A DNA stretch of 64,000 nucleotides from an uncultured virus (IMG/VR IMGVR_UViG_3300020056_000011) (Duplodnaviria; Heunggongvirae; Uroviricota; Caudoviricetes). Numbering within the stretch: position 1 is the stretch's first letter; each line of letters opens with the position of its first letter. Positions 1 to 64,000 of this stretch are shown here, piece by piece. Position numbers and translations under genes: made by a program. Under the pieces are notes generated by a model, which saw nothing but the letters and a program-made list of their open reading frames with translations, was not told the origin of the DNA and ran no database searches. The DNA lies in the IMG/VR virus record IMGVR_UViG_3300020056_000011; one strand, written 5' to 3'.

Positions 1-67
1 TGATAGAAGTCTCTTCTGAAATTTTCTCAATCGTCCTTATCATAGGACTGATCTCTATGTATCTCTA

Positions 68-409
68 CTAAACACTTTCTTCTAACTTAGCAGAACCACT
101 ATGGCCGCATGTAGGACAATACATGTGGCCTCTTTCTATATCATAATGCTCATTCATAGTAGCATAAGTAAAATATCCCTTACAGACCTTACAAGTCAAA
201 TGATAGATGATTTCTTTTTGTGCTTGAAAAGACATAACTCTCTCCCATTCTTCTTCAAACCCCACTTCCCATATAGACATATCCTCTCCCGCGAAATCAT
301 ACCAGACTCTTTTGAAATATCCATTCGCAGATGCCATGATGGTTTCGTGTGGAGAATTCAAATGACCCTTGACGAGCCAGAACAAACGATATGCCTCTTT
401 GACTTCCAT
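68..409 (-). CDS. Hypothetical protein with C-terminal zinc ribbon (possibly two fused small genes)
   Basis: CKVC...CPTCG motif; internal Met (MSFQAQ) preceded by GGAGAG RBS-like sequence. Confidence 0.7.
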   Translation of the reverse strand: MEVKEAYRLFWLVKGHLNSPHETIMASANGYFKRVWYDFAGEDMSIWEVGFEEEWERVMSFQAQKEIIYHLTCKVCKGYFTYATMNEHYDIERGHMYCPTCGHSGSAKLEESV

Positions 410-743
410 GTGAATATGTAGGATCTTACCAAAAAGGGTTTTGGGTTTTTAGCCAGCAAAAAAAATTTTTTTCGGAAAAACTTTTAGAAACACTGAAAGA
501 TTCTGGGGGGCTGGTGCTATACACTTCCGCCTCATTCCAGATGGGAACCCACAAATTTAAAGATACACGCTGAGGTTTAGGGGGGTATCTAATTCAAGTC
601 ACGAAAGCTAAACTGAGCTAAAGCTGTACGAAAGCTTTGCCGGGACCCTACTTCAGAAACTCTCAGAAACTCTCTAAAAGATGCTCATATGGGCACTCTT
701 TGTAACTTTTCTATTCATTTCTAGCAGATGAGATTCACAGAAT

Positions 744-751
744 TATAAATA
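744..751 (+). promoter_or_regulatory. T4-type late promoter consensus
   Basis: Exact TATAAATA in non-coding DNA, about 40 nt before a terminator hairpin. Confidence 0.4.
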
Positions 752-793
752 ATTGCTCATAAGCTTTTAGCTTGAAGTCACCCCCAGATACGC

Positions 794-825
794 AAAAACC
801 CTCTAGAGATTCTAGAGGGTTTTTT
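794..825. terminator. Bidirectional intrinsic terminator
   Basis: Perfect 14-bp inverted repeat AAAAACCCTCTAGA-gat-TCTAGAGGGTTTTT just downstream of ORF 847-1119. Confidence 0.85.
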
Positions 826-846
826 GATAGAAACTTTCTTCTAAGG

Positions 847-1119
847 TCAGTCTTTAGGAACTCTCAAATGTTTTCCAATTGTGGCCTCATCGTATTGTCC
901 TTTTACTGCCCAGTTTCTAAATGCTGAACACTCTGCATAACTCTCTGCACAAGAGTCTCTTAATGGGCATTCATCACAGGGACATGCCATATCTTTTTCA
1001 AAGTAATCTCTGATGATTGAAGCATTTAAATTCTCAAAGAATTTCAATCTAGCTTCTTCTGGAGAGACTCCATGTAAGGCATTTAATTCAGCAATTTCTG
1101 CTAATGATTCGATACTCAT
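847..1119 (-). CDS. Small Cys-rich protein (putative Fe-S or Zn binding), monocistronic early gene
   Basis: CPCDECPLRDSC-x6-C; AGGAGA RBS; own promoter and terminator. Confidence 0.75.
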   Translation of the reverse strand: MSIESLAEIAELNALHGVSPEEARLKFFENLNASIIRDYFEKDMACPCDECPLRDSCAESYAECSAFRNWAVKGQYDEATIGKHLRVPKD

Positions 1120-1152
1120 TTAATCTCCTAATCATTATTGGCTAGCATAGCC

Positions 1153-1181
1153 ATAGTAACATTATAATCGGCCACTGTCAA
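1153..1181 (-). promoter_or_regulatory. Sigma70-type early promoter
   Basis: TTGACA-17-TACTAT with upstream A/T tracts. Confidence 0.75.
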
Positions 1182-1202
1182 GAGCTTTTTAAAACTTTTT
1201 TC

Positions 1203-1235
1203 AAAAAAAAAGAGCAGCCAAAGAAGGACTGCTCT
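1203..1235 (-). terminator. Intrinsic terminator
   Basis: AGAGCAGUC/GGCUGCUCU 9-bp stem (one G.U) followed by U-run on minus strand. Confidence 0.85.
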
Positions 1236-1486
1236 AAGTTACCCATATAGAAAGGAGACAGGGAAAAGAAGAAAAACTTTTTTCCTCATACGCCCAGCTA
1301 GTATCTCCAATCTCTCCGCACGGACTTATTGACGTTGCCGCTCTAGTTTGATTGAAACTAACATCTCTGGGTTTCACGTCACCGATATTTCACGGGCGAA
1401 TATATTCACCAGAGATCGTGCTTTCAGGTGGCCTGCCCTCCGCACGGACATATGAGGAAAAGAGTCTAAAATCTTTTCTTCTTACA
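1203..1486 (-). ncRNA. Putative structured non-coding RNA of unknown family (~280 nt)
   Basis: Bounded by promoter and terminator; no ORF in the track; 16-bp closing helix 1446-1461/1280-1295 with G.U pairs only on minus strand; several internal hairpins. Confidence 0.7.
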
Positions 1487-1492
1487 TATATT

Positions 1493-1521
1493 AATATAAG
1501 TGATTCGCAATGAAATGTCAA
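1493..1521 (-). promoter_or_regulatory. Sigma70-type early promoter with GANTC (CGAATCA) in spacer
   Basis: TTGACA-17-TATATT; TGATTCG at 1501-1507. Confidence 0.85.
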
Positions 1522-1712
1522 GGGCAATTCGGCATTTTTTTTAAAATATTTTGGCAGAAATTCTCAGCGGCATCTCTCAGGCGGCTCAGAAAAAAGGCTG
1601 GGGGATTTACTCAACAGTCTCAAATATTCGCTAAACCCCCAAAAGCTAGAATCTGCAGCGGATTCCTGAAAATCATATCCCTAAGAATCCCAATTTTCCC
1701 CATCTTTTCCCA

Positions 1713-2036
1713 TCAATCTCCATCATTCAATCTCCATTTTTCCCAATTCTCGCCATCATTCTCATGGGTATCCGGCGGCTCGGAATTCTTCTTCAAGACT
1801 TCTTCGAAATTATTCCAAAGTCTCTGAAATTTCCACTCATAGATCTGATTCAATCCTATCATAGCATTGGCAATCTGATCTTCAGTTGGTTCTGGATTTC
1901 CATCATACATTTCCTTCCAGACCAAGTCAATATCATCACAGACTTTCCAACAGTCTAAGATGTTCTGTTCAAGCTCAAGTATCGGATGTTTCTTCTTGTC
2001 GTATCCTTGCATAATATTTTTCTTTTTCTGATTCAT
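1713..2036 (-). CDS. Hypothetical phage protein
   Basis: ORF in co-oriented overlapping gene run; start may be 2012. Confidence 0.65.
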   Translation of the reverse strand: MNQKKKNIMQGYDKKKHPILELEQNILDCWKVCDDIDLVWKEMYDGNPEPTEDQIANAMIGLNQIYEWKFQRLWNNFEEVLKKNSEPPDTHENDGENWEKWRLNDGD

Positions 2037-2175
2037 TCAAATGTTCTCTTTCATTATTCATTATACTCGCTAAGACTTCCTTACATACAGTCAAAGATCG
2101 TGAGATTATGAGCACCTTTCCATTGGCGTCATATGCAATATATTTACCTTTTCTTTTCTTCATAAATCCTGTCAT
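1975..2175 (-). CDS. Hypothetical protein
   Basis: Small ORF in gene run. Confidence 0.5.
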   Translation of the reverse strand: MTGFMKKRKGKYIAYDANGKVLIISRSLTVCKEVLASIMNNEREHLNESEKEKYYARIRQEETSDT

Positions 2176-2281
2176 ACAGTTATATATAATTTACTCCAAA
2201 AAAGGCAAAATTCTTCCTCATTGTGAAACCCTTTCTCGTATCATTTGAAACTCCTTAGAAAGAGAGAAAATGGGCTCCGGT

Positions 2282-2542
2282 CTAGCCGCGGTCAGCAGCG
2301 GAAATATGATAAGAAACTATGCGAGGATTATTCCAGACTTTAGATGCTTCTAGAGCTTCTTCATATGTATCATAGAGTACTGGATTGTCCTTTGATTCTT
2401 GCCATTGTGATCCTTCACAGACATACATCCATTCGTCATTATCGAACTCGATCATGATTGCGTATGGAGGCTTGTTGGAAGATGAAGTTTGTTTGTTGGC
2501 TTCCCAAGGTTGTGGGCCAGACTTATGTAAAATAGTTGTCAT
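2282..2542 (-). CDS. Hypothetical protein
   Basis: ORF with GGAG RBS. Confidence 0.65.
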   Translation of the reverse strand: MTTILHKSGPQPWEANKQTSSSNKPPYAIMIEFDNDEWMYVCEGSQWQESKDNPVLYDTYEEALEASKVWNNPRIVSYHISAADRG

Positions 2543-2708
2543 TTGTCAATCTCCATTTTTCATAACCTTTCCATATCTCCCAAAAGAACCAGCCGAGAAT
2601 TGTTGCGCCTGGACTTCCTGTGAGAAATAGAAGTAGAACACTAAAATAAAGCAAGTGAGAAAATATGAGTATCATCATACAATCTAGAAGCGAGAAATTA
2701 TGCATCAT
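2523..2708 (-). CDS. Small membrane protein
   Basis: Hydrophobic segments; overlaps neighbours. Confidence 0.55.
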   Translation of the reverse strand: MMHNFSLLDCMMILIFSHLLYFSVLLLFLTGSPGATILGWFFWEIWKGYEKWRLTNDNYFT

Positions 2709-2904
2709 CTAAAACTATCATGCGGCGGCCCAAGTTTTGCTCTATGCAGTTTTCGGTGTAGACTTTTACCGCACCATCGTCAAACATCACAGTGATCAGA
2801 GTTTCGTCATCGGCATCAGTGGAAATCGAAGTGATCTCTCCTGTTGCAACATAGTCTGAATAGCGACGAATGAATGACTGGCCAATTTCAAGAGGTAGGT
2901 TCAT
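2698..2904 (-). CDS. Hypothetical protein
   Basis: First gene after early promoter; AAGGA RBS. Confidence 0.7.
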   Translation of the reverse strand: MNLPLEIGQSFIRRYSDYVATGEITSISTDADDETLITVMFDDGAVKVYTENCIEQNLGRRMIVLDDA

Positions 2905-2933
2905 AAGAATTTCCTTTTTCTTTCTACATTATC

Positions 2934-2962
2934 AGTATAGATGATTCGTTCTTTCGTGTCAA
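2934..2962 (-). promoter_or_regulatory. Sigma70-type early promoter with GANTC in spacer
   Basis: TTGACA-17-TATACT; TGATTCG at 2942-2948. Confidence 0.85.
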
Positions 2963-3163
2963 GAACTATTTTAGCGGTTTTTCACCTAATCGAAGAAAAG
3001 CGTGAACAACAGAAGTTGTTGGCTCAAAGAATGAAAGAAATTTCTTATGAGAGGGTTCTGTGAATTTGAAAAATTCTTGATCTAGCCATACAACAACAAT
3101 GATGACTAGCAGAACTTTATCGACAATGCTTATTTTTTTCTCTTGTGACATACCCTATATATT

Positions 3164-3457
3164 ATGATGGAGATTTGTAAGATGAATGTAGCACGAATTA
3201 GAATGTACACAAAAGAGAATTGTGGATACTGTAAAGCAACGGCAGCACTCTGTAAAGATCGTGGTATTGAGATTGATGAATATGATATTCAATCCACCAG
3301 AGTGAAAGCAATGCTTGTCAATGATTATGAAAAAGAGTTTTCAACAGGAGCTCGTCCTAAGACTGTGCCTCAAATCTGGGCAGAAGTAAATGGAGAGTGG
3401 GAATATGTCGGTGGCTATGAGCAATTTGTTGCAAAATTAGTTCCCGAAAGATTTTAG
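3164..3457 (+). CDS. Glutaredoxin
   Basis: CGYC active site, TVPQIW and YVGGY glutaredoxin motifs. Confidence 0.9.
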   Translation: MMEICKMNVARIRMYTKENCGYCKATAALCKDRGIEIDEYDIQSTRVKAMLVNDYEKEFSTGARPKTVPQIWAEVNGEWEYVGGYEQFVAKLVPERF

Positions 3458-3562
3458 AAAACGATACAGGTTCACATAGTAGAGAAATGTCTGTGGATAG
3501 TGAGTGGGGTTAGGTAGATTTGGAAACATTTCTATCATTTCACGAATTTCATCATCTGTCAT
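3437..3562 (-). CDS. Small hypothetical protein (41 aa, MTDDEIREMIEMFPNLPNP...)
   Basis: Hand translation; below ORF-track cutoff. Confidence 0.45.
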   Translation of the reverse strand: MTDDEIREMIEMFPNLPNPTHYPQTFLYYVNLYRFLKSFGN

Positions 3563-3654
3563 TTTATTTTCTTCCTGTCCACCATGATTCTATCAATTCC
3601 GTGATAAGAATTATGACACAAACAGCCAAAACAAGCAATCCAATGAGCATCCAA

Positions 3655-3906
3655 TCAGGCATCTATATCTTCCTCTGGTAATTGTATCACCTTTTCTTCA
3701 GTGAGCATCTTTTCTTTGATATCATATATCGTATCTGTCTTTATCATGTTGATAATTGTGTTGGTAAGATTTACTTCTTGGCGCAAATATCCAATTTTAC
3801 GCTGAAGTTCTTCCAATTCTTTCAAATAATATTCTAATTCTTTTTCTTTTCTCAATTTTTGTTCGATAAAATCTGTGATGAGTATGAGCTTTGTCTCATT
3901 TGTCAT
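3655..3906 (-). CDS. Coiled-coil hypothetical protein
   Basis: Heptad-like charged sequence; gene run. Confidence 0.7.
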   Translation of the reverse strand: MTNETKLILITDFIEQKLRKEKELEYYLKELEELQRKIGYLRQEVNLTNTIINMIKTDTIYDIKEKMLTEEKVIQLPEEDIDA

Positions 3907-4093
3907 TTTCTTCTTTCTCGCGTTCTTTTATCCATGTCTTTAGGACTTCAATCTTTTTCACGTACATATAATATCCTGCCAACCATTCATTTTCACCACT
4001 GAGAGCCCACTGATATGCACATTGATCTGCATTATTCGTCAAGTTTTCTATAATACCCTGATATTTTTTACGAAACTCTAGTGGGTCTTTCAT
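3896..4093 (-). CDS. Hypothetical protein
   Basis: Coupled to neighbours. Confidence 0.65.
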   Translation of the reverse strand: MKDPLEFRKKYQGIIENLTNNADQCAYQWALSGENEWLAGYYMYVKKIEVLKTWIKEREKEENDK

Positions 4094-4452
4094 TATCGCC
4101 TCATTTTTGCAATTTCTTTAGCATCTTCTTTCTTGTCTGCAAAAATAGGCACCATATTTGACTTGTGCATTGTGGCAACTCCTATCAATTGACGTTCACC
4201 ACTATATATGTTTCTCTCTTTCCTTGATCCATTACTACAAATGACATCAGAAGTTGGAACAATGTTTGTGTTTATACACTTGTAGCTCGGCAGGTCAGCA
4301 CGATATTCTGTCTTACTTTTACCCACGCCCATGCGTTTTAAGAACTTTTCGTGATCAGCTTCTGCTTGTAGAAGTGATTTTGACTTCTTTTTAGATTTTC
4401 TTTTCTTGGTATTTGTTGTGGTCATATATGGCCCAACTAAATGCATACTCAT
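4093..4452 (-). CDS. Basic hypothetical protein of the kind seen in T4-like phages
   Basis: Lys-rich N-terminus, C-terminal IGVATMHKSNMVPIF motif. Confidence 0.75.
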   Translation of the reverse strand: MSMHLVGPYMTTTNTKKRKSKKKSKSLLQAEADHEKFLKRMGVGKSKTEYRADLPSYKCINTNIVPTSDVICSNGSRKERNIYSGERQLIGVATMHKSNMVPIFADKKEDAKEIAKMRR

Positions 4453-4670
4453 ATTCGCTCCTCTGCATCATAAAAATTAGATCTTGCCTTTATACTACCA
4501 CAATTATCGCAAATTGTCAAGATATATCTGACTCTCCATCCATTGGGAGTATAAACTGCCCCTTCCGTTTGTATTATATCAACATCATCACAACATCCGC
4601 TTAAATGATTCTTGTTTTTCATATCCGACTTCTCTTCTATAGTACTTTTCTGCAATGTTTTTATAATCAT
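4449..4670 (-). CDS. Small Cys-containing hypothetical protein
   Basis: CC...CDNC; start probably 4622. Confidence 0.55.
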   Translation of the reverse strand: MIIKTLQKSTIEEKSDMKNKNHLSGCCDDVDIIQTEGAVYTPNGWRVRYILTICDNCGSIKARSNFYDAEERI

Positions 4671-4890
4671 CCATTGCTCTGTGTATGATTTGCCATTTTA
4701 TCCATGCTTCTAGACAATGGCCGTCGCCTTCAAACGCAAATAATTTATCAATGATCCAACATAAATTCCATTTTCCCTGTCTTTGTCTCTCATATTGTTG
4801 TGCTGATAGAGTTTGATTATTTCTACCGCCAAAGAGACTGTTTAGAAAAATAGAAAATGCTATTGTAACTCTGCCAAGATATCTTATCAT
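4588..4890 (-). CDS. Hypothetical protein
   Basis: ATGA overlap with upstream gene. Confidence 0.7.
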   Translation of the reverse strand: MIRYLGRVTIAFSIFLNSLFGGRNNQTLSAQQYERQRQGKWNLCWIIDKLFAFEGDGHCLEAWIKWQIIHRAMDDYKNIAEKYYRREVGYEKQESFKRML

Positions 4891-5420
4891 AGGATTGCCT
4901 CATATGCCCATGTTGGTTGTTTTTGGGCCTCTCTCTTATGTCTACCGTGAGCAACCCCATCTGCTCCAAAACTTGCAGCCCAACTTTCTGGTTTTAGTTT
5001 TGGTTCAATTCCTGTCATACCTAAAACATAGCCTGCTGCTTCATTTGCAACACAATTACTACCATGTTTTGGGTCTGTGTTAATATCCAGATGTACTTCA
5101 ATATCAAATTCATCTATATAAGGTATAACTTGTTGATATAGCTCGCACACCTTTCGCACTTCATTCAACAATCTGATTTTCGGTCTGGATTTCTTTACAT
5201 CATAGTCTGGTTCGTAAGATATATTTGAAAAAATCCTACATCCATGCTTTCCGTCCATATGAACAATAAGAACGGTGGCATATCTGCCCATTTTTTTACC
5301 TCTTTTATCTAAAAATCTAATCGAGTCACATCCAAGGTATATTTTTGTATTTGTTGTAAGCTTTGATAGTAATTCTATCAATTCTTCTAAATCGGGATTT
5401 GTAAGCATTCTTGTGTCCAT
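4887..5420 (-). CDS. YkuK/DUF458-like RNase H-fold protein
   Basis: IYLGCDS, RLLNEV, IEVHLDIN, KPESWAASFGAD motifs. Confidence 0.8.
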   Translation of the reverse strand: MDTRMLTNPDLEELIELLSKLTTNTKIYLGCDSIRFLDKRGKKMGRYATVLIVHMDGKHGCRIFSNISYEPDYDVKKSRPKIRLLNEVRKVCELYQQVIPYIDEFDIEVHLDINTDPKHGSNCVANEAAGYVLGMTGIEPKLKPESWAASFGADGVAHGRHKREAQKQPTWAYEAIL

Positions 5421-5950
5421 TTTGGGTTTGGATGAAATGTAGTTTCACTAGTAGTATCATTATAATCAAATAAATACCAGCAACTATTATCTTTACCAGT
5501 GTGCTTACTGTCCTCTATCCACTTAACACGCCCAATAGATACCACTTTTTTACAAAGAGGTAGATATTGGACTGCCTGTTTTGTGTGAATCCAGTCAGCA
5601 TCAAACAGTAGCCAAGTGGGTGCTTGTTTAGAAAAGTGTAGTATTAATGGATGTAACAACCACCGAGACCAAGGTGGATTTGTGATGATATAGTCTATAT
5701 TGAGTGGAAATTTTACTTCAAAGGCATCTTTCTTTCCTACCCAATCACATTGTGGGTCTATATCTGTGTGGCCCATAGATATTCCTGGCGACAATTTGTG
5801 TAGATGGTTTACAAGTCTACCATCACCAGCACAAGGCTCGTAAAACTTAAATATGTGTTTTGGAAGGAATTCCACTAGAGGCTGGACTGCTTCTATTGGA
5901 GTTGGGTAAAAGTCATTTTTTCTGTGTTCAAATTTACTTCTTTTACCCAT
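5387..5950 (-). CDS. Orphan DNA amino (N6-adenine) methyltransferase
   Basis: DFYPTP, EPCAGDG SAM motif, ITNPPW catalytic motif. Confidence 0.85.
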   Translation of the reverse strand: MGKRSKFEHRKNDFYPTPIEAVQPLVEFLPKHIFKFYEPCAGDGRLVNHLHKLSPGISMGHTDIDPQCDWVGKKDAFEVKFPLNIDYIITNPPWSRWLLHPLILHFSKQAPTWLLFDADWIHTKQAVQYLPLCKKVVSIGRVKWIEDSKHTGKDNSCWYLFDYNDTTSETTFHPNPKWTQECLQIPI

Positions 5951-5959
5951 AATATCACC

Positions 5960-6214
5960 TTATTCACTATGTCTTGCGATGGCTCGCCGAATTTTCTCTG
6001 CATCCGACATTTGTTTGGGTTCCATCATCCGTTTTTGCATGTCTCTTACTTTTTGAGTATGCATTATTTCTTCTTTACTTTTTCCTCGAAATTCTGGAGA
6101 GTATTGAGGGAAGTCTAAATAAAACTTTCTAATAGATTGTCTAATAGAACGAACTTTTGACTCCAGCTCGTCTATAAATTCATCCATTTCGTCCATTATT
6201 TTTCCCCATGCCAC
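5960..6214 (-). CDS. Hypothetical protein
   Basis: Gene run. Confidence 0.6.
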   Translation of the reverse strand: MAWGKIMDEMDEFIDELESKVRSIRQSIRKFYLDFPQYSPEFRGKSKEEIMHTQKVRDMQKRMMEPKQMSDAEKIRRAIARHSE

Positions 6215-6432
6215 TCTTTCATAGCATAGTCACTTACTTTTGTTACAAATTCTGTATTTGAAGTGTCTTGATAATCTCCATTTGGAAAATATGACCTTTT
6301 TACCTTAGTTGAATACATGCGTCCTTGCGATATATAAGTTCTTTCGAATACCTCAGACACAACCTTATCAAACTTCTGGCATTCTACTGCATATTTTAGT
6401 GGGCCATCTTCCATATTTCTTCTCCTAATCAA
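6196..6432 (-). CDS. Hypothetical protein
   Basis: Gene run; start probably at MEDG after AGGAGA. Confidence 0.6.
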   Translation of the reverse strand: MIRRRNMEDGPLKYAVECQKFDKVVSEVFERTYISQGRMYSTKVKRSYFPNGDYQDTSNTEFVTKVSDYAMKEWHGEK

Positions 6433-6704
6433 TCCCCAACTGGGCCATTATTTTCTCCATAATATCCATATTCATCAAATCCTCTTTGTCTGAGATATTT
6501 ATTTGAATATATATCATTAGTTCTTGTTTCATATTCTTGCCAAGATTGATTGTAACCAGTACTGAGAAGAGATAACTCTGACTCTAACCTTGCTACTTCA
6601 TCTTCTAAATATTTAATTCTTTCAATCATATTGGTTGGTGTGCCATAATTGACACCATCTTCTTCATATGTTGGTTCTGATACTGTTCTAACTTGAAGGG
6701 CCAT
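6429..6704 (-). CDS. Hypothetical protein
   Basis: Gene run, short coiled coil. Confidence 0.65.
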   Translation of the reverse strand: MALQVRTVSEPTYEEDGVNYGTPTNMIERIKYLEDEVARLESELSLLSTGYNQSWQEYETRTNDIYSNKYLRQRGFDEYGYYGENNGPVGD

Positions 6705-6966
6705 TTTTAATAATATCCATTAGTTTATCGTTGAAATCTTCTGGTATGTATTTTTTAGAAAGAGATTCAAAATTGCTGTCAATAATTTCTAACTTAATAA
6801 GTTCTATTAGTGATTCTGCAATTTTTCTTTTTTGAGGATGGCATTGATAAAGATATATTGCAACATCCATATCAGAATTACAGCTCCAGAGTTCGTTCAA
6901 AATATGATGATATTTTGTTGGAACGTCATGTAATTTTAGGTCCATGTTTTTTTCCTCTCCAATCAT
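6688..6966 (-). CDS. Hypothetical protein
   Basis: Gene run. Confidence 0.6.
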   Translation of the reverse strand: MIGEEKNMDLKLHDVPTKYHHILNELWSCNSDMDVAIYLYQCHPQKRKIAESLIELIKLEIIDSNFESLSKKYIPEDFNDKLMDIIKNGPSS

Positions 6967-6968
6967 AT

Positions 6969-7484
6969 TTATTTACCTTTGATTCTGTAAAAAATATGAG
7001 AACCGATTCGAGTTATTCGATCCAACGAAGGGGCCCAATAGGGTTTTACATATGTTGCATGATAATGTGTTGCTCCTTCGGTTATTCCAACATATTCTCC
7101 ATGAATATAAAAGTCTCTAGCATATTTTCTAGATTTCTCCCAAATATCAGAATTAGAAGGGGTATCTGATTTACCATCACAATACCAACTAAACTGGCAA
7201 GTTCGTTTTCCTACTTCATATCCATCATGTACAACACCACATATTGTATCTGGATACTTAGAATGATGAGCTCGATTTAAAACAACATCTGAAACAGCCA
7301 TTGCATCCGCGAGAGATGAGGCATGTGTCTCAAAGTAAATGTTTAATGCCAAACACTCTATTGACTTTTCATCTTCTACGGTGTATGGACCTGATGCCAA
7401 TGCACTGCTTGTAGTAAGTGCAAATAAAGAAAGAACTGCAATACTTCTAATCTTCTTTTTTACGAACGCTAACATATCCATCAT
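6969..7484 (-). CDS. Cell wall hydrolase, SleB/Hydrolase_2 family
   Basis: Signal peptide; CLALNIYFE, VVLNR, YPDTICGVV, CQFSW, GATHYHA, IGSHIFY. Confidence 0.92.
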   Translation of the reverse strand: MMDMLAFVKKKIRSIAVLSLFALTTSSALASGPYTVEDEKSIECLALNIYFETHASSLADAMAVSDVVLNRAHHSKYPDTICGVVHDGYEVGKRTCQFSWYCDGKSDTPSNSDIWEKSRKYARDFYIHGEYVGITEGATHYHATYVKPYWAPSLDRITRIGSHIFYRIKGK

Positions 7485-7668
7485 CTGTAGTCTCCCATAA
7501 CAATGTATCGCCTATATCCCACCCCATTTGATTTAGTAAATCAACTGGAAAGGGCAACACTAGCTCTTCTCCGTCCTGCTCGACAGTTAGAGTAAACCGA
7601 TCCTTTTCATCTTCTTCTCTCATTCGCCTTAACATATACTCATGATATCTTTCTTGCTGTTCAGTCAT
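7447..7668 (-). CDS. AbrB/MazE-like small DNA-binding protein
   Basis: LVLPFPVDLLNQMGWDIGDTLLW swapped-hairpin pattern. Confidence 0.65.
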   Translation of the reverse strand: MTEQQERYHEYMLRRMREEDEKDRFTLTVEQDGEELVLPFPVDLLNQMGWDIGDTLLWETTDDGYVSVRKKED

Positions 7669-7680
7669 TTTTTATTCCAT

Positions 7681-7848
7681 TCAAAATGAATTCAAAAGAG
7701 ATGAGACTTGTTTTTCTAGTTCAGCATTTTGCTGTTCTATTTCGTCTATCTCTTTTCTCAATTCTTCAATTCTCAGTTGACGTTGTTCCATAACTTCTTT
7801 TAGTTCGTCTAGGATTACCGTCAATTTATCAGTAAGCTCAGTAGCCAT
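7681..7848 (-). CDS. Small coiled-coil protein (55 aa)
   Basis: Hand translation MATELTDKLTVILDELKEVMEQRQLRIEEL...; AGGAG RBS. Confidence 0.6.
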   Translation of the reverse strand: MATELTDKLTVILDELKEVMEQRQLRIEELRKEIDEIEQQNAELEKQVSSLLNSF

Positions 7849-7887
7849 CTAAAACTCCTTTCAATATACTATATGATTCTATTTGTG

Positions 7888-8556
7888 TCAATAAGTTTCT
7901 ATAATTTTATCAGCAATCCCATGTTTTATTGCTTCTTCTGGTGTCATCCATATGTCAGACTCTGGTAATAAATATTTTCTGATATAATCTTTCTTTTTTC
8001 CAGTACACTTGACATAATGTTCAACTAATTTCTCTGAAGAGATTTCAAATTGTTTTATTTTCGCATATAATTCATGTTCCTTGCCCTTTGACCCCCAGCT
8101 GTATTGATGCGACATGATGCTTGTGTTCTGTGTTAGGTATCTGTGTCCCTTCTCTCCACTCATCATTAGCAGCACACCACAGGACGCTATAGAGCCCATT
8201 CCATAGGTATAAACTGGTATTTTTGACTGTTTTATTACATCTATAAGATGAAATGCAGATGCAACCTCTCCGCCTGGCGAATTGATATATAGATGAATAA
8301 TCGGAGGCCTTTTGGGTGCGGGCATCAAATTATATTCCATAATCATTTTTACTAATGGCATACAATTTTCTTGATTGAACTCCTTATCCATAAAGAGAAT
8401 ACCATTTTCTTTCAATACAGTGCCTGGCTGTTTTTCAAATGTCAGGTCTCTTGGCATTGGTTCTGGTGGTGGAGTTTGAGTGATTGTATTTGGAATCAAA
8501 TCAATCTTTTCTTCTTCTTTTTTCTTTTTATTTGGTTTGCTCGTTTTGGCCGCCAT
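7888..8556 (-). CDS. clpP: ClpP-family protease proteolytic subunit
   Basis: IHLYINSPGG, GSIASCG (Ser), MSHQ (His), ESDIWMTPEEAIKHGIAD (Asp). Confidence 0.9.
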   Translation of the reverse strand: MAAKTSKPNKKKKEEEKIDLIPNTITQTPPPEPMPRDLTFEKQPGTVLKENGILFMDKEFNQENCMPLVKMIMEYNLMPAPKRPPIIHLYINSPGGEVASAFHLIDVIKQSKIPVYTYGMGSIASCGVLLMMSGEKGHRYLTQNTSIMSHQYSWGSKGKEHELYAKIKQFEISSEKLVEHYVKCTGKKKDYIRKYLLPESDIWMTPEEAIKHGIADKIIETY

Positions 8557-8995
8557 TATCTCTAATCCTATCGCTTAGTTTTTTATCTAAATCTTTTAAT
8601 TGTGTATCAATATGTACATATACTGCATCAACATCACTATCTAATTCATCAATCCAATCTTCATGTTTTGCAAAAGTTGCCTGTAGGTCGCTGATCAAAC
8701 CATCATATATCCGATCAATATATTCACCCAACCTATTATCTTCTGATATTCTCATATCATCAATACTAGTTAAACTTGACAAAATATCTTCTTTCATTTT
8801 GTCAACTTCTTTTCTCAGCTGCTTCACATCATTAATAAGAGTTACTTCTTTTTCTATTTTACTCTTTGCAGTGAGTTCGGCGACTTGCCCTTCTAGTTGA
8901 TCTATGGTTTGTGCCTGTTGTGCAGTCCACCACACAAAGGCACTTACCTGTAGAACAATAGCAATGACAACGCCAATGCTAAATTTACTGTTCAT
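8528..8995 (-). CDS. Membrane-anchored coiled-coil protein
   Basis: N-terminal TM followed by acidic coiled coil; start abuts the sbmA stop. Confidence 0.75.
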   Translation of the reverse strand: MNSKFSIGVVIAIVLQVSAFVWWTAQQAQTIDQLEGQVAELTAKSKIEKEVTLINDVKQLRKEVDKMKEDILSSLTSIDDMRISEDNRLGEYIDRIYDGLISDLQATFAKHEDWIDELDSDVDAVYVHIDTQLKDLDKKLSDRIRDNGGQNEQTK

Positions 8996-9967
8996 TTATT
9001 TCTCCTGTATCTGTCTTTCAAATTCTCTTAGTCGTTTGTAGACACTCATTAATTCAATAATGGTAGGCCATGCTTTTAGTAAATACTGCATAGAACCTTC
9101 TACTCTACCAAACGCCCGAATAATTTGTTGCATTACACCCAATGTGACTGCACCAGCAACAATAGCGGGGGCAAGAAACACATAAGCACTCAAGACATTT
9201 GCCTGTAAGTATGCAATTCTACCTATATTGAAGTATAGGTATCTTATATAGGATTTAAAATGAATGCCTCTGACACCTTCAAACAATTCTTCAATAGTTT
9301 TAGGCCTGACTGTCTCATCGTCCTCTGCAATCACCAGAATTTTACGATATGCAGCCTCTTTCTTTTGCAAGTCATATTCAACACCTACAAGTCTCAGCAA
9401 CCATCCCAACCCAACGAGGAATAATGTGCCCCCAATCGACCAGACTAATGCACCTGTTACAAGTCCGTATTGCCAATCACCAAAGAAAAAGATGGGAATT
9501 CCCACACTCAATCCAAGTAAAATAGGCACAAATTGTATCAATACCATAATGGACTCAATAAAACTAGTACCAAGGCCTTCCATAATTCTACTAAACTTGA
9601 TAGTATCTTCTTGCACACGTTGAGCAGCACCTTCGATAGTTCTAGCCTTATCATAGACAGAATGATACCATTCTACCATTGCGGTTCGCCATCTAAACAG
9701 ATAATGTGCTGTGAAAAACGATATTGCGACTGCAATTGCAACATATATTGCTGCGAGTGTAATAAAGGACGCTAGACTGGCCCAATATTCTCCTATTGTA
9801 ATGGCATTAGGTTCTGCTAATGCCCTTTGGATCATGTCGTAAAACTGTCCAAACCATTCATTAATTTTTACATCAATTTGTACTTGTACCCAAAGTGATG
9901 ATAAGATTATTGCGGAACCAATCCAACTCCATAATAACCACTTTCGCTCTTTAAAAAATCTAAACAT
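8996..9967 (-). CDS. sbmA: SbmA/BacA-family inner-membrane peptide transporter
   Basis: INEWFGQFYDMIQRAL, HYLFRWRTAM, IEGAAQRVQEDT, QKKEAAYRK, AGAVTLGVMQQI motifs; multiple TMs; no ATPase domain. Confidence 0.88.
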   Translation of the reverse strand: MFRFFKERKWLLWSWIGSAIILSSLWVQVQIDVKINEWFGQFYDMIQRALAEPNAITIGEYWASLASFITLAAIYVAIAVAISFFTAHYLFRWRTAMVEWYHSVYDKARTIEGAAQRVQEDTIKFSRIMEGLGTSFIESIMVLIQFVPILLGLSVGIPIFFFGDWQYGLVTGALVWSIGGTLFLVGLGWLLRLVGVEYDLQKKEAAYRKILVIAEDDETVRPKTIEELFEGVRGIHFKSYIRYLYFNIGRIAYLQANVLSAYVFLAPAIVAGAVTLGVMQQIIRAFGRVEGSMQYLLKAWPTIIELMSVYKRLREFERQIQEK

Positions 9968-9982
9968 AACTTCCCTTTCATG

Positions 9983-10426
9983 TTATTTTGATGGTCCCTG
10001 TGTTCTATCGGGCATCGTCGCTTCCAATTCCATTCTTAATTCACCACCAGCTCCATTTGGTGGCATCATTTTCCCCCTTATCTTAAACCCAGCCTTTTGT
10101 CTTTCTTCGGCTGCCATTAATTTCTTTAGTGTTTCTCTGTCATATGGGAAAAAATATACTCTACTGCCTCTTGTTTTTTCCCAAACCCATAGATGAATTG
10201 TATCAGAACTCTTCATTTTATAATGAAGCATTTCAAATTCGCCCTGAGGCATTCCCTCTATTGGAGACCCTATATTTTCTTTAATCCAGAGGCCGGATAC
10301 AGATAAAAAGAATATTGCAAAGGGCAATACTGTGAGTTTGAGGATAAAATCTACATCTGCAAGATATATTATCACTGCAATGACTAGTGATAGCAAAATT
10401 CCAGACAAAATAATTGTTGTAATCAT
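9983..10426 (-). CDS. Two-TM membrane protein associated with ExbB/ExbD-like pair
   Basis: Two N-terminal TMs then soluble domain; ATGA coupling to upstream gene. Confidence 0.75.
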   Translation of the reverse strand: MITTIILSGILLSLVIAVIIYLADVDFILKLTVLPFAIFFLSVSGLWIKENIGSPIEGMPQGEFEMLHYKMKSSDTIHLWVWEKTRGSRVYFFPYDRETLKKLMAAEERQKAGFKIRGKMMPPNGAGGELRMELEATMPDRTQGPSK

Positions 10427-11163
10427 GGGCCAGTCCCTTTCCAATTAGTGTCGTCCCAACTGGGATATTCATTTCGCGTATTGCCAGGAAAAGATGTTGG
10501 TGGAATTGCTGGTGGTAATCTAGTAGATGGAGTTATTTCAACATCTCCACCAGCATTTGCATATTTATAGTATAAAGGTATCTGTATATCAGTTCTAAGG
10601 TCGCTGATTTTACCTTTTTTGTCCATCAAAAAAGTTGCAATGGTGTGTTCTTGCCTAAATGTCAATGAAACTCTACCAGTGTAAATCACTCTATATGGAT
10701 TGAGTTTTATAATTTCAACTTGTACTGGTGTTGGATATATTTCACCTTCTTGTATTTCTTTATTTGTGTTGTAATGATGTACATTTACAACATATTCGCC
10801 AGGCACAAAAGTGTTGATTGATATCGTTTCTATATTTCTAAGAATTTTTGTAGGAATTCCATCAACCATAACGAAATCATTACTGATTCCTAGATCATCT
10901 CGTTCAAGAACCATCCAGTTTGCATCTTTTCTCTTGAAACTGACTATATCATCATCTTTCGGGCCTCTTACCCACAAGTCTATGTCCATTATAGATCTGT
11001 CGGGCCATGTTAGTATTACAAGAAACTCCGATTTTGGGTCTATTTTACCCTTGTCTGCAATTGGATTGATTAGCAAAAATGCAATCAACAATAGACTAAC
11101 AAAACCAACAAGAAGATTGAATAAAAGGTCAACAAAACCTAAATTTGTGCTGTATTTTCTCAT
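10423..11163 (-). CDS. ExbD/MotB-like single-TM protein (TM Asp) with YfaP/DUF2135-like extracytoplasmic domain
   Basis: GFVDLLFNLL TM with Asp; LTW..DIDLWV, LERDDLG, NIETI, PGEYVVNVHHY. Confidence 0.7.
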   Translation of the reverse strand: MRKYSTNLGFVDLLFNLLVGFVSLLLIAFLLINPIADKGKIDPKSEFLVILTWPDRSIMDIDLWVRGPKDDDIVSFKRKDANWMVLERDDLGISNDFVMVDGIPTKILRNIETISINTFVPGEYVVNVHHYNTNKEIQEGEIYPTPVQVEIIKLNPYRVIYTGRVSLTFRQEHTIATFLMDKKGKISDLRTDIQIPLYYKYANAGGDVEITPSTRLPPAIPPTSFPGNTRNEYPSWDDTNWKGTGP

Positions 11164-11627
11164 CACACATTACTTTCACCATCTAACAACACCAGCTGGA
11201 ATTTGAGAAGTATTGAAGATAATAATCCTGTCAAAGATGTTATCAATGCGATCCCCATACCAGAAGCAAGCGTTCCTATTATATTTTTGAGCTCTTCGGG
11301 AGAATAATCCGTTATATTGCTAAATGTTGTTGTGAGAACAATTAGAAATCCCACAAGAGTCCCTACCATACCAATAGATAATACAGCATCAGAGAAAAAC
11401 CAAATTGGTTCAACTGAACTTTGTGTTACTACACGGTTTTTAAACTGTTTGATATATGATTTATAACCGACAAATAAACTACATGATAATAAAATTGTAA
11501 GTATTAGTATGCTAATTTTTGTGCCGTCTTGCACTAGAAGATAATGTGAAATTCCAATCTGTGTTTCTGCAATTCCAATTAATACGACACAGACTACAAT
11601 TGTAGTCCACCATTTCCAAAATACCAT
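11163..11627 (-). CDS. MotA/TolQ/ExbB proton-channel family protein
   Basis: IGMVGTLVGF and GMGIALITSLTGL signature helices. Confidence 0.85.
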   Translation of the reverse strand: MVFWKWWTTIVVCVVLIGIAETQIGISHYLLVQDGTKISILILTILLSCSLFVGYKSYIKQFKNRVVTQSSVEPIWFFSDAVLSIGMVGTLVGFLIVLTTTFSNITDYSPEELKNIIGTLASGMGIALITSLTGLLSSILLKFQLVLLDGESNV

Positions 11628-11661
11628 TTCAATATCCTTTATGTTTTTAAGTTTATATTTC

Positions 11662-11669
11662 TATTTATT
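11662..11669 (-). promoter_or_regulatory. Late-type promoter variant (AATAAATA) upstream of motor/sbmA operon
   Basis: AATAAATAG, the same variant found before fibre genes at 21984 and 31521. Confidence 0.4.
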
Positions 11670-11718
11670 TCATTTTATAAGTGTGAATTATAATTTACAT
11701 AAATAGCTATACTTCTTT

Positions 11719-12528
11719 TTGAAAGGAAAACAAATGAGAAATTTCATCTTTCTCATGGTCATGATGATGGGTTTTGTTTATCCATCGATGTCATATGCAC
11801 ACACAATAAATAACAATTATCATTTTAAATATGTGGAAGAAACTCCTTGGGGTCCAATGTTAGAGTTCAGAGGAAATTTTGTAAAGGGACTCAAAGACGA
11901 TTTCATGCGAATGTTAACTATATATCCAAAAACTAAAATTATTTCTATGTCATCGCCCGGAGGCCTTCTTGATGAAGGATATGAGGTTGGACGCCTCTTG
12001 TCAAACTACAGAGTATCCGTATGGGTTCCTAGAGATCAGGCATGTATTTCAGCATGTGCATTGGCGTTCATTGGTGGAGATAACTATATGGTAAGTGGAC
12101 TCCTAGCATTTCACGCACCTTGGCTACCAGCATATGATGGTGGAATGAAGATAATGGATATCTATTCTCAGGGACAGAATACAGGAGCAGTCCAATCATA
12201 CTGGTTTGCTTTGAATGGATTTAGAGCTCAATTGTATATGACAATTACACAATATACAAATAGAGACACATTTCTAATGTTTCTAAACACCAGAGATTTA
12301 AATTATTTTCTAATGCATCCAGAAAGGACATATTCAGAGTATTTGGAGTTTAAAGATATGCCAAAAACAGTCCTTCAAGGAAATGGAGATCTATTAGAAG
12401 CAGTTATGGTGAGAAAGAGACTTGAAGTTTTAAGAAAGGCGGGAGAATTTAACTTCGATGGAAGTAATTCTAAACTCCCCTCTTATAGAGAGTTACAAAG
12501 GCTCCATCGGCCAAAGAAAGAGCAGTAA
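11719..12528 (+). CDS. Exported ClpP/crotonase-fold protein (COG3904-like)
   Basis: Signal peptide (start likely 11734); MSSPGG, ACISACALAFIGG, FHAP. Confidence 0.7.
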   Translation: MKGKQMRNFIFLMVMMMGFVYPSMSYAHTINNNYHFKYVEETPWGPMLEFRGNFVKGLKDDFMRMLTIYPKTKIISMSSPGGLLDEGYEVGRLLSNYRVSVWVPRDQACISACALAFIGGDNYMVSGLLAFHAPWLPAYDGGMKIMDIYSQGQNTGAVQSYWFALNGFRAQLYMTITQYTNRDTFLMFLNTRDLNYFLMHPERTYSEYLEFKDMPKTVLQGNGDLLEAVMVRKRLEVLRKAGEFNFDGSNSKLPSYRELQRLHRPKKEQ

Positions 12529-12715
12529 TCATATCTTGAAACATCTTCGGAGACATTTCTATAAGATCATATACGTCTGTTCCGGCAATTTGATCGTTAA
12601 ATTGCCGAATATAAACAACATCGTCGCCTATAATTAGTTGTACATCTTCTAACTTGCCTTGTTCGTCCAAGATAGTTGTTATGGTCGAATCAAACTCAAA
12701 TTCATTGGTAATCAC
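12470..12715 (-). CDS. Hypothetical protein
   Basis: Gene run. Confidence 0.65.
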   Translation of the reverse strand: MITNEFEFDSTITTILDEQGKLEDVQLIIGDDVVYIRQFNDQIAGTDVYDLIEMSPKMFQDMITALSLADGAFVTLYKRGV

Positions 12716-13246
12716 TCATACCATCTCCTTATACTCGACTACTCCTAAAAGTTCTTTTATGAGATCTTTGCCATAGGAAGTAAATAATACACCCAATTCC
12801 CAAACAAAATGTTCAACACACTGTTGGTGATAAAATGTTTCTTGAGATGTGATCCAACGAAGAGCTGTTTGACGATCACCCGCACCAAGATTAATAACAT
12901 CTTGAATACGAGATTCAAACTCAAGAATTGCTTCTTCTTCTGCTTGTCTTTCGCGTTCAAGCTGTTCGGTTGCAGAGTTTCCATAAGAATCTGCAAGTTC
13001 CTCTAGTTCCACTAGAGACATGTTTGCATAATCTACCCAATATTTGTGTCCATATGCAGTCTTTGCAGACTCTGAAATACTACACGCAAGTTGATATTTT
13101 TCGTAGTCCTCTACAGTATAGACACCACATTCTGCCCAAAATTCTGGATCAGTGACAGTTTCACCTGCCCAGCGTCCCTCTTCTTCTGCTGCCCATGCAG
13201 CAGATTCAGCGTTTTGAGCCTCGATATGAGCAACTAAAGGGTTCAT
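12716..13246 (-). CDS. Acidic hypothetical early protein
   Basis: TAATG coupling with upstream gene; GGAGG RBS. Confidence 0.75.
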   Translation of the reverse strand: MNPLVAHIEAQNAESAAWAAEEEGRWAGETVTDPEFWAECGVYTVEDYEKYQLACSISESAKTAYGHKYWVDYANMSLVELEELADSYGNSATEQLERERQAEEEAILEFESRIQDVINLGAGDRQTALRWITSQETFYHQQCVEHFVWELGVLFTSYGKDLIKELLGVVEYKEMV

Positions 13247-13449
13247 TACATTTCCTCCCACATAGAGATTTCGTTTTGAATTGAAGCTTGTTCGTCACAC
13301 CAAGCCTCAAATTCCATGATTTCTGTGCGTTTTCGTGTTAACATACCACGCAGAGAATCTAATGCCATACGGCGTTCATCGCTCGCACCTTCTTCAAATG
13401 CAATGATTGCATTTTCCAAGGTTTCTGCATCTAGTAGTGTATCAATCAT
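13246..13449 (-). CDS. Hypothetical protein
   Basis: GAGGTG RBS; promoter upstream. Confidence 0.7.
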   Translation of the reverse strand: MIDTLLDAETLENAIIAFEEGASDERRMALDSLRGMLTRKRTEIMEFEAWCDEQASIQNEISMWEEM

Positions 13450-13477
13450 TGCGAATCACCTCTCTCATTACACATAT

Positions 13478-13506
13478 AGTATTACACAACTGAAACCAAG
13501 AGTCAA
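13478..13506 (-). promoter_or_regulatory. Probable early promoter
   Basis: TTGACT followed by TGTG-TAATAC/TACTAT; spacing imperfect. Confidence 0.5.
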
Positions 13507-13515
13507 TAGCTGTTT

Positions 13516-13839
13516 TTAGATTTCTTTGAACCCAAAAGCAGAAACTTTGTATTTTGTTGTTCCAAGTAACATTTGGTCACCAACACTGGTTGAACGCAAG
13601 CCCCACTGTTTTCCATTCTCGTCTGTATGTAGAGGAGCCATGACAGTAACATCATCGTTATAATCACCATTTACTTCATCTCCAAGATATTGTTCTTTGA
13701 TACTCCAAGAACCCATTACGTTATTAGTCCAACGATACGCATACTCAAGCGCCTCGTCGCCAGTTCTATTTCCAACCTCTACAAACGCTACAGTTTGTGG
13801 TACATCTTCAAAAGCGGCATGTATTACTGCTACTTGCAT
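13516..13839 (-). CDS. Hypothetical protein, YodL-like motif
   Basis: LRSTSVGD...Y.V..FGF pattern; AGGAGA RBS. Confidence 0.65.
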   Translation of the reverse strand: MQVAVIHAAFEDVPQTVAFVEVGNRTGDEALEYAYRWTNNVMGSWSIKEQYLGDEVNGDYNDDVTVMAPLHTDENGKQWGLRSTSVGDQMLLGTTKYKVSAFGFKEI

Positions 13840-13852
13840 ATTATATCTCCTA

Positions 13853-14080
13853 TTAGTGGATTAATTCAAAACCAGTGAACCCTTCTTGAGTCCACCCACG
13901 AGCCTTCGCGTGTTCATACACGATTATTCCATATTCTTTCTCTGGCCATAGACCCTCTTTAAGGGCCCATTCCTTCATGTCAAGTTGAATCATTGTAGAT
14001 AGTTCGCCTTGAGCAGTCAATGGATAGATACGGAACTCTTCATTTTCAATGAACTTTATTTCATCAGGTGTTGTGTTCAT
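13853..14080 (-). CDS. Hypothetical early protein
   Basis: AAGGA RBS after promoter. Confidence 0.7.
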   Translation of the reverse strand: MNTTPDEIKFIENEEFRIYPLTAQGELSTMIQLDMKEWALKEGLWPEKEYGIIVYEHAKARGWTQEGFTGFELIH

Positions 14081-14108
14081 ATGATTCGTCCTTTCTTCTT
14101 ACAATACT

Positions 14109-14141
14109 AATATAAGTGCTGACAAGCACAATGTCAAGGGC
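14109..14141 (-). promoter_or_regulatory. Sigma70-type early promoter
   Basis: GCCC-TTGACA-17-TATATT. Confidence 0.85.
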
Positions 14142-14297
14142 CTTTGCTAATTTTTTTACTCATGTATTCCAAAAATAAGCCACAAAATCCAATTCAAGAA
14201 TATTGTGGCTCCAAAGATGATTGTCATTCCATAAAATAGATATATTACTTCTAAATCAACTTTTTTCATCAATTGTCGATGTAAGTCTGTTATATGT

Positions 14298-14582
14298 TTA
14301 TAATTTAGCATTTTCAAGTTTTGATATTCTCTCTTCTAATTCATCTATTTTCTTTGTTACATGGGGATACTTTTTTCTCCACGCATCTTCTGGTTGGTCG
14401 AACCAAGTCCATCCAAAATAATCACGAATTGCATCTAAATATTCATCAAATTTACCATATAGATAAATTCCAGCATGTGTTGAACGAAAATATGCAAGAA
14501 ATGCAGCACCAAACAATGCTCCGGCAATACCTGTATAAATCCACAATCTATCTGTGGCCATTCTTTCAAGCATTTCCCACAT
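14298..14582 (-). CDS. Small membrane protein
   Basis: TM IYTGIAGALFGAAFLAYF, C-terminal coiled coil. Confidence 0.75.
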   Translation of the reverse strand: MWEMLERMATDRLWIYTGIAGALFGAAFLAYFRSTHAGIYLYGKFDEYLDAIRDYFGWTWFDQPEDAWRKKYPHVTKKIDELEERISKLENAKL

Positions 14583-14585
14583 ATT

Positions 14586-15320
14586 CTATTCCTCTTTTTC
14601 TAGTTTTTCAGTATATCTTATATAATACTTTATATCGTGGTCGTAAATTCCATCAAAAGGAACTTTCTTTTTAAGGGCCATAATTCTTCCTCTCCATTGA
14701 TCTTTCATTCTCTGCCACAAACTCATTTTTCTAATATTTCCATGATAGTTGATATATTTCAGTTCTCCATGATGTCTATAGCATAAAAATGATGGTGGAA
14801 CACTAGGAACAATATCATTGTTGTTGACATATCTAACATGTTCACAGGAGATAGATTTTACATATTTATTCCATCCAACTCTAGGAGATCCAAATGTACA
14901 GAGATAATCAACGTCTTGTATCAATCCTGCTGCGATAGTAGCCATTGCGCCACCCAAAGAATGTCCTGTAAAATATAATTGTTTTTTATGACGCATCTGA
15001 TCGATAGTAATTTGTACTCTATCTAAAACTTTTTGAACTTCACCATTAAAACCTTTATGTACTCTGCCGTTTTTTTCTTTCTGGGGCCATGCTCTCAAAT
15101 CTGCTTTTAGGTCATTCCATTCTTTGCCCATTTCTGTTCCCCGAAAACAAATAATTAGATAATTTTGATTCCAAACAGCATAACATTGAGCTCCATCCCA
15201 ATCAATATATTTTACTCTTGGAAACCCAAGTTTTTGATATCTTTCTTCAGCAGCCTTTGGTGGTAGGTACGCAATTGCAGACATTTTGGCAAGTAAAGCA
15301 TCTAATTTTTTTCTTTCCAT
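14586..15320 (-). CDS. Lipase class 3 (alpha/beta hydrolase)
   Basis: ICFRGT, VHKGF, TGHSLGGA, FGSPRVG, NDIVP, DH. Confidence 0.92.
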   Translation of the reverse strand: MERKKLDALLAKMSAIAYLPPKAAEERYQKLGFPRVKYIDWDGAQCYAVWNQNYLIICFRGTEMGKEWNDLKADLRAWPQKEKNGRVHKGFNGEVQKVLDRVQITIDQMRHKKQLYFTGHSLGGAMATIAAGLIQDVDYLCTFGSPRVGWNKYVKSISCEHVRYVNNNDIVPSVPPSFLCYRHHGELKYINYHGNIRKMSLWQRMKDQWRGRIMALKKKVPFDGIYDHDIKYYIRYTEKLEKEE

Positions 15321-16495
15321 TAATTTTTCCCTTCGTAGATTCGGTTATGAGTATCTTGACACATAACAAAGGTTGTACACTTACTTAGTCTTTTTAGCTT
15401 TGACGCTCCAACATAAGTACAAGTGCTCCTAATACCACCCAAAATATTTTGAACAGTCATTTCTACGGGGCCCTGATATGGAACCATTACTTCTCTACCT
15501 TCTGATGAACGATAGTTCTTTAATCCACCAGAATGCTTTCTATTTGCAGTCTCTGAACTCATTCCATAAAAATGCACAAATTGTTTGGAATAAATCGATT
15601 TCTTGGTTGGTGTAGTAAAATCATTCTTAGTGGCATAAACCAATACCTCATCTGTCTCATACCATTTTTCAATGATTTCACCACCCCCTTCATTATGGCC
15701 GGCAAACATTCCGCCTAACATAACAAAATCTGCGCCACCAGCAAATGCTTTGGCTATGTCGCCAGGAGTTGTGCAACCACCATCAGCAATAATATGCCCA
15801 CCAAGCCCATGAGCAGCATCCGCACACTCAATGACTGCGGATAATTGAGGATAACCAACACCAGTTTGTATACGGGTCGTACAAACTGAACCAGGCCCGA
15901 TCCCAACTTTGACAATATCTGCTCCATTTAGTATTAACTCCTGTGTTTGATCTGCTGTAACTACATTACCGGCAATAATTACTAATTCTGGAAATGTGCT
16001 TCTCAGTTCTGATATGAAATTGACAAATCTCTCTGTGTATCCATTTGCCACATCCACGCAGACATATGATATTTTATTATCTGTCATTTCATAAACTTTG
16101 CGAAACTTATTCAAATCTTCTTCCACAATGCCCATAGAATATGCTGTATGTGTAGGACGCCATGGATAGTTTGGATTATCAAAGAAATCCACCAACTCTG
16201 GAACTTTATAATTTTTCTTTAAACAAGTAAACAATCCTAATTTACCCAAAACATCTGCCATCTTGAATGTTCCAACACCATCCATATTAGCAGCCATGAT
16301 AGGAATGCCTTCATAATGATAATCTTTATGTGCTGGATATCCATGTGGAAGTTCAGACGAAGTATATGTTGGTCTGTAGTTTCTAAATATGAACCTTCGT
16401 GTGAGATCAACTTCTTTACGACTTGTCAAAGCACTTCTTTTTGGTCGAATAAGGACACTACTGTAATCAAGTTTTAACTCTGGTTCAATTCTCAT
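15320..16495 (-). CDS. guaC: GMP reductase
   Basis: [60 protein letters not shown]. Confidence 0.95.
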
Positions 16496-17085
16496 TATAC
16501 ATCCAACTCAAACTGAATGTTAGATATGGCCTCTTCGATCCAATCCCACTGTAAGTTATTCATCTGTTCCCATGAGGCTTCCCAATCGTCTGGCTGTTCT
16601 TCGCCCTTTTCATCTTCATCCCAATAAAATTCCAAGTCATATTCTTCAAAATCATCTGACTCAAGACGAATATCTTCAAAACATTCTCCACCAAAATACA
16701 CAGAAGAACCAAAAAAGTTTGGCATTTCATCTTCATACGAAACTGTGAAGATTGCATTTTTATCCACCTCATATGCCTCTTCTGCAATTCTTTCATAGAG
16801 ATATTCTGGAATATCCCAGGCAGAACATGTAGATAACATTTCATCATCGGCATCTTGAATGTTACACCATTTTGCACCAATATTGTCAATATACCAACCT
16901 CTGGTGCTTGTAAATTCTTCATCTATATCTGTCCAAAACATTTCATGAATTGGTTTGTAAAAATCATATTCAGAGGGCCTCTCATCTTCTGGATATGTCA
17001 TTTTACTTACTAAGTCTTTCCACCATTGCTTTACTTCATCATTTCCTTGATGTAAAGTTAATGTTGCATATACGTTATTTGCCAT
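16495..17085 (-). CDS. Acidic hypothetical protein (YubB/DUF1281 ferredoxin-like)
   Basis: MANNV start, WY..NIGAKW, SAWDIP, YEDE motifs. Confidence 0.65.
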   Translation of the reverse strand: MANNVYATLTLHQGNDEVKQWWKDLVSKMTYPEDERPSEYDFYKPIHEMFWTDIDEEFTSTRGWYIDNIGAKWCNIQDADDEMLSTCSAWDIPEYLYERIAEEAYEVDKNAIFTVSYEDEMPNFFGSSVYFGGECFEDIRLESDDFEEYDLEFYWDEDEKGEEQPDDWEASWEQMNNLQWDWIEEAISNIQFELDV

Positions 17086-17243
17086 TTTAATCTCCTATAA
17101 CTTCTTCTTCAAATTCACTTTCATCGGGATTGATAATAATTTTTACGGTATCTCCATCAATGGACAAAAATACTGTTTTTATATCTGGCCATTGTTGTAT
17201 TGATTCTTCATCAATCACTTCCAGTTTCTTAAAATTTCCCAAT

Positions 17244-17522
17244 CTAACCATCGATCAAATCACTCCACTTTTTTAGTTTATCTCTCTTTATCTCTGACCT
17301 CTCAGCAATTTCTTTATGTGTCACAATTCCATGATCTATCATCAGTTCAATCATACACTGAACATCACCAATCTCTTCTATTAGAGTTTTTCGTTTCTCT
17401 TCCCAGATTTCTTCTCTATATCTGAATTTTCGAATAATTTTACTACAAGCCTGTGTCAGTTCTCCACATTCTTCCATAGTGATAGTCATTAGTTGTTGTA
17501 ATTTGTTTAATGGTTTTCCCAT
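17244..17522 (-). CDS. MazG-like nucleotide pyrophosphohydrolase
   Basis: EECGEL...EEIGDV motif. Confidence 0.8.
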   Translation of the reverse strand: MGKPLNKLQQLMTITMEECGELTQACSKIIRKFRYREEIWEEKRKTLIEEIGDVQCMIELMIDHGIVTHKEIAERSEIKRDKLKKWSDLIDG

Positions 17523-17552
17523 AAATAAATCCTTTCAAATAATAATATTTTC

Positions 17553-17581
17553 ACTATATACTATTTCAAGTCGCCTGTCAA
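17553..17581 (-). promoter_or_regulatory. Sigma70-type promoter
   Basis: TTGACA-17-TATAGT. Confidence 0.8.
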
Positions 17582-17588
17582 TAACTAT

Positions 17589-17596
17589 TATAAATA
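17589..17596 (+). promoter_or_regulatory. T4-type late promoter
   Basis: TATAAATA 25 nt before first structural gene. Confidence 0.85.
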
Positions 17597-17620
17597 AAAG
17601 ACAGAATATGGAACCAATAA

Positions 17621-20314
17621 ATGGCAACTAATTTAACTGAATATGTAAATCCTCAAAACTTCTCAACTGTCTGGATATATCACACCCCAGATTCAGATCT
17701 TGACGGAGATCAGAATCCCGAAGTTCCTTCGAATCTTCAGACACTATCATTTGTCAAAGGGACTTGGACTCTAGTAATAGATGGAGTGGTTAAAGTACAA
17801 AACGTAGCATTCAATGGAGCTCCAGAATTTTCTCAGCTCGATGGTTCAAAGTTTGTATTGGGGGATTTAATAGAAGATGAAATTTATACAAAAGTAACAA
17901 CAACAGCAGTCACAGTAGACAAAGATATTCCAGCACAAATCTTTGACGCGCAAATTGTAGGTAGTGGAAGAAATCCAACAACAGCATGGGTCGAAGGAAA
18001 TGCAGACGGAAGCTTTTCGGCGGCAGGGGATATTTGGAGCACTTTAACTGATGGTGAAACTTGGGGGATTATATACGATAATACAATATTAACTTCAAAT
18101 AATACCGCATTAACATATGATGGATATTATGATGGAGCTGTGGATAAACCATATTTTGAAGCTGCGGATGGCACACTATACATTAGATGGCAATCCTCAT
18201 ATTCTCAAGGCGGAGCAACTGCATATAAAGTTAAAAAAATAATTCCAGCTAGAGTTGAAACTGTTATTGAAAATCAGACAACTAATGAAGAAAGTAGATA
18301 TAAATTTTATAATGTAGAAGGAATTATTCCTTCAGAAGTAAATAATTTCCGAGCAAGAGCAGTAGTTGTTCTCCCGCATCACATATCTCAAAGAACTGTT
18401 GCAAAACGTCAAGGAAATTATTCTGGGCCTGCTCTGATTTTAGACACAAGCCACATGAGAGTTGTTTTGAACATGTCTCAGGCACTATTAGAAATCGAAG
18501 ATTTGAAAGAAAATTATGGAATCGAAGCAAGGGCTCATCCAGTTGAATTACAAATAGGAGCAGAATTCGTGCAAATCTCAAGCAATCAAGTTGTAGATCT
18601 TAATACTTTTGGAGCAGATCAAAATCATATTTTACAATATGACTCCATTACAGAAAGATATGAAACTAAAATTCCCAACACTTCTACTATTGTAGAGGGT
18701 ACAAATTTATATTATACAGATGGAAGAGTGCAAAATGTGGTTCGAAGCCAACTGACTACAGATGATGTAAAAGAAGGTGACAATAATCTTTATCTAAATG
18801 GAGCGGGAACAACTGACGATTTAACGGAAGGAACGGTTAAACTTTATCTAAATGGAGCGGGAACAACTGACGATTTAACTGAGGGATCGACTAATCTTTA
18901 CTATACAGCCGCAAGAGCAGATTCGCGTATTACAGCAATACTACAAGATGATGATACTTTTGCTGCTGCAAGTGCAACAAATATTGCTAGCAGTGAAAGC
19001 ATTAAGGCATATGTAGATACTGCAATTTCAAATCTTGTAGATTCTGCTCCAGACGCTCTCAATACACTAAATGAACTAGCTGCAGCAATTAATGATGACG
19101 CAGCTGTTTATGACACCATAATTGAGAGAATTACCACGCTCGAGACTGACTTATCAACAACAATTGATAATCTTACTATTACAACATACGGAGATACCGC
19201 ACCAACCGATCCACAACCGGGCGAACTTTGGTTTGATACTGCAACTGCCGGCGAATTGTTAATGTGGGATGGGTTTAGTTGGATACAATTAACTGGAGTT
19301 GTTGGTAGTCCAGCATCAGGCGGGGGTGGTGGTTCTACTGACTTGTCGGGATATGTAACAACCACTGCATTAAATACTGCAATCCAAGACATGGTAGAAT
19401 TTTCAGATTTATCTGTTGTAACTGCAACTGCTTCTGGTGGCGGTGCATTAGCGTATAGTGCTACAACTGGCCAATTTACATTCACTCCAGCGGTTGGGCC
19501 AGACTTAACTGGATATGCAACTGAAACATATGTCGATGATGCAATTTTAGAGATTACTGGAGCAACAGAAATTCCAGATGATATTAATGATTTGACGGAT
19601 GTTGATGGAATTATTCCAACTTCTCTTACAGATTTAGGCATCACAGATGGAACTAATGGTCAAGTTTTATCAACTGATGGAAGCGGAACATTTAGTTTTA
19701 TTGACACTGCTACTTCTCTTACAGATTTAGGCATCACAGATGGAACTAATGGTCAAGTTTTATCAACTGATGGAAGCGGAACATTTAGTTTTATTGACAC
19801 TGCTACTTCTCTTACAGATTTAGGCATCACAGATGGAACTAATGGTCAAGTTTTATCAACTGATGGAAGCGGAACATTTAGTTTTATTGACACTTCTTCT
19901 TCCGTTGTCTTTGGTGCGTGGAGTTCAACCGAAACCGTAAGTGCTACAGGTAGTAATAATGGCACCTCAAATAGTAGTGCAACAATACCATCTGGAACTA
20001 AAGGTATCCTAATAAAAGGAAGCACAAGCAGTCAAAACAATAGTCAAGGTCAGGGAAGGTTATTCGTAAATGGCACGCAAAGAGCGGCCGGATCAGTGCA
20101 GAACGACGGCGATGGAAGTGTAATCGATTTTGATTATTTAATTTATATTGATGCCACTACTGGATCGGGAACATATTTTCTCAATAGTAGAAATGTTACG
20201 GTGCCAGGCACAGCTTGGGTTGGTTCTGGTGCAGTAACTTCTATTCAAGTTCAGGCACAATCAACAAGTAGTGATAAAAACACCACCCACAGCACAAATA
20301 TATATTATTCATAA
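17621..20314 (+). CDS. Tail fibre-like virion protein
   Basis: TDDLTEG.TNLYYT repeats, DSAPDALNTLNELAAA, DTAP..P..GELWFD, 31-aa tandem repeats. Confidence 0.85.
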   Translation: MATNLTEYVNPQNFSTVWIYHTPDSDLDGDQNPEVPSNLQTLSFVKGTWTLVIDGVVKVQNVAFNGAPEFSQLDGSKFVLGDLIEDEIYTKVTTTAVTVDKDIPAQIFDAQIVGSGRNPTTAWVEGNADGSFSAAGDIWSTLTDGETWGIIYDNTILTSNNTALTYDGYYDGAVDKPYFEAADGTLYIRWQSSYSQGGATAYKVKKIIPARVETVIENQTTNEESRYKFYNVEGIIPSEVNNFRARAVVVLPHHISQRTVAKRQGNYSGPALILDTSHMRVVLNMSQALLEIEDLKENYGIEARAHPVELQIGAEFVQISSNQVVDLNTFGADQNHILQYDSITERYETKIPNTSTIVEGTNLYYTDGRVQNVVRSQLTTDDVKEGDNNLYLNGAGTTDDLTEGTVKLYLNGAGTTDDLTEGSTNLYYTAARADSRITAILQDDDTFAAASATNIASSESIKAYVDTAISNLVDSAPDALNTLNELAAAINDDAAVYDTIIERITTLETDLSTTIDNLTITTYGDTAPTDPQPGELWFDTATAGELLMWDGFSWIQLTGVVGSPASGGGGGSTDLSGYVTTTALNTAIQDMVEFSDLSVVTATASGGGALAYSATTGQFTFTPAVGPDLTGYATETYVDDAILEITGATEIPDDINDLTDVDGIIPTSLTDLGITDGTNGQVLSTDGSGTFSFIDTATSLTDLGITDGTNGQVLSTDGSGTFSFIDTATSLTDLGITDGTNGQVLSTDGSGTFSFIDTSSSVVFGAWSSTETVSATGSNNGTSNSSATIPSGTKGILIKGSTSSQNNSQGQGRLFVNGTQRAAGSVQNDGDGSVIDFDYLIYIDATTGSGTYFLNSRNVTVPGTAWVGSGAVTSIQVQAQSTSSDKNTTHSTNIYYS
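18788..18879 (+). repeat. Intragenic tandem duplication, 54-bp period
   Basis: CTTTATCTAAATGGAGCGGGAACAACTGACGATTTAAC at 18788 and 18842. Confidence 0.9.
19619..19894 (+). repeat. Three identical 93-bp tandem repeats (TSLTDLGITDGTNGQVLSTDGSGTFSFIDTA)
   Basis: Copies start 19619, 19712, 19805. Confidence 0.95.
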
Positions 20315-20340
20315 AGGATAGATAGAAAAAGGAGAAATAA

Positions 20341-20586
20341 ATGGCAGAGTTTCCTACAAATCCTTCTAATGGAGATAAACATACAATTGGTGTCAAAACT
20401 TGGGAATATAATGCAACCGATGATAAATGGGTTGTAGATCAGTTTGGATTGGAAAATTGGACAGTTTCACAAGACTCATCAAATAGACTACTATTTACAT
20501 ATAACGGCACATTAATGATGAGAATATCAACAACTGGTGATATTGAAACCAGAGGCAATCTCACTGCATTTTCGGATATGACATAA
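20341..20586 (+). CDS. Small virion/fibre protein (FP.NP..GD family)
   Basis: MAEFPTNPSNGD...WEYN...W N-terminus; GDIETRGNLTAFS C-terminus. Confidence 0.8.
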   Translation: MAEFPTNPSNGDKHTIGVKTWEYNATDDKWVVDQFGLENWTVSQDSSNRLLFTYNGTLMMRISTTGDIETRGNLTAFSDMT

Positions 20587-21395
20587 TGCCAATACAATCT
20601 TCTGGAGCTATATCAATACGAGATATCCAATTAGTTCATAATTCAGCTTCACCTACTTGGCAGAGGGTTTCATTCGAAGATTATTATAGAACAGTTGGAT
20701 ATGTTCAAGATTTGCCAGCGAATTCTGAGGTCCCAGAAATCCAAGGAGATCCCATAAGTTTTGATGATTTTTATGGAACGGAATCTCCAATTCCAGTTGA
20801 GTATGAATTAATTGGTGGTGGTGGAGGCGGTGGATCAGGAATGAATAATGGCCAAACTACAGTCGGCGTTACGGACGGAGAAACGGGTGGCGATAGCAGT
20901 ATTGTAATTGAACATACAGATGATAATGATGTTGTAACTACAATTTTATCAGTAACATCAAGTGGTGCCGAAGGAGGCATCGCGAGCTCGGTTGATCGGG
21001 GATCTTCTGACAGAACTGGTGACGCCTCTTATTATGGCTCTGGTGGTGCTGGCGGAGGATTAAAGTCCAATGGAGGCGGTGCGCCGGGCACAAGCTATGG
21101 CGCGGGGGGCGGTGGAGGCGGCGGCCGCGTCCAGACGAACTCATACGGAGGAATATACAATCGAGACCCAGCAGGAGAGGGCGGCGATGCAGCTATTCGG
21201 GAAGTGAGTTCTGAAAATTATGCCATAGAAATTCCAAGCGGTTCAATAATGACAATAGTAGTTGGAGCTCCTGGCCTTGGTGGGGTCGACGGTGGCACAA
21301 ATGGGGGAAATGGCGCTGGGGGATATGTTAAAATTACAATTAACAGCAACGAATATATATACTCGGCCGAAGGGGAATATACGGTGACATTATGA
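20586..21395 (+). CDS. Glycine-rich fibre tip/adhesin protein
   Basis: SSGAISIRDI N-terminus; GGGGGGG motifs, GAGGYVKI end. Confidence 0.75.
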   Translation: MPIQSSGAISIRDIQLVHNSASPTWQRVSFEDYYRTVGYVQDLPANSEVPEIQGDPISFDDFYGTESPIPVEYELIGGGGGGGSGMNNGQTTVGVTDGETGGDSSIVIEHTDDNDVVTTILSVTSSGAEGGIASSVDRGSSDRTGDASYYGSGGAGGGLKSNGGGAPGTSYGAGGGGGGGRVQTNSYGGIYNRDPAGEGGDAAIREVSSENYAIEIPSGSIMTIVVGAPGLGGVDGGTNGGNGAGGYVKITINSNEYIYSAEGEYTVTL

Positions 21396-21985
21396 TACAT
21401 TTATTTAATAAATTTTTTTTAACAGAATATGACTATTCGGATGCCACCGACTTGATATTTTCTTATAGGAATGGAGAATTTTCAATTTGTTTGATGGTTA
21501 AAGGATATAAGAATCTTGTAAAGGCAATTGGGATCGATAATGTGCCAAGAATATTCAAAGACAATCCAAATGAAGAAATAAAATATGGAGTAGATCTGGA
21601 AAGTTTATCCACAAATAAGAAGAGATTTTATACAACTGAATCAACGTGGAAGGATGTTGATTCAGAGGCTTATAGAGTTTCACATCAATCGATCACTGGA
21701 AGAGGATATTATATAAACAATAATGACAGAATATGGACAACAAAGATATACAAAAATAATATTGAAGATAGAATCAGTATAGATCGATGGAAACAAATGG
21801 GTACAAAAAATATAAAGGCTGCGTCAGATGAACCAGAACTGTTAGGGGAAGATTCTGATTGGAAGGGCCCGAAAGAAATTTTGAAAATTTGTTATGATAA
21901 TCGAATAGATTATATTGTTTATAAAAAGGTATTGAAAAATCAATCTTATGTTAGGGTTTTAATAAATCCCCAATCACACAAATAA
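21392..21985 (+). CDS. Hypothetical protein (possible fibre assembly factor)
   Basis: ATGA coupling; non-fibre composition. Confidence 0.65.
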   Translation: MIHLFNKFFLTEYDYSDATDLIFSYRNGEFSICLMVKGYKNLVKAIGIDNVPRIFKDNPNEEIKYGVDLESLSTNKKRFYTTESTWKDVDSEAYRVSHQSITGRGYYINNNDRIWTTKIYKNNIEDRISIDRWKQMGTKNIKAASDEPELLGEDSDWKGPKEILKICYDNRIDYIVYKKVLKNQSYVRVLINPQSHK

Positions 21986-22021
21986 TAAATAGAAGAAAAC
22001 ATTACAAAAAGGGCAAAAGAG

Positions 22022-25000
22022 ATGGCAGATACCAATCTTTCAACATCGATTAGTGGAATTCGTACAAGATTATTAAATGATATTCCTACAGCAACTGTAG
22101 ATGAACTTTTGGCACTTGCAAGGGCGGCAAAATCAGTTGGTTTGACTGAAGATACTGACATTGAAGCTGCAATTGATTCGAGAGCACAAACTCTATCTTC
22201 TGGTGCAACTACGGATGAAGTCATTAAACTGTCACAGGCCCTAAAACAAGTTAGAAATACTTCTCAATCTGCTCTTTCACCTTCCGTAACCTCTGATGAT
22301 ATCCTAGAAGGAATTTCCAACAAATATATGTCAGATGCAAATCTGCAATCATTGGGTTCTGCAATCATCCCTGCAACTAACGAAACTCTTGATTTGGGTT
22401 CTGCAACGAACAAATTTAGAGATTTATATCTGAGTTCAAACACATTGTATCTTGGAGAAACAACATTTAGTTCAGATGATATTCTGAACTTTGATCTTTC
22501 TGTAACACCAGAAACACTCGAAATTCAAGTAGATGATCCAACAGCAGGCCACGGAACGGCATGGCAGTGGACTTGGACACAATCCGCTTTGCCTTTTGCC
22601 AGACTTGCAATTACAAATTCACCACAAACCGTTGTTCCACTTTATTTGGAGGGAACATATCAAATCAATAACTTTGCACATACTGTTCATGGATCAATGA
22701 CGCAAAGGCACGATTTCAAATTGAAATGGATTGAGGGCGCTGGAGATGATAACCTTGTTCCTTGGGTAACTACATCAATTGTAAATGATAGTCACCCAGA
22801 CATCAACGGCGGGACTGCACAAGATGTTCAAAGACTTGCTGTGAGTGTTCCTTCTTCTATCACACTACCTACACTCGTTGCTCCGTCTGTTTCTTATGAT
22901 GTCACTTCTACCACAGGAGCTTATGTGTTTAGTGGTACTGCTAGTGGAAACAATCCAGAGATTGGGCCGTTTTATCGTGGTGGTACATATACTGTCAATA
23001 TCAATGCAGCTGGCCATCCATTCTACTTTACAACCGACAACGGCACCAATTTTTCAGCAGGAACATATTTTGGTGAATGGACTTCTGGTGTTACTGGTTC
23101 TAGAAATGAAACTGGAACAATCACATTTGTTGTGCCGTCAAACGCACCAGATATTCTATACTATCAGTGTGGAAATCATTCAAATATGCGTGGTATTATT
23201 CGCGTTAAGGATTTGGCAGTTGAAACAAACGCGAATGGCAACTATTTAATATATGGCCAGCACAACCAAGAAGGACATGTACAGACAATTGAACTTCGTC
23301 CTCTACCAACACTTACATCACAAATGTGTCTAGTGTATGATTCATCGACAAACAAGTTTGTACCACAAGACTTGGCAACATATGTAGAAAATACTCCAAG
23401 TTTTGAGAATAAGATTAAAGAAGTTGCTGGTACTGCAACTCTGATTGCACCAGATGGAACATCTTTGGTTGCATCTGTCAACATCTATAGTGATGCAACG
23501 TATCTTCCAGCCGTCGGAAACACAGTTGGTGACATTGCATTTGTTGAAGATACACAAAAACTCTATATCTATAAAACTACAGGATGGATTGAAACCGTTG
23601 CAAACGCAGACTTAACAGGTCTTGCAACAGAAACATATGTACAAAACTATGTTGCAAACAATGTCTCTGGTGGAAATGTTGTAGAATATACTTCAACAAA
23701 TACAGCTGCTGTAAATGATGTTGTAATGTTGAATACTGATGGAACTGTGACTGTAGTTGAACCTACAAATTATCCATTTATAGCGAATAAGGGTGAAAAT
23801 TACATTACCTCGGCAGGCACTGAAAATAATGCATCTGGAGAATCTGCAATTGTTGGGGGTTCTTCAACACCAGACAAATATTTCACAATGTGGGTAGAAA
23901 GTAATGGATGGAATGGTTGTATTCAAATAAACAACAGTGGAACCTTTTCGTATGGTACTGAATACCTCTTTAGCGATTATAATGCAGCTAACGGTACTAG
24001 AGGATTAAGTACCACTCAAGGAGAAGAACCATATATTCTTTTTAGTTCTGTCGATCCAGATAGAATTTTAGTTATAGGCAAGTCCACATCTGCAACTGGA
24101 CACCAAGTTATGTCATTGCAGGGTACAGTTAGTGGAACTGCTGTTACTTGGGATGGAACTTACATTACACATCCAGATTACAACACCGAAGGTTATTCTT
24201 CTGGCTCTCAAAGATTCCAATACGATTATGCTGGAAGTACTCCAGGCACAACAGACAAATTTATCATGGAATATAGTGATGCTAGCGGAAACAAAAAACT
24301 CGTTAGAATCGAATGGGACGGAACCACACTAACATATGGCGATCCCGTTGATGTTACTGGAAAATCAGGATTTTCTTTTGACCACAATACTGAAGGTAAG
24401 TTTATTGCAAAAGATGGAACTACATCGATCGTCGCAGGTATTGTTGACTGGGATACTCAAACCGCAACTTTTGGTGGTAGTTTCAATCTAAATTCAATTG
24501 CTACAGCAGTAGGAATTGATCCAATCAGTGGAAATGCTGTTGCGGCATATCGAGTCAATCTCTCGTTTTATCCAAATTCTAACTCATATCTACGACAATT
24601 CTCCATTGATAGTAATCACACTCTCACTTCTGTGGGAAGTACAGTTACATGGGACACTACCGCAAATAGCTATAACGGTACTCCATACGACCTTAAATTT
24701 GCCAAAAAATCTAGTACATTCATGGTTTCATACGATGACAAAAGCAACTATACCTTAGAGTCTTTTTATGAAATATGGGATGTGAATGGGACAAGTATTA
24801 CAAACACTGCCGGGGCCGTTCAAACAAGTGGATGGAGTCATTCTTCAGTTCCGTTACAATTTGATAATCCACATCAATCGGGACAGTTTTCAATTTCTTG
24901 GAAAAATAGGAGATATGATAGTGGAAACTATAGACATGAATATAGAGTAAAACATCTTCAGTTTCCTTATGGAGAGTCCAACCTAGATGCATCTAAAGTT

Positions 25001-28000
25001 CATGGTATTGCAGCAACTGCCGGAACAACTATTGATGTAACTTTGGAGTTTGGAATTCATACAGGACTTTCTGGACTTACTACTGGGTCAACATATTATG
25101 TAATAGACAATGGAACTTTGGCGACGGCACCAGACTCTAAAAATGCCAAACTTGGTGTTGCTATCAATGCAACATCTCTTGCATTAGATTTTACTGACGA
25201 ACTTACAAGTGCAGATTTAGGTACATATGCGACAAAATCATATGTCGGTCAACAAATCACGGCGGCAGGTAGTTATAGCGATGCAAGTGTAGATTTACAT
25301 CTAAACCAAAGTACAGCGACATCAAATGAAGTTTTAAGCTGGAATGGTACAGATTATGAATGGGTAGCACAACCAACAGATAATAATCAGTTGGCTAATG
25401 GTGCCGGATATATCACCGCTGCCGATATTCCAAACACCAATATCGTAGAATATACATCTACATCTTCTGCATCTGTAAATGATGTTGTAATGTTAAATAC
25501 TGATGGAACTGTGACTCCAGTTGAAGTTGCAACTTCTCCAGAGCAACTTACAAATCAAGGTTATAATGGGTCATATCAACAACTTCTTCCAAATAATGAA
25601 GGCTACACTATTAGTAATACTAATGGTTTGGTCGCAGCTCATGTTGGATATTGGTTATTTCCAACACAAACTGATAACAAGTACATCTCTGTAGCCTTTG
25701 ATGAGGCGCCTGGCAGTATTTTTGAAATGAAAATTGTTTCTGCTGAATATAATAGTTCAACTGAGACTTGGACTTATGGAACCGAATATCAAGATCTTGC
25801 CTCATTGGGGAACTCATTGGGACTTGCTACATCAGATAATCCGTATGTGATTGGAAGTCCAGACAATCCAGATAAATTTTTAATTTTAGGGCCGAAGAAG
25901 AATGGAGGATCATCAGATTTAATTATTCATGCCGTAGGCACAATGGGTGGCGTTGGAATCACTTGGAGTGATACAGGAACTAATAGTTCTAACAGCGGAC
26001 CTACCTATAATTCTCGACTCGATCATATTAATTGGTACTATGACCATGCCGGAAGTACTGCCGGTTCTTACAAAATCATCGGCGCATACAGAGACAATTC
26101 TAGTAATTGTAGAATATTTAGAGTTACGTGGGATGGAAATGCTACAATCCAATATAGCGATGATTTTGCTATACCACATCCTATCGATAGTAGATCATTG
26201 GACTTCTCAAAACTCACAGAGGGTAGATTTGCAGGAGTTGATGCCTCTGGAAATCTCAGAATTGGTGATATAGATTGGGGTACAGGAAATATTACTGTCG
26301 GAACAGCATATGGATTGACTTCGTTCAACACAAATTTTGGTACTGACGCACCAGCGCATGTGGCATGGAGAGATTCTAGTGAACATTTTGTTGTTGCTTG
26401 GAGTGTTGGTGGAGGAAGTAACAGTCTAAAACTTAGAGCATTTTCGACAACAGGAAATTCAGCAGTGGCGGAAGGCTCAGAATACTCACTAGGCTATAAT
26501 CAAGGTGGAACTTATGGCCATCTTTCTGGAAATATGGCATTCTACAAGAACAGTAATATGTTTGCACTAACTAACGCAGGGTATTATTATCTAAACAATA
26601 CTAGTAACAGTAAGGATGGTTCGTTCATAACCCATTTCTCAGTAAATTCATCTTTAAATATAGTTATTGGTACAAGTAGAGTTACGCACGGCAACAACTC
26701 TTATGCAAAGAACACTGGATTTGGATATCCAGGCAAAATACAAATGGATCCTTTCAGGAGTGCTAAAGGATCAATATCGGCGCCAGGCAACACAAATGCA
26801 ACCAGTTTGGTTGTTAAATTGTTTGCCCAACCAACTCAAGGTGTATATACAGAATCCAATCTAGATGCATCTAAAATTCATGGTATTGCTGCGTCTGCTG
26901 GTACAACAATTGATGTCACTGTAGAGGGAGGTATTCATACTGGACTTTCTGGTTTGACAGCTGGGTCAAAATATTATGTATTATCAGATGGTAGTCTTTC
27001 GGCAACTCCAGATACAAACAATGCTAAAGTTGGACTTGCTATGTCAAGCACAACACTTGCTGTTGATCTTTTAGATGAATTAACTGATGCAAGTCTTGCT
27101 ACCTATGCAACAAAAGCATATGTAGACACTTCTGTAGCAAACCTAGTAGATTCTGCCCCAGCAACACTTGATACACTCAATGAACTGGCTGCTGCACTAG
27201 GAGATGACGCTAATTTCTCCACAACGATTACTAACTCACTGGCAAATAAACTAGAAGCATCCGATTTGAATGGATATGCAACCGAAACTTATGTTAACAA
27301 TCAAATCACAGCCGCTGGTAGTTATAGCGATGCAAGTGTAGATTTACATCTAAATCAAAGTACAGCGACAACCGATCAAATGCTTGTGTGGGATGGTTCT
27401 GATTATGCTTGGAGCACTCCAGCTGAGAAAATCAATATCGAAGGTGGTTTTGCCGATATGGACGCAACAAATGACCAAGGGCAATCGCAGAATATTAATT
27501 TACTATCGTCCGAGGGAAGTTTACATATCAACGAAACAGATACATTTGATATCAATGGAAATCTAATGTATGCGGCTGGTACTGCAATACGTTTTCAAGC
27601 AGAAATGTTTGGTTCTGGTATATATTACACATTAGCAACGCCATGGGATACGAGCAGTACATGGACGCATGTTGGTAGTTCGTACATTAGACCATCAACA
27701 AGTGGTAATTATTATGGCAGTGCAAGTACAGATGCCAAACCCACAACATATAGAATTTCATACGATGGAATCAAAGCGTTTGTTCTTGATAGACAAGATA
27801 CACAAAACAATAGTAGCGGCGCAATTTACACATATTCAGGTTCCGGCTTCAATAATATCATCAGGCCTCCCAACGATGGTGTTTCCGGCAACGCTTGGTA
27901 TCAACCATTTAATACATACACCACAAACGAATTTCCTCTGTGGGATTTTAGGTTCTCGCAAGATGGAACTAAAATCTATCTTACATTTCAAAGTAATACT

Positions 28001-31000
28001 GGAAACTCAGATCCAAATGAAATTCAAAGATTTGATTTAACAACTGCTTGGGATTTATCAACAGCATCAGCGAGTGCAGTACAAACTCTAGCAACTCCAA
28101 CCACAGGACATTCGGGGGCAAGATTTGCAATTAGCCCTGATGGTAAAACCGGCGCATTTATAAAAAATGGTGTCGATATTGTTTACTACACAACTTTCTC
28201 AACAGCGTTTGATTTAACAACAGCCAGTTCTTGGAGTCAATGGCCCGCATCTATTCATGGTGGTAATGGCCCAGCAGATATATTCTTCAAACCAGACGGT
28301 ACAAAACTATACATTATGTCTGATAAGGGCTCCTATGGGGGGAGAATTTTTCAATATGACATACCAGTAAGTGATTTTGCAGCAGTAGCAACATCTGGTA
28401 ACTATAATGACTTATCTAATACACCATCTCTTGCAACAGTTGCAACATCTGGTTCATATAATGACTTAACCAATACACCAACAATTCCAACAAACAACAA
28501 TCAATTGACTAACGGTGCTGGTTATATTACGGCATCTGATGTACCAAATCCTAGTGTTGTAGAATATACATCAACAAATACAGCTGCTGTAAATGATGTT
28601 GTGATGCTGAATACTGATGGAACTGTGACTGTAGTTGAACCCACAAACTATCCATTTGTTCGTGTTTCTGCAAACAACGCTCAAATGACAAGTGGTTTCG
28701 GGGGTGCGAGTTCCTATGTTGGAACGATTGCACACCACTCCACAAGAGAAAAAGCAATGTTACTTTTCCCGGGCGGCACTGGGCATTCGGATAACAACAT
28801 GCTTGTTCCATTTATTAAAAGCGGTTCTACTATTAGTGCTGGGACTGCCTTCGCAAGCGGAAACCATTTATCCATCAGAGACCCACACGCATTTTTTGGA
28901 CCAGCAGGAACATACGAAGATACTTTCATTTATCTTGCTGCTTCAAGTAATGGAAACTCTATTTTAAAAGTAGGTACTATCACAGGCACAACAGTAAATG
29001 GACTATCCAATCTTTCGGGTGGAAATGGATCTGTTAGTATAGGGCACAGCGGCAATAGATGCCTATTTTATCATGGTGGATTTAGTGGTGATGTATTAAC
29101 TCTGTATGCAAAATTTCCAAATTCAAACAATAAAGCTGCTTTAAGAAAATTTACTTATGATTTTGCAACTGAAACTTTCGATACTAGTTATCCAGAAATT
29201 GAAACTTCATCTTCAGAAGTATTTGAATGGGAACATACAGCAGTTGATCCAGCAACCCCAACAAGAATTGCTGTTTACAGACAAGAAGGGTCTGGCGCCA
29301 CACGAAAAGGTATTATTAAATTTGCGACAGTAGATTGGGATATTGGTACTATAGTCCTTGGGCCGCAAACAGATTTGTTTACAAGATCTGGAACACATAG
29401 TGTAGGTGCAAGCGAAATTCAAAACCATCAGGAATTCCACCCAACAAACGGACTACTTGCTACAGTCACAACTACTCCGGCTGATGGTGGTGGAGATGCT
29501 CCTTATAGACTGAAGATGGCGCTATATAGTGCAGATGCGAATCTAAATGTAACAAATGTATCTGGTAATATTACAATACAGGGTGGCGCCAATGTCCAAG
29601 TCGGAAAGGTTCGTGGAAATATCTGTTGGACAAAGGGCAGCAATACTGGAAGTTCTCCAAATGCACCCACATTGATTATTCCTTGGTGGAATACAAATGA
29701 TACCTATCCAGTAACTAGATATTATCATTTTGACAATTCTGGAAACTTGGTCAGTTCCAATGACAGTCAGATCAATGGGCCTGATGACTTTCCTCAAAAC
29801 ATTAACAAATGGATTTATTCAAGTCCCTTCAATGATGGAGATACAGCAGCATATACATTAGCTAGCAACTATCCAGAAGTAGTTATGACACAAGGTGCAT
29901 ATGGTGAATCTAACTTTGATGCAACTAAATTACATGGGGTTGCAGCATCAGCAGGAACAACTATTGATGTAACATTAGAGTATGGAATTCATACAGGACT
30001 TTCTGGACTTACTACGGGAACAAAATATTTTGTAACAGATGGCGGTGGAATTTCAACTAGCGGTGTTGCAAAACTTGGTACTGCTATCAATGCAACATCT
30101 CTTGCTCTAGATTTTGCTGATGAACTTACAAGTGCAGATTTGGGTACATATGCAACAAAAGCATACGTTGCATCACAAATTCCATCTCTTACTGGATATG
30201 CAACTGAAACTTATGTAGATACTTCTGTAGCAAACCTTGTGGATTCTGCTCCAGCAACACTTGATACACTCAATGAACTGGCTGCTGCACTAGGAGATGA
30301 TCCTAACTTTGCAACAACTATCACCAATCAAATTGCTTCAAAAGCAAATGCGTATAGTACTGTGACAGTGACTGCATCTGGTGGATATTTCTACATTGAT
30401 GGAATTCAACAAGCAACTCTTTCATTTGAGCCTGGCAGAACTTATCGTTTTGATCAATCAGATGCCTCAAATGGATCACATCCACTAAGATTCTCAACAA
30501 CCTCTGATGGCACTCATGCCAGCGGTGTTGAATATACGGTAGGAGTTACTACAAACGGAACTGCTGGTTCTGCCGGTGCATATACTGAAATTGCAATCAC
30601 ACACGCAACACCAGATTTATATTATTATTGTACAAATCATAGTGGAATGGGCGCCGGTTCTGTTGTTGGAAACTTCTCAGGTTCATATTCAGATCTTACT
30701 GGAACCCCAACTCCATATTCAGATAGTATGGTAGATACACATCTCAATCAATCTTCAGCGTCTACAGGACAAGTATTGTCTTGGAATGGTTCTGATTATT
30801 CTTGGGCAGATGTTGCTGGTGGTGCAACCACATCTGATACTGCACCAACTTCACCAAGTGCTGGAGAGTTCTGGTTCAAATCAGATTCAGCTGATTTGTA
30901 TTTGTATTACACTGATGCTGATAGTTCTCAATGGATACAAGTTGGTGGTGCTGCTGCTAGTACTACAACTGGTTCTTCAAGTTCTTCTTCAACAACTCCA

Positions 31001-31495
31001 TTTACAAAATTTTATCTAAGTGCAAGCCAGCCTGGTTCGACTGTTTCGAGTAGTGGTTATCTAGGACAAAATGTAGGAACTTGGTACGAAGCAACATTTG
31101 CAAATGCTGCTAATACAGCCGGATTATCACCAGATAGCTCAGACAGAGATCCTACACTAACTGGCATTACATTTAGTGGAGATAAATTCTCAGGCTTTGT
31201 TCAGAATGGTACATACGAAATATCAGTACAGCCGGAAGTATATGAAAGAAATAGTACAGCAGGCCAAAGATATCATGGATGGGAAGCAAGCACTGGTGCT
31301 TTTAGTTCTGCTGGTTGGTTAAGCCCAGGCACTGGCTCTTTTAACATTAATGGAGTAACTGTACCCGATAGTATAATAGTTACGTTTGAAGATGCTACGC
31401 CTGCAAATAATTGGATTAGATATATTTTAGAAAGCGATCAAAGTGGAGACTATTGGATTGGACAAGCAATATTAACGATAAAGAAAATAGGATAA
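22022..31495 (+). CDS. Giant (3157 aa) modular tail fibre/adhesin with cupredoxin-like and beta-propeller domains
   Basis: DLGSATNKFRDLYL, two HP...YY.C..H..M domains, three repeated cassettes, STAWD repeats, DSAPATLDTLNELAAALGDD. Confidence 0.88.
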   Translation: MADTNLSTSISGIRTRLLNDIPTATVDELLALARAAKSVGLTEDTDIEAAIDSRAQTLSSGATTDEVIKLSQALKQVRNTSQSALSPSVTSDDILEGISNKYMSDANLQSLGSAIIPATNETLDLGSATNKFRDLYLSSNTLYLGETTFSSDDILNFDLSVTPETLEIQVDDPTAGHGTAWQWTWTQSALPFARLAITNSPQTVVPLYLEGTYQINNFAHTVHGSMTQRHDFKLKWIEGAGDDNLVPWVTTSIVNDSHPDINGGTAQDVQRLAVSVPSSITLPTLVAPSVSYDVTSTTGAYVFSGTASGNNPEIGPFYRGGTYTVNINAAGHPFYFTTDNGTNFSAGTYFGEWTSGVTGSRNETGTITFVVPSNAPDILYYQCGNHSNMRGIIRVKDLAVETNANGNYLIYGQHNQEGHVQTIELRPLPTLTSQMCLVYDSSTNKFVPQDLATYVENTPSFENKIKEVAGTATLIAPDGTSLVASVNIYSDATYLPAVGNTVGDIAFVEDTQKLYIYKTTGWIETVANADLTGLATETYVQNYVANNVSGGNVVEYTSTNTAAVNDVVMLNTDGTVTVVEPTNYPFIANKGENYITSAGTENNASGESAIVGGSSTPDKYFTMWVESNGWNGCIQINNSGTFSYGTEYLFSDYNAANGTRGLSTTQGEEPYILFSSVDPDRILVIGKSTSATGHQVMSLQGTVSGTAVTWDGTYITHPDYNTEGYSSGSQRFQYDYAGSTPGTTDKFIMEYSDASGNKKLVRIEWDGTTLTYGDPVDVTGKSGFSFDHNTEGKFIAKDGTTSIVAGIVDWDTQTATFGGSFNLNSIATAVGIDPISGNAVAAYRVNLSFYPNSNSYLRQFSIDSNHTLTSVGSTVTWDTTANSYNGTPYDLKFAKKSSTFMVSYDDKSNYTLESFYEIWDVNGTSITNTAGAVQTSGWSHSSVPLQFDNPHQSGQFSISWKNRRYDSGNYRHEYRVKHLQFPYGESNLDASKVHGIAATAGTTIDVTLEFGIHTGLSGLTTGSTYYVIDNGTLATAPDSKNAKLGVAINATSLALDFTDELTSADLGTYATKSYVGQQITAAGSYSDASVDLHLNQSTATSNEVLSWNGTDYEWVAQPTDNNQLANGAGYITAADIPNTNIVEYTSTSSASVNDVVMLNTDGTVTPVEVATSPEQLTNQGYNGSYQQLLPNNEGYTISNTNGLVAAHVGYWLFPTQTDNKYISVAFDEAPGSIFEMKIVSAEYNSSTETWTYGTEYQDLASLGNSLGLATSDNPYVIGSPDNPDKFLILGPKKNGGSSDLIIHAVGTMGGVGITWSDTGTNSSNSGPTYNSRLDHINWYYDHAGSTAGSYKIIGAYRDNSSNCRIFRVTWDGNATIQYSDDFAIPHPIDSRSLDFSKLTEGRFAGVDASGNLRIGDIDWGTGNITVGTAYGLTSFNTNFGTDAPAHVAWRDSSEHFVVAWSVGGGSNSLKLRAFSTTGNSAVAEGSEYSLGYNQGGTYGHLSGNMAFYKNSNMFALTNAGYYYLNNTSNSKDGSFITHFSVNSSLNIVIGTSRVTHGNNSYAKNTGFGYPGKIQMDPFRSAKGSISAPGNTNATSLVVKLFAQPTQGVYTESNLDASKIHGIAASAGTTIDVTVEGGIHTGLSGLTAGSKYYVLSDGSLSATPDTNNAKVGLAMSSTTLAVDLLDELTDASLATYATKAYVDTSVANLVDSAPATLDTLNELAAALGDDANFSTTITNSLANKLEASDLNGYATETYVNNQITAAGSYSDASVDLHLNQSTATTDQMLVWDGSDYAWSTPAEKINIEGGFADMDATNDQGQSQNINLLSSEGSLHINETDTFDINGNLMYAAGTAIRFQAEMFGSGIYYTLATPWDTSSTWTHVGSSYIRPSTSGNYYGSASTDAKPTTYRISYDGIKAFVLDRQDTQNNSSGAIYTYSGSGFNNIIRPPNDGVSGNAWYQPFNTYTTNEFPLWDFRFSQDGTKIYLTFQSNTGNSDPNEIQRFDLTTAWDLSTASASAVQTLATPTTGHSGARFAISPDGKTGAFIKNGVDIVYYTTFSTAFDLTTASSWSQWPASIHGGNGPADIFFKPDGTKLYIMSDKGSYGGRIFQYDIPVSDFAAVATSGNYNDLSNTPSLATVATSGSYNDLTNTPTIPTNNNQLTNGAGYITASDVPNPSVVEYTSTNTAAVNDVVMLNTDGTVTVVEPTNYPFVRVSANNAQMTSGFGGASSYVGTIAHHSTREKAMLLFPGGTGHSDNNMLVPFIKSGSTISAGTAFASGNHLSIRDPHAFFGPAGTYEDTFIYLAASSNGNSILKVGTITGTTVNGLSNLSGGNGSVSIGHSGNRCLFYHGGFSGDVLTLYAKFPNSNNKAALRKFTYDFATETFDTSYPEIETSSSEVFEWEHTAVDPATPTRIAVYRQEGSGATRKGIIKFATVDWDIGTIVLGPQTDLFTRSGTHSVGASEIQNHQEFHPTNGLLATVTTTPADGGGDAPYRLKMALYSADANLNVTNVSGNITIQGGANVQVGKVRGNICWTKGSNTGSSPNAPTLIIPWWNTNDTYPVTRYYHFDNSGNLVSSNDSQINGPDDFPQNINKWIYSSPFNDGDTAAYTLASNYPEVVMTQGAYGESNFDATKLHGVAASAGTTIDVTLEYGIHTGLSGLTTGTKYFVTDGGGISTSGVAKLGTAINATSLALDFADELTSADLGTYATKAYVASQIPSLTGYATETYVDTSVANLVDSAPATLDTLNELAAALGDDPNFATTITNQIASKANAYSTVTVTASGGYFYIDGIQQATLSFEPGRTYRFDQSDASNGSHPLRFSTTSDGTHASGVEYTVGVTTNGTAGSAGAYTEIAITHATPDLYYYCTNHSGMGAGSVVGNFSGSYSDLTGTPTPYSDSMVDTHLNQSSASTGQVLSWNGSDYSWADVAGGATTSDTAPTSPSAGEFWFKSDSADLYLYYTDADSSQWIQVGGAAASTTTGSSSSSSTTPFTKFYLSASQPGSTVSSSGYLGQNVGTWYEATFANAANTAGLSPDSSDRDPTLTGITFSGDKFSGFVQNGTYEISVQPEVYERNSTAGQRYHGWEASTGAFSSAGWLSPGTGSFNINGVTVPDSIIVTFEDATPANNWIRYILESDQSGDYWIGQAILTIKKIG

Positions 31496-31552
31496 TATTT
31501 AGCAACCATTCATATGTTATAATAAATAGTAGAAAGAAAATAGGATAGATAA

Positions 31553-31816
31553 ATGGCAATCAATTTTCCAAATTCACCCACAGACGGACAGAGTTTCAGC
31601 TCTGGCGGAAAGACATATGTATATAACTCAACTTCAGGGGTGTGGGACAGAAAAACTACCACAATCGCAACCGTAACTGATGTATCCGAATTAACTGATA
31701 CAACGAGTGTTATTCCAGCAGATATATCAGATTTGACTGACACTGGTGGATTATTAGGTGGTAGTGGAGTAACAGAAAATAAAGCAATAGCCCTGTCTAT
31801 TGTATTTGGAAGATAA
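31553..31816 (+). CDS. Small virion protein, MAINFP family
   Basis: MAINFPNSPTDGQ; D.S.LTDT repeats; KAIALSIVFG end. Confidence 0.85.
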   Translation: MAINFPNSPTDGQSFSSGGKTYVYNSTSGVWDRKTTTIATVTDVSELTDTTSVIPADISDLTDTGGLLGGSGVTENKAIALSIVFGR

Positions 31817-31828
31817 AGGAGAAAATCT

Positions 31829-32185
31829 ATGGCTAATCCAAATATAGTCACTGTAACATCAATTCTTGGAGAAACGGTGGGGGCAGTTGCAACCACTTCT
31901 TTTGCAGATTTAGTATCAAATCCGGCATCCAGTGGGAAAGTATATAAAATTAACTCCCTAATTGCTACAAATACGGATTTAGCAAATGATGTAGACATAT
32001 CAGTAAACTTTGTAAGTGGTGGAAATTCTTATGCTATAGGTTCTGCAATTACTATACCATATAATGCAATGTTAGTGGCGATTTCAAGAGATCATGGAAT
32101 TTATCTTCGTGAAGATGAAAAAATTCAAGTTAAGGCTGGAAGCACTTTAATTCAATTTGTTTGTTCGTATGAGATAATATCATGA
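31829..32185 (+). CDS. Small beta-sandwich virion protein
   Basis: MANPNIV...KVYKINSL...IYL.E...CSYE; AGGAG RBS. Confidence 0.8.
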   Translation: MANPNIVTVTSILGETVGAVATTSFADLVSNPASSGKVYKINSLIATNTDLANDVDISVNFVSGGNSYAIGSAITIPYNAMLVAISRDHGIYLREDEKIQVKAGSTLIQFVCSYEIIS

Positions 32186-34761
32186 GCTCAAATGGTGGTA
32201 TAATTGGCAAAAATATCACAGGAACTTCTGGGGTATTTGATATAGAAGAGCATTTCTTAAAAACTAAGTTAAATGTTTTTTCAAACAATGACATTGGGTT
32301 TAGCATTGAAAAGGGTCCTTATAATGTAGGTAGTCGTATTCCTATTCATAGACTTGATGTAGACTGGGAAGATCTGTATATATCAAATGATGGTAATTAT
32401 TTATTTACTCTTGCCGATGATGAAATAGTTCGTAAGTATAGTTTTGGGGTGCCCTTTGATGTTAGGACTCTTTCTTATGTGCCTGATCAAACAAAAGAAA
32501 CTACAAACCAAAATAACGGCGGCCGCTCTATTTACTTTAATCCAGAAGGTACGATAATGTACGTTGGTGGAAATAACGACCCCACTACAGGAAATGATGA
32601 AATTAATTACTATACGTTGAGTACTGCCTGGGATATATCTACCGCTTCTGGTTCTTCTTCTAAAACGCTTAATGTTCAAGCAGAAATGGCTAACCTTCAG
32701 GTATGTATGCGTATGAGTTCAGATGGAACTAAAATGTATCTATTATCAAGAAGCAGCGATAGATTGGTTGAATATAATCTAAGTACTGCGTGGGATACAA
32801 GCACTGCTACTTTTAATCAAGAGATTTCACTTAGTTCTTATAACACTAACCCCTATGCATTTGATTTTAAACCTGATGGAACAAAGCTTTATGTGGCGGG
32901 GCCCGGGCATGATGAAGTAAATTCTTTTACTTTAGGAACTGCGTGGGACATTAGTACTATTTCTCATGATACGTATATTTTGAGTGCTTTTGATTTTGAT
33001 TCAGGTATTTCTGATCTTTTCTTCAAACCTGATGGTACTTCTTTTTTTACGCGAGGTAACAATACTCAATCTATCATAGAAGTAAATCTATCAACCGCTT
33101 GGGATATTTCTACGGCTTCTTTTGTGAGCACTTCCAATGCCGCTTTTATTGGGGGTAGGGAGTTGGTTCCTACTGATGTAAAATTTAAAACAGATGGAAC
33201 GAAAATGTATGTTACTGGGATGAATAGCGATAAAATAAGAGAGTATACCCTAGCTACAGCATGGGATCTTAGTAATGTTACCTACACTCAAGAATTTTCT
33301 TTTTCTTCTCAAGAGGCAAATCCAGAGGCTACTTTTTGGAAACCTGATGGCACTGAACTCTATATGACTGGATATGTAAATGATACTTTTCATCAATATA
33401 CTTTAAGTACTGCTTGGGATATTAGCACTGCATCTTTAACTAGGACTGTAGGTCCAGGCCCTGGCCTAAATCCTCACGGACTTTTCTTTAAGCCAGACGG
33501 GTCTTCTTGGTATTATGTGGGGACTGGCGATAAAACTGTCTACAATTATAGCTGCCCAACTCCTTGGGAAATATCTGTAGCAACTCAACTAGGATCTTTC
33601 TCAGTTTCTGGACAACAAGCTAATCCATATGATTTAGCATTTAAATCTGATGGAACGATAATGTATATACAAGGGGGAACAGGTGCTGATATAGACATAT
33701 ACAATTTAGGTACTGCCTGGGATGTTACAACTGCTGTTTATGACTATACAATAAGGCCTGTATATCTTGGACGCTATCAGGATGAAGGTTCTCCAGAAGG
33801 TATTACATTTAGTCCTGACGGAGTTTATATGTATCAGGTCGGCGCTCAATCAGATATTGTTGTTAGATATACTTTATCTACTGCTTGGGATTTAAATACT
33901 GCAAATCTTCCAGACTTTAATGACTATATGCATGTTGATATAGATAATGTATTTGTTGATAAAGCTACTAAAACTCAATCAATGTGTATTAGTGAAGATG
34001 GAACAAAAATGTATATCTTAGTTTGGGGTGGAGAATATGTTATTATAGGATACACATTAGCTACTCCCTTTATGGTAAATACAGCAACCTATGATGGAAA
34101 AAGTAGTATAAGCATATTTACATATGAAACTAGTGCTAGAGGGATTGCGTTAAAACCAGACGGAACAAAACTGTATGTATGTGGAACAGTGGGAGATGGT
34201 ATTGACGAGTTTGACATGACAACGCCATACGATATTACTACACTAACTCATAACTCATATTATGATTTCGATTCAGCTGCTTTTGGCGGAACTGACGCCC
34301 CAGCATTTTCACAACCTACAGATCTTCAGTTCAAACTAGATGGAACAAGAGTATTTATGGTTGGTGGTGGTTGGATGCATCAGTGGAATTTATCTACTGC
34401 TTGGGATCTTAATACTGCAACTAGAGTTCTTGTTACTGCAAATAATAGAGAAGAAATGCCAGTAGTTGCTTCAATTGATGGATTTAGATATGATGGAAGA
34501 GGTAAGAATATATATGTTGGACCTGAAGATAAAAGTATAGTGCAATTAATAACTGACTATACCCACACTGACGCTAATACTGGCGGTAGATGGTCAATAC
34601 AACACAATGGTAATACTGGAACTTTTACGGTTCCAGATGGAAAAAGATTATATACAGGTATAGACAATCCTGCATATTTTACTTGGTCTTCAAACGGGCG
34701 ATATCTATATATAGTAAATGACAAAAGGCCTGGTATCATTCAACTACAAATGATGACATAA
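32182..34761 (+). CDS. Beta-propeller repeat protein (LSTAWD repeats), putative receptor-binding
   Basis: More than 10 repeats of F.PDGT..Y...Y.LSTAWDIST. Confidence 0.85.
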   Translation: MSSNGGIIGKNITGTSGVFDIEEHFLKTKLNVFSNNDIGFSIEKGPYNVGSRIPIHRLDVDWEDLYISNDGNYLFTLADDEIVRKYSFGVPFDVRTLSYVPDQTKETTNQNNGGRSIYFNPEGTIMYVGGNNDPTTGNDEINYYTLSTAWDISTASGSSSKTLNVQAEMANLQVCMRMSSDGTKMYLLSRSSDRLVEYNLSTAWDTSTATFNQEISLSSYNTNPYAFDFKPDGTKLYVAGPGHDEVNSFTLGTAWDISTISHDTYILSAFDFDSGISDLFFKPDGTSFFTRGNNTQSIIEVNLSTAWDISTASFVSTSNAAFIGGRELVPTDVKFKTDGTKMYVTGMNSDKIREYTLATAWDLSNVTYTQEFSFSSQEANPEATFWKPDGTELYMTGYVNDTFHQYTLSTAWDISTASLTRTVGPGPGLNPHGLFFKPDGSSWYYVGTGDKTVYNYSCPTPWEISVATQLGSFSVSGQQANPYDLAFKSDGTIMYIQGGTGADIDIYNLGTAWDVTTAVYDYTIRPVYLGRYQDEGSPEGITFSPDGVYMYQVGAQSDIVVRYTLSTAWDLNTANLPDFNDYMHVDIDNVFVDKATKTQSMCISEDGTKMYILVWGGEYVIIGYTLATPFMVNTATYDGKSSISIFTYETSARGIALKPDGTKLYVCGTVGDGIDEFDMTTPYDITTLTHNSYYDFDSAAFGGTDAPAFSQPTDLQFKLDGTRVFMVGGGWMHQWNLSTAWDLNTATRVLVTANNREEMPVVASIDGFRYDGRGKNIYVGPEDKSIVQLITDYTHTDANTGGRWSIQHNGNTGTFTVPDGKRLYTGIDNPAYFTWSSNGRYLYIVNDKRPGIIQLQMMT

Positions 34762-34791
34762 GGCACATGAAATAAAATAAGGGTAAAATAA

Positions 34792-36564
34792 ATGGCAATT
34801 AATTTTCCAAATTCACCAACAAATGGACAAACCGTAGTTCTTGCAAACAAAACATTAGTGTGGAGTTCAGCAACTGGAACTTGGAATGTTCAATCATCTG
34901 CTAGTAGTGGTGGGGGTTCTCTCTCAATCTCTGATACTGCCCCTTCAAGTCCTTCTGATGGAGATATGTGGTTTAATAGCACATCTCTAAATTTATATGC
35001 ATATTATGACGATGGAGACAGTCAACAGTGGATTGAGCTATCTTCAAATGATGCTCAAATGGGAGCAACGGTTTCTGACACCGCACCTTCTTCTCCAGCA
35101 AACGGAGACTTTTGGTTCGATAGTTCCACTCTCACATGGTATACATACTATGATGATGGAGACAGTCAGCAATGGTTAGACCTTGCCGGACAAGCCACAA
35201 CTGTCCAAGTGACGGCATCTGATACCGCACCAACAAGTCCATCCACAGGACAACTTTGGTTTGATACTGCAAATCTCAATCTCTTTGTTTACTATTCAGA
35301 TGGTTCATCTAATCAATGGGTGCAGATGAATTCAGAGGCAACAGCCGTTCCTACGGATGTTTCTGATTTGACTGACACCACTGGTTTATTGGGTGGCGGC
35401 GTTACCGCTTATGCAAATTTAGCAGCATTTCCATCTACTGGAAATACTGAAGGTGATTTTGCATTTGCACAAGATACTAAAGCATTGTATATTTGGGATG
35501 GAACTGAGTGGGATAGGATTTCTAGTGGTACAAACGAAAGTCCTATTTTTAGTACAGAACCAGCGAGTGAATATGAATTAGCTACTACTGGAACAGCAAC
35601 TACTGTTGCAATCGCAGCATCTGATCCTGAAGGATTTCCAATAGTTTATGACCATGTTACAAATCCATCAAACCAAACCCAAGCAACCATAACAAATAGT
35701 GGTGGTACATTTACCATTACACCATCAACTAATTCTAGTGACGAAGGAAGTTTTTCTTTAAGATTTAGAGCATCTGATGGAACTCATGTATCTTCAAGAA
35801 CTTCTACATTTTCTCTTTCATTCTATAATGGATATGCATCTCAATATTTAGCACTTACAAGTGGGAATTTAACAACTGTAAGTTATTCGGGATCTGGGAC
35901 TGATAGTTTAAACTCTATCATAGATGCTGCCAGTGATGGAGATGCATTATTATTAGACCCCGGCGTATATGAATTGGATCCTACTAATTGGGATGGTTAT
36001 AACAGTAGTAACTGGAGGGGAAAAGCTATTGCGATTGTAGGAAAAACAAAAGACCCTGCTGATGTTGTTTTAAATTTGAAAGATGCTGGCGCGAGAGAAA
36101 AACCAATTTTCTCTAATGGTACAGTTCCGACAGATCATGACCACCATTTTGCCAACATGAGAGTAGTTAGATTGGGGGTCCCTAATCCGGCCGCCGATAG
36201 TTACAGAAGCGCTTTAAGAAGAGATGATGGTGGTGGATATGTACAAAACTGTATCGTTGATTTAAATGGAAACCCTGTTTCGTGGGTTTATGGTAGTGGA
36301 TCAACAAGATATGGTTCATTTATAAACTGTTCGTTTGTAAATTATTCTTCATGGCTGACTAACTATAGTGGTGACTTTAATAGAGTAAGAATTACGGACT
36401 GCGCTTTTGCCGGTGGTTATAATAGTTCTGTAAATGCTAATGGAACGAATCAAACGAGTGTGTCTTTTGGTACTGATTATACATATACAGACAATGGTTC
36501 TACATATGGACACATGAAAGGTATTAATAGCACTCCAACAGTCTCTATCACTGCACCAGTATAA
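34792..36564 (+). CDS. Modular fibre: MAINFP, 3x SDTAP repeat, Ig-like, beta-helix-like head
   Basis: Shared modules; head starts IIDAASDGDALLLDPGVY (pectin-lyase-like start). Confidence 0.85.
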   Translation: MAINFPNSPTNGQTVVLANKTLVWSSATGTWNVQSSASSGGGSLSISDTAPSSPSDGDMWFNSTSLNLYAYYDDGDSQQWIELSSNDAQMGATVSDTAPSSPANGDFWFDSSTLTWYTYYDDGDSQQWLDLAGQATTVQVTASDTAPTSPSTGQLWFDTANLNLFVYYSDGSSNQWVQMNSEATAVPTDVSDLTDTTGLLGGGVTAYANLAAFPSTGNTEGDFAFAQDTKALYIWDGTEWDRISSGTNESPIFSTEPASEYELATTGTATTVAIAASDPEGFPIVYDHVTNPSNQTQATITNSGGTFTITPSTNSSDEGSFSLRFRASDGTHVSSRTSTFSLSFYNGYASQYLALTSGNLTTVSYSGSGTDSLNSIIDAASDGDALLLDPGVYELDPTNWDGYNSSNWRGKAIAIVGKTKDPADVVLNLKDAGAREKPIFSNGTVPTDHDHHFANMRVVRLGVPNPAADSYRSALRRDDGGGYVQNCIVDLNGNPVSWVYGSGSTRYGSFINCSFVNYSSWLTNYSGDFNRVRITDCAFAGGYNSSVNANGTNQTSVSFGTDYTYTDNGSTYGHMKGINSTPTVSITAPV

Positions 36565-36575
36565 GGAACAAACAA

Positions 36576-39500
36576 ATGGCAATCAATTTTCCAAATTCAC
36601 CGACAAATGGACAGATTTTTACATCTGGTGGAAAGTCGTATGAATACAATTCAACCACTGGAGTGTGGAATAGAAGACCAGAGGCAACAAGTCCTATTCC
36701 AGCAGATATATCAGATTTAACAGATACAACCAATCTGCTCTTTGATGGCCAATATTCAAGTCTTGCTGGAGCGCCAACTTCATCTACTGCTGGTGCTTTG
36801 GGCACACTCACAAAAACATTTACACAAAACGAAGAAACTGAAATAACACTCTCAGAAAACATCTCTCCAGTTCCAAATGTAAGTGTGTTCAAAGAAGTCC
36901 CACAAGGAGGACTGACATCCAAAGGAAATTGGGATGTTAACGCAAACGCAACCAATTATGACTTCTTTGATGAAAAGCCTATTTCTTATTCATCGATTAG
37001 TTTAACTCCAAGCGCAACTGGCGATGGTACTTTTACAAGTAGCGATCCTATAATTTCAACACACCAAATAGCGGCGACCATTCCAGATTATGGAAATGAG
37101 GCCGGATATGAGGTTACTTTAAGCAATTTACTTATTAATAATAATCTCACTGATGGGAGTTCACCAGAATTATACACTTTTGCTATGAGTCCTGACGGAA
37201 CCAAAGCTCTGACATTGCAGGTTCATACCTCTCAAATACATAAACAAAGAATTCATGGATTTAATGTTGCCGTTGCTTATAGTACTACAGTGGCAGATTA
37301 TTCAAATCAATCTGCTTATTTTGATGTGACTCAAGGAGGCACTACAAGTGACCATAGAACAAGTAATTTTGGAATTGATGAAAGTGGTACTTATATGTAT
37401 ATTCATAGAAAAGAGACAACGCATCAATACCAATTAAGTACTCCTTGGGATGCTAGTACAATTTCCTATCAAAACAAAACATTTATACCGAGCGGAAACG
37501 GTATTCCATCTACAACAAATTGGCAAGCAGGCCCTCCAAATCCTTCCAATAATGGTGATTATATTTTATATTGCAATGGGAACTATGTAGCAAGATACAC
37601 AATGTCAACTGCATGGGATATTACTACTGCTGGATCGAAGCAAGAAGTAGATTTATCTACCATATTGACTGCTGCTGGGGTAACTATAGATTGGGGCAAT
37701 TTATATAATGCAATGTTTAGTAATGACGGAACTTTATTGTTGGTAAGTGCAAGAGGCAATTCATATCCACAACAGTTTGCATATAAATTTAATTTATCAA
37801 CAGCATTTGATATTACGACTGCTGTATATGTAGAAGAAACGGGCGTGCATGGATGGGGATACTATCCAAGATTTTCCAGAGATAATTCGGGAAATACTTA
37901 CATGATTGGTGGAACGGGGGCGGCCGCGCCTATTCGTATTGCTCAAACATCTATACCATCTGCTTTCTCTTCATCTGACGTAGGTAAAAAAGTTATAGGT
38001 AACTCTGGATCCGCTATTATTACATCTACTGCTGGTGCATATAAGTCAGTTACTGCTTTTGCAGATACTTCTACAATTTCTTCTTGGCAGCTATTTGGTG
38101 CTGAAGGTAAGGCTGATGGGTCTGGTATTGAATTGAGTGGCTATTCTACTTCTACTCCTGTCATATTTCCTACGAGTGGTAATGGTGTAGGAGCAACAAT
38201 GAATTATAATAATAATGTTTCAAGTGCAATAACTAATATAGTACATGTGGGATTTAATAGCGAGGGTACTATCGCAATAGTTATGGTGGCGGGATTAAGT
38301 ACTGGATATAAATTCACTAGATATGATTTGTCGATACCATTTGATCTTAGTACATTAACTGAAGATGCTACAAAAGTAAATACTAATGAAATGACTTCAG
38401 GTGTGAAATGGCTGTGGGTTCATCCAGACGGTACAAAAATTTGGATTAGTGACACTGGCGCAAATCGTATAAAATATTTTACTATGAGTACTGCTTGGGA
38501 TCCTAGTACAGCTAGTTACGTTGGTTACTATTATTTCAATAGTGGAGGATCTTGGAACAGTACAAGTGGTGGTGGTGGAGCACCAAGCACAACAACCTTG
38601 CAACCATATGCTTTCGAATTTAATTCTGATGGGACAAAACTTCTAGTCGGATATTATGACAATAGTGCTTATGACGGACTTGCAGAATATACACTTAGCA
38701 CGGCTTATGACATGTCAACAATGACATATGTATCGTATGCAGACGTAACAACTGGAACTATACCTTATTCTTTCGTAGTATCTGAGGATGGACTTTCAGT
38801 GCTACGGGGATATTCAGGCGGCACGGCTGGTTTAGGCTATAGTTTGACATTGCCAAGTTATTTTAGTGTAGGAAGCAGCTCCTTGAATAATATTGGTAAC
38901 ATTGATTTCAGAACTCTTACGGGCGATGCTGGTGTCAGTGCTTACGCTGCTAGAACATTAATGTCTTATGATAAAAAAAGGTTGTGGTTATGTGATATGT
39001 CAACAAAGAAAATTTTTGAAATTACGGGCGGAACTTCATCAGCACATCCATACTCTCAATATTCTCCAGTCCTAACTGGTTCTACTGGTCAAATCAATTC
39101 ATCATCGTGGGTCGATCTCGATTCTATGGTTGCAGATGAAACCAAGAATGATGGTGATGTATTCTATGCAGTTTCTACAGATGACAGAACATCTTGGAGT
39201 GTTATCAAAGATGGTGACGGCGTAAGAAAGATTGTTAAGAATAACTCTGGAACTTGGCAGTATAATAATGATGCTGGAACAACTGTTACAGTAGGATTTG
39301 ATATTGCAAATGCATCTTACGATAGTAAAAGTTTAGATGTTAATGCATACGAATCTACGGCGCGGGCCGTAGATATTAGTAGTGATGGGTTGCACTTGAT
39401 TGTGGCTGGTTCATTTGTTGATGATCTCCACTATTTTACACTTTCAACTGCTTTTGATGTAAGTACAGCCACTTATGTAAATAAAATTGATCCTCATGGA

Positions 39501-40433
39501 ACAACTCTTGTAGGATGTAGATTTTCCTCTACAGGTCACAAAGTGTTTACTTGTGACGCTAATACATATAAAGTTGAAAGTTTTGATCTTAGTACTGCTT
39601 ATGATCTTTCAACAGCAGGCTCAGGAACAACGAGTACTGCCTTAACCACTGTCAGCAGTAATGCTCAAACGGGACTCTTTGATTTTAACTTTAATAATAA
39701 CGGCACTAAGTTGTTTGCCATGGATAGAAATGCATATAAAATTCATGAATATACTCTCTCTACAGCATGGGATATAACTAATTTAACTTATGTTGATGCA
39801 TATACTTATACAGCATACAGCGAAAGCTTTGCCTTTAATGGTGACGGTACAAAATTATTCATACTTAACATATCTGGCAATGATAAAGTTGAGTTACATA
39901 ATTTAAGTGTTGCTTTTGACATAAGTACAGCTTCTATATCTTCGCCATTAGTATCATATGATACTTTTGAACAAGATAACAATTCACAGGGGTTATGTTT
40001 TGGTAATAGCGGTCAGAAAATGTATATTGTGGGTAATGACGGCAACGACACAATTTATCAATATTCTACAGGCTCAACTACTGTTGGTTATTCCACATCT
40101 GAAACTTGGGTTAACGGCACAAATAACAACGAACATGCAACACTACAAGAAGCACTAGGGGCTCAGTCATTTAACAGAATGGACAAAGCACAACTCCAAG
40201 CAGTCACAGATCCAAACCACTATGTTCTTGGAGATACACTAGACTTGATGATTGCACCATATGCAACATCTGGAGCATCTCCACTATCGGATGGTGTTAC
40301 TATTGGATATCAGGCAGAAGCATTAGTGAGACAGGCAATCAATGGAACTGATTATGAAGCAGAGTTTCCGGCTCTAAATAAAGTAAAAATCAAATCTCTT
40401 GCAGCACAAAACTTAAAGATAAGGGTAATCTAA
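36576..40433 (+). CDS. Modular fibre with three beta-propeller insertions
   Basis: MAINFP start; STAWD/STAFD repeats. Confidence 0.85.
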   Translation: MAINFPNSPTNGQIFTSGGKSYEYNSTTGVWNRRPEATSPIPADISDLTDTTNLLFDGQYSSLAGAPTSSTAGALGTLTKTFTQNEETEITLSENISPVPNVSVFKEVPQGGLTSKGNWDVNANATNYDFFDEKPISYSSISLTPSATGDGTFTSSDPIISTHQIAATIPDYGNEAGYEVTLSNLLINNNLTDGSSPELYTFAMSPDGTKALTLQVHTSQIHKQRIHGFNVAVAYSTTVADYSNQSAYFDVTQGGTTSDHRTSNFGIDESGTYMYIHRKETTHQYQLSTPWDASTISYQNKTFIPSGNGIPSTTNWQAGPPNPSNNGDYILYCNGNYVARYTMSTAWDITTAGSKQEVDLSTILTAAGVTIDWGNLYNAMFSNDGTLLLVSARGNSYPQQFAYKFNLSTAFDITTAVYVEETGVHGWGYYPRFSRDNSGNTYMIGGTGAAAPIRIAQTSIPSAFSSSDVGKKVIGNSGSAIITSTAGAYKSVTAFADTSTISSWQLFGAEGKADGSGIELSGYSTSTPVIFPTSGNGVGATMNYNNNVSSAITNIVHVGFNSEGTIAIVMVAGLSTGYKFTRYDLSIPFDLSTLTEDATKVNTNEMTSGVKWLWVHPDGTKIWISDTGANRIKYFTMSTAWDPSTASYVGYYYFNSGGSWNSTSGGGGAPSTTTLQPYAFEFNSDGTKLLVGYYDNSAYDGLAEYTLSTAYDMSTMTYVSYADVTTGTIPYSFVVSEDGLSVLRGYSGGTAGLGYSLTLPSYFSVGSSSLNNIGNIDFRTLTGDAGVSAYAARTLMSYDKKRLWLCDMSTKKIFEITGGTSSAHPYSQYSPVLTGSTGQINSSSWVDLDSMVADETKNDGDVFYAVSTDDRTSWSVIKDGDGVRKIVKNNSGTWQYNNDAGTTVTVGFDIANASYDSKSLDVNAYESTARAVDISSDGLHLIVAGSFVDDLHYFTLSTAFDVSTATYVNKIDPHGTTLVGCRFSSTGHKVFTCDANTYKVESFDLSTAYDLSTAGSGTTSTALTTVSSNAQTGLFDFNFNNNGTKLFAMDRNAYKIHEYTLSTAWDITNLTYVDAYTYTAYSESFAFNGDGTKLFILNISGNDKVELHNLSVAFDISTASISSPLVSYDTFEQDNNSQGLCFGNSGQKMYIVGNDGNDTIYQYSTGSTTVGYSTSETWVNGTNNNEHATLQEALGAQSFNRMDKAQLQAVTDPNHYVLGDTLDLMIAPYATSGASPLSDGVTIGYQAEALVRQAINGTDYEAEFPALNKVKIKSLAAQNLKIRVI

Positions 40434-40434
40434 A

Positions 40435-41907
40435 GTGGCAGTAAACTTTCCAGATAGTCCTAGTGATAATCAAACATTTACTACAAATGGAAGAACATAT
40501 AGATATAATTCAGCAACAGGAGCCTGGAAAATATTAGCTGCTGGTGTAGGTTCAGATATTTCTGAACTAACTGATACAACAAGTCTCATTCCAGCAGATG
40601 TTTCTGATTTGGCAGACAACACTGGTTTATTAGATAGTGGTGGTGCTACTGTATATGCGGATATGGCAGCACTAATAGCTGCAACTGGTATGTCTAATGG
40701 AGATTTTGGATTAGTCACTGCAAACAATAATATATACGTTTATAATGGTTCTGGTTGGTATAAAATAGCAACTGTGCAGAATGATTCTCCATCAGCAATC
40801 ACTGGAGTAGATGGAACCTATGAACTAGCAACTGATGGAACTCCAACAGTTATTACAGCAGTTTCTACAGACCCAGATGGATTTCCTCTTACATGGACTT
40901 ATTCTACTTCTGGTTTGGGAAATATTGCTACAGTGAGTCAAGTGGATAATGTATTTACTATTACACCTAGTACTGATAGTGCCAATGATGGGACATTCAC
41001 TCTTACAATTAGTGCCACTGATGGTGTTAATGGTGCGGTTAGTGCGAATACAAGTTTAACTCTAATCTTTACACCTAATTGGACAACTACATTTTCAACT
41101 ATGACCAGTACTTGGGGATCTACTTCCAATGTTTTATTGAGCACTTATGGCGGGTTTGCAAATGGAGTAGGGAGTACGTGGTATAGGTCTGGTGCAATAT
41201 CTGTAAGCAGAGATGGTACAAAAATGACAATTAGTGATCAAATTGGCGGCGGGAAGCCCGTTGATTTTACTATGTCTACTCCATATGATCCAAGCACTCT
41301 TGCATTTGCTCAAACAGGAGATATTAATATAAAAGCGCTTTATGCTTTAGATTATATTGAAGATGGAACAAAATTATACTATGGTGATCAGCAAACAGTA
41401 AAATATGCAAATTTAAATACTGCATTCAACAGTAATACCCAAGCAAGCACAGTAAGTGTATTTACTGAGTCGGCTATTATATATGATTTAAAATTCTCTA
41501 CAGATGGAATGAAATTATTTGTTCTTTCTGGCAACCAAACTAGTGACAATCAAGTTAAAACATATAACTTAGGCGCGGCCTTTGACACATCATCTCGTAC
41601 ATTGGCAAACACATTTAATTTCTGGAGTACATATGCTAATAATTCAGTGAGAACTATTACTTCAATACAATTTAATCCTCTTGGAACAGTTTTATATGTA
41701 GTCTCTGCATATGGCGGAACAGCTTCTACTATTCCATTAACTACCGCTTGGGATTTATCAACAGCAGGTTCCTACACAACTGGAGGAAGCTTTGGAGTAG
41801 GTGCGAATATTCAAAAGGCACATATTTCTTGGGATGGAAATTGGGTTTACGGACTTAGAGATCAGCAAGATAACTCTGTAAGATTATATTGGAGACAACA
41901 ACCTTAA
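40435..41907 (+). CDS. Modular fibre: MAVNFP, Ig-like, propeller head
   Basis: GTG start; N-terminal ~210 aa paralogous to 41938. Confidence 0.85.
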   Translation: MAVNFPDSPSDNQTFTTNGRTYRYNSATGAWKILAAGVGSDISELTDTTSLIPADVSDLADNTGLLDSGGATVYADMAALIAATGMSNGDFGLVTANNNIYVYNGSGWYKIATVQNDSPSAITGVDGTYELATDGTPTVITAVSTDPDGFPLTWTYSTSGLGNIATVSQVDNVFTITPSTDSANDGTFTLTISATDGVNGAVSANTSLTLIFTPNWTTTFSTMTSTWGSTSNVLLSTYGGFANGVGSTWYRSGAISVSRDGTKMTISDQIGGGKPVDFTMSTPYDPSTLAFAQTGDINIKALYALDYIEDGTKLYYGDQQTVKYANLNTAFNSNTQASTVSVFTESAIIYDLKFSTDGMKLFVLSGNQTSDNQVKTYNLGAAFDTSSRTLANTFNFWSTYANNSVRTITSIQFNPLGTVLYVVSAYGGTASTIPLTTAWDLSTAGSYTTGGSFGVGANIQKAHISWDGNWVYGLRDQQDNSVRLYWRQQP

Positions 41908-41937
41908 ACCATAAGAGATAACTTAAAGGACAGACAA

Positions 41938-43434
41938 ATGGCGATAAACTTTCCAAATAGTCCAAGTGACAACCAAACATTTGTCACTAATGGAAGAACA
42001 TATAGATATAATTCAGCATCAGGAGTTTGGAAAATAGTAACTTCTGGTGCAATATCCGATCTATCAGATTTGACAGATACAACAAGTCTCATTCCAGCAG
42101 ATGTGTCTGATTTAACTGATACTGGAGGAGTATTGGGCAATGCCGGCGCGGCGATTTACGCAGATATGGCAGCATTAATAGCCGCTACTGGTATGTCTAA
42201 TGGAGATTTTGGATTAGTTACCGCAACAAATAATATATACGTTTATAATGGTTCTGGTTGGTATAAGATTGCTACAGTACAAAATGATTCTCCTAGTGCG
42301 ATTACTGGAGTAGATGGAACCTATGAATTAGCAACTGATGGTACGGCAACTGTAATCACAGCGGTGTCTACAGACCCAGAAGGATTCCCTCTGACATGGA
42401 GTTATGCAGTCACATCTGGTTCTTTAGGAACAATAGCAACCGTATCACAAGTAGATAATGTTTTCACGATTACACCCAGCACTACAGAGTCAGATGCTGG
42501 AACATTTGAGTTGACATTTAGTGCTACTGACGGTATCAATGGAGCAGTAAATGCAAGTAGTGAATTTTCTTTGACTTTTGGGGTACAATATCCTATTTTA
42601 AATACACTTAGTGGTAGTGTTACTAGTGGGTCTGTAACTGTTCCAAGTCAAGCCAATGATTATTATTGTACTCCCGAAGGAGATTTTTCTTTTGTAAGTG
42701 CCGCCTACAATCCTGTAGTATTAGAACACACCACTCATAAAAGTCCTACTACAACACAACGCAATATAGGTAGTACTGGTAATAGTACACTTGGAGGTTA
42801 TTGGGCGATTACTGCAAGCCAAGACGGTACTAGAATATTTGCTGCGGAGCATAATTCTGGGGGCGGCAATTTAAAATTTTATCAATGGAATTATAATTTA
42901 AATACGACAGTAAATACTAATGGTAACGGATTAAGTGGAACAGTAGGCTCTAGTAGTTGTACTGGTACGGTTACTAGGAATAGGCCTTCAAACCAACCTG
43001 GCTTTGATATTACTGGAATAGCTTTGTCTAGTGATGGAACAAAATTATTTCTCTGTGCTGTCAACTACAACTACATTGCTCGTTGGGATCTCTCTACTCC
43101 CTTTGATATCAATACTATAGGAACTTCACCAGCACAAGAAGTTCAGGTTGCAGGAAGTACGCCATGCAACGATGTCCAACTTAGTCCTGACGATAAATAC
43201 CTAATCTATTCAGCGGGCAATTTTTCAAGAACATATACCCAAAAACAATTTGATCCAGCAAATCCTTTAGATTTAAACAATTTATCTACTGTGACAGGTG
43301 GCTCAAAACAATTTTCAAGTAGTGGTGACGCTTCCGCAAACGTCAATCCATTAGGTGCCTGTTTCTTAAACGATGGCACTTCAATGTTCGTTTTTGACCG
43401 TCAAAACAGTCAAATAGACAAATATACAGTTTAA
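41938..43434 (+). CDS. Modular fibre: MAINFP, Ig-like, propeller head
   Basis: Tandem paralogue of 40435 with different head. Confidence 0.85.
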   Translation: MAINFPNSPSDNQTFVTNGRTYRYNSASGVWKIVTSGAISDLSDLTDTTSLIPADVSDLTDTGGVLGNAGAAIYADMAALIAATGMSNGDFGLVTATNNIYVYNGSGWYKIATVQNDSPSAITGVDGTYELATDGTATVITAVSTDPEGFPLTWSYAVTSGSLGTIATVSQVDNVFTITPSTTESDAGTFELTFSATDGINGAVNASSEFSLTFGVQYPILNTLSGSVTSGSVTVPSQANDYYCTPEGDFSFVSAAYNPVVLEHTTHKSPTTTQRNIGSTGNSTLGGYWAITASQDGTRIFAAEHNSGGGNLKFYQWNYNLNTTVNTNGNGLSGTVGSSSCTGTVTRNRPSNQPGFDITGIALSSDGTKLFLCAVNYNYIARWDLSTPFDINTIGTSPAQEVQVAGSTPCNDVQLSPDDKYLIYSAGNFSRTYTQKQFDPANPLDLNNLSTVTGGSKQFSSSGDASANVNPLGACFLNDGTSMFVFDRQNSQIDKYTV

Positions 43435-43461
43435 TTGGATAAACAAAAGATAAAAATTAAT

Positions 43462-43469
43462 TATAAATA
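43462..43469 (+). promoter_or_regulatory. T4-type late promoter
   Basis: TATAAATA 20 nt before 43489. Confidence 0.85.
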
Positions 43470-43488
43470 ATACTAAAAAGGATTTACA

Positions 43489-45396
43489 ATGGCGGACAGC
43501 AATTTAGACACCTCAATAGCAGCTCTCAAAACAGAACTCTTGAACGCAATTCCTACTGCTACTGTAGATGAACTGGTAAGTATTGCAAGGTCTGCGAAAG
43601 GTATGAATCTAGGAGAAGATTCTTCTCTGGAACAAGCAATCAACACTAGAGTAAATGCTCTGGCATCAACTGCAACAAGTGATGAAGTTTCTAAACTCGC
43701 AACAGTCATAAAACAATTTCTAAACCCTGCTGCAATCACTGTTACCAATTTTACATCAGTAACTGGAGATTTAATTCCAGATACTAATGAAGCATATGAT
43801 TTAGGTAGCGCATCTAATAGATTCAAAGACTTGTATATCAGCGGAAATACAATGTTCTTGGGAGACACTAAGATACAAGATGATGGAACAGAACTTAAAT
43901 TCTTAGACTCATCAGATAATCCAAGAAAAATGAAAGCTAAAGAGATTGATCTGGACGATGGTTCTGGAAAGATTCGGTTAAAAAGAAATGCACAGGGTAA
44001 GTTAGATTTTAGAACAATAGATAATTCTGGAAATGATACTGGAGCAGTTTCAACTGCATCTACTGGAGCAACAGTTGGTGCATATTCTTTGATGTCTGAA
44101 CTACCACTCACTGGAGTAGATGCTGGAACTCAAGCCTTTGTGTCTGAAAATAATAAATTGTTCTTATGGACAGGAACTGGTTGGTATAATATTGCGCTTG
44201 TCAATCAAACTCCATCTGCGATCTCTGGAGCAAATGCAACATATGATCTTGCAATTGATGGAACTCCTACTGTTGTAACTTTGAATGCAACCGATCCAGA
44301 AGGACTTCCTTTAACATGGAGTTATCAGGTAACAACTGGAGCATTAGGTTCCACCGCAACAGTGGCCCAAGCAGATAATGTATTTACCATCACACCAAGT
44401 GCAACAGAAGCTGATGCTGGAACATTTACTCTAACATTCTCAGCATCTGATGGCGTTAATCAATCTATTGCGAGTAGTGATTTTTCACTGGCATTTGCGC
44501 CGCCGCCAGCTGGCGTTCTCTTTACATCTGTGGGAACTCATACTTGGACTGTGCCAGATGGTGTAACTAGTATATCTATGGTTGGTGTTGGTGGAGGCGG
44601 AAGTGGTGCGGTAGTCGGACATCAACCAGAAAATAGTGGTACTGGTGGTGGTGGAGCAGCGCTTGCATATGTTAATAATTTTTCAGTCACAGCTGGAGAA
44701 CAATATACAGTAAAAGTGGGGGCAGGGGGCGCTCCCGTAACCGGCGGGGCAAGCACCCATAACAGCGGAAATAGCGGCGAGGCGAGTTTTGTAAGTAAAG
44801 ATGGAGTCATCATCTTTCAAGCGGGCGGTGGTTCGGGTGGCAATCGTGTTGCAGGCGGGCCCGCGCCCGAAGCTTCTGGTGGAACCAATGTGTTTGGTAA
44901 CTCGACTGTATTGGGCAGTGCGACCACTGGTGGCCATGGAGGTGGTAGAGGAAAAGGTGATAGAGGTACTCAATCAATGGCCGCCGGAGGGGGCGGTGGT
45001 GCTGGAGGATATTCTGGCAATGGCGGCGATGCATCTCCCGACACCAATTCAGGACAAAATGGTACTGGTGGTTCTGGAGCGGGAGGAAAAACAATGCAAG
45101 CTTTTGGTAGTGCTCATGGAACTGCTGGTGGTGGTGTTGGTGTATATGGTCAGGGCCGAAATGGTAACGCATCATCTGGAAGATCAGGTTCTGGTGGAAC
45201 GAGCATTGATCCATTAGATTCTAATAACGACAAAAATTACGGCGCCGGTGGGCCTGGATCCTTTAATTTTAATAGCAACTACAATGGGGAAACTGCCGGT
45301 CAAGGCGTTGTTCGGATCATTTGGGGAGATGGAAGATCTTTCCCATCAACCAATGTAGATCAGGCATCTTCGACAGCAGGCGAAACAACAGTATAA
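43489..45396 (+). CDS. Modular fibre: MADSNL anchor, Ig-like, glycine-rich head
   Basis: N-terminus paralogous to 22022 and 45406; WTVPDGVTSIS..GVGGGG...GVVRIIWG. Confidence 0.85.
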   Translation: MADSNLDTSIAALKTELLNAIPTATVDELVSIARSAKGMNLGEDSSLEQAINTRVNALASTATSDEVSKLATVIKQFLNPAAITVTNFTSVTGDLIPDTNEAYDLGSASNRFKDLYISGNTMFLGDTKIQDDGTELKFLDSSDNPRKMKAKEIDLDDGSGKIRLKRNAQGKLDFRTIDNSGNDTGAVSTASTGATVGAYSLMSELPLTGVDAGTQAFVSENNKLFLWTGTGWYNIALVNQTPSAISGANATYDLAIDGTPTVVTLNATDPEGLPLTWSYQVTTGALGSTATVAQADNVFTITPSATEADAGTFTLTFSASDGVNQSIASSDFSLAFAPPPAGVLFTSVGTHTWTVPDGVTSISMVGVGGGGSGAVVGHQPENSGTGGGGAALAYVNNFSVTAGEQYTVKVGAGGAPVTGGASTHNSGNSGEASFVSKDGVIIFQAGGGSGGNRVAGGPAPEASGGTNVFGNSTVLGSATTGGHGGGRGKGDRGTQSMAAGGGGGAGGYSGNGGDASPDTNSGQNGTGGSGAGGKTMQAFGSAHGTAGGGVGVYGQGRNGNASSGRSGSGGTSIDPLDSNNDKNYGAGGPGSFNFNSNYNGETAGQGVVRIIWGDGRSFPSTNVDQASSTAGETTV

Positions 45397-45405
45397 GGAA
45401 ATCTC

Positions 45406-47658
45406 ATGGCAGACAGCGATCTATCCACATCAATTGCAGCACTCAAAACAAAAATTGAGAATGGAATTCCAACTGCAAATGTTGCAGAGTTAGTTTCTCT
45501 TGCGAGAGCAGTAAAGGCATTAAATCTTGGAGAAGACAAGTCTTTAGAAGATGCAATCAATGCAAGAGCAAATGCGTTGGTTGGTTCTGCATCAGCTGAT
45601 GATGTCGCAAGACTTGCAGGAGCAATCAAACAAGTTCTAAACCCTGCATCAATCACAGTCACAACTCTTTCCACAATCACTGGAGATTTGATACCAGATC
45701 AAAATATTGTACACGATTTAGGTTCATCTACAAATAGATTCAAAGATTTGTATCTGAGTGGAAATACTGCTGTTATCGGAGACAGTAAAATATCCGATGA
45801 TGGTACTGGTATTGATATCAGAGATACTTCTGGAAATCCAAGAACTATCAAAGCAAAAGAAGTAACTATTGATGATGGAACAGGAAATCCTATTAAAATG
45901 AAAAGAGGTGCTGGAAACACAATTCAGTTTCTAGATAGTTCTGATAATTCTATTGAAACACAAGAACAAGCTTCAGCACCAGCAATGAGCGCATATAATC
46001 TATTATCACAATTACCCACATCTGGAGTGAATACTGGAACACAAGCATATGTTGCAGAGAACAATAAATTATATTTGTTTAATGGAACAGGTTGGTATAA
46101 TATTGCATTGATAAGCAATCCAATCACAGCAGTTACTGGAAATGCAGCAACATATGAACTTGCAAATGATGGAACCCCTTTATCAATCACACTTTCAAGT
46201 TCTGACCCAGATGGAATTCCTTTGCAATGGAGTCATCAAGTTACTGCCGGAACCTTAGGCGAAACCACAATCACTAATGTAGGTAATGTATTTACAATTA
46301 CTCCATCAACAAACAATGCGGATGCGGGGGAGTTCACAATTTCGTTTATTGCGTCCAATGGAGAAAATCAAGAAACCGCTTCGAGTGTGTTTAGTTTGAT
46401 TTTTGTAGCTCCTAGCCCTGAGTGGGATTCATATGCTAAAACTGCTGATAACCTTCAAAGTATGCCCTATTATCAAAGTAATAGAGAATGGGGATCTATG
46501 ACTGAAATAAATAAAGACGGCACCTACGCCGTAATCTCAACAGGCCATGATCAGAACACTACGGAATGGGTGCAAATATGGCATGATTCAACAGGAAACG
46601 GTAGCTGGGCCAAGCAAGCAGAATTTACTAGCCAAAGTGGGGATTTTGGAACCGATTTAGCCATCGACGACGAAGGTGTTACAGTAGCTATTGGTGACCC
46701 AGGCAGAAATGAAGTAAAAATTTATAAAAGATCTGGAACATCTTGGACACTAGATCAAACTATTTCTGACGGCGGGCAGTTCGGCTTTTCTATTGCTATT
46801 TCAGGTGACGGATTAGTATTAGCAGCTGCCAGACCTACTTGGTACAGTAATAGAGGCGGAATAAAATTTTACTCAAGAGCAGATAAAAATACAACCTTTA
46901 CTGAATCATTTAATATGACCGACATAAGCAGTTTAAATTCCACAAACTCATATCTAGGAAGAGGACGAGGCACTAAATCTAACTATAGAGGTGCAATGGA
47001 AATGAATGAAATCGGCACACGATTAGTGGTAGGTTGTCCTAGTTACAACAATAGTACACAATCTAGGGTTTACTTAATAACTCGTCCTGATACTTCAACC
47101 AATTGGTCTAATACATCATCACAAATTAAATATTTTCAAGAAAGTGGTGAGTGGAACGGTGCGGATGTCTCTATTTCCGCAGATGGAAACACTATTGTCG
47201 CCGGTGGAGCAAATGCTGCAACCAATGGTAAGATAAACATTTTTGATATAACAACCCTTCCATCTTCACAATCAATGACACCGACACAAACTATCAGCTG
47301 GTCTCAACTAACAAGCTCTGAAAAAGGAACATGGGGCAACTCATATTACTTTGGTAGAGCAGTAGGAATTAATGGCGATGGCAAAACAATAGTAGCATCA
47401 GCAATGTCATATTATGCTAGCTATCTTAGTCGAATGGGCTCTGTTTACATTTTTAGAAAAAATACTACAAGCGGTAACTGGGAATGGAAAGAAGTTTTAG
47501 AACCAAACCCAACAAGTAGCCAAGAAGATTTTGGAACCGATATTGGTATATCAGCGGACGGCTACCACATCATAGTTGGAGAATATTTGGCTACTGCACA
47601 CTCTGGTCAGTCCTTTAGTCATAAAGGTTCATTTCATGTTTATAAAGCAATTAGTTAG
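45406..47658 (+). CDS. Modular fibre: MADSDL anchor, Ig-like, FG-GAP-like propeller head
   Basis: FG.D/S.AI..DG repeats. Confidence 0.85.
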   Translation: MADSDLSTSIAALKTKIENGIPTANVAELVSLARAVKALNLGEDKSLEDAINARANALVGSASADDVARLAGAIKQVLNPASITVTTLSTITGDLIPDQNIVHDLGSSTNRFKDLYLSGNTAVIGDSKISDDGTGIDIRDTSGNPRTIKAKEVTIDDGTGNPIKMKRGAGNTIQFLDSSDNSIETQEQASAPAMSAYNLLSQLPTSGVNTGTQAYVAENNKLYLFNGTGWYNIALISNPITAVTGNAATYELANDGTPLSITLSSSDPDGIPLQWSHQVTAGTLGETTITNVGNVFTITPSTNNADAGEFTISFIASNGENQETASSVFSLIFVAPSPEWDSYAKTADNLQSMPYYQSNREWGSMTEINKDGTYAVISTGHDQNTTEWVQIWHDSTGNGSWAKQAEFTSQSGDFGTDLAIDDEGVTVAIGDPGRNEVKIYKRSGTSWTLDQTISDGGQFGFSIAISGDGLVLAAARPTWYSNRGGIKFYSRADKNTTFTESFNMTDISSLNSTNSYLGRGRGTKSNYRGAMEMNEIGTRLVVGCPSYNNSTQSRVYLITRPDTSTNWSNTSSQIKYFQESGEWNGADVSISADGNTIVAGGANAATNGKINIFDITTLPSSQSMTPTQTISWSQLTSSEKGTWGNSYYFGRAVGINGDGKTIVASAMSYYASYLSRMGSVYIFRKNTTSGNWEWKEVLEPNPTSSQEDFGTDIGISADGYHIIVGEYLATAHSGQSFSHKGSFHVYKAIS

Positions 47659-47673
47659 TATTTCTTGGTCTAA

Positions 47674-47892
47674 TTATTCATATATTTTGATTTTTTTAGG
47701 ATCAGTTAGAACTGGTTTGCAATATGCTGTTGCACGATGTTCTTCTGGAACACTACGATAATATCTATAGTTTCCGTATCTTTTTACAATCTGCGATGCA
47801 AAATAATTACAACGGTTTATATCCCAAAAATACATGTCTTGGCTAATAGTTTTTGATCCAAGTATAACAACTAATAAAAATACATGTGTCAT
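47674..47892 (-). CDS. Small exported hypothetical protein
   Basis: Hydrophobic N-terminus, C...AYCKP. Confidence 0.7.
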   Translation of the reverse strand: MTHVFLLVVILGSKTISQDMYFWDINRCNYFASQIVKRYGNYRYYRSVPEEHRATAYCKPVLTDPKKIKIYE

Positions 47893-48375
47893 TTACCACC
47901 AGTTGGCTCCTGTGCCAAGAAACCAAATAATAAACACAATAAGTCCAAATAGAAATACTGTAAGAAAAATAACAGCAATTCCTTCTAAAAATGCTCTGCG
48001 TCTTTCTTGTTGCCTATAAACTGTTTCTTCTCTTTCTTTGCGAATTTTTCTACGAAGTTCAATCATTTCGCGCCAAGTTCCAAAACCAAACCGAATATTT
48101 AACATCTCTTCTAGTTGTTTCTCTTGTTCTTGTAATTTTTTCTTATGAACAAGAATCTCTAAAGCTTCCTGTTCAACAGAACCGCTACTAAAAAGCTTAG
48201 TAAATATTGGTGGATTTTTTCTTTGCGTTTCAGCACGCCCTAAATCTGCTGCAGCCCCATACCATTTGCCCAATTGACCGACAACATCTTCTATCTCTCT
48301 TCCGGCATGGACTAACTTTTTAACTCCATTGAACGCAGCCGTTGCTGCCCCAATTGCTGTAATCGGGTCAATCAT
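47893..48375 (-). CDS. Membrane protein (possible lysis-related)
   Basis: MIDPITAIGAATAAF start, coiled coil, C-terminal TM; AGGAG RBS; TATAAATA at 48462-48469. Confidence 0.75.
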   Translation of the reverse strand: MIDPITAIGAATAAFNGVKKLVHAGREIEDVVGQLGKWYGAAADLGRAETQRKNPPIFTKLFSSGSVEQEALEILVHKKKLQEQEKQLEEMLNIRFGFGTWREMIELRRKIRKEREETVYRQQERRRAFLEGIAVIFLTVFLFGLIVFIIWFLGTGANWW

Positions 48376-48456
48376 ATTTTTCTCCTAATTATTTTTTTAT
48401 AATAAAAAATTATATTAAAACATGAGAAAAATATTCACCTCGATATCAATCGCTTT

Positions 48457-49164
48457 CTATCTATTTATATTATTGAGATCCCAAATCATGGGAAATATGT
48501 CGCTAATGATTTCTGCACATTGTTTTGCTATTATCATATGCTCTTTTTGCGTGCCGTTTGCTCCTCTAAGAGCAATATAATGTAGCCAACTACGCAAACT
48601 TCCTTTCATATATAGTCTTGTTTTTGTAAGTCCTTCTGGAAGCAAAACTCTAGCTTGTTCTTTTGCAATTCCATTTTCAATTGCCCACTCATAGGCCTTT
48701 CTTGCAGTTTCAATTACGCCCGATTGTCTACGACCCCATTCTGCAATCAAATCTTGATGTTCTCTGTTTTCTACTAAACTCGGATCATTTTCAATTTCAA
48801 TGCTGTTTTGTCTGTTTTTTGTATCTTGAAGTCTACATTCTCTTTTTACAAACCACTCGCCCATCTCTTTTGGTTCTGCATATCTCTGCGAAAACTCTTG
48901 AAAAGAAAAACTACGATGGCGAACAATTTGATGAGCAATATCTCTTGTTGTTTCAATTTCCAAAGTCACATCCACCATTTCTAATGGAGACCAATGGGCA
49001 TGTTTGATAAGATATTTTATCAATTTATCGCTTGTTTTCTTGTTTATTTGATTTGATGGGTTTGAAACTTTTGCACAATATGCAACCAAGTCTTGTAAAG
49101 TTTCTACTCCCTCTTCACTCAAATCTTCTGCTGATTTAGTGTAACTAATCAATTTAACTTTCAA
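48457..49164 (-). CDS. thyX: Flavin-dependent thymidylate synthase
   Basis: HWSPLE, RHRSFSFQEFSQRY, EQARVLLP, TQKEH. Confidence 0.97.
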   Translation of the reverse strand: MKVKLISYTKSAEDLSEEGVETLQDLVAYCAKVSNPSNQINKKTSDKLIKYLIKHAHWSPLEMVDVTLEIETTRDIAHQIVRHRSFSFQEFSQRYAEPKEMGEWFVKRECRLQDTKNRQNSIEIENDPSLVENREHQDLIAEWGRRQSGVIETARKAYEWAIENGIAKEQARVLLPEGLTKTRLYMKGSLRSWLHYIALRGANGTQKEHMIIAKQCAEIISDIFPMIWDLNNINR

Positions 49165-49173
49165 GTCAATCTC

Positions 49174-50445
49174 CTATTCTAATCTAATGTGGTCTTCAAG
49201 TCTCTCTTCTGTCCATCTCTCAATCGGATCGTTGAAGTTAGGCTTTTTTTTTATTTCTTCCGTTCTAGGTTTTAACATATCCATTCCAAGTGGCGGAATA
49301 ACACTTTCTTGTTCAAAATCCTTTTCGGATAAATGTGTAAGATTTGTTCCCTTTTTAATTTCTCTATAATATACTATTGATGATGTGCTAGCAATAACCA
49401 AAAGAATTGCAAGTGGGTCAAAAACAAAAATTAAACATAAAATCACAAATCTGACAGCATCCTCAAGTATATCTTCATCTACATTATCATAAAGTACTTC
49501 TGCGACATATTTTACTGGTCCCACTTCGGCTTCTATTTTTCTTACTTCCTTTTCGAATTCAAATTTATCATTCCTTAATACACCCAAATCATTCTCTGTG
49601 TCAATAATTTTTTGCTTTAAATTTTCAATTCTTTCACGATCTTTTTCATCCAATTCATCCAGTTTTATTTTACTACGAAGTCTATCAATTAACTCATTAC
49701 TTTGAGTTCTTTCTGCTGCTTGCAAATCTCTCAAATCATTAATACGAATTCTTGCAGATGAAATTATTGTATCTACACGATCCTCTTCTTTCTCTCTAAA
49801 GTCATTTACTTTTGATGCAGTATTTGGTCCATATCTTCCGTCTGGAGTTGTACCAACAAGCGCCTGCAAAGAAACAATATCATTCTCTTCAATATACTTT
49901 TCAATCAGTTCTAGTTTTTTACTTGCGGATGAGATTATTTCATTTTGTTCATCAACTAATAATTGATAGTTTCGAATTGCAGATTCGACTCTGCTCTCTT
50001 CTTTTGATATTTCAGAATTGATTTCAGCATTCTTATTCATATCAGAATTTTCTATCTTTTCAATTTGAAGTTCATACTCATTAATAGACTCTTCTAATCT
50101 TGCAATATTCTTTTCTACAATCTCAATTTGAGCAACATTTTCTCTATTTCCAGCAGTTTGTTCAATATGTGCCTTTGATAGAAATCCAAATATACCTAAA
50201 CTGGTTATAAACATAAGTACAATAACTGCAAGAGTCAAGTATGATTTTAGAAAAAAGTTAACTCTTTTCCAATTATGCGACAACCAAGCAGCCGTTAAAA
50301 CCTTGGCAACTTCTAAAACAGAAGCCATAACAATTACTGGCATTACTGCCGCTGCAAAGATTGTAATCAATCCAGCAATGGAGTAATATGCAGCGACTAC
50401 AGATAATGCAATCGCGACCAATAATAAAGTTACAGATAGTATCAT
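49174..50445 (-). CDS. Membrane protein with long coiled coil and peptidoglycan-binding motif
   Basis: Three N-terminal TMs, ALVGTTPDGRYGPNT, C-terminal IFVFDPLAILL TM. Confidence 0.8.
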   Translation of the reverse strand: MILSVTLLLVAIALSVVAAYYSIAGLITIFAAAVMPVIVMASVLEVAKVLTAAWLSHNWKRVNFFLKSYLTLAVIVLMFITSLGIFGFLSKAHIEQTAGNRENVAQIEIVEKNIARLEESINEYELQIEKIENSDMNKNAEINSEISKEESRVESAIRNYQLLVDEQNEIISSASKKLELIEKYIEENDIVSLQALVGTTPDGRYGPNTASKVNDFREKEEDRVDTIISSARIRINDLRDLQAAERTQSNELIDRLRSKIKLDELDEKDRERIENLKQKIIDTENDLGVLRNDKFEFEKEVRKIEAEVGPVKYVAEVLYDNVDEDILEDAVRFVILCLIFVFDPLAILLVIASTSSIVYYREIKKGTNLTHLSEKDFEQESVIPPLGMDMLKPRTEEIKKKPNFNDPIERWTEERLEDHIRLE

Positions 50446-50476
50446 TTAGTTCTCCACTAAAAATTATAGTATGTTT

Positions 50477-50490
50477 TATTTATATAAATA
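50477..50490. promoter_or_regulatory. Overlapping divergent late promoters
   Basis: Palindrome TATTTATATAAATA gives TATAAATA on both strands between divergent genes. Confidence 0.8.
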
Positions 50491-50517
50491 GAACGAATGC
50501 ATTATAAAAGGTAAGTC

Positions 50518-52269
50518 ATGGCCATATCATTTCCAGCAAGTCCTGTGAATGGACAAACTCATACAGAAAATGGACAAATCTTTGTTTTTGACTCCACAAG
50601 AGGTTATTGGCTAGTCAAAAAACAAGAGCAGATTGTTGCCTCTACTTCTCGTTCCACATTTGTTGCAACGGCAGGACAAACAGTTCATAATGTAAACTAC
50701 GATCCGGCCGCAGCAGTTATTGTGTCAGTAAATGGTGTTATGTTAAACCCACAAGATGTGACAGCTACAAGCGGAACCTCTATCACTTTTGATACTGCAT
50801 TGTCACTATCAGATGAAGTTGATATTGTCTTTCATCAACCGACAGCATCAAATCTAACAAGACATAGTGTCTCTGATACAGCACCAAGCGGCGCATCTAG
50901 CGGAGATTTGTGGTTCAATTCTGCAAACTTAAAAACATATGTATACTATGATGATGGTTCAAGCGCACAATGGGTTGCAACAAATCCTCTTGGAGTGGAT
51001 GGTGCAGATGGGGCTGCGGGAGCAGCTGGTTCTTCAGTCACTGCATATGCAAACTTTGCTGCATTTGCAAATGGAACTACAGAAGGTGACTTCGCATTTG
51101 CACAAGATACCAAAGCATTATATGTATGGGATGGAACCGAATGGGATAGAATATCTTCTGGAAATGATGAAAGTCCTATAATTATTACTGAACCACCAAC
51201 AACACACACTCTTAATAGTAATGGAACCACAAGTACAGTTACAATGGTTGCGGAAGACCCAGAAGGATTTGATATATCATATGGTATTGTTTATGGAACA
51301 ACAAACAATACTTTGCCAAGCTTACTGTCGAGTGCCGCATCTGTAGATTCAAATGGAGTATATACTTTTACTCCATCTACAAATATTGCTGATGCTGGAA
51401 GCGTAAAGGTCAGATTAAGTGCCAGTGATGGCGCAAAAACCACAACCCGATTTTGCACTCTTTCATTGGCATTTATTAGTACCGTTGATTATCTAGTAGT
51501 CGGTGGTGGTGGTGGTGGAGGTATGCGTCACGGCGGCGGTGGCGGTGCTGGCGGCTATATCTATTCTACAAATCAAACATTAAATATTGGTACTACATAC
51601 AATATTGTTGTTGGAACTGGTGGGGCGGCCGGGAATGGTCAATCAGCGCCAGGTTCAAACGGCCTCGATAGTTCTATTTCCGGCACAGCATTCAATACAA
51701 TAACAGCTATTGGTGGTGGTGGGGGAGGGACAACCGGCGCCGCTCTGGATGGTGGATCTGGCGGCGGGGGTGGACATAATGGAGTAACAGCGGGAACAGG
51801 CACAGTTGGACAGGGTAACGATGGCGGCGTAGGCCATACATCCGCTCCATACCATGCTGGTGGTGGTGGTGGCGCTGGCGGGGCTGGTGCAAATGCTGGC
51901 AGTATCGGAGGTGCTGGAGGCGCAGGTCTTCAAAATAGTATAACTGGAACCGCACTTTACTATGCTGGGGGTGGCGGCGGTGGCACATACAACACGGCCG
52001 GCAACGCAGCTGGTGGATCTGGTGTTGGAGGAAACGGTGGTGCCGGAACGGGTGCAGCGGGTAGCCCCACGCCAAATACGGGTTCGGGGGGTGGTGGCTC
52101 TGGTGGCGGCGCGGTGCCAAATCACGGAACGCCAACAGCGGGTGCAGATGGTATTGTAATCATTCGCTCAATTGACACCGCCACCTCAACTACAGGCTCT
52201 CCAACAATTACTACGGACGGATCATATAATATATATCAATTTACTCAATCAGGATCTATTACATTTTAA
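50518..52269 (+). CDS. Modular fibre: MAISFP, SDTAP, Ig-like, glycine-rich head
   Basis: VDYLVVGGGGGG...GADGIVIIR...YQFTQSGSITF. Confidence 0.85.
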   Translation: MAISFPASPVNGQTHTENGQIFVFDSTRGYWLVKKQEQIVASTSRSTFVATAGQTVHNVNYDPAAAVIVSVNGVMLNPQDVTATSGTSITFDTALSLSDEVDIVFHQPTASNLTRHSVSDTAPSGASSGDLWFNSANLKTYVYYDDGSSAQWVATNPLGVDGADGAAGAAGSSVTAYANFAAFANGTTEGDFAFAQDTKALYVWDGTEWDRISSGNDESPIIITEPPTTHTLNSNGTTSTVTMVAEDPEGFDISYGIVYGTTNNTLPSLLSSAASVDSNGVYTFTPSTNIADAGSVKVRLSASDGAKTTTRFCTLSLAFISTVDYLVVGGGGGGGMRHGGGGGAGGYIYSTNQTLNIGTTYNIVVGTGGAAGNGQSAPGSNGLDSSISGTAFNTITAIGGGGGGTTGAALDGGSGGGGGHNGVTAGTGTVGQGNDGGVGHTSAPYHAGGGGGAGGAGANAGSIGGAGGAGLQNSITGTALYYAGGGGGGTYNTAGNAAGGSGVGGNGGAGTGAAGSPTPNTGSGGGGSGGGAVPNHGTPTAGADGIVIIRSIDTATSTTGSPTITTDGSYNIYQFTQSGSITF

Positions 52270-52282
52270 GGAACTAAAGTAA

Positions 52283-53068
52283 ATGGCAATCAATTTTCCA
52301 AGCAATCCAAATAACGGAGACACTATACTAGTAGGAAACACAACCTACACATTCGACTCTACATCTGGAGCGTGGGATGCTAGTGGTTCTCTATATACCG
52401 TATCTGAAACTGCGCCGACAAATCCAAAAGAAGGTGATATGTGGTTTGATCCAAGTGTTCTGGAAACATATGTATATTATAATGATGGAACAAGTTCTCA
52501 ATGGGTAATCTCAAATAATTCACAGGGCCCAGCAGGTCCAGCGGGAACAGATGGAGCAGATGGAACAGCAGGCGCGGATGGAGCAGATGGGGCAAGCGGT
52601 ATCATACAGTCTCAATTTACATCAAAAACTGATACATTTGTTGGAACTGCAAACGGAACAGAAATGGCAGTAACTGGTATGTCTGTTACAATAACACCAA
52701 GTTCTGCATCAAATAAAATTTATCTCACTGCACAAATCTCATATGGAACACAAGGAACAACATATAAAGCGTGGTTTAAAAGAAGTATTGATGGTGGCGC
52801 ATATCAAGATATATTCATAGGTGATGCGGCAGGGTCTCGGCAAAGGACATCTATTCCTTTAGCTCTTGCTTCTGATGCAAATCAAGCAAATTCATTTATT
52901 TTACAGTTTATCGATGAACCAGCAACTACATCTGAGGTTATATATCAATTATATGTAAATAACGATAATAATTTCGCATTTCATCTTAATAGATCAAACA
53001 ACGATCAGGATAATGCTACTGGTGGAAGATATATCAGTACAATTATTGCATTGGAATTGGGAGCGTAA
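52283..53068 (+). CDS. Short fibre with collagen-like stretch and beta-sandwich tip
   Basis: MAINFP, SETAP, GPAGPAGTDGADG, SVTITPSSASNKI. Confidence 0.85.
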   Translation: MAINFPSNPNNGDTILVGNTTYTFDSTSGAWDASGSLYTVSETAPTNPKEGDMWFDPSVLETYVYYNDGTSSQWVISNNSQGPAGPAGTDGADGTAGADGADGASGIIQSQFTSKTDTFVGTANGTEMAVTGMSVTITPSSASNKIYLTAQISYGTQGTTYKAWFKRSIDGGAYQDIFIGDAAGSRQRTSIPLALASDANQANSFILQFIDEPATTSEVIYQLYVNNDNNFAFHLNRSNNDQDNATGGRYISTIIALELGA

Positions 53069-53069
53069 C

Positions 53070-55610
53070 ATGGCAGCAGTAAATTTTCCAAATAGTCCAG
53101 TAGACGGTGATACGCATGTAGCGAATGGTGTTACATATACATACAATGCAACAAAAACAGTATGGAGGGCCGCGGCGGCTGGCAGTTCATCAGTTTCGAC
53201 TGTTGCAGATATGGCTGCACTGATTGCAAAAACTGGAATGACTGATGGTGACCAAGTATTCGTTCAAGCAAACAATAATCTTTATATCTATTCTGGTACT
53301 GGTTGGTATAAAGTGGCAACTGTTCAAAACGATTCTCCAAGTGCAATCACTGGAGTAGATGGAACTTATTCGCTTGCTATAGATGGAACACCTACTGTAA
53401 TCACAGGGGTTTCTACAGACCCTGAAGGATTCCCTTTGACATGGAGTTATTCAACATCTGGACTTGGTAGTATTGCTACGATAAGTCAAACGGATAATGT
53501 ATTTACTATTACACCTAGCACCGATGAAGCTAATTTCGGAACATTTACTCTTACAATTAATGCAACTGATGGTGTTAGTGGAGCAGTGAATGCAAATACA
53601 TCAATCACTCTGGAATTTTTTATTGCAAACAGTAATTATACAACTCTTTTAGCAACAGCAGTAGATACATCAGACAACAACAATATAACCGATAGTTCAG
53701 TTAACAACCATACAATCACAGCAAACGGCGATGCTCATGCAGGTACGTTTAGTCCATATCGGCATGGTGGATATAGCACTTACTTCGATGGATCAGATTA
53801 TTTACAGCTATCTGCCACAGCAACTAACCTTCTCCCCGAAACATCAAACACAACAATCGAAGCGTGGGTAAATACGACAGTAACTGGACACGTTGCAATA
53901 TTTAGTAATTTTGATCCATCTTCTCCCTACAACGGAATGGAAGTTGGATTATACAACGGCTATCAAGTTTTTTATTCAAACTCAGCCGGTTGGATTAATA
54001 ATCCACCCAATACAGGAGTTAGTACAATAAATGATGGTAATTGGCATCATCTTGCTTGGGTAATTACGAACAGTGGAACAACAGTTACAGCTTATGTTGA
54101 TGGTGTTCAGAATTACACATCCTCAATAACTGCATCTACCACAGGAGGTAGTAATATCCGTATTGGGGCTTCTTCAAATACTACCGTAAATAGACATTTC
54201 ACTGGTTATATTGCTGATTTTAGATTTGTTAAAGGTGCCGCTGTATATTCTGCTGCGTTCACTCCACCAACCGCACACTTAACTGCAATTACAAATACAC
54301 AACTTCTTGCTTGCCACCTTCCATATATAGCAGATGGTTCTTCTAGCGCTCTCTCAATCACAGTAAACGGCAATACTTCAACAAAACCATTCGGCCCTTA
54401 CGACAACTTAGAATACTCAGCAAGCGATCACGGTGGGTCTGTCTCCATGCCCAATGACAATGATTATCTTTCTGTTCCACATTCCAGCACACTAAAACCA
54501 TCAGGCACAGATCCATTCTGTGTTTCATTTTGGTATTATCCAACAACATCTCCAGGCACTACTAGACAACTTGTCGGAGATGCTAATTATGTTTCATATC
54601 CGACAAACTGTCCTGGCTGGGACATATTATATCAAAGTGGTAGTCAATTAGATGTAAGATGGGGATATCCAAATTATGCAGATATGGCTTCTGGAAAAAC
54701 AAACAGCACTGTTCAGGTTAATGCTTGGAATCACATTGCGTTCTGTAGAAGCGGAGGCTCTTTATCTTACTATTTAAACGGAAAAAGATGTAATACAACA
54801 ACTTCTAATATTAATATATCAGCGTCTGGTTTAGCTAATTTTTATGTAGGTTATGCTGGAGAATCAACAGGCACCGCAATGAATTCAGCAATGGGAACTA
54901 TTGCAGATTTTAAGTATGAGGTCGGCACGAGTCAGTTTGATGCTACAGCTTCTACTATTACTGTACCTACAGCACCACAGAGCACTACAAATTCTGTATT
55001 ACATGTTAAAGGCACAGACGCATCTGTTATAGATAAAGCTCAAACAGGCAATATGAAAGTTTTTGGCACTGCAACAGGTTCATCAGCTGAAGCTAAGTTT
55101 GCTAATACAAAATCAATGTATTTCCCCGGCTCAAATCCTAATCATATAAGACACTACAGCCAAATTTATCTTCCAGGCGAATTGACAATAGAATGCTGGG
55201 TTAATACAAGTACGTTCAATTCTGGATATGTTTGGTGTTTAGAAAATTATCAACTTGAAATGAGAATTAATTCAAACGGAACTGGAGTAGATATATATGA
55301 TAGTGGATACATAAACTTCTCTAGAGCAGCAGGTGCTATGAGCACAGGAACTTGGTATCATATAGCGGTGTGTAGAGATTCTAGTAATGTTTTTAGAGCT
55401 TGGATTGATGGTGTACGAAGCACTCAATCTGGTACTAAAACAACTACTTATGATAAAGACCATATAATAATTGGAGGTGAATACTCTAGTGCTACAGGTA
55501 TTAATTGGCCTTATCATGGTTATGTTCAAGATCTAAGAATAAGTAATTATGCAAGATACAGTGCAGAAGATGAAACTACAAACATACCAACAGCACCGTT
55601 TAAAGGATAA
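53070..55610 (+). CDS. Modular fibre with LamG/concanavalin A-like domains
   Basis: Start MAAVNFP at 53070; TIEAWV, WHHLAWV, GYIADFRF repeated three times. Confidence 0.88.
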   Translation: MAAVNFPNSPVDGDTHVANGVTYTYNATKTVWRAAAAGSSSVSTVADMAALIAKTGMTDGDQVFVQANNNLYIYSGTGWYKVATVQNDSPSAITGVDGTYSLAIDGTPTVITGVSTDPEGFPLTWSYSTSGLGSIATISQTDNVFTITPSTDEANFGTFTLTINATDGVSGAVNANTSITLEFFIANSNYTTLLATAVDTSDNNNITDSSVNNHTITANGDAHAGTFSPYRHGGYSTYFDGSDYLQLSATATNLLPETSNTTIEAWVNTTVTGHVAIFSNFDPSSPYNGMEVGLYNGYQVFYSNSAGWINNPPNTGVSTINDGNWHHLAWVITNSGTTVTAYVDGVQNYTSSITASTTGGSNIRIGASSNTTVNRHFTGYIADFRFVKGAAVYSAAFTPPTAHLTAITNTQLLACHLPYIADGSSSALSITVNGNTSTKPFGPYDNLEYSASDHGGSVSMPNDNDYLSVPHSSTLKPSGTDPFCVSFWYYPTTSPGTTRQLVGDANYVSYPTNCPGWDILYQSGSQLDVRWGYPNYADMASGKTNSTVQVNAWNHIAFCRSGGSLSYYLNGKRCNTTTSNINISASGLANFYVGYAGESTGTAMNSAMGTIADFKYEVGTSQFDATASTITVPTAPQSTTNSVLHVKGTDASVIDKAQTGNMKVFGTATGSSAEAKFANTKSMYFPGSNPNHIRHYSQIYLPGELTIECWVNTSTFNSGYVWCLENYQLEMRINSNGTGVDIYDSGYINFSRAAGAMSTGTWYHIAVCRDSSNVFRAWIDGVRSTQSGTKTTTYDKDHIIIGGEYSSATGINWPYHGYVQDLRISNYARYSAEDETTNIPTAPFKG

Positions 55611-55614
55611 TATA

Positions 55615-56055
55615 ATGGCATATGAGTATAATTGTAAAATTTTAAGAATTGTGGATGGTGATACAGTAGACGTGGACATTGATTTAGGATTCGGAATTTG
55701 GATGCATAGAGAAAGAGTGCGTATTATGGGTATTGATACACCAGAATCCAGAACGAAAAACGAAGAAGAAAAAGTTTATGGACTGGCCGCAAAAGAATAT
55801 CTAAAAGAATTGCTTCCAATTGGTTCCATTCAAACTATCAAAACACAAAAAGACAAGACAGGAAAATTTGGAAGAATTCTTGGAGATTTTGAAATTGAAT
55901 ACAAAGACTCTAAAAATAACTTTTCACGAAGAAGTATTACTTCACTAATGTTAGAAAATCATCATGCTGTCCCATATAAAGGCCAAAGTAAAGAAGAATT
56001 AGTAGAATTGCATCTCATAAATAGAGAGAAACTAAAAGAAAAAGGTCTTATCTAA
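55615..56055 (+). CDS. Thermonuclease (SNase-like) family nuclease
   Basis: RIVDGDTVDV, RVRIMGIDTPESRT, GKFGRILG. Confidence 0.9.
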   Translation: MAYEYNCKILRIVDGDTVDVDIDLGFGIWMHRERVRIMGIDTPESRTKNEEEKVYGLAAKEYLKELLPIGSIQTIKTQKDKTGKFGRILGDFEIEYKDSKNNFSRRSITSLMLENHHAVPYKGQSKEELVELHLINREKLKEKGLI

Positions 56056-58211
56056 TGCCTGCATCTAGAGCAAGAAAATTATCACAATTGATGTCCGAAG
56101 GTGGTTCACTGGACACCCAGATTGATTCTTCTGGCACCACTAGTGAAATTGGTGGCGGAGGCGTAACTGTTTATGCAACGATAAGTAATTTGCCTTCAAC
56201 TGGAAATACAACTGGCGACATGGCATTTGTATCTAGTACACGACATTTTTATATCCATGATGGAAATGGTTGGTATAGTGTTGCATTAGTAAATGAAAGT
56301 CCCACAGCTATTACTGGAGTGGATGCAACATACGATCTTGCTGTAGATGGAACACCTACAGTTGTTACTGCCGTTTCTTCAGACCCAGAAGGAATACCTT
56401 TAACTTGGAGTTATGCAGTCACATCTGGTTCTCTTGGTACTACTGCGACAGTTCAACAAGGAACTGGTGCAAATACAAATCAATTCACAGTTACTCCAGG
56501 CACAAATGACCCAGCGGACGAAGGTACTTTCGATTTAACATTTTCTGCGACAGAAGGTGTCAATACAGTAAATAAAACTGCAAACTTCTCGCTTGCATTT
56601 GCGAGTTTAGAATTCACTTCATATGGACAATCCAGTTATGATTTATTACAGTCAGTTTCATCTCTTTCTCTAGTTGCCGTAAAAGGAACCTCTCAAGTCA
56701 CCAACGAATATACTAATAGTGGTGGTGGAATGAGAACTTCTGGATTGTTGGCATATCCTACTAGAATAGAGGAAGCAAGAGCTCGTGTAATTACTAGTGG
56801 TTACTCAAATAGAAGCGCAGGCGAACCTTCAATATTCTATCCAACGGTTGATTGGGGGGCAGTAACGGGGGCTGCACAAATCACAGAAGCTCCAACTAAC
56901 AGTAATTATACACCAACTGCCTCTGGTGGTTGGTCAATTAACACACATGGCACAATAGGTATAGGTAAAGTCACAGATAGTGGTGGTACTAAACCATATG
57001 GCTATCATGCAATGATGATAGGAGACAGCGGATCCTCGTTTTCACCCGATAGTACACCCCAACATATAATTTGGGTGAGTGGTACAGAAACTTTAGGTCA
57101 TAAATCACACGCAACTGCATATGGTTCACTTGCGTCACCCGACCAAGGTACTACAAGATATATGGGGGCGCCGGATACTTCTCAATACGTTATTGGACTT
57201 GTTGGTAAAGATCAGTCAGGAACCCGTTCGTCCAATCTAAATGTTGTGCCAGGAACCTCTTACAATAGTGGCGGTCAGCCGACAGAATTTTATATGAAAA
57301 AATTTAATGAATCATACATCAATGATGCTACGTACTACACATCGGCTGTGACTTCAGATACTTATTTTAAGTTTGTATCAAGTAACCACCCAAAACAACA
57401 ACCGAATTTGCCTTCTGGGGATAGAAATCATAATACTCATCCAACACATAGCACTAAACGTGGACAATTATTAGCACAACATCAACTCAGTGTTGGCGGA
57501 AGTGATATATTACGTTCATACTATCTGTCATTTTATCAACATCATAGCGCTGGTACATATAGAGGACACAAAATTGAAGTTTTTGATTGGGATATTTCAG
57601 CCGGAACTGGCCACTGGGTTGTAGACAATTATGATCAACAATCTTCGACTGATACTTTCAATTCTCTAGACAGAAATTTAATAGACCAACACTTCGCCTA
57701 TACGAGTGAATTCAATACAGTAAGTGGAACTAGTCAGGATTTTGCGAATTCTTGGGATTTATCAAGATCAGTACACTCCCAATGGCCTCATTCATTTATA
57801 GTAACTACAAATGAAGTGGATTCGGGTAGTGCAACATCAGAAAAATATAAACTTTTTTATAGAGATATGTCAGCAAACATTGATGCTGCTACTTATGGTG
57901 GGTCGAAATCAGCAGGATTTAGTGCGAACTCAGGAGATAGTGGGTTAGTAGACACAGGACTTCTTGAATGTACTACAGCTACCTGTATTTCTCACGATAG
58001 TACAAACCAAAAATTGACACTTCTTTATACCGACCACGATAGTATTAATCTTAGGAATTATAATTATTCAAACAATACGTGGGATTCGGTAATATCTTCA
58101 ATAACAAATACCGGCATTGGATATCTCGCCACAGGTATTCACGTACTGCCTGGAACAACAAGATTTATTGTAACAGGGGTTGGAAAAATTTGGTTATATG
58201 AAATGAGTTAA
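56055..58211 (+). CDS. Modular virion protein: SRAR.L N-terminus, Ig-like, unknown head
   Basis: Shares NESPTAITGVDATYDLAVDGTP...DPEG module. Confidence 0.8.
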   Translation: MPASRARKLSQLMSEGGSLDTQIDSSGTTSEIGGGGVTVYATISNLPSTGNTTGDMAFVSSTRHFYIHDGNGWYSVALVNESPTAITGVDATYDLAVDGTPTVVTAVSSDPEGIPLTWSYAVTSGSLGTTATVQQGTGANTNQFTVTPGTNDPADEGTFDLTFSATEGVNTVNKTANFSLAFASLEFTSYGQSSYDLLQSVSSLSLVAVKGTSQVTNEYTNSGGGMRTSGLLAYPTRIEEARARVITSGYSNRSAGEPSIFYPTVDWGAVTGAAQITEAPTNSNYTPTASGGWSINTHGTIGIGKVTDSGGTKPYGYHAMMIGDSGSSFSPDSTPQHIIWVSGTETLGHKSHATAYGSLASPDQGTTRYMGAPDTSQYVIGLVGKDQSGTRSSNLNVVPGTSYNSGGQPTEFYMKKFNESYINDATYYTSAVTSDTYFKFVSSNHPKQQPNLPSGDRNHNTHPTHSTKRGQLLAQHQLSVGGSDILRSYYLSFYQHHSAGTYRGHKIEVFDWDISAGTGHWVVDNYDQQSSTDTFNSLDRNLIDQHFAYTSEFNTVSGTSQDFANSWDLSRSVHSQWPHSFIVTTNEVDSGSATSEKYKLFYRDMSANIDAATYGGSKSAGFSANSGDSGLVDTGLLECTTATCISHDSTNQKLTLLYTDHDSINLRNYNYSNNTWDSVISSITNTGIGYLATGIHVLPGTTRFIVTGVGKIWLYEMS

Positions 58212-58792
58212 TCGGTAATCAATCCATAGATTTCTTTCCAGTTTTGAACCCGAAGAGCACTACCAGTGTATCCAGAGTTATGTTCATGAGCAACCAAAAG
58301 ACTTTCTAAACCCATCCGCAAACCAAGGTCTGCGTTCTCAGGTTTATCTTCAACCCAAAAACATCCACAACCAGAGTATTCCAAAAGAGCTTCGTCTTTG
58401 TCAGCACCAGTGTCAAGATAGACATACCGTTCAAAGACACTATCTCCAAACAACTCCCGAAGGTTTTTAGTCCGAAGATGTTGACTATATTGATCGTTAC
58501 TCAAACTAGTAATTGCGTGGAAAATATAACCATGTTCTTCATGAAGTTTTTTCACATATTTGATCGCATCCCGTAAAGGAGGCAATTTCCGAATCCAAGC
58601 AGATTCATTGAACATTCGTACCAGCCGTTTTGCTTCGGCCCGTGCAAGTCCATATTTCAAATCCATTTTGTATTCGCCTTCTTGGACAACTTCATATCCA
58701 TGCCGAGTCATCCAACAATCAAAGGCGTACTCCCAATCAAGGAGAACGCCATCGCAGTCTACTAGTATTGTTTTTTCTTTTTTAGCAATCAT
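58208..58792 (-). CDS. HAD-family 5'(3')-nucleotidase-like (T4 gp30.2-like)
   Basis: DCDGVL motif I, ITS, WVEDK, HN. Confidence 0.85.
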   Translation of the reverse strand: MIAKKEKTILVDCDGVLLDWEYAFDCWMTRHGYEVVQEGEYKMDLKYGLARAEAKRLVRMFNESAWIRKLPPLRDAIKYVKKLHEEHGYIFHAITSLSNDQYSQHLRTKNLRELFGDSVFERYVYLDTGADKDEALLEYSGCGCFWVEDKPENADLGLRMGLESLLVAHEHNSGYTGSALRVQNWKEIYGLITD

Positions 58793-58817
58793 TAACAGTC
58801 TTTCTTATTACATTATT

Positions 58818-58847
58818 AATATAACTGATTCGGTTTGAATTGTCAAG
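58818..58847 (-). promoter_or_regulatory. Early promoter with GANTC; repeat copy 1
   Basis: TTGACA-17-TATATT; TGATTCG 58826-58832. Confidence 0.85.
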
Positions 58848-59583
58848 ACAAAAAGCGAGAAAGATTAGAATTATTTTCAATTCTTTCTTTGGCGATGTTG
58901 AAATAATTTTCGTCCATTTCAATCCCAATAAACCCACGACAAAGGTTTTGCGCAGCAACACCAGTTGTACCAGACCCCATAGTATTATCTAAAACAACAT
59001 CTCCTTCATTTGTATAAGTCTTGATCAGATATTCCATAAGACCAACTGGCTTTTGAGTTGGATGAAATCCTTTCTCTTGTTTATGTTTGATGATTGTTTT
59101 GGGATATCGTGATCCATCTGGATTATCACGATGCTTTGATTTTGCATTACCATAAACCTCACCAATCGTTGCAGTATCACTCTTATAACCAGAATATGGA
59201 GTGCTATACCACATTTGTGGATTATATGTAGGCTTCTCTCTGTAGAATACAAGAATATTCTCATGCGATTTAAGAGGCATAATCTTTGCATTCATAGGAT
59301 TAGTACCCTGAGGCTTCTCCCATATCCATTCATAACGAAGATTCTTAATATTAGAGGCAGCAAGAATCGTAGTAAAAGGCTGTGCTGCTGTAAACACCAT
59401 GGCAGCATTCTTCTTACAAATACGATTGTATTGCTCCCACAGCACATCAAGTGGTATGATTGAATCCCATTTACATGCTGTGGTGCCATATGGTAGATCG
59501 GCCATAATCATGTCAACACTATTGTCTTCAATAGTCTTCATGATTTCCAAACAATCACCATTATATAAGTCTAGTTTTACCAT
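58843..59583 (-). CDS. Beta-class N4/N6 DNA methyltransferase
   Basis: ADLPYG motif IV, HPTQKP, DNTMGSGTTG motif I. Confidence 0.93.
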   Translation of the reverse strand: MVKLDLYNGDCLEIMKTIEDNSVDMIMADLPYGTTACKWDSIIPLDVLWEQYNRICKKNAAMVFTAAQPFTTILAASNIKNLRYEWIWEKPQGTNPMNAKIMPLKSHENILVFYREKPTYNPQMWYSTPYSGYKSDTATIGEVYGNAKSKHRDNPDGSRYPKTIIKHKQEKGFHPTQKPVGLMEYLIKTYTNEGDVVLDNTMGSGTTGVAAQNLCRGFIGIEMDENYFNIAKERIENNSNLSRFLS

Positions 59584-60137
59584 TCGCTAAGAGACTTCAT
59601 ATATCCAGAGTTCATTAGTTTTACGATTTTACCAGATGCAATCATATAATCATCATTGTCACCGCTCTTGCCACCTTGTTGATGAGAGAAATATTCACTA
59701 GTATCAAGTGCCTGCTTGAATTCTTTCTTCGTCATATACATGGCGCGAACTTTGTTGGGATCACCGTTAATCGCAAGGAAGATCAATCGTTCCCAGTCTT
59801 TACCGACAGCAACATGATTCATAGTAAAACAATCTTCTTTTAGAATTCTTTTTTTGTTGTTGGTGTGTGCAAGAGAAAATTTAATCTCAGTGCGAATTCC
59901 GTTTATAACTCTATCGTGACCAGCCGTAGAAGTTTCAGCAAATTCCACATCATATCCACAAGCCTCAAAAAGAAGGCTGACATATATTTCGCCCAGCGCC
60001 CCTTTTTGTTTACTATCCATATAGCGATATCCCTCAAATGGAGTACCTATCCAAGGATCATAAAGATTTTCTTGAATGTAGTTTTGAATTACGGCTGAGT
60101 TTGCCACATTGTATATTTGTTCAGATGTTAGTTGCAT
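59577..60137 (-). CDS. PD-(D/E)XK nuclease, putative restriction endonuclease
   Basis: KGALGE...GHD...EIKFS; overlaps MTase start; start MQL at 60137, downstream of the promoter. Confidence 0.65.
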   Translation of the reverse strand: MQLTSEQIYNVANSAVIQNYIQENLYDPWIGTPFEGYRYMDSKQKGALGEIYVSLLFEACGYDVEFAETSTAGHDRVINGIRTEIKFSLAHTNNKKRILKEDCFTMNHVAVGKDWERLIFLAINGDPNKVRAMYMTKKEFKQALDTSEYFSHQQGGKSGDNDDYMIASGKIVKLMNSGYMKSLSEW

Positions 60138-60164
60138 GGGATCATCTCTTTTTGTTAGGGGTAT

Positions 60165-60197
60165 AATATAACCGATTCGGTTTGAATTGTCAAGGGC
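60165..60197 (-). promoter_or_regulatory. Early promoter with GANTC; repeat copy 2
   Basis: GCCC-TTGACA-17-TATTAT; CGATTCG 60173-60179. Confidence 0.85.
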
Positions 60198-60438
60198 CAA
60201 TTGCGTTATAATAGCCCTCCGCTTTTACATTCATGGTCCCATCACCATTGTCGTATGTTTGATAAAGTTCGGAACCTGTGAAAAACGCACATGCTTCACA
60301 CATCACATTCCAATCAGAAATATGAATGGTAGAACTGATTGGCATTTTCCAGTTATCCATTCCTTCTGTAAGTTTGTCAAACGCAACAGTGAGTTGCGCT
60401 TTTGTATAGCCTAGAGAACTTACAATCATATCTTCCAT
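60190..60438 (-). CDS. Hypothetical early protein
   Basis: AGGAG RBS; NWKMPI...ACAFFTG...AEGYY. Confidence 0.75.
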   Translation of the reverse strand: MEDMIVSSLGYTKAQLTVAFDKLTEGMDNWKMPISSTIHISDWNVMCEACAFFTGSELYQTYDNGDGTMNVKAEGYYNAIGP

Positions 60439-60446
60439 AGTAACTC

Positions 60447-60785
60447 CTATATCAAGTAGTTAGGTCCAGTCCACCGAATATCATAATCTTCAAAGACATT
60501 TCCACGCGCCGCATTTCGAGCAGGAGCGTTCCAACCAGCAGCTTTCAAGATATCACCCATGCGGAATTTTTTGTCATTTTCAGTGTTGACAACAAATCCC
60601 CAGACACCACCGTTTGAGATAATTTTGATATATTTACTACCAACTGTCCATGACAATCCGTTGTTGAATTCTTCAATCATATCTAGATTGATATGAGTCA
60701 ACTCTTTAGTACCATTACGACTTGTCCAGTTGTAATAGTCAGTTTTGATGTTTTCAAGAAGATTTTCAAGGGCGGTATTCATCAT
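60447..60785 (-). CDS. Hypothetical early phage protein
   Basis: KYIKI...VWGFV...GDILKAAGWNAPARNAARGNV...WTGPNYL, a pattern familiar from T4-like phages. Confidence 0.8.
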   Translation of the reverse strand: MMNTALENLLENIKTDYYNWTSRNGTKELTHINLDMIEEFNNGLSWTVGSKYIKIISNGGVWGFVVNTENDKKFRMGDILKAAGWNAPARNAARGNVFEDYDIRWTGPNYLI

Positions 60786-60818
60786 ATTGTTTCTCTCTTT
60801 TTCTTAACTTACATATAT

Positions 60819-60855
60819 AATATAAGTGATTCGGGCCCAAAAGTCAAGGGCCCGA
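60819..60855 (-). promoter_or_regulatory. Early promoter with GANTC and stem-loop around the -35 box
   Basis: TTGACT-17-TATATT; TGATTCG 60827-60833; TCGGGCCC/GGGCCCGA inverted repeat. Confidence 0.85.
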
Positions 60856-60871
60856 GCTAAGTTTTTTTCAA

Positions 60872-61366
60872 TTAATTTAGAGAATAAGAAACTCTCAATC
60901 TTACCGTATCTCCTACATTATATGCAATTCCTGTTTGTTGACGAATAGTGTTACCATGCACATTAATTACAACAATATAATGTGAAATAAAACTTTCTTC
61001 TTGACGCTGATACTCAGTTCTACATTGCGTTTCTCTGCGATATTGCACAACATTTCCATTCTGATTTTGACTTCCAATCAATCCACCAATAATTGCACCA
61101 GCATTTCTATTATCTTTTCTCTGATCCCCCTTACCAAATTGATGTCCAATAACACCACCAATAATAGCACCAGTGATAATATTATTTGAATTATTGCCAT
61201 TTCGATAAACAGGAACATCTACATCACTACAAATTCTTTTTGGAACATTATAAGAATTAGAACCATAGATTGTTTGTACATCAACAATCGTTCCTTCTGC
61301 ATAACTCTGAGCATATGCAGCTGTTGATAGGATTGACATTGTTAATATAGCGAATAATCTTTTCAT
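60872..61366 (-). CDS. Exported glycine-zipper (YcfJ/17 kDa antigen-like) protein
   Basis: Signal peptide MKRLF; GAIIGGVIGHQFG...GAIIGGLIG. Confidence 0.8.
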   Translation of the reverse strand: MKRLFAILTMSILSTAAYAQSYAEGTIVDVQTIYGSNSYNVPKRICSDVDVPVYRNGNNSNNIITGAIIGGVIGHQFGKGDQRKDNRNAGAIIGGLIGSQNQNGNVVQYRRETQCRTEYQRQEESFISHYIVVINVHGNTIRQQTGIAYNVGDTVRLRVSYSLN

Positions 61367-61398
61367 TTTTTCCTCTATTTCCGCCACGGAATCGTTGA

Positions 61399-61596
61399 TT
61401 ACACTCTAACACTTTCTGCAAACTCTGTGGCTTTAGTTTCATCGATAAAAAACTTTTTGGTTACAATTGAACGACCATCTCTTGACCATTTACTGTTCAC
61501 CTCAGTTACCTTTACTTCAAAACCATAACAATGGTTTTCAAAGACGATTGGTGTTACCTTTGAGTAACACTTGTAATTTTTGGATTTCTCTTTCAT
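61399..61596 (-). CDS. Hypothetical protein
   Basis: ATGA coupling to rnh. Confidence 0.65.
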   Translation of the reverse strand: MKEKSKNYKCYSKVTPIVFENHCYGFEVKVTEVNSKWSRDGRSIVTKKFFIDETKATEFAESVRV

Positions 61597-62495
61597 GCTG
61601 TCCTCATAACATCTTCTTCATGATAGGTTTTATATTTACTTTCTTTGAATCCGTCAATTTCTTCCATCAACATCATCATACGGTTCTTGATAAAATAATT
61701 GAATACCTTTTTCATATCTCCTTCTGGTTCATTTTCAAATTTTTCAAGTATTTTAGTTCTGATATCTTCTGGAACCAATGTAAGATCAACAAGTGCTTCG
61801 TTTCTCTTCCATCGTTTCAACATATTTGCATCACAGAAATCTTCTGGACAACGACTCATATCAAGCCAATCTCCTAAGTTTTTCTTTGTGATGGGTTTTT
61901 GTCTACGATTTTCTATAAAAACTTCATCATCACTCAAAAAGTTAGGTATTCCATCTGATTTATCACCACGAATAATATGTTCTCTTAAATATCTTTGAGG
62001 ATTTTTCTCTACGAGATATCTTTTTTGCATAGGACTATATTGAGAAACATTGGGATATTTTTGCAGTTGTTTGAAGTCTTTATCACTAGACATAATCAAG
62101 ATTTTCTCATAAGGAGCAAAAGCCTGAGTCAAGGTTGCAATAATATCATCCGCTTCAACACGGTCATGTTCAATGATTTTGTAAGGAAAGACTTCCTTGA
62201 GGTCTGTCTTTACTTCATTCATTGTGTTGAAGATAAGACTCCAATCAATACCAGAATCTTCTCTCTCTTTTTTGCGAGAGAATTTATAGTATGGATAAAT
62301 GTCCTTTCTCCAATAATTTTTGTTATCACAACAGATTACGATATTTCCATACTCTGCTGAAAACTTTTTCTTAATTCTTAGAATACTATTCAGTATCATG
62401 TGTCGAATCAAGCCATCATCAATATCTTCAGTATTGGGGCCTACCTGAGTCATGAGATTAGAAATGATAACTTGACTTAGATCTATCAAAATCAT
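61593..62495 (-). CDS. rnh: T4-like RNase H / 5'-3' exonuclease
   Basis: MILID, YWRKDIYPYYK, EADDIIA, SSDKDF.QL, GDKSDGIPN. Confidence 0.95.
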   Translation of the reverse strand: MILIDLSQVIISNLMTQVGPNTEDIDDGLIRHMILNSILRIKKKFSAEYGNIVICCDNKNYWRKDIYPYYKFSRKKEREDSGIDWSLIFNTMNEVKTDLKEVFPYKIIEHDRVEADDIIATLTQAFAPYEKILIMSSDKDFKQLQKYPNVSQYSPMQKRYLVEKNPQRYLREHIIRGDKSDGIPNFLSDDEVFIENRRQKPITKKNLGDWLDMSRCPEDFCDANMLKRWKRNEALVDLTLVPEDIRTKILEKFENEPEGDMKKVFNYFIKNRMMMLMEEIDGFKESKYKTYHEEDVMRTA

Positions 62496-62528
62496 AATTT
62501 TGTCTCTATTTTGTTTTACATACTATTA

Positions 62529-62558
62529 CTTATAACATATTTCATTCTAGTCTGTCAA
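62529..62558 (-). promoter_or_regulatory. Probable sigma70-type promoter
   Basis: TTGACA-18-TATAAG with TG extension. Confidence 0.55.
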
Positions 62559-63127
62559 GGAGTTTTTTGAAACCATTCTGGAATGTTCCGTTTACTCCAT
62601 ACCATATTGAACCTTTCTTGCTTTGTTTGGTAAAATAACTGATAAGACTTTACAGGATCATCTGGAAATTGACATTGAGGAGAATCTTTCATTGCAAGTT
62701 TGAATGGAGTGAGTCCATCTTCTGCAATGTTTATTGGAGGTGTGATCAAAACCTCTCGCAATAATTCATCGGTAGAATGTATTTTTCCATATCTGTATGT
62801 GTATTCGTCACATAGAGCCACCCAATGGTTGTAATGCCAGATATAATTTGCAAGAGACTCGGTGGTCCACTCTGTGCAGGGATGAGTGAAGTGTACAGCC
62901 TTGTAAAGAGTTTTCTCTAGGTTTGGGTTAGGATGAACCCAATAGTCGACCATGCGTTTTCCTGAGATAGATGGTCGTTTCTCATATTTACCATCCAACA
63001 TTCTATGCGCCGTAGAAAGCATTTGTGCCGATTCGACAATCATCTTTACTACATGTTTGTCGCATTGAAGTTGTGCGGCTACAGTTGGATTTTCATCTAG
63101 TACAAAAATGTTCATTGAATTTACCAT
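62555..63127 (-). CDS. Pyrimidine-dimer DNA glycosylase-like (DenV/Pyr_excise family)
   Basis: MNIFVLD...CDKHVVKMIVESAQMLSTAH, HPCTEW, EYTYRYGKIH. Confidence 0.8.
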   Translation of the reverse strand: MVNSMNIFVLDENPTVAAQLQCDKHVVKMIVESAQMLSTAHRMLDGKYEKRPSISGKRMVDYWVHPNPNLEKTLYKAVHFTHPCTEWTTESLANYIWHYNHWVALCDEYTYRYGKIHSTDELLREVLITPPINIAEDGLTPFKLAMKDSPQCQFPDDPVKSYQLFYQTKQERFNMVWSKRNIPEWFQKTP

Positions 63128-63143
63128 TTGTTAATACACATAT

Positions 63144-63176
63144 AATATAACAACTATGTGTTTATAAGTCAAGGGC
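63144..63176 (-). promoter_or_regulatory. Sigma70-type promoter
   Basis: GCCC-TTGACT-17-TATATT with TG extension. Confidence 0.8.
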
Positions 63177-63722
63177 TAATTTACAAATATAATAAGAATC
63201 TACAATATCTGAAACAGGGTTTCCTATTTTTTCTGATTTTATTTCTAAACTTTCGTTCAAATTTACATTAGTTTCTTCTAAAAATGATTCGTACATCATT
63301 TCTTTATTAGCATTACCTTTACCAGTGGCAAACTTCTTTATCACTGTCGGAGGCACTACATGATATTCTAGTTCTGAATTCCACAGTTTCCACTTCAAAA
63401 TTCCAGTGTTTTCGGCAATATGAAACACTTTTCCTTTCGATCCGTAACTATAGTCCTCTAAGACTATTTCTTCGATATTATGATGTATGAAAATGTCTAA
63501 GGCCCAGTCTGAGATAAAATCATATCTTTCCTCTGCTGTCTGCCAATTTTGAATTTGTTGCGAACCTTCAATATTTTTATATTGAAAATCTTCGTATTTT
63601 TTTGTATTTGAAAGAAAGAAGATTAAGCATTTTTCAAAACTAAAATCTTCTTTCTCTCCTGTATATATGCACACTGATGGGCAAGTTAAGCTGTAATCAA
63701 TACCACCTATTCTTCTAACCAC
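63162..63722 (-). CDS. RuvC-like Holliday junction resolvase
   Basis: GIDYS, VLEDY, PTVIKKFATGKGNANKE, DIVDSY; late promoter TATAAATA at 63757-63764. Confidence 0.8.
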   Translation of the reverse strand: MVRRIGGIDYSLTCPSVCIYTGEKEDFSFEKCLIFFLSNTKKYEDFQYKNIEGSQQIQNWQTAEERYDFISDWALDIFIHHNIEEIVLEDYSYGSKGKVFHIAENTGILKWKLWNSELEYHVVPPTVIKKFATGKGNANKEMMYESFLEETNVNLNESLEIKSEKIGNPVSDIVDSYYICKLALDL

Positions 63723-63871
63723 TCTTCATCCTCTTCCATGTCGAACTCTTTGATTATATTTATACAATCTTCAAGAGCCTCTCCACAGATGGGACAAAAC
63801 CTTACAACTTCTTCATTATGAGTTTCTACGGAAAATTCCGCTGCACATTCTGTACATCCAATATGCTCCAT
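63707..63871 (-). CDS. Small zinc-ribbon protein (54 aa)
   Basis: Hand translation CTEC...FCPICG; GGGAG RBS. Confidence 0.7.
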   Translation of the reverse strand: MEHIGCTECAAEFSVETHNEEVVRFCPICGEALEDCINIIKEFDMEEDEEWLEE

Positions 63872-63919
63872 TTACTACTCCCTTTTGAAATATTTTATTA
63901 TTTAGAATTATGTATTTTT

Positions 63920-64000
63920 TCAAAAGGTTATTTCACAGGCACCACCTTGACACGCAATCGCGCCCATAGTATCAATGTCTGTGAATTTTTTAGTTTCGAG
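63920..64000 (-). CDS. C-terminus of ribonucleotide reductase, probably class II (B12-dependent); partial
   Basis: Ends ...TMGAIACQGGACEITF*, the C-terminal redox Cys pair pattern. Confidence 0.6.
   Translation of the reverse strand, partial: LETKKFTDIDTMGAIACQGGACEITF

Follow-up and report, generated by a model that had tools for sequence, protein, structure and literature searches.

Organization of the locus

The window, meaning the whole stretch of 64,000 nucleotides analysed here, corresponds to positions 1-64000 within a virus record of 122,676 bases. The same phage is present in four IMG/VR contigs at 99.9-100% identity, one of which is a complete record of 203,815 bases (G020), and the RNase H-type gene in the window shares less than 50% identity with its matches in T4-like phages. 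The RNA under study lies close to one end of the window, and the following features were assigned to it:

1493..1521, minus strand: sigma-70-type early promoter, TTGACA-17-TATATT (consensus scan, 11/12 match)
1474..1483, minus strand: purine-rich leader that can pair with 1275-1266, lengthening the closing helix (from the sequence; this phage only)
1273..1467, minus strand: conserved RNA core of 195 nt with a four-way junction (alignments A1 and A2, pair counts)
1446..1466, minus strand: 5' strand of P1, forming 21 bp with 1295-1275 (98.1% paired, two-sided change in 9/21 pairs)
1418..1445, minus strand: P2 arm, with a 4-bp stem, a purine-rich internal loop, a 2-3 bp stem and an apical loop (in every relative)
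1430..1433, minus strand: self-complementary tetramer GGCC, a predicted symmetric kissing loop (paired at both positions in 77/77)
1363..1416, minus strand: P3 arm, variable and missing in some relatives (97.3% paired, two-sided change in 4/5 pairs)
1369..1411, minus strand: optional insert in the P3 arm (in 32/89; stem 99.3% paired, one two-sided pair)
1297..1362, minus strand: P4/P5/P7 arm, truncated or replaced in some relatives (P4 99.5%, P5 99.6% and P7 100% paired)
1275..1295, minus strand: 3' strand of P1 (AGGAG ribosome site in 34/89 relatives, erased in the window)
1236..1272, minus strand: C/U-rich tail (found only in this phage)
1203..1235, minus strand: intrinsic terminator hairpin and U run (consensus scan; terminator 1235-1211)

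An earlier sequence-only reading had called the near-consensus promoter and the intrinsic terminator, and both were recovered by the scan. Transcription is predicted to start near 1486-1485 and would run from the promoter at 1521 to the terminator at 1235. The RNA of about 280 nt put forward in that reading agrees with the length of the unit (approximately 283 nt), but the conserved part amounts to only about 195 nt, with the leader and the tail seen only here; the 10-bp match of 1483-1474 with 1275-1266 is present in the sequence. The same promoter, followed by a similar leader, occurs again on the minus strand of the window at 14137, 58846, 60193 and 60847, and the shared spacer and leader are conserved beyond the two hexamers. 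This recurrence indicates that the promoter is the ordinary early type of this T4-like marine phage. The tail (1272-1236) resembles an anti-ribosome-site sequence and gave weak matches to the GcvB, NmsRb and suhB models; as an antisense seed it had no outstanding target among 1056 start regions, in a comparison made without a control. The RNA and its downstream gene are flanked by long intergenic regions (about 480-700 and 1540-1760) in which short words recur and A/T runs occur.

RNA-library runs containing this stretch carried salt marsh and marine labels. One run (X1) yielded a contig identical to 1254-1437 at a depth of 37.3, compared with 2.4-16.1 for the other contigs of this phage, with 9/30 bins covered. 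A second run (X2) yielded a contig spanning 1249-1430 at a depth of 3.9 with 27/30 bins covered, a pattern that looks like DNA or flat transcription. These are assembled contigs, which carry no strand or level, from runs found using this very stretch and from RNA libraries that may hold DNA, and they give a weak hint of expression.

A family of relatives in viral and metagenome contigs

Motif scans and profile searches of viral and metagenome contigs, followed by a rule-based pick, gave 198 matches among 664 loci (which overlap between scans), from which 89 distinct sequences were obtained. The RNA, described earlier as an orphan, thus has at least 89 distinct relatives of 82-226 nt, a few of which differ only at their flanks; every one of them comes from a virus or metagenome contig. 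Since two of the motif scans covered 39/64 and 27/64 parts of the contigs, the family must be larger than 89. It is worth noting that the search patterns specified either portions of the 3' arm or the sequences flanking the first arm, which makes invariance at those positions partly a product of selection by the search, and that the loop tetramer was absent from every pattern. Contigs from RNA libraries included variants with a different 3' flank.

Neither cellular genomes nor annotated phages yielded a family member. In cellular genomes, 120 motif matches (29/64 parts) included no family member, and a full scan gave no exact match to a 22-base motif. BLASTN of the window unit and of one short relative against 50,697 annotated phages returned no match, and model R1 found nothing in five cultured T4-like phages (0/5). 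In loci surrounding genes related to the downstream 90-aa gene (41 loci) or to the 119-aa gene (80), family members occurred only in this phage, and a whole-record search of 50 such records, mostly fragments, identified two with the RNA.

Rfam 15 gave no family match at the gathering threshold in the window and none over the RNA in the loci of 21 relatives. When the limit was relaxed to E 10, eight sub-threshold matches appeared, mostly on the tail and terminator, and were rejected as chance or terminator-type. We found no published description of the RNA, although the supplementary alignments of Fremin 2023 (PMC10690425) and Weinberg 2017 (PMC5737381) may list it as an unnamed candidate; four supplement files of Fremin 2023 (PMC10690425) had no motif matches, and the Ocean-VI alignment rows in the supplement of PMC2864571 are unlike this RNA. 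The family is therefore uncatalogued, being outside Rfam 15 and with no published description found.

Fold, strand and coding potential

The structure was first predicted by RNAalifold on 28 rows and then evaluated on alignment A2, which holds 76 of the 89 relatives together with L313 (77 rows, effective size about 29 at 92% identity). Relatives left out of A2 were those with very short or foreign arms (L632, L575, L611, the second copy of L551, L585, L639, L627, L405, L638 and L543) and those that were cut or near-duplicate (L217, L207 and L418). Over the 77 aligned relatives, 98.5% of the cells were paired and 18/49 pairs showed two-sided change. None of 500 shuffles scored as high, in a test that ignores kinship and uses a structure derived from the same sequences, and slid controls were 38-47% paired. 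The comparative support for this fold is strong. The P4/P5/P7 arm is built from P4 (1362-1357/1302-1297), P5 (1356-1350/1312-1306) and P7 (1341-1338/1323-1320), of which P5 had four two-sided pairs and P4 and P7 had none; the end loop of the P7 arm (1336-1325) is 12 nt long and conserved. The constant core consists of the 21-bp helix P1 and the short arm P2, and the top of P1 and the P2 internal loop are the most conserved in sequence in all forms. The ends of the RNA are sharp, with invariant ACU/AGU.

Both strands folded better than shuffled controls: for 1203-1490 the minus strand reached -95.6 kcal/mol (z -4.55) and the plus strand -80.1 kcal/mol (z -3.58), with 0/200 shuffles as good for either. 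In all 25 sampled relatives (25/25) the sense strand folded better than the antisense (median z -5.1). RNA lengths fell into all three classes modulo 3 (35/29/25), and in 85/89 relatives neither strand had an ATG frame of 30 aa. The earlier remark that there is no ORF holds in the sense that none is conserved, while chance frames of 35-53 aa are present. Because of the covariation, the lack of a conserved frame and the lack of an Rfam match, the earlier call of a minus-strand structured, uncatalogued ncRNA with its own early promoter and terminator can be upheld, and it is all but certain that this is a real structured RNA.

Several internal elements had been proposed from the window sequence alone. 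The 16-bp helix 1461-1446/1295-1280, including its two G.U pairs, is present and was confirmed as the closing helix, and the P3 helix AUCUC/GAGAU was 97% paired across relatives. For the proposed CGUGC/GCACG stem enclosing CAGG/CCUG, the GUGC/GCAC portion (P2) was 96% paired across relatives but CAGG/CCUG only 64%. The UUAGUUU/AAACUAG hairpin was pairable in 96.6%, but with one-sided changes only, and it excludes a covarying alternative; it may be an alternative conformer, and it is lost in capped forms that retain P4/P5. A UGACGU/ACGUCA pseudoknot found no support: in the 29 rows with both halves five of the six pairs were kept, the middle pair was broken in 21/29, two-sided change was absent, the 5' half was missing from 48/77 rows, and the 3' half was equally conserved in rows without it. 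A 12-nt direct repeat was exact in 1/74 ungapped relatives, namely the window itself, and the recurring UGAAA was lacking altogether from 48/89 relatives. Pooled, these internal elements had no excess of two-sided change (2 pairs compared with 2.8 in shuffles). The best-supported feature, a covarying palindromic loop, was absent from that reading.

Modular arms and an optional insert

All parts 3' of P2 can be lost or swapped among relatives, and forms of 82, 107, 125, 141, 157, 195 and 226 nt were observed. The 82-nt form (L632) consists of P1 and P2 alone; in the 107-nt form (L575) P3 and P4 are reduced to stubs; the 125-nt form (L609) has a capped P5; the 141-nt form (L391) is without P3; and the 157-nt forms are without the 40-nt insert. 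Unrelated arms were found in L639, L627, L638 and the second copy of L551. The capped forms L554, L552 and L585 end at the P5 tip in short near-palindromic inverted repeats, which may be scars left by deletions or a further site of self-pairing.

In the insert, an (A/U/G)GAAUA strand is combined with a 5-bp stem, UGAAAUAY at the apex and one more motif, CGUGAAA. Among its 32 occurrences the first motif was AGAAUA in 15, UGAAUA in 13, GGAAUA in three and another sequence in one, and UGAAAUAY was found in 31/32. The tRNA-elbow module has been defined by two T-loops ordered in this way, AG..A and UG..A (Lehmann et al., PMC3664808), and has been reviewed by Zhang and Ferre-D'Amare (PMC4810234). 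Judged by the motif definition in PMC3664808, the insert resembles a tRNA-elbow double T-loop, a likeness that we treat as a lead; in the window the first motif is UG..A, not AG..A. The possible correspondence to the double T-loop of the T-box apex lies in the (A/U/G)GAAUA strand, the short helix and the apical loop UGAAA, which follow the order seen there. Unlike the elbow modules of T-box and RNase P, however, the insert has a third UGAAA, is confined to 32 relatives and is accompanied by neither a specifier/antiterminator nor an RNase P core. Since it is missing from 57/89 relatives, it cannot be the core function.

The end loop of P7 contains GUCAA, which is the complement of the anticodon loop of alphaproteobacterial tRNA-Val(GAC) and also of the -35 core. 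When compared with the tRNA-Val(GAC) anticodon loop, the U allele of the P7 loop matches at 7/7 positions and the C allele of the window at 6/7, in a post hoc comparison without covariation; this complementarity is likewise a lead, and chance is possible. One relative, L203, has a different P7 loop with GUA.

A self-complementary loop and a predicted dimer

The tetramer at the tip of P2 was self-complementary in 89/89 relatives. Its states in A2 were GGCC (43), GAUC (23), CCGG (7), UCGG (2), GUAC (1) and GGCU (1), and its two pairs, with 33 and 9 two-sided changes, were kept in 77/77 rows. In a register control over the 89 relatives (15 distinct tips), 6/6 tetramers were self-complementary at this register, compared with 0/8, 0/8, 3/10, 0/9 and 1/8 at five other registers and a background of 6% (14% with G.U). 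An unbiased mutual-information scan ranked the adjacent columns 1432/1431 as the top MI-APC pair. Since adjacent bases cannot pair within one strand, their covariation makes a kissing homodimer likely, and the G.U variants in the tetramer point to RNA rather than DNA symmetry. On a tree of the family (143 columns, many weak forks) the six states required eight changes, the minimum being five; whole tip cassettes look mosaic or recombined, so that the independent palindrome changes may number about five. The palindrome core is 4 nt and extends to 8-10 nt in some relatives; a kiss of 4 bp would be weak without further contacts. Taken together, the comparative data give good support for a symmetric kissing dimer, and we consider that the RNA probably forms a homodimer through the P2 loop.

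Genomic context of the family

In nine of the 89 members a tRNA begins 2-6 nt past the end of the RNA, in 34 the base of P1 bears AGGAG, and the other 46, some with a promoter just upstream, have neither arrangement. The copy in the window stands alone between promoter and terminator. The AGGAG site was present in 33/37 members whose P1 5' strand has the corresponding C, versus 1/52 without it; the window keeps this C but its ribosome site is gone, a pattern suggesting that it descends from a copy embedded in an operon. The neighbors are shuffled small early genes; none of them is constant, as a dedicated partner would be, and the complete record G020 lacks the gene most often found downstream. 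Ribosomal protein bS21 was considered as a dedicated partner and rejected, as it was found in 2/25 records and 0/2 near-complete carriers. A single RNA locus per record was observed in 25/25 records, with no second copy in the 122,676-base source record. In one further record, L551, two tandem members with different loop palindromes and side arms (417-532 and 536-730, minus strand) are followed by tRNA-Pro.

A tRNA lay within 1 kb in only 10/55 members with full flanks, and six tRNAs are encoded roughly 7.3 kb downstream of the RNA in G020. A phage-encoded permuted alphaproteobacterial tmRNA was located at L070:2806-3151, just downstream of the family RNA and tRNA-Pro of that contig. The window itself encodes an SbmA/BacA peptide transporter (8996-9967, minus strand; Pfam E 1e-139), with a ClpP-like gene nearby (7888-8556). 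On the basis of the SbmA/BacA and cell-wall hydrolase genes in the window and of the tmRNA beside L070, the host is presumably an alphaproteobacterium.

Comparison with known RNA classes

ARAGORN detected no tRNA or tmRNA in the RNA unit. Size and context brought up manA (RF01745), an RNA of about 190 nt found in tRNA regions of marine T4-like phages, but it had no match in the phage's own record at E 10, its consensus is unlike that of this RNA, and, with a circularly permuted form in mind, inspection by eye showed none of the conserved manA words. Moreover, a distinct manA-like RNA is present in the tRNA cluster of this phage, outside the window and between tRNA-Gly and tRNA-Pro (L677:8495-8668, G020:C1:125494-125667; 51.8 bits, threshold 55.2, E 4e-11). 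A similar manA-like RNA occurs in another phage at L221:1501-1673.

The closest parallels for the loop come from RNAs that self-associate. In OLE RNA, the L9.3 loop switches from GGCC to either GAUC or AGCU, and cryo-EM shows an intermolecular kiss (Kretsch et al., PMC12286853). A palindromic loop with adjacent-base covariation, as in bridge B3 of OLE, was likewise found in the present family, including the GGCC/GAUC switch, and such covariation is read as intermolecular pairing in both. The family RNA is nevertheless far smaller, belongs to lytic marine phages, lacks an Rfam match and has a dimer that is predicted only. GOLLD and ROOL (PMC12286853) are also phage-encoded, structured, often near tRNAs and self-assembling via kissing loops, but the family RNA has no sequence or model match to them, is one quarter of their size and carries exchangeable arms. 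No OLE, GOLLD or ROOL model matched, and members of 82-226 nt fall short of the 600 nt or more expected of these classes. With only one self-loop, a dimer rather than a cage of the GOLLD/ROOL type is predicted. The HIV-1 dimerisation initiation site (PMC7357161) offers an analogy only, having a purine-flanked apical palindrome on a short stem; the family is a separate small RNA of DNA phages, and a role in packaging the genome is not implied. The PeSL cassettes described from T4-like phages (PMC4122927) are similarly intergenic among shuffled early genes, with an early promoter, terminator and ribosome site, but they occur as multiple near-identical copies per genome, whereas the family RNA is single copy and has a complex covarying fold; membership was rejected on that ground.

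Discussion

The family, its fold and strand, the self-complementarity of the loop, the modular arms and the changing genomic context are established by the comparisons above, and they frame the mechanism that we favor. The RNA is probably transcribed early in infection by marine T4-like phages, and cleavage within or next to the 21-bp closing helix would free the core from longer transcripts, with RNase P releasing it where a tRNA follows. Both RNase III and RNase P have roles in releasing such RNAs. Two copies would then join by symmetric P2 loop-loop pairing, and the homodimer would serve as a two-armed scaffold or decoy that presents exchangeable side domains to a host factor, in trans. Action mainly in trans appears likely, given the stand-alone copy in the window, the varied contexts and the want of a constant neighbor gene. 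For the full proposal, an early trans-acting homodimer whose exchangeable arms engage a host factor, most plausibly of the tRNA or translation machinery, we see roughly even chances. The side arms may bind ligands, and a partner in tRNA or translation is a tentative suggestion. A still more specific version is doubtful, namely a dimerising rod of about 80 nt acting as a chassis for swappable aptamer arms (a fourth natural tRNA-elbow clamp and a reader of the tRNA-Val(GAC) anticodon loop) that bind, shield or sequester tRNAs.

Several other explanations were weighed against this dimeric scaffold. The AGGAG at the base of P1, its linkage to the matching C and the pairable UUAGUUU/AAACUAG hairpin are what would be seen in a cis-acting leader whose closing helix masks the following gene's ribosome site until ligand binding or dimerisation opens it. 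That reading is nonetheless improbable, as 55/89 members are without the site, the window has it erased and a terminator next, nine members precede tRNAs and the downstream genes vary. An RNA-processing element, either an RNase III-type site or a new self-cleaving ribozyme, by which polycistronic early and tRNA transcripts are cut and stabilised, would suit the sharp ends, the two-turn closing helix and the placement of members flush between genes or shortly before tRNAs. But a copy alone between promoter and terminator leaves nothing to process, and the palindrome and cargo arms are left unexplained. The ribozyme reading in the earlier account gains no support, as no known self-cleaving family in Rfam scores and the mutual-information scan revealed no covarying pseudoknot core; we rate a processing element as rather unlikely. 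A monomer that binds one protein through the P2 internal loop, with the palindrome incidental, draws on the conservation of the P1 top and that loop in all forms and has a similarly small chance of being correct, since the tetramer takes six self-complementary states and none otherwise.

The two remaining explanations are weaker still. A 6S-like polymerase decoy, also raised from the sequence alone, could appeal to the long closing helix and to the P7 loop GUCAA as complement of the -35 core; it is very improbable, as there is no 6S match to E 10 and no central bubble between two long helices, and the P7 arm is dispensable. Most remote is a DNA-level recombination cassette, PeSL-like or a MITE, to which the shuffled small early genes around the RNA, the mosaic neighbors and loop cassettes and the one record with tandem copies would correspond. 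Against it stand the single locus per record and inverted ends that vary in sequence, and the G.U pairs and strand bias argue for selection on RNA.

To our knowledge, nobody knows the purpose of GOLLD, ROOL and OLE, which are large and self-assembling. The present family amounts to a natural deletion series (82-226 nt) built on a single predicted self-pairing loop that occurs as six palindrome alleles, and its short transcripts and natural compensatory variants make the need for phage-RNA dimerisation testable. If the insert is indeed a double T-loop, the family would represent a new class of tRNA-binding RNA and a route by which phages may control the tRNA pool.
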